The notes under the pieces were generated by a model, which saw nothing but the letters and a program-made list of their open reading frames with translations, was not told where the DNA came from and made no database searches. Of a stretch of 7,310 nt of DNA, positions 1 to 7,310 are shown in pieces. A program made the position numbers and the translations under genes. The DNA comes from a virus (taxonomy: Duplodnaviria > Heunggongvirae > Uroviricota > Caudoviricetes): IMG/VR virus record IMGVR_UViG_2541047905_000008; one strand, written 5' to 3'. How positions within the stretch are numbered: the first letter of the stretch is position 1; every line of letters begins with the position of its first letter.

Positions 1-165
1 CTCATGCTGGCGAACCCAGACACGCAGAGTCTCCGGCGTACAGCCAATCTTTGGAGCAATGGAACAAATTGTCGCCCATTGTGAGTCATATTCGCCCTGA
101 CTTTCCAGAACCATACGGACTGCCCGTTGACGGACTTCAGGGGAAAAACGAGTATTTTTAGTCAT
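1..165 (-). CDS. IS3-family transposase OrfA (helix-turn-helix), N-terminal 55 codons; partial, continues beyond window start
   Basis: Reverse-strand translation from the ATG at 165-163 gives [55 protein letters not shown], open to the window edge. It is absent from the supplied ORF track because it has no stop in the window. The sequence matches the N-terminal HTH region of IS629-type OrfA from memory. Confidence 0.8.
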
Positions 166-219
166 CCTGTTTACCTCTTTCTCAGGAAGTTTAGTCTCCA
201 GGATTCCCGGGGCGGTTCA
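1..219 (-). mobile_element. IS3-family insertion sequence (IS629/IS1203-like), one end only; the rest lies left of the window
   Basis: Reverse complement of 196-219 reads TGAACCGCCCCGGGAATCCTGGAG, a TG-initiated terminal inverted repeat typical of the IS3 family, followed about 55 nt inward by the transposase OrfA start. The OrfA N-terminus matches the IS629/IS1203 OrfA as I recall it. The exact terminal nucleotide (219) is inferred from the TG...CA end rule. Confidence 0.75.
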
Positions 220-3153
220 CTTAATGAAACCACAGAGGAATTGAGCGGGGTTGCGCAAGCGCAGAGAGAAGCCGAGAAGGCCGGAAAACTTGCTGCCGCC
301 CAGCAGGAAGCGCAGACTCAGGCCTTTCAAAGAATGCTGGACAAGATCGACCCTCTGGCTGCGGCGCTAAGAAATCTTGAACAACAGCAGGATGAACTTA
401 ATGCTGCGTTTGCATCCGGGAAAATAAATGGTTCTCAGTTTGAGAATTATAGCCGAAAAATACAGGAAACACGGCGAGAGCTTACCGGAGAGGCTCAGGC
501 AGAGCGAGAAGCAGCAAAAGCGCATGATGAACAGGTTGCTGCTTTGCAACGTCTGATTGCTCAACTTGACCCTGTCGGAACTGCTTTTAATCGTCTGGTA
601 GAACAACAGAAACAGCTCAATGAAGCAAAAGCTAAGGGGATGCTCTCTCCTGAAATGTATGAGGAACTTTCTGGAAAACTTCGTGCTATGCGGAGTGAGC
701 TTGAGGTTACTCAATCTCAATTAAGCAAAACCGGAATGTCGGCAAAACAAACGGCTTTTGCTATGCGCATGTTGCCTGCACAAATGACGGATATTGTTGT
801 TGGGTTGTCCACTGGTCAGTCGCCTTTTATGGTGTTAATGCAGCAGGGCGGCCAGCTAAAAGATATGTTCGGTGGGATTGGCCCGGCGATCAAAGGTGTT
901 GGTTCTTATGTGCTGGGATTAATTAATCCTTTTACCCTGGCCGCAGCAGCCGTTGGCGTCTTAGGGCTGGCTTACTATAAAGGCTCTCAGGAGCAGGACG
1001 AATTTAATAAGTCTCTTATTCTTACCGGAAATCAGTTGGGGACAACCAGCGGGCAATTGGCCGATATAGTTCAACGTGCCGGGAATGCGGCTGATTCGAC
1101 AACTGGCGCTGCGGCGGCAGTATTAAACCAGCTTGTGCGTTCGGGAAAGGTAGCGAGCAGTTCGCTGGAGCAAGTGACGACAGCGATAGTAAAAACGAGC
1201 GAAGTAACAGGAATATCAACCGAACAACTGGTTAATGACTTCAATGAAATTGCAAAGGATCCTGTCAGTGCCATATCAAAACTTAATGATCAGTACCATT
1301 TTCTGACAATTGCGACTTATAACCAGATTAAGGCGCTACAGGATGAAGGGAACCAGCAGGAGGCCGCCCGCATTGCGACAGAAGCATACTCATCCTCAAT
1401 GATCCAGCGCACCAACCAGATTAAAGAAAATCTTGGTTATCTTGAGACTGCATGGAAAGCTGTCGCAGACTCCGCAAAATGGGCATGGGATTCCATGCTG
1501 GATATTGGCCGTGAGGCCTCCCTTGATCAAAAAATCTCAGATGTTCTCCGTCAAATTGATGAAATAGAAAAAAATACCCGACCCGGAGTTTTCGGGTTAG
1601 GTGGCATTGGAGATGGCGGAGCTCAAAATAAAAGGCTGGCACGATTAAAGCAGCAATTGGGCGTACTTCAAGCAGAAAAAATTGCTCAGGACGTACTAAA
1701 TTCATCAATAAACGATTACAACAAGCGACAACAGGAAGGAATTGAACTCAGACAGAGAGCAGATGCCTTTTCAAAACAATATCAGACCCGGGAGCAGCAG
1801 AGAGCTAGTGAACTTGCAAAACTGGAAAAACTAAAGAGTCAGTATTCAAAGGAAGAATATAATAATCTTATCGCTCAAATAAATGAGCGTTATAAAGATC
1901 CAAAGCAACCAAAGGCGAAAGGTTATTCGGATGATGCTGCCCAACGAATGATTGATCATCTGAATCAACAGAATGCGTTACTAAGTTCACAAACTGAATT
2001 AACCGTTAAATTAAGTTCCTCTGAACAGGAACTGGTTAAGTGGCGTCAGCAGATTGCCGACCTGGAGTCACGACCGTCATCGAAATTAACCAAGGATCAG
2101 AAATCGCTTCTCTTACACCGGGAAGAAATAACCGCGTTGATGGAGAAAAATGTTGCGATTGAAAAAAATAACAGGCTAATCAAGGAATCCGCCGAAATAG
2201 CTGCATGGCGTGATTCATTGCAGGCTTCGATTGATAATCGTCAACAGGGGTATGATATTCAGATTGCTGGTTATGGGGTTGGCGATAAAAATCAGCAACG
2301 CCAGCAGGAATTACTGCGGATTGAACGTGAATATAACAATCAGCGTCTGCAACTTGAACGTGACTATGCAGATAAATCCCGTGGGATGTCAAATCATGTT
2401 TTTCAGGAGAAAATGCAGGCTCTGAATGATGCTCTGGAACGAGAAAAAGAAATTGTCAGACAGAAAAACGAGCAGCTCGATATTCAGGCAGGAGACTGGG
2501 TTAGTGGTGCCTCCCAGGGATTCAATAACTGGCTGGATGACACTAAGGATATCAGTGAGCAGATAAAATCAACCACGACTCAGATGTTTGATGGAATGAC
2601 CGATGCGCTGGGTGATTTTGTCACGACAGGCAAAGCAAATTTTCGTTCTTTCGCTACTTCCGTGATTTCGGATCTTAGTCGAATAGCATTAAAGGCTTCA
2701 ATTACTGGGATTTTCGACAGCATTAGTAACAGTTCTTCTGGGGGGATTTTAGGAACTATCGGGAGTGCTATTAGTAAATTTATTCCGAATGCAAAGGGCG
2801 GTGTTTATGAGTCTCCGTCATTGAACACGTATTCGAACGGTATTTATGATTCCCCGCAATTTTTTGCTTTTGCAAGAGGGGCTGGTGTTTTTGGTGAGGC
2901 TGGTCCGGAAGCCATTATGCCATTAACACGAACTTCCGATGGTTCTCTTGGTGTCAGAGCTGTTAATAGTAAAAGTGGTAATGGAGGCGGAGATATTACC
3001 TATGCCCCTGTATACCAAATCACTATTCAAAATGACGGCCAGAATGGAGAGATTGGCCCTCAGGCAATAAAAGCACTTATGGGGATGGTTGATCAGCGGG
3101 TGCAGGGCAATCTGTTAAATATGCGACGTGATGGGGGAATGTTAAGTGGCTAA
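220..3153 (+). CDS. H: Phage tail tape measure protein (lambda gpH-like), 5' end interrupted by the IS element; 978 codons of tape-measure sequence
   Basis: Long ORF (track 127..3153) whose first 31 codons lie inside the IS terminal sequence, so the phage-derived part starts at 220. It has a coiled-coil-rich N-terminus, a conserved AMRMLPAQ...GQSP...QQGGQ.KD.FGG segment, a central hydrophobic/Gly-rich region, a [11 protein letters not shown] motif and a C-terminal [15 protein letters not shown]...RDGGMLSG tail resembling the lambda gpH C-terminus. It sits directly upstream of M-L-K-I-J. No in-frame ATG occurs until 334, so the native start is probably beyond the IS. Confidence 0.85.
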
Positions 3154-3478
3154 TACGGAAGAATTTCACTGGTTACCAGAGGATGGAATGAAAACAGAAA
3201 ATAAACCATCGATAAAAACTGTAAGATTTGGCGATGGTTATGAGCAACGAAGTCCAAATGGACTTAATCATTCTCTGCGCGTTTTCACCTGTGATTTCAA
3301 AGTTGAGGCGAATGAACGTGATTCATTTGAAAAATTTTTAGCCCGGCATGAAGGCTATAAATCTTTTTTTGGCGCCCGCCGGGTATTAACAGAAAAATCA
3401 GAGTGGTGTGTCGAACGTGGTCAGCGACAGAACATATCACCTATACCGATTTTTCGTGTCAGTTTGACGAAGTGGTGA
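3146..3478 (+). CDS. M: Minor tail protein M (lambda gpM homologue), probably frameshifted near the 3' end
   Basis: GTG start at 3146 overlaps the tape-measure stop (3151-3153), with a GGGGGA Shine-Dalgarno at 3133-3138. The N-terminal part, including [16 protein letters not shown], aligns with lambda gpM (VRFGDGYSQRAPAGLN). After the T7 run at 3364-3370 the lambda-like C-terminus continues in another frame. Alternative in-frame ATG at 3188. Confidence 0.8.
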
Positions 3479-3482
3479 TCTG

Positions 3483-4181
3483 ATGCAGGACATACAACAG
3501 GAAACGCTGAATGAATGCATTCGTGCGGAGCAGTCGGCCAGCGTGGTGCTCTGGGAAATCGACCTGACCGAGGTAGGCGGGGATCGCTACTTTTTCTGTA
3601 ATGAGCAGAACGAAAAAGGTGAGTCTGTCACCTGGCAGAGTCGGCAGTATCAGGCCTATCCCATTCAGGGGAGTGGATTTGAGATGAACGGCAAGGGCAG
3701 TGCTGCCCGTCCGACACTGGCGGTCTCTAACCTGCACGGCATGATCACCGGGATGGCGGAAGATCTGCAGAGTCTGGTCGGCGGAACGGTGGTCCGGCGT
3801 AAGGTTTACGCCCGCTTTCTGGATGCGGTGAACTTCGTCAACGGAAACAGCGAAGCCGATCCGGAGCAGGAGGTGATCAGCCGCTGGCGCATCGAGCAGT
3901 GCAGCGAACTGAGCGCGGTCAGTGCCTCTTTTGTACTGTCCACGCCGACTGAAACGGATGGCGCTGTTTTTCCGGGACGTATCATGCTGGCCAACACCTG
4001 CACCTGGACCTATCGCGGCGATGAGTGCGGTTATAGCGGTCCGGCGGTCGCGGATGAATATGACCAGCCGACGTCCGATATCACGAAGGATAAATGCAGC
4101 AAATGCCTGAGTGGCTGTAAGTTTCGCAATAATGTCGGCAACTTTGGCAGCTTCCTTTCCATTAACAAACTTTCGCAGTAA
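3483..4181 (+). CDS. L: Minor tail protein L (lambda gpL), 232 aa, tail tip complex component with C-terminal Cys cluster
   Basis: The 232-aa ORF MQDIQQETLNECIRAEQSASVVLWEIDLTEVGG... is near-identical to lambda gpL as recalled and the same length. The C-terminal cysteines (CTWTYRGDECGYSG ... CSKCLSGCKF) are consistent with the reported Fe-S cluster ligands of gpL. The ATG at 3483 is adjacent to the end of M. Confidence 0.95.
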   Translation: MQDIQQETLNECIRAEQSASVVLWEIDLTEVGGDRYFFCNEQNEKGESVTWQSRQYQAYPIQGSGFEMNGKGSAARPTLAVSNLHGMITGMAEDLQSLVGGTVVRRKVYARFLDAVNFVNGNSEADPEQEVISRWRIEQCSELSAVSASFVLSTPTETDGAVFPGRIMLANTCTWTYRGDECGYSGPAVADEYDQPTSDITKDKCSKCLSGCKFRNNVGNFGSFLSINKLSQ

Positions 4182-4186
4182 ATCCC

Positions 4187-4930
4187 ATGACAGAGACAGA
4201 ATCAGCGATTCTGGCGCACGCCCGGCGATGTGCGCCAGCGGAGTCGTGCGGCTTCGTGGTGAGAACGCCGGAGGAGGAAAGATATTTTCCCTGCGTGAAT
4301 ATCTCCGGTGAGCCGGAGGAGTATTTCCGGATGTCGCCGGAGGACTGGCTGAGTGCAGAAATGCAGGGAGAGATTGTGGCGCTGGTCCACAGCCACCCCG
4401 GTGGTCTGCCCTGGCTGAGTGAGGCCGACCGGCGGCTGCAGGTACAGAGTGATTTGCCGTGGTGGCTGGTCTGCCGGGGGGCGATTCATAAATTCCGCTG
4501 TGTGCCGCATCTCACCGGGCGGCGCTTTGAGCACGGGGTAACGGACTGTTACACGCTGTTCCGGGACGCTTACCATCTGGCGGGAATTGAGATGCCGGAT
4601 TTTCATCGCGGGGATGACTGGTGGCGTAACGGTCAGAATCTCTATCTGGATAATCTGGAGGCCACAGGGCTGTATCAGGTGCCGTTGTCAGCGGCGCAGC
4701 CGGGCGATGTGCTGCTGTGCTGTTTTGGTTCATCGGTGCCGAATCATGCCGCCATTTACTGTGGTGACAGCGAGCTGCTGCACCATATTCCTGAACAACT
4801 GAGCAAACGAGAGAGGTACACCGACAAATGGCAGCGACGCACACACTCCCTCTGGCGTCACCGGGCATGGCACGCATCTGCCTTTACGGGGATTTACAAC
4901 GATTTGGCCGCCGCATCGACCTTCGAGTGA
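4187..4930 (+). CDS. K: Tail assembly protein K (lambda gpK-like): N-terminal JAB/MPN metalloprotease-like domain plus C-terminal NlpC/P60 (C40) peptidase domain
   Basis: 247-aa ORF. The JAMM-type motif HSHPGGLPWLSEAD (HxHx7Sx2D) is at codons 68-81, with an upstream E-x-C-G (AESCGFVV) at codons 18-21. NlpC/P60-like catalytic candidates are Cys121 (VTDCYTLF), His187 (PNHAAIY) and His199/200. An alternative internal start at 4331 with a strong SD would give a 199-aa product, the length I recall for annotated lambda K. The 3' end overlaps I by 103 nt in a different frame. Confidence 0.88.
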   Translation: MTETESAILAHARRCAPAESCGFVVRTPEEERYFPCVNISGEPEEYFRMSPEDWLSAEMQGEIVALVHSHPGGLPWLSEADRRLQVQSDLPWWLVCRGAIHKFRCVPHLTGRRFEHGVTDCYTLFRDAYHLAGIEMPDFHRGDDWWRNGQNLYLDNLEATGLYQVPLSAAQPGDVLLCCFGSSVPNHAAIYCGDSELLHHIPEQLSKRERYTDKWQRRTHSLWRHRAWHASAFTGIYNDLAAASTFE

Positions 4931-5469
4931 AAACGGGGTCCGAAGCCATCCGGGCGCTGGCCATGCAGATCCCGGCATTTCGTCAGAAACTGAGCGACGG
5001 CTGGTACCAGGTACGCATTGCCGGGCGTGATGCAGGTGAAACCGAATTGTCTGCCCGTCTTAATGAGCCGCTGGAAAATGGTGCCGTGATCCATATCGTG
5101 CCGCGTCTGGCAGGAGCCAAAAGTGGCGGTGTGTTTCAGGCTGTGCTGGGGGCGGCTGTTATGGCGGTTGCTATATGGATGCCGGGGGTAGGAATTATGG
5201 CGAGTAATCTGCTGTTTTCTCTCGGTGCCAGTATGACGCTTGGCGGTGTTGCACAGATGCTGGCCCCTAAACCCAAAACCCCCCGCACACAGACAACGGA
5301 TAACGGCAAACAGAACACCTATTTTTCTTCACTGGATAACATGGTTGCCCAGGGCAATGTTCTGCCCGTTCTGTACGGTGAAATGCGCGTGGGATCACGT
5401 GTGGTATCTCAGGAGATCAGCACAGCAGATGAAGGTGATGGTGGTCAGGTTGTGGTGATTGGTCGCTGA
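4828..5469 (+). CDS. I: Tail assembly protein I (lambda gpI), ubiquitin-like N-terminal domain plus hydrophobic C-terminal region
   Basis: 213-aa ORF MAATHTLPLASPGMARICLYGDLQRFGRRIDLRVKTG... with C-terminus ...GNVLPVLYGEMRVGSRVVSQEISTADEGDGGQVVVIGR. It matches lambda gpI closely from memory except in the central hydrophobic segment and is 10 aa shorter. Position between K and J is as in lambda. Confidence 0.93.
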   Translation: MAATHTLPLASPGMARICLYGDLQRFGRRIDLRVKTGSEAIRALAMQIPAFRQKLSDGWYQVRIAGRDAGETELSARLNEPLENGAVIHIVPRLAGAKSGGVFQAVLGAAVMAVAIWMPGVGIMASNLLFSLGASMTLGGVAQMLAPKPKTPRTQTTDNGKQNTYFSSLDNMVAQGNVLPVLYGEMRVGSRVVSQEISTADEGDGGQVVVIGR

Positions 5470-5487
5470 TGAAAAACGTTTTATGTG

Positions 5488-5510
5488 AAACCGCCTCCGG
5501 GCGGTTTTAT
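5488..5510 (+). terminator. Candidate stem-loop / weak intrinsic terminator or attenuator in the 60-nt I-J spacer
   Basis: Perfect 8-bp inverted repeat AAACCGCC (5488-5495) / GGCGGTTT (5500-5507) with a 4-nt loop TCCG, followed by a T-rich tract (TTTTATCGTTTAT). The GC core is only 5 bp, so termination efficiency is uncertain. Confidence 0.3.
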
Positions 5511-5529
5511 CGTTTATGGAGCATGACGA

Positions 5530-7310
5530 ATGGGTAAAGGCAGCAGTAAGGGGCATACCCCGCGCGAAGCGAAGGACAACCTGAAGTCCACGCAGCTGCT
5601 GAGTGTGATTGATGCCATCAGCGAAGGGCCGGTTGAAGGTCCGGTGGATGGATTAAAAAGCGTGCTGCTGAACAGTACGCCGGTGCTGGACAGTGAGGGG
5701 AATACCAATATATCCGGCGTCACGGTGGTGTTCCGGGCCGGTGAGCAGGAGCAGACACCGCCGGAGGGATTTGAATCCTCCGGCTCCGAGACGGTGCTGG
5801 GTACGGAAGTGAAGTACGACACGCCGATTACCCGGACCATCACGTCGGCAAACATCGACCGTCTGCGCTTTACCTTCGGTGTGCAGGCACTGGTGGAAAC
5901 CACCTCAAAGGGGGACCGGAATCCGTCGGAAGTCCGCCTGCTGGTTCAGATACAGCGTAATGGTGGCTGGGTGACGGAAAAAGACATCACCATTAAAGGC
6001 AAAACCACCTCACAGTATCTGGCATCGGTGGTGGTGGGTGACCTGCCGCCGCGTCCGTTCAATATCCGGATGCGCAGGATGACGCCGGACAGCACCACAG
6101 ACCAGCTGCAGAACAAAACGCTCTGGTCGTCATACACCGAAATCATCGATGTGAAACAGTGCTACCCGAACACGGCACTGGTCGGCGTACAGGTGGATTC
6201 GGAGCAGTTCGGCAGCCAGCAGGTGAGCCGTAATTATCATCTGCGCGGGCGTATTCTGCAGGTGCCGTCGAACTATAACCCGCAGACTCGGCAATACAGC
6301 GGTATCTGGGACGGAACGTTTAAGCCAGCATACAGCAATAACATGGCCTGGTGTCTGTGGGATATGCTGACCCATCCACGCTACGGCATGGGGAAACGTC
6401 TTGGTGCGGCGGATGTGGACAAATGGGCGCTGTATGTCATCGGCCAGTACTGCGACCAGTCAGTGCCGGACGGCTTTGGCGGCACGGAGCCGCGCATCAC
6501 CTGTAATGCGTACCTGACCACACAGCGCAAGGCGTGGGATGTGCTCAGTGATTTCTGCTCGGCGATGCGCTGTATGCCGGTATGGAACGGGCAGACGCTG
6601 ACGTTCGTGCAGGACCGGCCATCAGATAAGGTGTGGACCTATAACCGCAGTAATGTGGTGATGCCGGATGATGGCGCGCCGTTCCGCTACAGCTTCAGCG
6701 CCCTGAAGGACCGCCATAATGCCGTTGAGGTGAACTGGATTGACCCGGATAACGGCTGGGAGACGGCGACAGAGCTTGTTGAAGATACGCAGGCCATTGC
6801 CCGTTACGGTCGTAACGTCACGAAGATGGATGCCTTTGGCTGTACCAGCCGGGGGCAGGCACACCGCGCCGGGCTGTGGCTGATTAAAACGGAGCTGCTG
6901 GAAACGCAGACCGTGGACTTCAGCGTGGGCGCAGAAGGGCTTCGCCATGTACCGGGCGATGTCATTGAAATCTGCGATGATGACTATGCCGGTATCAGCA
7001 CCGGCGGGCGCGTGCTGGCGGTAAACAGCCAGACCCGGACGCTGACGCTCGACCGTGAAATCACGCTGCCATCTTCCGGCACCACGCTGATAAGCCTGGT
7101 TGACGGGCAGGGGAGTCCGGTCAGCGTGGAGGTTCAGTCCGTCACCGACGGCGTGAAGGTAAAAGTGAGCCGTGTTCCTGACGGTGTTGCTGAATACAGC
7201 GTATGGGGGCTGAAGCTGCCGACGCTGCGCCAGCGACTGTTCCGCTGCGTGAGTATCCGTGAGAACGACGACGGCACGTATGCCATCACCGCCGTGCAGC
7301 ATGTGCCGGA
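5530..7310 (+). CDS. J: Host specificity / central tail fibre protein J (lambda gpJ), N-terminal ~593 codons; partial, continues beyond window end
   Basis: ATG at 5530 preceded by GGAG at 5516-5519. Translation MGKGSSKGHTPREAKDNLKSTQLLSVIDAISEGPVEGPVDGLKSVLLNSTPVLD... stays open to the window end and matches the lambda gpJ N-terminus as recalled. It is not in the ORF track because there is no stop within the window. Confidence 0.95.
   Translation, partial: MGKGSSKGHTPREAKDNLKSTQLLSVIDAISEGPVEGPVDGLKSVLLNSTPVLDSEGNTNISGVTVVFRAGEQEQTPPEGFESSGSETVLGTEVKYDTPITRTITSANIDRLRFTFGVQALVETTSKGDRNPSEVRLLVQIQRNGGWVTEKDITIKGKTTSQYLASVVVGDLPPRPFNIRMRRMTPDSTTDQLQNKTLWSSYTEIIDVKQCYPNTALVGVQVDSEQFGSQQVSRNYHLRGRILQVPSNYNPQTRQYSGIWDGTFKPAYSNNMAWCLWDMLTHPRYGMGKRLGAADVDKWALYVIGQYCDQSVPDGFGGTEPRITCNAYLTTQRKAWDVLSDFCSAMRCMPVWNGQTLTFVQDRPSDKVWTYNRSNVVMPDDGAPFRYSFSALKDRHNAVEVNWIDPDNGWETATELVEDTQAIARYGRNVTKMDAFGCTSRGQAHRAGLWLIKTELLETQTVDFSVGAEGLRHVPGDVIEICDDDYAGISTGGRVLAVNSQTRTLTLDREITLPSSGTTLISLVDGQGSPVSVEVQSVTDGVKVKVSRVPDGVAEYSVWGLKLPTLRQRLFRCVSIRENDDGTYAITAVQHVP

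Follow-up and report, generated by a model that had tools for sequence, protein, structure and literature searches.

A probable IS629 insertion between codons 100 and 101 of the tape-measure gene of a Rac-family prophage in Escherichia coli

A single copy of IS629 has almost certainly transposed into the tape-measure gene of a Rac-family lambdoid prophage lying at ttcA in Escherichia coli, entering between codons 100 and 101 and duplicating the triplet CTT. By comparison with intact homologues, the element sits 300 nt inside a gene of 1077 codons. The DNA analysed here (the window, 7,310 nt) corresponds without a single mismatch in its 7310 positions to positions 9761-17070 of a 750-kb scaffold, KE701845.1 of assembly GCA_000460555.1, which is called L003 below. 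It is one contig of this gapped scaffold, flanked by runs of N, of which the left one counts 1335 N and the right one 10 N, and it begins inside the insertion sequence because that repeat could not be assembled.

IS629 is a member of the IS51 group of the IS3 family; its isoforms are IS1203 and IS3411, and it occurs in the prophages of E. coli O157:H7 and in Shigella. The reference used in this work is the annotation in record LC567828, where the element is entered as "IS3 family IS629" with a length of 1310 bp and a target-site duplication of TAA. The preliminary description of the window had recognised an IS629-like element of the IS3 family at positions 1-219, and this identification was borne out. 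In a direct alignment, positions 1-219, read on the minus strand, agree with the annotated IS629 at 219 of 219 positions, and the two sequences diverge exactly from position 220. A megablast search of phage records likewise matched the same stretch, at 100% identity, to many copies of IS629 carried by Stx phages. A chance origin is not at issue, since 219 bases are identical to a known mobile element and the boundary is sharp.

The part of IS629 present in the window is its left (IRL) end, located on the minus strand at 1-219 and cut at the window edge by the scaffold gap. It takes in the terminal inverted repeat, then a leader of 29 nt and the beginning of orfA. The inverted repeat IRL, TGAACCGCCCCGGGAATCCTGGAGA on the minus strand, is 25 nt long and occupies 195-219, the identity to the IS stopping at 219; the 196-219 proposed earlier was right to within one base. 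On the minus strand the reading of this segment starts with TGAACCGCCCCGGGAATCCTGGAGACTAAACTTCCTGAGAAAGAGGTAAACAGG and then reaches the orfA ATG at 165-163. Positions 1-165 (minus strand) carry the first 55 codons of orfA, identified from their translation and from Pfam as the helix-turn-helix part of the transposase: OrfA residues 1-55 match HTH_Tnp_1 with an E-value of 1.2e-7 and 32.3 bits, against a cut-off of 24.1.

Three things had been predicted for the region to the left of the window, namely the other end of the IS, a 3-bp duplication matching the CTT at 220-222 and the absent 5' piece of the tape-measure gene in frame. All of them are present in the scaffold. The other IS629 end (IRR) lies at L003 8303-8425 and agrees with the annotated IS629 at 122 of 123 positions; orfB ends within it, its final codons taking up L003 8345-8425. 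Its terminal repeat, TGAACCGCCCCGGGTTTCCTGGAGA at L003 8303-8327, matches the repeat of the opposite end in 23 of 25 positions, with TG...CA termini. The sequence to the left of the gap reads gaatttcttgtccgtaaaCTT followed directly by TGAACCGCCCCGGGTTTCCTGGAGAGTATTTTATCTGTGAACTCAGGCTGCC, and it contains, in this order, a tape-measure start codon at L003 8000, 100 codons, the CTT and the IRR end. The native N-terminus is thus indeed parted from the rest of the gene by the IS, as had been suspected, the 100 codons standing in frame just before the other IS629 end. At the left junction cgtaaaCTT abuts TGAACCGCCCC, and at the right junction GGGGCGGTTCA abuts CTTaatgaaacc. The right copy of the target-site duplication, at 220-222 on the plus strand, is codon 101 of the gene; the left copy, at L003 8300-8302, stands directly before the other IS end. 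A CTT is therefore found on both sides of IS629, compared with one in the intact homologue, and a duplication of 3 bp fits the 3-4 bp of IS629. Target duplications of this size, 3-4 bp, have been described for IS629 in O157 genomes (PMC3271280).

The position of the insertion within the gene can be read from an uninterrupted homologue. In E. coli 7/2, the intact gene is a 3234-nt CDS of 1077 codons (L001 3202-6435; product WP_023153989.1). Position 220 of the window falls on L001 3502. This is where codon 101 (CTT, Leu) begins, at nucleotide 301 of the CDS. Around the target the 7/2 sequence is cgtaaaCTTaatgaaacc, read in codons as cgt aaa CTT aat gaa acc, with one CTT only. When L003 8000-8302 is joined to window positions 223-3153, an open reading frame of 1077 codons is recovered, and this rejoined frame differs from that of WP_023153989.1 by just 3 nt and 3 aa. 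The duplication and the restored frame together mark a simple, recent transposition. The preliminary description had placed the insertion at the 5' end of the tape-measure gene; it is correct that the insertion is inside the gene, but by the 7/2 homologue it is 300 nt in rather than at the very start.

What follows the element is a tape-measure gene. Beyond the 219/220 boundary, the plus strand matches, at 100% identity, genes annotated as tape-measure genes in phage records and in numerous complete E. coli genomes. The 3' segment, at 220-3153 on the plus strand, comprises codons 101-1077 and the stop codon, and is cut off from the start codon and the first 100 codons. In Pfam its 977 codons match TMP_2 (E=7.8e-81), TMP_4 (1.5e-24) and Tape_meas_lam_C (3.4e-26). 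These are the same domains as those of the tape-measure proteins of the lambda gpH type, and the gene also resembles that type in its placement between tail chaperone-like genes and the M-L-K-I-J tail-tip genes. It differs from the gpH type in its 1077 aa and in being broken after codon 100.

The mechanism of insertion may be sketched from what is known of the IS3 family, whose models are IS911, IS2 and IS3 and whose members carry two consecutive overlapping reading frames, orfA and orfB. By analogy with these elements, IS629 would have entered the gene by copy-out/paste-in transposition through a circular intermediate. The reaction would have been catalysed by OrfAB, the transframe DDE transposase that in this family is produced by -1 programmed frameshifting. 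The inserted copy lies in the orientation opposite to that of the tail operon.

It is worth pointing out that the body of the element is represented in the scaffold by a gap. The central part of about 970 bp, which would hold the rest of orfA, the frameshift site, most of orfB and the DDE domain, falls within the run of N, and it is the depositor's scaffolding that links the two halves of the gene. The two sequenced IS629 ends total 342 bp, and an element of 1310 bp thus predicts some 968 bp missing, while the gap is written as 1335 N. Counted between the duplicated CTTs, the spacing in the scaffold is 1677, of which 1335 are N of an estimated gap, against the 1310 bp of the annotated IS629. 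Gap lengths in this scaffold were taken as estimates, because the gap in a second IS629 copy of the same prophage errs in the opposite direction, with 791 N for about 883 expected. Neither the size of the gap nor the orientation of the 4.2-kb segment between the two IS629 copies, L003 4067-8302, alters the conclusion that codon 101 adjoins an IS629 end and that the duplication is matched on the far side. A separate feature is seen at the right edge of the window, where a near-duplicate of 914 bp surrounds the 10-N gap and is likely to be an assembly artefact.

The gapped assembly is also what gives some substance to the suspicion that the junction itself is artefactual, that is, a repeat-induced chimeric contig or a scaffolding error in which the tape-measure gene has been joined to an IS629 copy from another place. 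As a repeat, IS629 is present in multiple copies, the gap length misfits (1335 N for about 968 expected), and the 914-bp near-duplicate at the right window edge already points to one probable artefact. Both junctions, however, lie within contigs and not at gaps, and the two are independent of each other; they fall at the same target position, share the 3-bp duplication and rejoin to a perfect reading frame, which a random chimera would not do. We regard an artefact as extremely improbable. The length misfit bears equally on the thought that the insertion is real while the element is something other than a plain IS629, be it a variant of greater length, a composite or a rearranged structure, or that the 4.2-kb segment between two inverted IS629 copies is inverted in the chromosome. 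The N run does imply about 1677 bp between the CTTs where IS629 would take 1310, the two IS629 copies are mutually inverted and 4.2 kb apart, and the contig ends alone do not prove orientation. Against this, gap lengths are estimates, the gap of the other IS629 being too short rather than too long; about 1.3 kb could not accommodate two IS629 copies; and the order as deposited follows that of the intact prophage. Such a variant or inversion is very unlikely.

The remaining alternatives concern the gene rather than the element. The preliminary description had offered, as a second choice, that the element sits just upstream of the gene and the protein restarts internally. As an account of the native structure this is refuted, since window position 220 is nucleotide 301 of the intact CDS. 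The corresponding idea of a naturally shorter tape-measure gene, starting at TTG 241 or ATG 334 with IS629 just upstream of it, draws on the fact that the gene caller annotated a 970-aa product from TTG 241, and that a GAGG lies just upstream of this codon. No more than 2 nt separate the GAGG from the TTG, though, and a promoter-like site was not found in 1-600. More telling still, the intact homologues at 99-100% identity have 100 more codons upstream of window position 220, and exactly those 100 codons are found beyond the IS, with the matching CTT duplication. We consider a naturally shorter gene exceedingly unlikely. One further proposal, taken as a single claim, allows for three readings: that the host makes use of a shortened protein from TTG 241 or ATG 334, for instance in a tailocin-like particle with an altered length; that precise excision of IS629 of the IEE type makes the insertion a reversible switch; or that an IS629 variant carries extra DNA in the gap, which is about 370 nt over expectation. 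This proposal as a whole is highly unlikely. The simple insertion of one IS629 copy into a full-length tape-measure gene is by far the better account.

On that account, the insertion has left two fragments of the gene, neither of which is a complete frame. The 5' fragment persists as an ORF of 101 codons, for which the TGA at the IS terminus serves as the stop (...AAA CTT TGA). Its product gave only a subthreshold Pfam score for SHOCT, 20.4 bits with a cut-off at 27. The 977-codon 3' fragment has been deprived of its own start codon and ribosome-binding site. There is thus no complete uninterrupted tape-measure frame with its own start, and the frame is whole only after the IS has been excised in silico. 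From these reading frames the gene is inferred to be an inactivated pseudogene, from which a full-length protein would be impossible.

A longer ORF does run across the junction, at 127-3153, and it had been said that its first 31 codons are IS sequence. This was found to be correct: the first 93 nt (127-219) are IS sequence antisense to orfA. This fortuitous extension of the tape-measure frame into the IS, on the plus strand, begins with TTG 127, and the nearest upstream stop is at 82-84. To be expressed, the 1008-aa IS-fusion ORF would need transcription antisense to orfA, and a promoter-like site was not found in 1-600. A look-up of the exact 1008-aa product from TTG 127 returned no gene on record. 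Beyond the junction, an in-frame TTG lies at 241-243 (plus strand), from which the public gene call of 970 aa starts; a look-up of the exact 970-aa product returned one public scaffold, the source scaffold. The GAGG at 235-238 is poorly spaced for it, with only 2 nt between the two. The first in-frame ATG past the junction is at 334-336 (plus strand), which is codon 139 of the intact gene, with no Shine-Dalgarno motif evident upstream; the exact 939-aa product from this ATG matched no gene on record. A scan of positions 1-600 on both strands for sigma-70 promoters and terminators yielded no site, and so there is no support for an outward IS promoter driving the 3' fragment. The earlier statement that no promoter, ribosome-binding site or ATG precedes 334 therefore holds for the ATG and for the promoter, but it has to be qualified by the in-frame TTG at 241 and its poorly spaced GAGG. 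No Rfam family was matched at the gathering threshold anywhere in the window.

The prophage that received the insertion can be recognised from its surroundings. The left part of L003 carries dbpA, ttcA and a truncated integrase, which is the attachment region of the Rac prophage. A full-length Rac-family prophage of about 46 kb occupies the same place in strain 7/2, and its genes run in the order intR, xisR, recET, kilR, sieB, replication, lysis, trkG, terminase, portal, P22-type major capsid, tail, tape-measure, M, L, K, I, J, lom and fibres. BLAST shows the source prophage to be collinear with that of 7/2 at 97-99.9% identity, except for a deletion of 28.8 kb. The deletion is marked by the second IS629, at L003 2849-4066 on the plus strand, whose body is also gapped. 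In the coordinates of the 7/2 prophage, this copy connects L004 3201, a position within intR, with L004 31973, which lies close to where the capsid gene ends. Roughly 28.8 kb are missing at this point, a stretch that begins with the 5' part of the integrase gene, continues through the early, lysis and terminase genes and takes in most of the major capsid gene. The flanks of the second IS629, GTT at one end and GGC at the other, show no target duplication; it is the kind of pattern that an adjacent deletion mediated by the IS, or else recombination of two IS copies, leaves behind.

Through this loss the prophage was already a remnant unable to form particles, and the regulatory and promoter region of the late genes, from which the tail operon would be transcribed, is gone as well. 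With 28.8 kb already lost at the second IS629, the tape-measure insertion is one further step of decay only. It had been proposed that the insertion makes the prophage tail-defective; for the gene this is formally right, while for the phage the point is moot. The Rac prophage of K-12 makes an instructive comparison. It lies at the same chromosomal site (dbpA-ttcA-intR) and has the same tail module, and both prophages are defective remnants. Its tape-measure gene survives as the remnant ynaA/tmpR, of which ynaA matches the empty target site at 99%. The two have decayed in different ways: K-12 Rac retains the early region and has lost most of its late genes, whereas the source strain retains the tail module and has lost everything from the 5' part of intR to the capsid gene. 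Likewise, the tape-measure gene is truncated in K-12 Rac and split by an IS in the source strain.

How widespread the insertion is was assessed among complete E. coli genomes. A probe of 300 nt with the empty site at its centre located the uninterrupted sequence in 1064 of 5426 of them. The junction of IS629 with the tape-measure gene occurs in 0 of 5,426, no place covering at least 80% of window positions 1-900. A search for the exact 32-nt junction pattern in one genome per species, with a single representative of E. coli, gave no match, as would be expected from that coverage. The insertion is specific to a strain or lineage. Set beside the IS629 reference, the sequenced parts in the window show no difference at all; it is the insertion site that is absent from the 5,426 complete E. 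coli genomes. There is one related case in E. coli T28R (NZ_CP142708.1), where an IS1A has been inserted independently into the homologous tape-measure gene, about 20 bp downstream of the IS629 site. There too, the 5' portion of the gene is left as a pseudogene fragment and the 3' portion as a long ORF; the case differs in the family of the element (IS1), in the position and in the strain. The two cases together indicate that IS insertions in the tape-measure gene belong to the ordinary decay of prophages.

The insertion is of an already known kind: a textbook insertion of a known element, not a new one, into a known gene of a known type of defective prophage. It is a further instance of a documented habit of IS629, which tends to settle in prophages and drives their decay by insertion and adjacent deletion. 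In four O157:H7 genomes, 62% of the IS629 copies sit in prophages (PMC3271280). Beyond its bearing on annotation, the insertion is of little importance, and it leaves no biological question open. The call of a 970-aa "tape measure protein" is best seen as the 3' part of a pseudogene, and the 101-aa ORF upstream as the 5' part. The site, being strain-specific (0 of 5,426), could serve as a typing marker for the lineage.

The remainder of the window is taken up by lambda-type tail genes on the plus strand, in the same order as in E. coli 7/2. An M-like gene at 3146-3478 (Pfam Phage_min_tail) is followed by L at 3483-4181 (Phage_tail_L), K at 4187-4930 (Prok-JAB and NLPC_P60) and I at 4867-5469 (Lambda_tail_I). 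The 5' part of J, with FNIII-A_GpJ and Phage-tail_3, extends from 5530 to the window end. A truncated tail module had been considered, given that J was apparently missing from the list of ORFs, and was rejected because the J ORF runs off the end of the window. Gene I is annotated as frameshifted in strain 7/2; in the window its frame is open from 4828/4867 to 5469.

The scaffold from which the window derives (KE701845.1) carries a second IS629 copy about 5.7 kb to the left of the window, on the plus strand at scaffold positions 2849-4066, with its body lying within a 791-N gap. At this copy a truncated intR is connected to the major capsid gene's 3' end, and roughly 28.8 kb of Rac-family prophage sequence (positions 3202-31972 in the full-length prophage locus of E. 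coli 7/2) has been replaced by it. The copy is flanked by GTT on one side and GGC on the other, without a target duplication. Between this copy and the tape-measure gene, scaffold positions 7079-7836, which are not part of the window, contain ydaY (Pfam Phage_YdaY) together with a 66-aa ORF; these two sit 5' of the tape-measure gene, where lambda carries the tail chaperone genes G/GT.

The tape-measure gene has also been interrupted elsewhere. In E. coli T28R (NZ_CP142708.1), the homologous gene carries an independent IS1A insertion (positions 3171-3949 of the T28R locus), some 20 bp further downstream than that of IS629. A few more genomes besides T28R may have a disrupted tape-measure gene, as the 300-nt empty-site probe was not fully covered in 7 of the 1071 genomes having a match.

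Compared with strain 7/2, the tape-measure gene differs by only 3 nt, but the 7.1-kb tail segment as a whole (window 219-7310 against prophage positions 36206-43297) is 98.8% identical, which places most of the divergence downstream, from M to J. This concentration hints at mosaic exchange among the tail-tip genes. Within this stretch, tail assembly gene I (window 4828-5469) is an open frame, whereas its strain 7/2 homologue is frameshifted according to the RefSeq annotation; in the window, gene I overlaps the end of gene K (window 4187-4930), and this overlap measures 64-103 nt according to which start codon is assumed.

The window's final 914 bases (6397-7310) recur almost exactly at scaffold positions 17081-17994 (908/914), and the two copies flank the 10-N gap that marks the window's right edge, so that gene J is split into calls of 593 and 870 aa. 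The repeat is probably either an uncollapsed contig overlap or the product of an assembly that mixes two alleles of J, rather than a true tandem duplication.

Follow-up and report, generated by a model that had tools for sequence, protein, structure and literature searches.

The window (the whole stretch of DNA analysed, 7,310 nucleotides) carries the genes H, M, L, K, I and J in this order on one strand, and each of them matched the corresponding Pfam family above its gathering score. The reading frames are not intact across the cluster: H is truncated, M is frameshifted and J runs off the window. The first 218 nucleotides (1..218, minus strand) correspond to the end of an IS3-family insertion sequence, including the N-terminus of orfA. 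The translation of positions 1-165 on this strand matched Pfam HTH_Tnp_1, and positions 1-219 were 97.3% identical to the IS3-family element of another locus (L002). The element, whose terminus ...GGGGCGGTTCA lies at 218, is presumably IS629/IS1203-like, a name that follows the RefSeq annotation of one match (H37). It interrupts the tape-measure gene after its first 300 nt, at 218/219, and relatives could be aligned to the window only from 219 on. An insertion at this position of H was found in no complete E. coli genome, the best full-length matches being split into 2-4 pieces, and an exact 40-mer spanning the IS/H junction had no match in species-representative genomes.

The tape-measure gene H (219..3153, plus strand) is of the Rac type (ynaA/tmpR family; Pfam TMP_2, TMP_4 and Tape_meas_lam_C) and has a GC content of 45.4%. 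Owing to the IS insertion, it lacks its first 300 nt; the intact gene measures 3234 nt in a relative (L001). H is followed by gene M (3146..3483, plus strand; gpM family, Rac type; GC 41%), in which a -1 frameshift was found in a run of T residues. This run counts seven T in the window (3364-3370) and eight in relatives, the extra T being present in all eight that were aligned. As found, the M ORF stops at 3478; the intact frame would stop at the TGA of 3481-3483 and share one base with the ATG of L, in a TGATG stop/start overlap. When the missing T was restored, M matched Pfam Phage_min_tail from end to end and its product was the 112-aa M protein of L001. The prophage of the window is thus defective, with H cut by an IS3-family element and M frameshifted.

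Downstream, on the same plus strand, lie the lambda-type minor tail protein gene L (3483..4181; Pfam Phage_tail_L; GC 55.9%), the tail tip assembly protein gene K (4187..4930; JAB/MPN and NlpC/P60; Pfam Prok-JAB and NLPC_P60), the tail assembly protein gene I (4828..5469; Pfam Lambda_tail_I), which overlaps the end of K, and the first 593 codons of the tip attachment protein gene J (5530..7310; Pfam FNIII-A_GpJ and Phage-tail_3), which continues past the window end. The gene order, the overlaps (H/M, the TGATG of M/L, and K/I) and the Pfam families are the same as in the tail tip cluster of lambda. A sequence-only reading of this DNA had described L, K, I and J as near-identical to lambda. This description holds for K (97% identity) and J (98.3% over residues 1-593) and roughly for L (93%), but it is overstated for I (79%), the most variable gene of the block. 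With the lambda-like phage PhiR49_1, the identities were 99.1% for L, 100% for K and 99.3% for J over the same residues. In contrast, H (28% protein identity to lambda) and M (42% after frame correction) belong to another, AT-rich sequence family, and the same reading had judged them to be only distantly lambda-like at the protein level. The two tape-measure proteins also differ in length, with 853 aa in lambda versus 1077 aa in intact Rac-type relatives.

The base composition was examined by a two-segment likelihood scan of positions 219-7310. The change point was located at 3521 (2-lnL support 3465-3537), the GC content passing from 44.9% over 219-3521 to 58.0% over 3522-7310. The log-likelihood ratio at this point was 61.2, while the maxima reached in 1000 block shuffles were 11.9, 24.2 and 52.4 for blocks of 30, 150 and 300 nt, respectively. 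The GC step proposed at the M/L boundary from the letters alone is therefore real and lies where it had been put. Gene by gene, GC and GC3 were 0.454 and 0.395 for H, 0.411 and 0.315 for the whole M ORF (0.385 and 0.264 for its unshifted part), 0.559 and 0.674 for L, 0.593 and 0.673 for K, 0.564 and 0.551 for I, and 0.591 and 0.723 for J, so that GC3 ranges from 0.26 to 0.40 in H and M versus 0.67 to 0.72 in L, K and J. Codon usage was not uniform either: the RSCU values of H and M were uncorrelated with those of L-K-I-J (r = -0.03), whereas the same gene sets of lambda gave r = 0.91. As an empirical null, the GC step at M/L was computed with 1.5 kb on each side for 65 gpM-bearing loci from other bacteria, which yielded a mean of +0.019 (sd 0.048). 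The step of the window, +0.152, exceeded all 65, and the next largest (+0.147) came from its two close relatives. Furthermore, the H and M genes of lambda, PhiR49_1 and the Stx phage YYZ-2008 are as GC-rich as their own L-J. No promoter or terminator signals above shuffle expectation were detected at the junction.

The two sides of the window also have different relatives. When they were searched separately by BLASTN, as the earlier reading had suggested, positions 220-3480 matched 10 phage records only (vB_EcoS prophage-derived contigs and Salmonella phage SPF_0923), at 98.4-99.9%, versus 272 records for positions 3483-7310. PhiR49_1 was the best match on the right (98.6%); it carries lambda-type V-G-T-H-M and showed no DNA match to the left half. 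The closest partner of the right half is thus PhiR49_1-like rather than lambda itself (about 92%). The records that matched the left half at 98-99.5% have L-J genes at only about 93.5%.

The comparison with PhiR49_1 revealed the fine structure of the seam. Neither lambda nor PhiR49_1 has DNA homology to H or M, and BLAST alignments to both begin at 3461. They open with a short patch (3461..3523, plus strand) that takes in 22 nt at the end of M, crosses the stop/start overlap and reaches 41 nt into L. This patch is 83% identical to both phages, with unalignable DNA on its left and a near-100% tract on its right, and the GC change point falls inside it. Eleven mismatches to PhiR49_1 were counted in 3468-3521, then only one in 3522-5366, where 1797 consecutive nt (3570-5366) match perfectly. 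The shared tract (3524..6893, plus strand; about 99.6% identity, 15 mismatches) takes in most of L, runs through K and I and ends ~455 codons into J. After about 6950, identity to PhiR49_1 drops to only 90-92%.

De Paepe et al. (2014, PLoS Genet, PMC3945230) define a trace of homologous recombination by a tract of near-identity bordered by DNA whose partial identity exceeds the background. Over 3461-7310, the window and PhiR49_1 are 98.5% identical, beyond the 90% of the shared blocks in that work. Forced alignments of H-M gave about 40-45%, and positions 3440-3460 gave 24%, so that the 83% patch on the left is well over the 10 points above background of that definition, although this flank is just 63 nt long, near the 50-bp window of the paper. 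Because the 83% patch gives way to a single mismatch over 3522-5366, the recent crossover is placed about 40 nt inside L, the exchanged tract starting at 3522-3524, a pattern characteristic of relaxed homologous recombination and not of a break precisely at the gene boundary. The sequence-only reading had proposed a recombination joint between two phage lineages at a gene boundary; the joint is supported, but the recent crossover lies within L. M and L overlap by one base, which leaves no intergenic joint. The patch 3461-3523 is probably the crossover zone, judging from this alignment, but its conservation may instead reflect coding and translational-coupling constraint, and not the remains of a crossover.

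The left side could be assigned to the Rac family. Positions 219-854 are 98.6% identical to ynaA of the Rac prophage of K-12 (NC_000913; ydaY-ynaA/tmpR-lomR-stfR region), which places the window in this family. A prophage of this family is expected at the ttcA / uspF-ompN locus, with ydaY upstream of its tape-measure gene; the closest intact relative, L001, does lie at this Rac locus, with uspF and ompN flanking it and ydaY in that place. In this genome, the region from terminase to M has a GC content of 41-53%, and only L to mid-J reaches 54-62%. L-K-I-J is thus the odd block of its own genome; the other parts of the Rac-type virion module are at 45-50%. K-12 Rac differs from the window by a deletion extending from inside the tape measure (window position 854) to lom, and has no M, L, K, I, J or junction; the window copy retains M-J and the junction, but it is disabled by the IS element in H and the frameshift in M. 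A close derivation of Rac-type H-M from the type of YYZ-2008 was considered and rejected, identity being just 36% for H (C-terminal 420 aa) and 49% for M. The H and M of this phage are barely closer to the Rac type than those of lambda, with 66-73% nucleotide similarity by blastn at the 3' ends.

The junction is not peculiar to this record. It was found whole in 708 of 5426 complete E. coli genomes, the L side being present in 4350 of them, and it is fixed in the lineage. Among Rac-type relatives, H-M is nearly clonal while L-K-I-J is patchy: nucleotide diversity (π) was 0.9% for H and 0.33% for M versus 6.3% for L, 7.4% for K, 11% for I and 4.3% for J. The rates of difference on the left and right diverged in five of six comparisons (Fisher p from 1e-34 to 1e-81), and the same H-M, at 99.5% identity, is joined to L-J alleles that are 6-9% apart. 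The left side is not always clonal, one Rac-type relative (L010) differing by about 5.5% to the left as well as to the right of the junction. Six Rac-type relatives retain a near-identical M and first depart from the window between 3496 and 3720 (3496-3599 in four of them).

In a genome scan, close relatives of Rac-type M in other species were found only in Shigella flexneri and Escherichia ruysiae, with the same step. The scan revealed no Rac-type M with a native L in other genera, all remaining matches being at most 45% identical. The informative cases came from a protein search, namely Citrobacter sedlakii (L015) and one metagenomic contig (L016). In the latter, Rac-type H-M (80-82% nucleotide identity) is followed by an L of low GC (44.2%, GC3 0.38), with no sharp GC step; compared with the window, its L is less similar (71%) than its H (82%), though L is the more conserved protein family. 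L016, L015 and YYZ-2008, all with diverged L alleles (75-82%), likewise become homologous to lambda at 3461. Position 3461 is therefore the edge of a conserved block and not the site of one cut. The idea that mEp460- or cdtI-type phages took part in a three-way junction at M/L was also examined and rejected: lambda and mEp460 are already homologous (89%) over the 3' end of H and all of M, and their joint therefore lies elsewhere. A literature search found nothing specific to this junction or to PhiR49_1.

Taking these observations on composition, phylogeny, position and population together, we consider it highly probable, as one joint judgement, that the window represents the tail genes of a defective prophage of the Rac family, from E. 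coli or Shigella, and that it contains a mosaic seam where Rac-type, AT-rich H-M meets lambda-type, GC-rich L-K-I-J through homologous exchange. Upstream of about 3461, the lineage would have kept its own H and M, whose composition matches that of the other Rac-type head and tail-shaft genes, and L-K-I-J belongs to a pool of alleles that is shared among the lambda-like phages and prophages found in E. coli. The direction suggested by contig L016 is import of the lambda-type block into a Rac-type genome. The block would have been brought in, and would still be reshuffled, by homologous recombination among lambdoid genomes that reside in the same cell or infect it, possibly via phage Rad52-like recombinases (Red-beta, RecT), as L-K-I-J is the sole part of the region conserved enough between lineages for pairing. 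Homology sets in 22 nt before the L start, and these 22 nt contain the conserved C-terminus of M, the ribosome-binding site of L and the TGATG overlap. The latest exchange would have crossed over within about 60 nt of this edge, between 3521 and 3569, and left the near-identical PhiR49_1 tract up to about 6890, with either a Rac-type or a PhiR49_1-like genome as donor.

A more specific possibility is that the conserved ~60-140 nt at the end of M and start of L, with the M C-terminus, the L ribosome-binding site, the TGATG overlap and the L N-terminus, act as a preferred crossover "linker", by which L-K-I-J cassettes are swapped onto unrelated tape-measure/M/shaft modules. This we regard as rather doubtful: the first differences at 3496-3720 are compatible with it, but equally expected from patchy recombination across a shared block of 4 kb. 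If true, it would mean that the contact between gpM and gpL accommodates M proteins that are only ~42% identical, and that whole tail-tip cassettes, hence receptor specificity, are swapped repeatedly.

Among the alternatives to homologous exchange, an illegitimate joint at the M/L boundary, kept since only boundary joints give viable phages (the Hendrix/Juhala model), deserves the most attention. The alignable DNA of Rac-type and lambda-type genomes does start abruptly at 3461, essentially the end of M; M and L are separate assembly proteins, for which a boundary joint would be functionally tolerable; and about 70% of mosaics have no flanking homology (De Paepe et al. 2014, PMC3945230). However, the near-identical tract begins inside L, after an 83% patch that spans the boundary, and this start together with the flanking homology favours a homologous origin for the visible event. 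In addition, the recurrence of the 3461 onset next to diverged L alleles and the patchy L-J identity among Rac-type relatives, which shows homologous exchange to be continuing, argue against it. An illegitimate origin thus appears unlikely for the joint as observed, but the founding joint between Rac-type H-M and L-K-I-J may have been non-homologous.

Vertical descent without any exchange, H and M evolving faster and drifting toward AT while L-K-I-J was structurally constrained, is very improbable. It agrees with the lower conservation of H and M in all lineage pairs examined (27-49% amino acid identity versus 61-98% for L-K-I-J), an excess seen even between lambda and YYZ-2008, where GC is uniform. 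Nevertheless, a jump of GC3 from about 0.3-0.4 to 0.67-0.72 is beyond protein constraint, and the GC-rich H and M of lambda, PhiR49_1 and YYZ-2008 do not follow such a drift. Nor does it agree with the 1797 nt free of substitutions, at synonymous sites too, in a comparison with a phage that cannot be aligned over H and M, or with near-identical H-M paired with different L-J alleles. Finally, an assembly chimera or IS-driven rearrangement, at which the IS end and the homopolymer frameshift in M might hint, is scarcely credible and already refuted, since many independent assemblies carry the identical collinear junction (the 708 E. coli genomes, 10 phage records, S. flexneri and E. ruysiae) and the IS lies 3.2 kb away from it.

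The seam, which we attribute to homologous exchange, is textbook lambdoid mosaicism, already known, and no new phenomenon. Lambdoid genomes are reportedly modular, with joints at gene boundaries, a view said to go back to Botstein in 1980, Hendrix and colleagues in 1999 and Juhala and colleagues in 2000 (HK97/HK022). Mosaicism by relaxed homologous recombination, in which temperate phages exchange DNA with each other's (defective) prophages, is the subject of the 2014 study and reportedly of earlier lambdoid work from that group. As modular theory expects, the transition from unrelated to closely related DNA is abrupt, within tens of bases of a gene boundary of the late operon, and gene order is kept despite replacement; what differs is that the recent tract starts inside L, with flanking homology. 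The seam also resembles the mosaics of De Paepe et al. (2014, PMC3945230) in its block of more than 90% identity between otherwise unrelated genomes, in its partially identical flank, and in the pairing of a defective Rac-family prophage with an inducible lambda-like phage, exchange occurring within the lambdoid gene pool. The Rac-lambda exchanges of that study were experimental and concerned the side tail fibre genes stf/tfa, whereas the window involves the tail tip genes L-K-I-J, a region lost from K-12 Rac.

The window therefore adds an illustration and a mapped breakpoint that fit established models of lambdoid mosaicism, with no new principle. It offers a clean example of a lineage-private Rac-type module (head, shaft, tape measure and M) welded to a shared tail-tip cassette, drawn from a pool common to most lambdoid prophages in E. 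coli. As this cassette includes J, the receptor-binding protein, its exchange can transfer host range from one phage lineage to another, with defective prophages serving both as reservoirs of tail genes and as recipients for them.

The tape-measure gene H (219..3153) carried the Pfam domains TMP_2, TMP_4 and Tape_meas_lam_C, and M (3146..3483) carried Phage_min_tail once its frame was corrected. Downstream, Phage_tail_L was identified in L, Prok-JAB and NlpC/P60 in K, Lambda_tail_I in I, and FNIII-A_GpJ with Phage-tail_3 in the first 593 codons of J. At the protein level, H and M were 28% and 42% identical to lambda, in keeping with the only distant likeness proposed for them in the sequence-only reading. 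Identities of 93%, 97%, 79% and 98% were obtained for L, K, I and J, respectively; the description of these four proteins as near-identical to lambda was right overall, except for I. This gene, the most diverse of the block (nucleotide diversity, pi, 0.11), contained a hypervariable patch (5019-5318) showing 61-75% identity to lambda and 53-77% to most Rac-type relatives, with flanks more than 90% identical. The 60 nt separating I from J include a G+C-rich hairpin (AACCGCC-TCCG-GGCGGTT, 5490-5512), followed by TTTAT, that resembles a small stem-loop or weak terminator; the terminator scan gave no flag.

The sharp GC break claimed at the M/L boundary was present where it had been placed. When analyzed in 300-nt windows over the whole window, GC content was 40-45% from ~1200 to 3500 and 52-64% from ~3400 on. 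A two-segment likelihood scan of 219-7310 gave a change point at 3521 (2-lnL support interval 3465-3537), with 44.9% GC on its left versus 58.0% on its right and a log-likelihood ratio of 61.2; the maxima obtained after shuffling (1000 trials each) were 11.9, 24.2 and 52.4 for blocks of 30, 150 and 300 nt, respectively. The break was strongest at synonymous sites, GC at the third codon position (GC3) rising from 0.395 (H) and 0.26-0.35 (M) to 0.674 (L), 0.673 (K) and 0.723 (J). Codon usage was not uniform either: relative synonymous usage in H+M was uncorrelated with that in L-K-I-J of the window (r = -0.03), whereas the same comparison within lambda gave r = 0.91, and L-K-I-J of the window versus L-K-I-J of lambda gave r = 0.97. 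An empirical null was drawn from 65 gpM-containing loci of other proteobacteria, in which GC stepped by +0.019 on average at the M/L boundary (sd 0.048). Against this null, the step of +0.152 in the window was the top value, matched only by two close relatives; a relative in Citrobacter sedlakii showed a small step (0.52 to 0.56).

Upon separate BLASTN searches, the two halves had different best matches. The left half (220-3480) matched only 10 phage records at 98.4-99.9% identity, namely nine prophage-derived vB_EcoS contigs and Salmonella phage SPF_0923. For 3483-7310, matches were found in 272 phage records and in 4350 of the 5426 complete E. coli genomes. The best right-hand match was the lambda-like phage PhiR49_1 (98.6% over 3483-7310), whose V, G, T, H and M are of lambda type; no alignable DNA was found between its H/M and those of the window. 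A recombination joint between two phage lineages was therefore supported, the partner being PhiR49_1-like and not lambda itself. In the record of vB_EcoS-683R6, the alignment breaks within K (~8466-8524, window 4585-4690; 29% identity in a forced alignment) and, at that place, K is not annotated and only an opposite-strand hypothetical ORF is found, which suggests that K is disrupted or the record misassembled.

The joint had been proposed to lie at the gene boundary; it is indeed near M/L, some tens of bases within the coding sequences. The stop codon of M shares one base with the start codon of L (TGATG), leaving no intergenic space. Alignments to lambda-type genomes start at 3461, 22 nt upstream of the L start codon, and 11 of the 63 positions in 3461-3523 differ from PhiR49_1 and lambda (83% identity). 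By comparison with PhiR49_1, a single mismatch (3569) was present in 3522-5366 and 15 in 3524-6893, and identity dropped to 90-92% past ~6950. The boundary of the recent exchange is located ~40 nt within L, and the edge of cross-lineage homology 22 nt within M. As the similarity of lambda DNA to phage YYZ-2008, the C. sedlakii locus and the metagenomic contig L016 also stops at 3461, this edge is not peculiar to the event in the window and is just the start of the conserved L-K-I-J block. The last 22 conserved bases of M would encode the conserved M C-terminus and include the likely L ribosome-binding site and the stop/start overlap, roles that plausibly explain the homology patch. A second mosaic transition was observed within J (~6890-7310): after ~6950, identity was 90-93% to PhiR49_1 and to the otherwise identical L001, an intact Rac-type relative from E. 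coli GN06156, and over 7119-7310 identity to lambda itself climbed to 99-100%.

De Paepe et al. (PMC3945230) define the trace left by homologous recombination as a near-identical tract with flanking partial identity above background; such traces were shown experimentally between lambda and defective prophages, Rac included, and are mainly due to Rad52-like recombinases of phages, which act on homology that is short and diverged. The window fits this definition, with its near-identical tract and short partial-identity flank over an unalignable background, and homologous exchange inside the conserved block is thereby favoured for the recent joint over an illegitimate event at the M/L boundary; the left crossover would have occurred within the 3461-3569 zone. 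Illegitimate recombination at the boundary may account for the ancient founding event, in which a Rac-type H-M was first joined to an L-K-I-J block, but is at odds with the recent one, since the near-identical tract starts ~40 nt inside L, after the 83% patch. Differential evolutionary rates without transfer are excluded by the GC3 jump and by 1797 nt fully identical, synonymous sites included, to a phage with unalignable H/M. An assembly artefact or IS-mediated rearrangement is excluded by hundreds of independent collinear copies.

On the left side, window 219-854 was 98.6% identical to ynaA, which in E. coli K-12 is what remains of the tape-measure gene of the cryptic prophage Rac. The homology ends at 854, where ynaA runs into lomR (17389 in the K-12 Rac locus L007); this point is the left end of the K-12 Rac deletion, by which M, L, K, I and J were lost together with most of the tape-measure gene. 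L001 lies at the Rac locus, adjoining uspF and ompN, in the order terminase, P22-type capsid, tail tube, ydaY, 1077-aa tape measure, M, L, K, I, J, lom and tail fibres. Its GC content is 41-53% throughout from terminase to M, the inserted ISEc31 excepted, and 54-62% only from L to mid-J, so that the GC-rich L-K-I-J is a compositional outlier within its own genome.

L016 (ENA ERZ27254723 contig k141_25771, 1-9196) carries a Rac-type H and M with 82% and 80% nucleotide identity to the window. Its own L has 44.2% GC (GC3 0.38) and is 71% identical to that of the window, below the value for H; GC climbs only gradually through I and J (~51-52%), and L-J is ~78% identical to lambda. From L onward, this contig may have the look expected of an un-replaced native tail-tip block in an AT-rich lineage. 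This pattern supports import of lambda-type alleles into E. coli Rac-type genomes, and we infer, for the direction from this one contig, that L-K-I-J is the immigrant block. The mosaic reading is upheld with three refinements, concerning the partner, the joint position and the immigrant block. In L016, gene calling gave no K between L and I. In YYZ-2008 (L008 5685-7351), an anti-repressor (Ant) gene lies between L and K within the tail operon, and in the Citrobacter prophage (L015 1225-5047) KilA-N, Arc-like and ANT genes lie between ydaY and the tape-measure gene.

The copy in the window is damaged. The end of an IS3-family element (1-218, minus strand; orfA N-terminus, HTH_Tnp_1) is inserted 300 nt into H; we take it to be IS629/IS1203-like from the RefSeq annotation of a match. 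No IS was found at this exact H position in complete E. coli or species-representative genomes. In M, a T7 run (3364-3370) replaces the T8 present in 8/8 aligned relatives, a -1 frameshift that alters the final 35 codons. An identical 110-aa frameshifted product was found in 123 blocks of a public assembly collection, two NCBI assemblies among them, and H is intact in one of these two; this recurrence indicates a recurring allele, which is probably real. Other M variants (P0002, P0011, P0012) are frameshifted at the same or nearby homopolymer runs, and in this family of prophages the homopolymers of M seem to be repeated sites of decay. As judged from its sequence, the prophage is incapable of making tails.

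The whole H-M/L junction was present in 708 complete E. coli genomes, and also in Shigella flexneri and E. ruysiae; it is therefore an old lineage feature that has become fixed, not an artefact. Among Rac-type relatives (the diverged L010 left out), pi was 0.9% in H and 0.33% in M, and the values for L, K, I and J were 6.3%, 7.4%, 11% and 4.3%, respectively, with identity over L-J patchy along its length. The rate of differences was distinct on the two sides of the junction in 5 of 6 comparisons (Fisher p 1e-34 to 1e-81); in L010, divergence was even, ~5.5% on either side. The low H-M and high, patchy L-J diversity indicates that one H-M was joined to several L-K-I-J alleles. Copies of the lambda-type block occupy a median of 2 and a maximum of 12 places per E. 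coli genome. These comparisons indicate that the right-hand block goes on exchanging with a large E. coli lambda-type pool, H-M having no such partners. The M/L seam is an instance of a phenomenon already well understood, in a prophage family that is very common, and adds little that is new.

Follow-up and report, generated by a model that had tools for sequence, protein, structure and literature searches.

A probable one-base deletion in a T8 homopolymer breaks the reading frame of tail gene M in a prophage with an interrupted tape measure gene

Introduction

Tail gene M in a 7,310-nt stretch of viral DNA (IMG/VR record IMGVR_UViG_2541047905_000008; the whole stretch is referred to here as the window) contains a run of seven T residues, after which the annotated reading frame and the frame expected of a gpM-type protein part company. 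The question raised by this locus is whether the T7 run is a genuine deletion from an ancestral T8, an error in the length of a homopolymer of a source genome that truly carries T8, or a site at which the frame is meant to shift. We compared the window with related genomes, phages, protein families and solved structures, and weighed the three readings against each other.

Results

Reading frames of gene M

In the window sequence, the T7 homopolymer occupies positions 3364-3370, inside the 0-frame ORF that runs from GTG 3146 to TGA 3476-3478 and encodes 110 aa. The 0-frame codons over the tract read TCT TTT TTT GGC, with codons beginning at 3362, 3365 and 3368, and translation of the -1 frame from 3370 yields 37 residues followed by TGA at 3481-3483. 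The preliminary description of this DNA had placed a -1 frameshift in M at this run, and all of its coordinates and both of its peptides proved exact. It had further claimed that the restored frame would regain a 1-nt stop/start overlap with gene L, and this was indeed seen, base 3483 being common to the TGA of M (3481-3483) and the ATG of L (3483-3485) in the sequence TGATG. The GTG start of M in turn overlaps the stop codon (TAA 3151-3153) of tape measure gene H, and in the restored frame M lies between the tape measure gene and L with stop/start overlaps on both sides. The features of the region are as follows.

1-219, minus strand: end of an IS3-family insertion sequence, comprising the N-terminus of a transposase; interrupts the tape measure gene
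220-3153, plus strand: 3' part of H, the tape measure gene, beginning near codon 101; stop TAA 3151-3153
3146-3478, plus strand: gene M as read; residues 1-75 only (to 3370) represent authentic gpM
3364-3370, plus strand: T7 run, putative site of a 1-nt deletion; T8 in relatives; 0 frame U_UUU_UUU
3370-3483, plus strand: -1 frame segment, authentic C-terminus of M (37 residues and TGA); in frame in the T8 relative
3371-3475, plus strand: out-of-frame tail of the M ORF (last 35 residues), followed by TGA 3476-3478
3483-4181, plus strand: intact gene L for the tail tip hub protein, 232 aa; PF05100; relatives have WP_001152432.1, 'phage minor tail protein L'

The start of M is annotated in two ways, at GTG 3146 (RefSeq) or at ATG 3188 (vB_EcoS phage records). 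We favour GTG 3146 because the alignment with lambda gpM opens at residue 6 of the GTG-start protein.

The -1 frame as the C-terminus of M

As encoded, M matched Pfam family PF05939 (Phage_min_tail) with 77.6 bits over model positions 1-87, and the restored protein matched it with 109.8 bits over positions 1-108 of 108 (cut-off, 39 in both cases). The -1 frame, and not the 0-frame ORF, supplies model positions 88-108. M in the window accordingly scores above the cut-off without full coverage of the domain in any one frame, and is a disrupted member of the PF05939 family. In a phmmer search of solved structures, residues 6-111 of the restored protein aligned without gaps to residues 3-108 of lambda gpM (8iyk_M; E = 2e-25). 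This alignment takes in the KSFLWTPP...EFSAEFEQVV stretch of lambda gpM, in agreement with the earlier claim that the alternative-frame peptide fits the lambda C-terminus better than the annotated one. Since the T8 relatives described below encode exactly that end in frame, and since it completes both the PF05939 match and the gapless alignment with lambda gpM, the -1 frame represents the authentic C-terminus of M and no chance resemblance.

Length of the T run in related genomes

A 461-nt query around the tract matched 715 complete E. coli genomes with at least 80% coverage. Only two of these complete genomes (YDC107 and Z1322HEC0009) were 100% identical over 461 nt; in the next 58 genomes listed, the 461-nt query was matched over 462 nt of the record. 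When the window was aligned with both T7 genomes, T8 strain 7/2, Escherichia phage vB_EcoS-473R12 and Salmonella phage SPF_0923, a single T, present in the T8 and missing from the T7 sequences, was the sole difference over 162 columns. The T8 gene encodes an in-frame protein of 112 aa (WP_000024051.1) ending in ...CQFDEVVI, and T8 is also found in related isolated phages, the two in the alignment included.

The frequency of each tract length was then assessed with a 67-nt query centred on the tract, which found this M allele in 707 complete E. coli genomes. Exact T7 matches were present in at least 7 of the 707 (YDC107, 64.1, GDAR2-2, CUVET20-1667, Z1322HEC0009, SW071611 and GPEC673) and an exact match to a synthetic T9 query, in which the frame is also broken, in at least 1 (E. 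coli S30, NZ_CP010231.1, 491989-492057); both counts demand exact flanks of 66-69 nt and are lower bounds. A synthetic T6 query had an exact match in none of the 707 genomes. About 99% of the 707 genomes carry T8 with an intact M. Tract length varies in both directions, with deletions being more frequent (7 T7, 1 T9, 0 T6).

In a collection of 15 billion proteins, the exact T7 product was present on 363 contigs with the ATG start and on 92 with the GTG start, and the T8 product, with either start, on 1000 contigs or more, a bound from which no T7:T8 ratio can be derived. In a contig index, the exact T7 product occurred in 562 and 123 blocks, mostly from contigs of 2-20 kb.

According to the preliminary description, M has lost its authentic C-terminus through a change from T8 to T7, the missing nucleotide being due either to a pseudogenising mutation or to an error in sequencing the homopolymer; it had suggested counting the Ts in intact homologues. 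Both the count, with T8 in about 99% of 707 E. coli genomes, and the one-base difference from close relatives that keep T8 speak for a change in this direction, and the relatives, PF05939 and lambda gpM together support the loss of the authentic end. It had also considered that intact prophages might carry T7 and the ...RVSLTKW end as their normal state. The RefSeq copies with T7 that we examined are instead all annotated as frameshifted pseudogenes: in all 7 of the 7 T7 genomes, the gene already carries the label 'phage tail protein, frameshifted' from the NCBI pipeline (RefSeq). The frameshift in M is an ordinary homopolymer frameshift, identical alleles having been flagged in RefSeq.

A second lesion in the tail module and the neighbouring genes

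The tail module carries a second lesion, independent of that in M, namely an insertion sequence in H. Over bases 1-219, the window matches multi-copy E. coli elements at 100% identity; these carry the annotation 'IS3 family transposase', and the insertion sequence is, judging by its terminal repeat, probably IS629/IS1203-like. Homology to the tape measure gene begins at 219-220, corresponding to about codon 101 of a 1077-aa protein. The IS/H junction of the window was found in none of 5,426 complete E. coli genomes, the species-representative genomes or the fetched loci, and the truncated tape measure product, taken from either of two candidate starts, had no exact match in the contig index. 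Identity of the window with YDC107 was considered and rejected: despite identity over 461 nt, bases 1-219 differ (the insertion sequence being in the window) and 82 substitutions are present downstream. At other T7 loci, H likewise contains IS1 or IS5-type insertions or is truncated. The insertion in H indicates a tail module in decay, which fits relaxed selection; the frameshift in M would then be a neutral change.

Two A7 runs are present in the tape measure gene (1568-1574 and 2162-2168), both in frame in the window; these could be further hot spots for indels. Several public T7 contigs contain single-base indels somewhere in the tape measure gene.

The GC content changes at the M/L border from about 42-45% in H and M to about 55-60% in L, K, I and J. 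In about 3,600 E. coli genomes and in lambda, the match to the window starts only at 3461, at about 89% identity, and the H-M part is found in about 700 genomes. A mosaic joint thus lies at the M/L border (about 3450-3461), with the recombination point falling within the last 20-30 nt of M. Farther downstream, K ends (stop 4930) about 100 nt inside the longest ORF of tail assembly protein I, which opens at ATG 4828; RefSeq records place the start of I differently, and the products are accordingly 182-215 aa long. Upstream of the tape measure gene in related loci, ydaY (PF27119) and a 66-aa ORF occupy the position of the lambda G/T chaperone (1871-2538 of locus L006 and 1-657 of locus L001), and their presence there ties the module to Rac-type prophages.

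Mutation or sequencing error

At least eight haplotypes carry T7; they differ by 8 to 59 substitutions when compared over 2.2 kb, and by as many as 120 over 1.8 kb, and YDC107 (T7) differs from strain 7/2 (T8) by zero substitutions. These distinct haplotypes, and the pair without a substitution, show that T7 arises recurrently. Three separate assemblies (GCA_964051075.1, GCA_900449265.1 and GCA_012530775.1) have T7 on one shared haplotype of 6.3-8.3 kb, within which they differ by 0-1 substitutions and by no further indel, which shows that real, inherited T7 alleles exist. The 2.2-kb haplotype of the window itself is mostly seen with T8, and repeated T7 on that haplotype is therefore no proof of inheritance.

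On the rival reading, the source genome would truly be T8 and M intact in the organism, with T7 being introduced by a homopolymer-length error in sequencing or assembly. Indel errors in 454, PacBio and Nanopore data classically fall in runs of 7-8 identical bases. T7 at about 1% on unrelated haplotypes, together with a T9, is what random miscalls would also yield, and further 1-nt indels fragment the tape measure gene, K or J in some T7 contigs (L012, L015, L018, L019 and L024-L028). These extra indels, a signature of error-prone reads, suggest that part of the T7 population in the databases is artefact. The window, however, shows no other indel relative to its closest relatives: its comparison with YDC107 revealed none across 3.3 kb around the tract (2500 nt upstream and 800 nt downstream), and an ungapped comparison of the remainder, the IS junction aside, revealed scattered substitutions only. 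No frame is interrupted in H (from the IS junction), L, K, I or J, indicating that the window is not generally error-ridden. The clonal haplotype with T7 in three independent assemblies also stands against random miscalls, as do the 562 and 123 blocks of the contig index, whose contigs of mostly 2-20 kb are presumably largely derived from short reads, in which length errors in 7- or 8-mers are uncommon. Across databases the evidence is mixed, but for the window's own T7 it leans towards a real allele and away from a read or assembly error.

We consider a real T8-to-T7 deletion, most likely generated by replication slippage in a decaying prophage, to be the best reading of the T7 run in the window (probability of roughly 0.65); an intact M hidden by a miscalled homopolymer is a possible but distinctly less probable explanation. 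In E. coli genes, U7/A7 motifs are under-represented, a deficit that the authors of that study ascribe to transcriptional slippage or a high rate of indel mutation (PMC4066793).

The T7 run as a recoding site

If T7 were a site of programmed recoding, a ribosome slipping by -1 on U_UUU_UUU, or an RNA polymerase adding a U, would produce full-length gpM by design. A slippery heptamer, as expected for programmed -1 frameshifting, is present at 3364-3370 exactly in phase (0-frame UCU UUU UUU), and a -1 slip on it yields KSFFWRPP..., identical to the T8 product. Without a stimulator, U_UU.U_UU.U is moreover one of the heptamers at which frameshifting in E. coli exceeds 0.1%, and it falls within the H_HH.U_UU.Y class that is efficient when a stimulator is given (PMC4066793). 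Yet no stimulatory RNA structure was detected in the 80 nt downstream of T7, the predicted fold of which is no better than that of shuffled sequences (z = -0.99), and these 80 nt are identical in T8 alleles. Nor is the two-frame arrangement conserved among homologues: about 99% of these, and the isolated phages, have T8 and need no shift, and T7 is rare, scattered over unrelated haplotypes and unconserved within a clade. Selection against slippage-prone A/T runs in coding regions is also evident from only about 9 nt upward in many bacterial genomes (PMC1088944). Designed recoding was rejected on account of the lack of significant downstream structure and of conservation of T7, and we regard it as highly improbable. 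Low-level accidental rescue of gpM by slippage on the deleted allele is plausible, given that U_UU.U_UU.U supports more than 0.1% frameshifting without stimulators in E. coli.

Discussion

Proposed consequence for gpM

The course of events that we propose for M, the distal tail protein gene of a siphovirus tail resembling that of lambda, starts with deletion of a single base from its T8 homopolymer (T8 to T7). Beyond Phe75, translation would then run out of the authentic frame through 35 unrelated residues to a stop at 3478; gpM, a beta-sandwich protein, would lack its 37 C-terminal residues, and M the TGATG overlap of its stop with the start of L. The distal tail protein of lambda is gpM, which is ordered throughout its 109 residues as a beta-sandwich; six copies make up a ring between the tail tube's final ring and the gpL/gpJ hub (PMC10721106). 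Because the stacked beta-sandwich takes in the entire 109-residue chain of lambda gpM, loss of the last third would be expected to destroy the fold. Replacement of the 37 C-terminal residues by 35 unrelated ones should, by analogy with that structure, abolish folding and ring assembly, and we infer that the truncated product is non-functional.

It is also conceivable, though in our view improbable, that mutation recurs at the T8 tract in such a way as to turn the tail module off and on repeatedly (from T8 to T7 or T9, then back again), and that the T7 allele might be partly non-null, with slippage on the in-phase heptamer or stuttering of RNA polymerase restoring some wild-type gpM. If the T7 allele were leaky in this manner, a small fraction of gpM might allow some tail assembly, since a virion requires only six copies.

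Taken as a true deletion, the frameshift in M would, together with the insertion sequence in the tape measure gene, mark the tail module of this prophage as defective. The 110-aa ORF is better annotated as a frameshifted gpM-type pseudogene than as a protein with a novel C-terminus. Beyond such annotation hygiene its significance is slight. The presence of T7 in about 1% of genomes, with one T9, is a small, clean illustration of how homopolymers in prophage genes can change in length, and of how they can be misread in sequencing.

Comparison with known systems

Lambda gpM (distal tail protein; PF05939; 8iyk chain M) and M of the window belong to the same family and align over about 106 residues without gaps when the frame is restored. 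They differ in that the M of the window has diverged in sequence (phmmer E = 2e-25) and has its last third out of frame. The window and lambda also share the order of the tail genes (H-M-L-K-I-J) and, in the restored frame, the one-base stop/start overlap of M and L, whereas in the window an H-M module of lower GC content is joined to lambda-like L-K-I-J.

Lambda G/GT is a conserved programmed -1 frameshift in the tail assembly chaperone, located upstream of the tape measure gene, and gives two products by design. Like the site in M, it lies among the tail genes of a siphovirus and has a slippery heptamer as the place of a -1 shift. Unlike lambda G/GT, the site in M is a rare variant of an in-frame gene, is not conserved, and had no stimulator detected downstream.

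Pseudogenes in RefSeq (for example, YDC107_RS24275 and WHT89_RS03200) have the same T7 allele as the window. They are located in other genomes and contexts, and none has the IS3-family junction of the window in its tape measure gene. The intact T8 allele encoding WP_000024051.1 ('phage tail protein'), present also in phages vB_EcoS-473R12 and SPF_0923, is identical in DNA over the 162 aligned columns save for one T and has the same flanking genes in the same order; unlike the T7 allele of the window, it encodes an in-frame protein of 112 aa.
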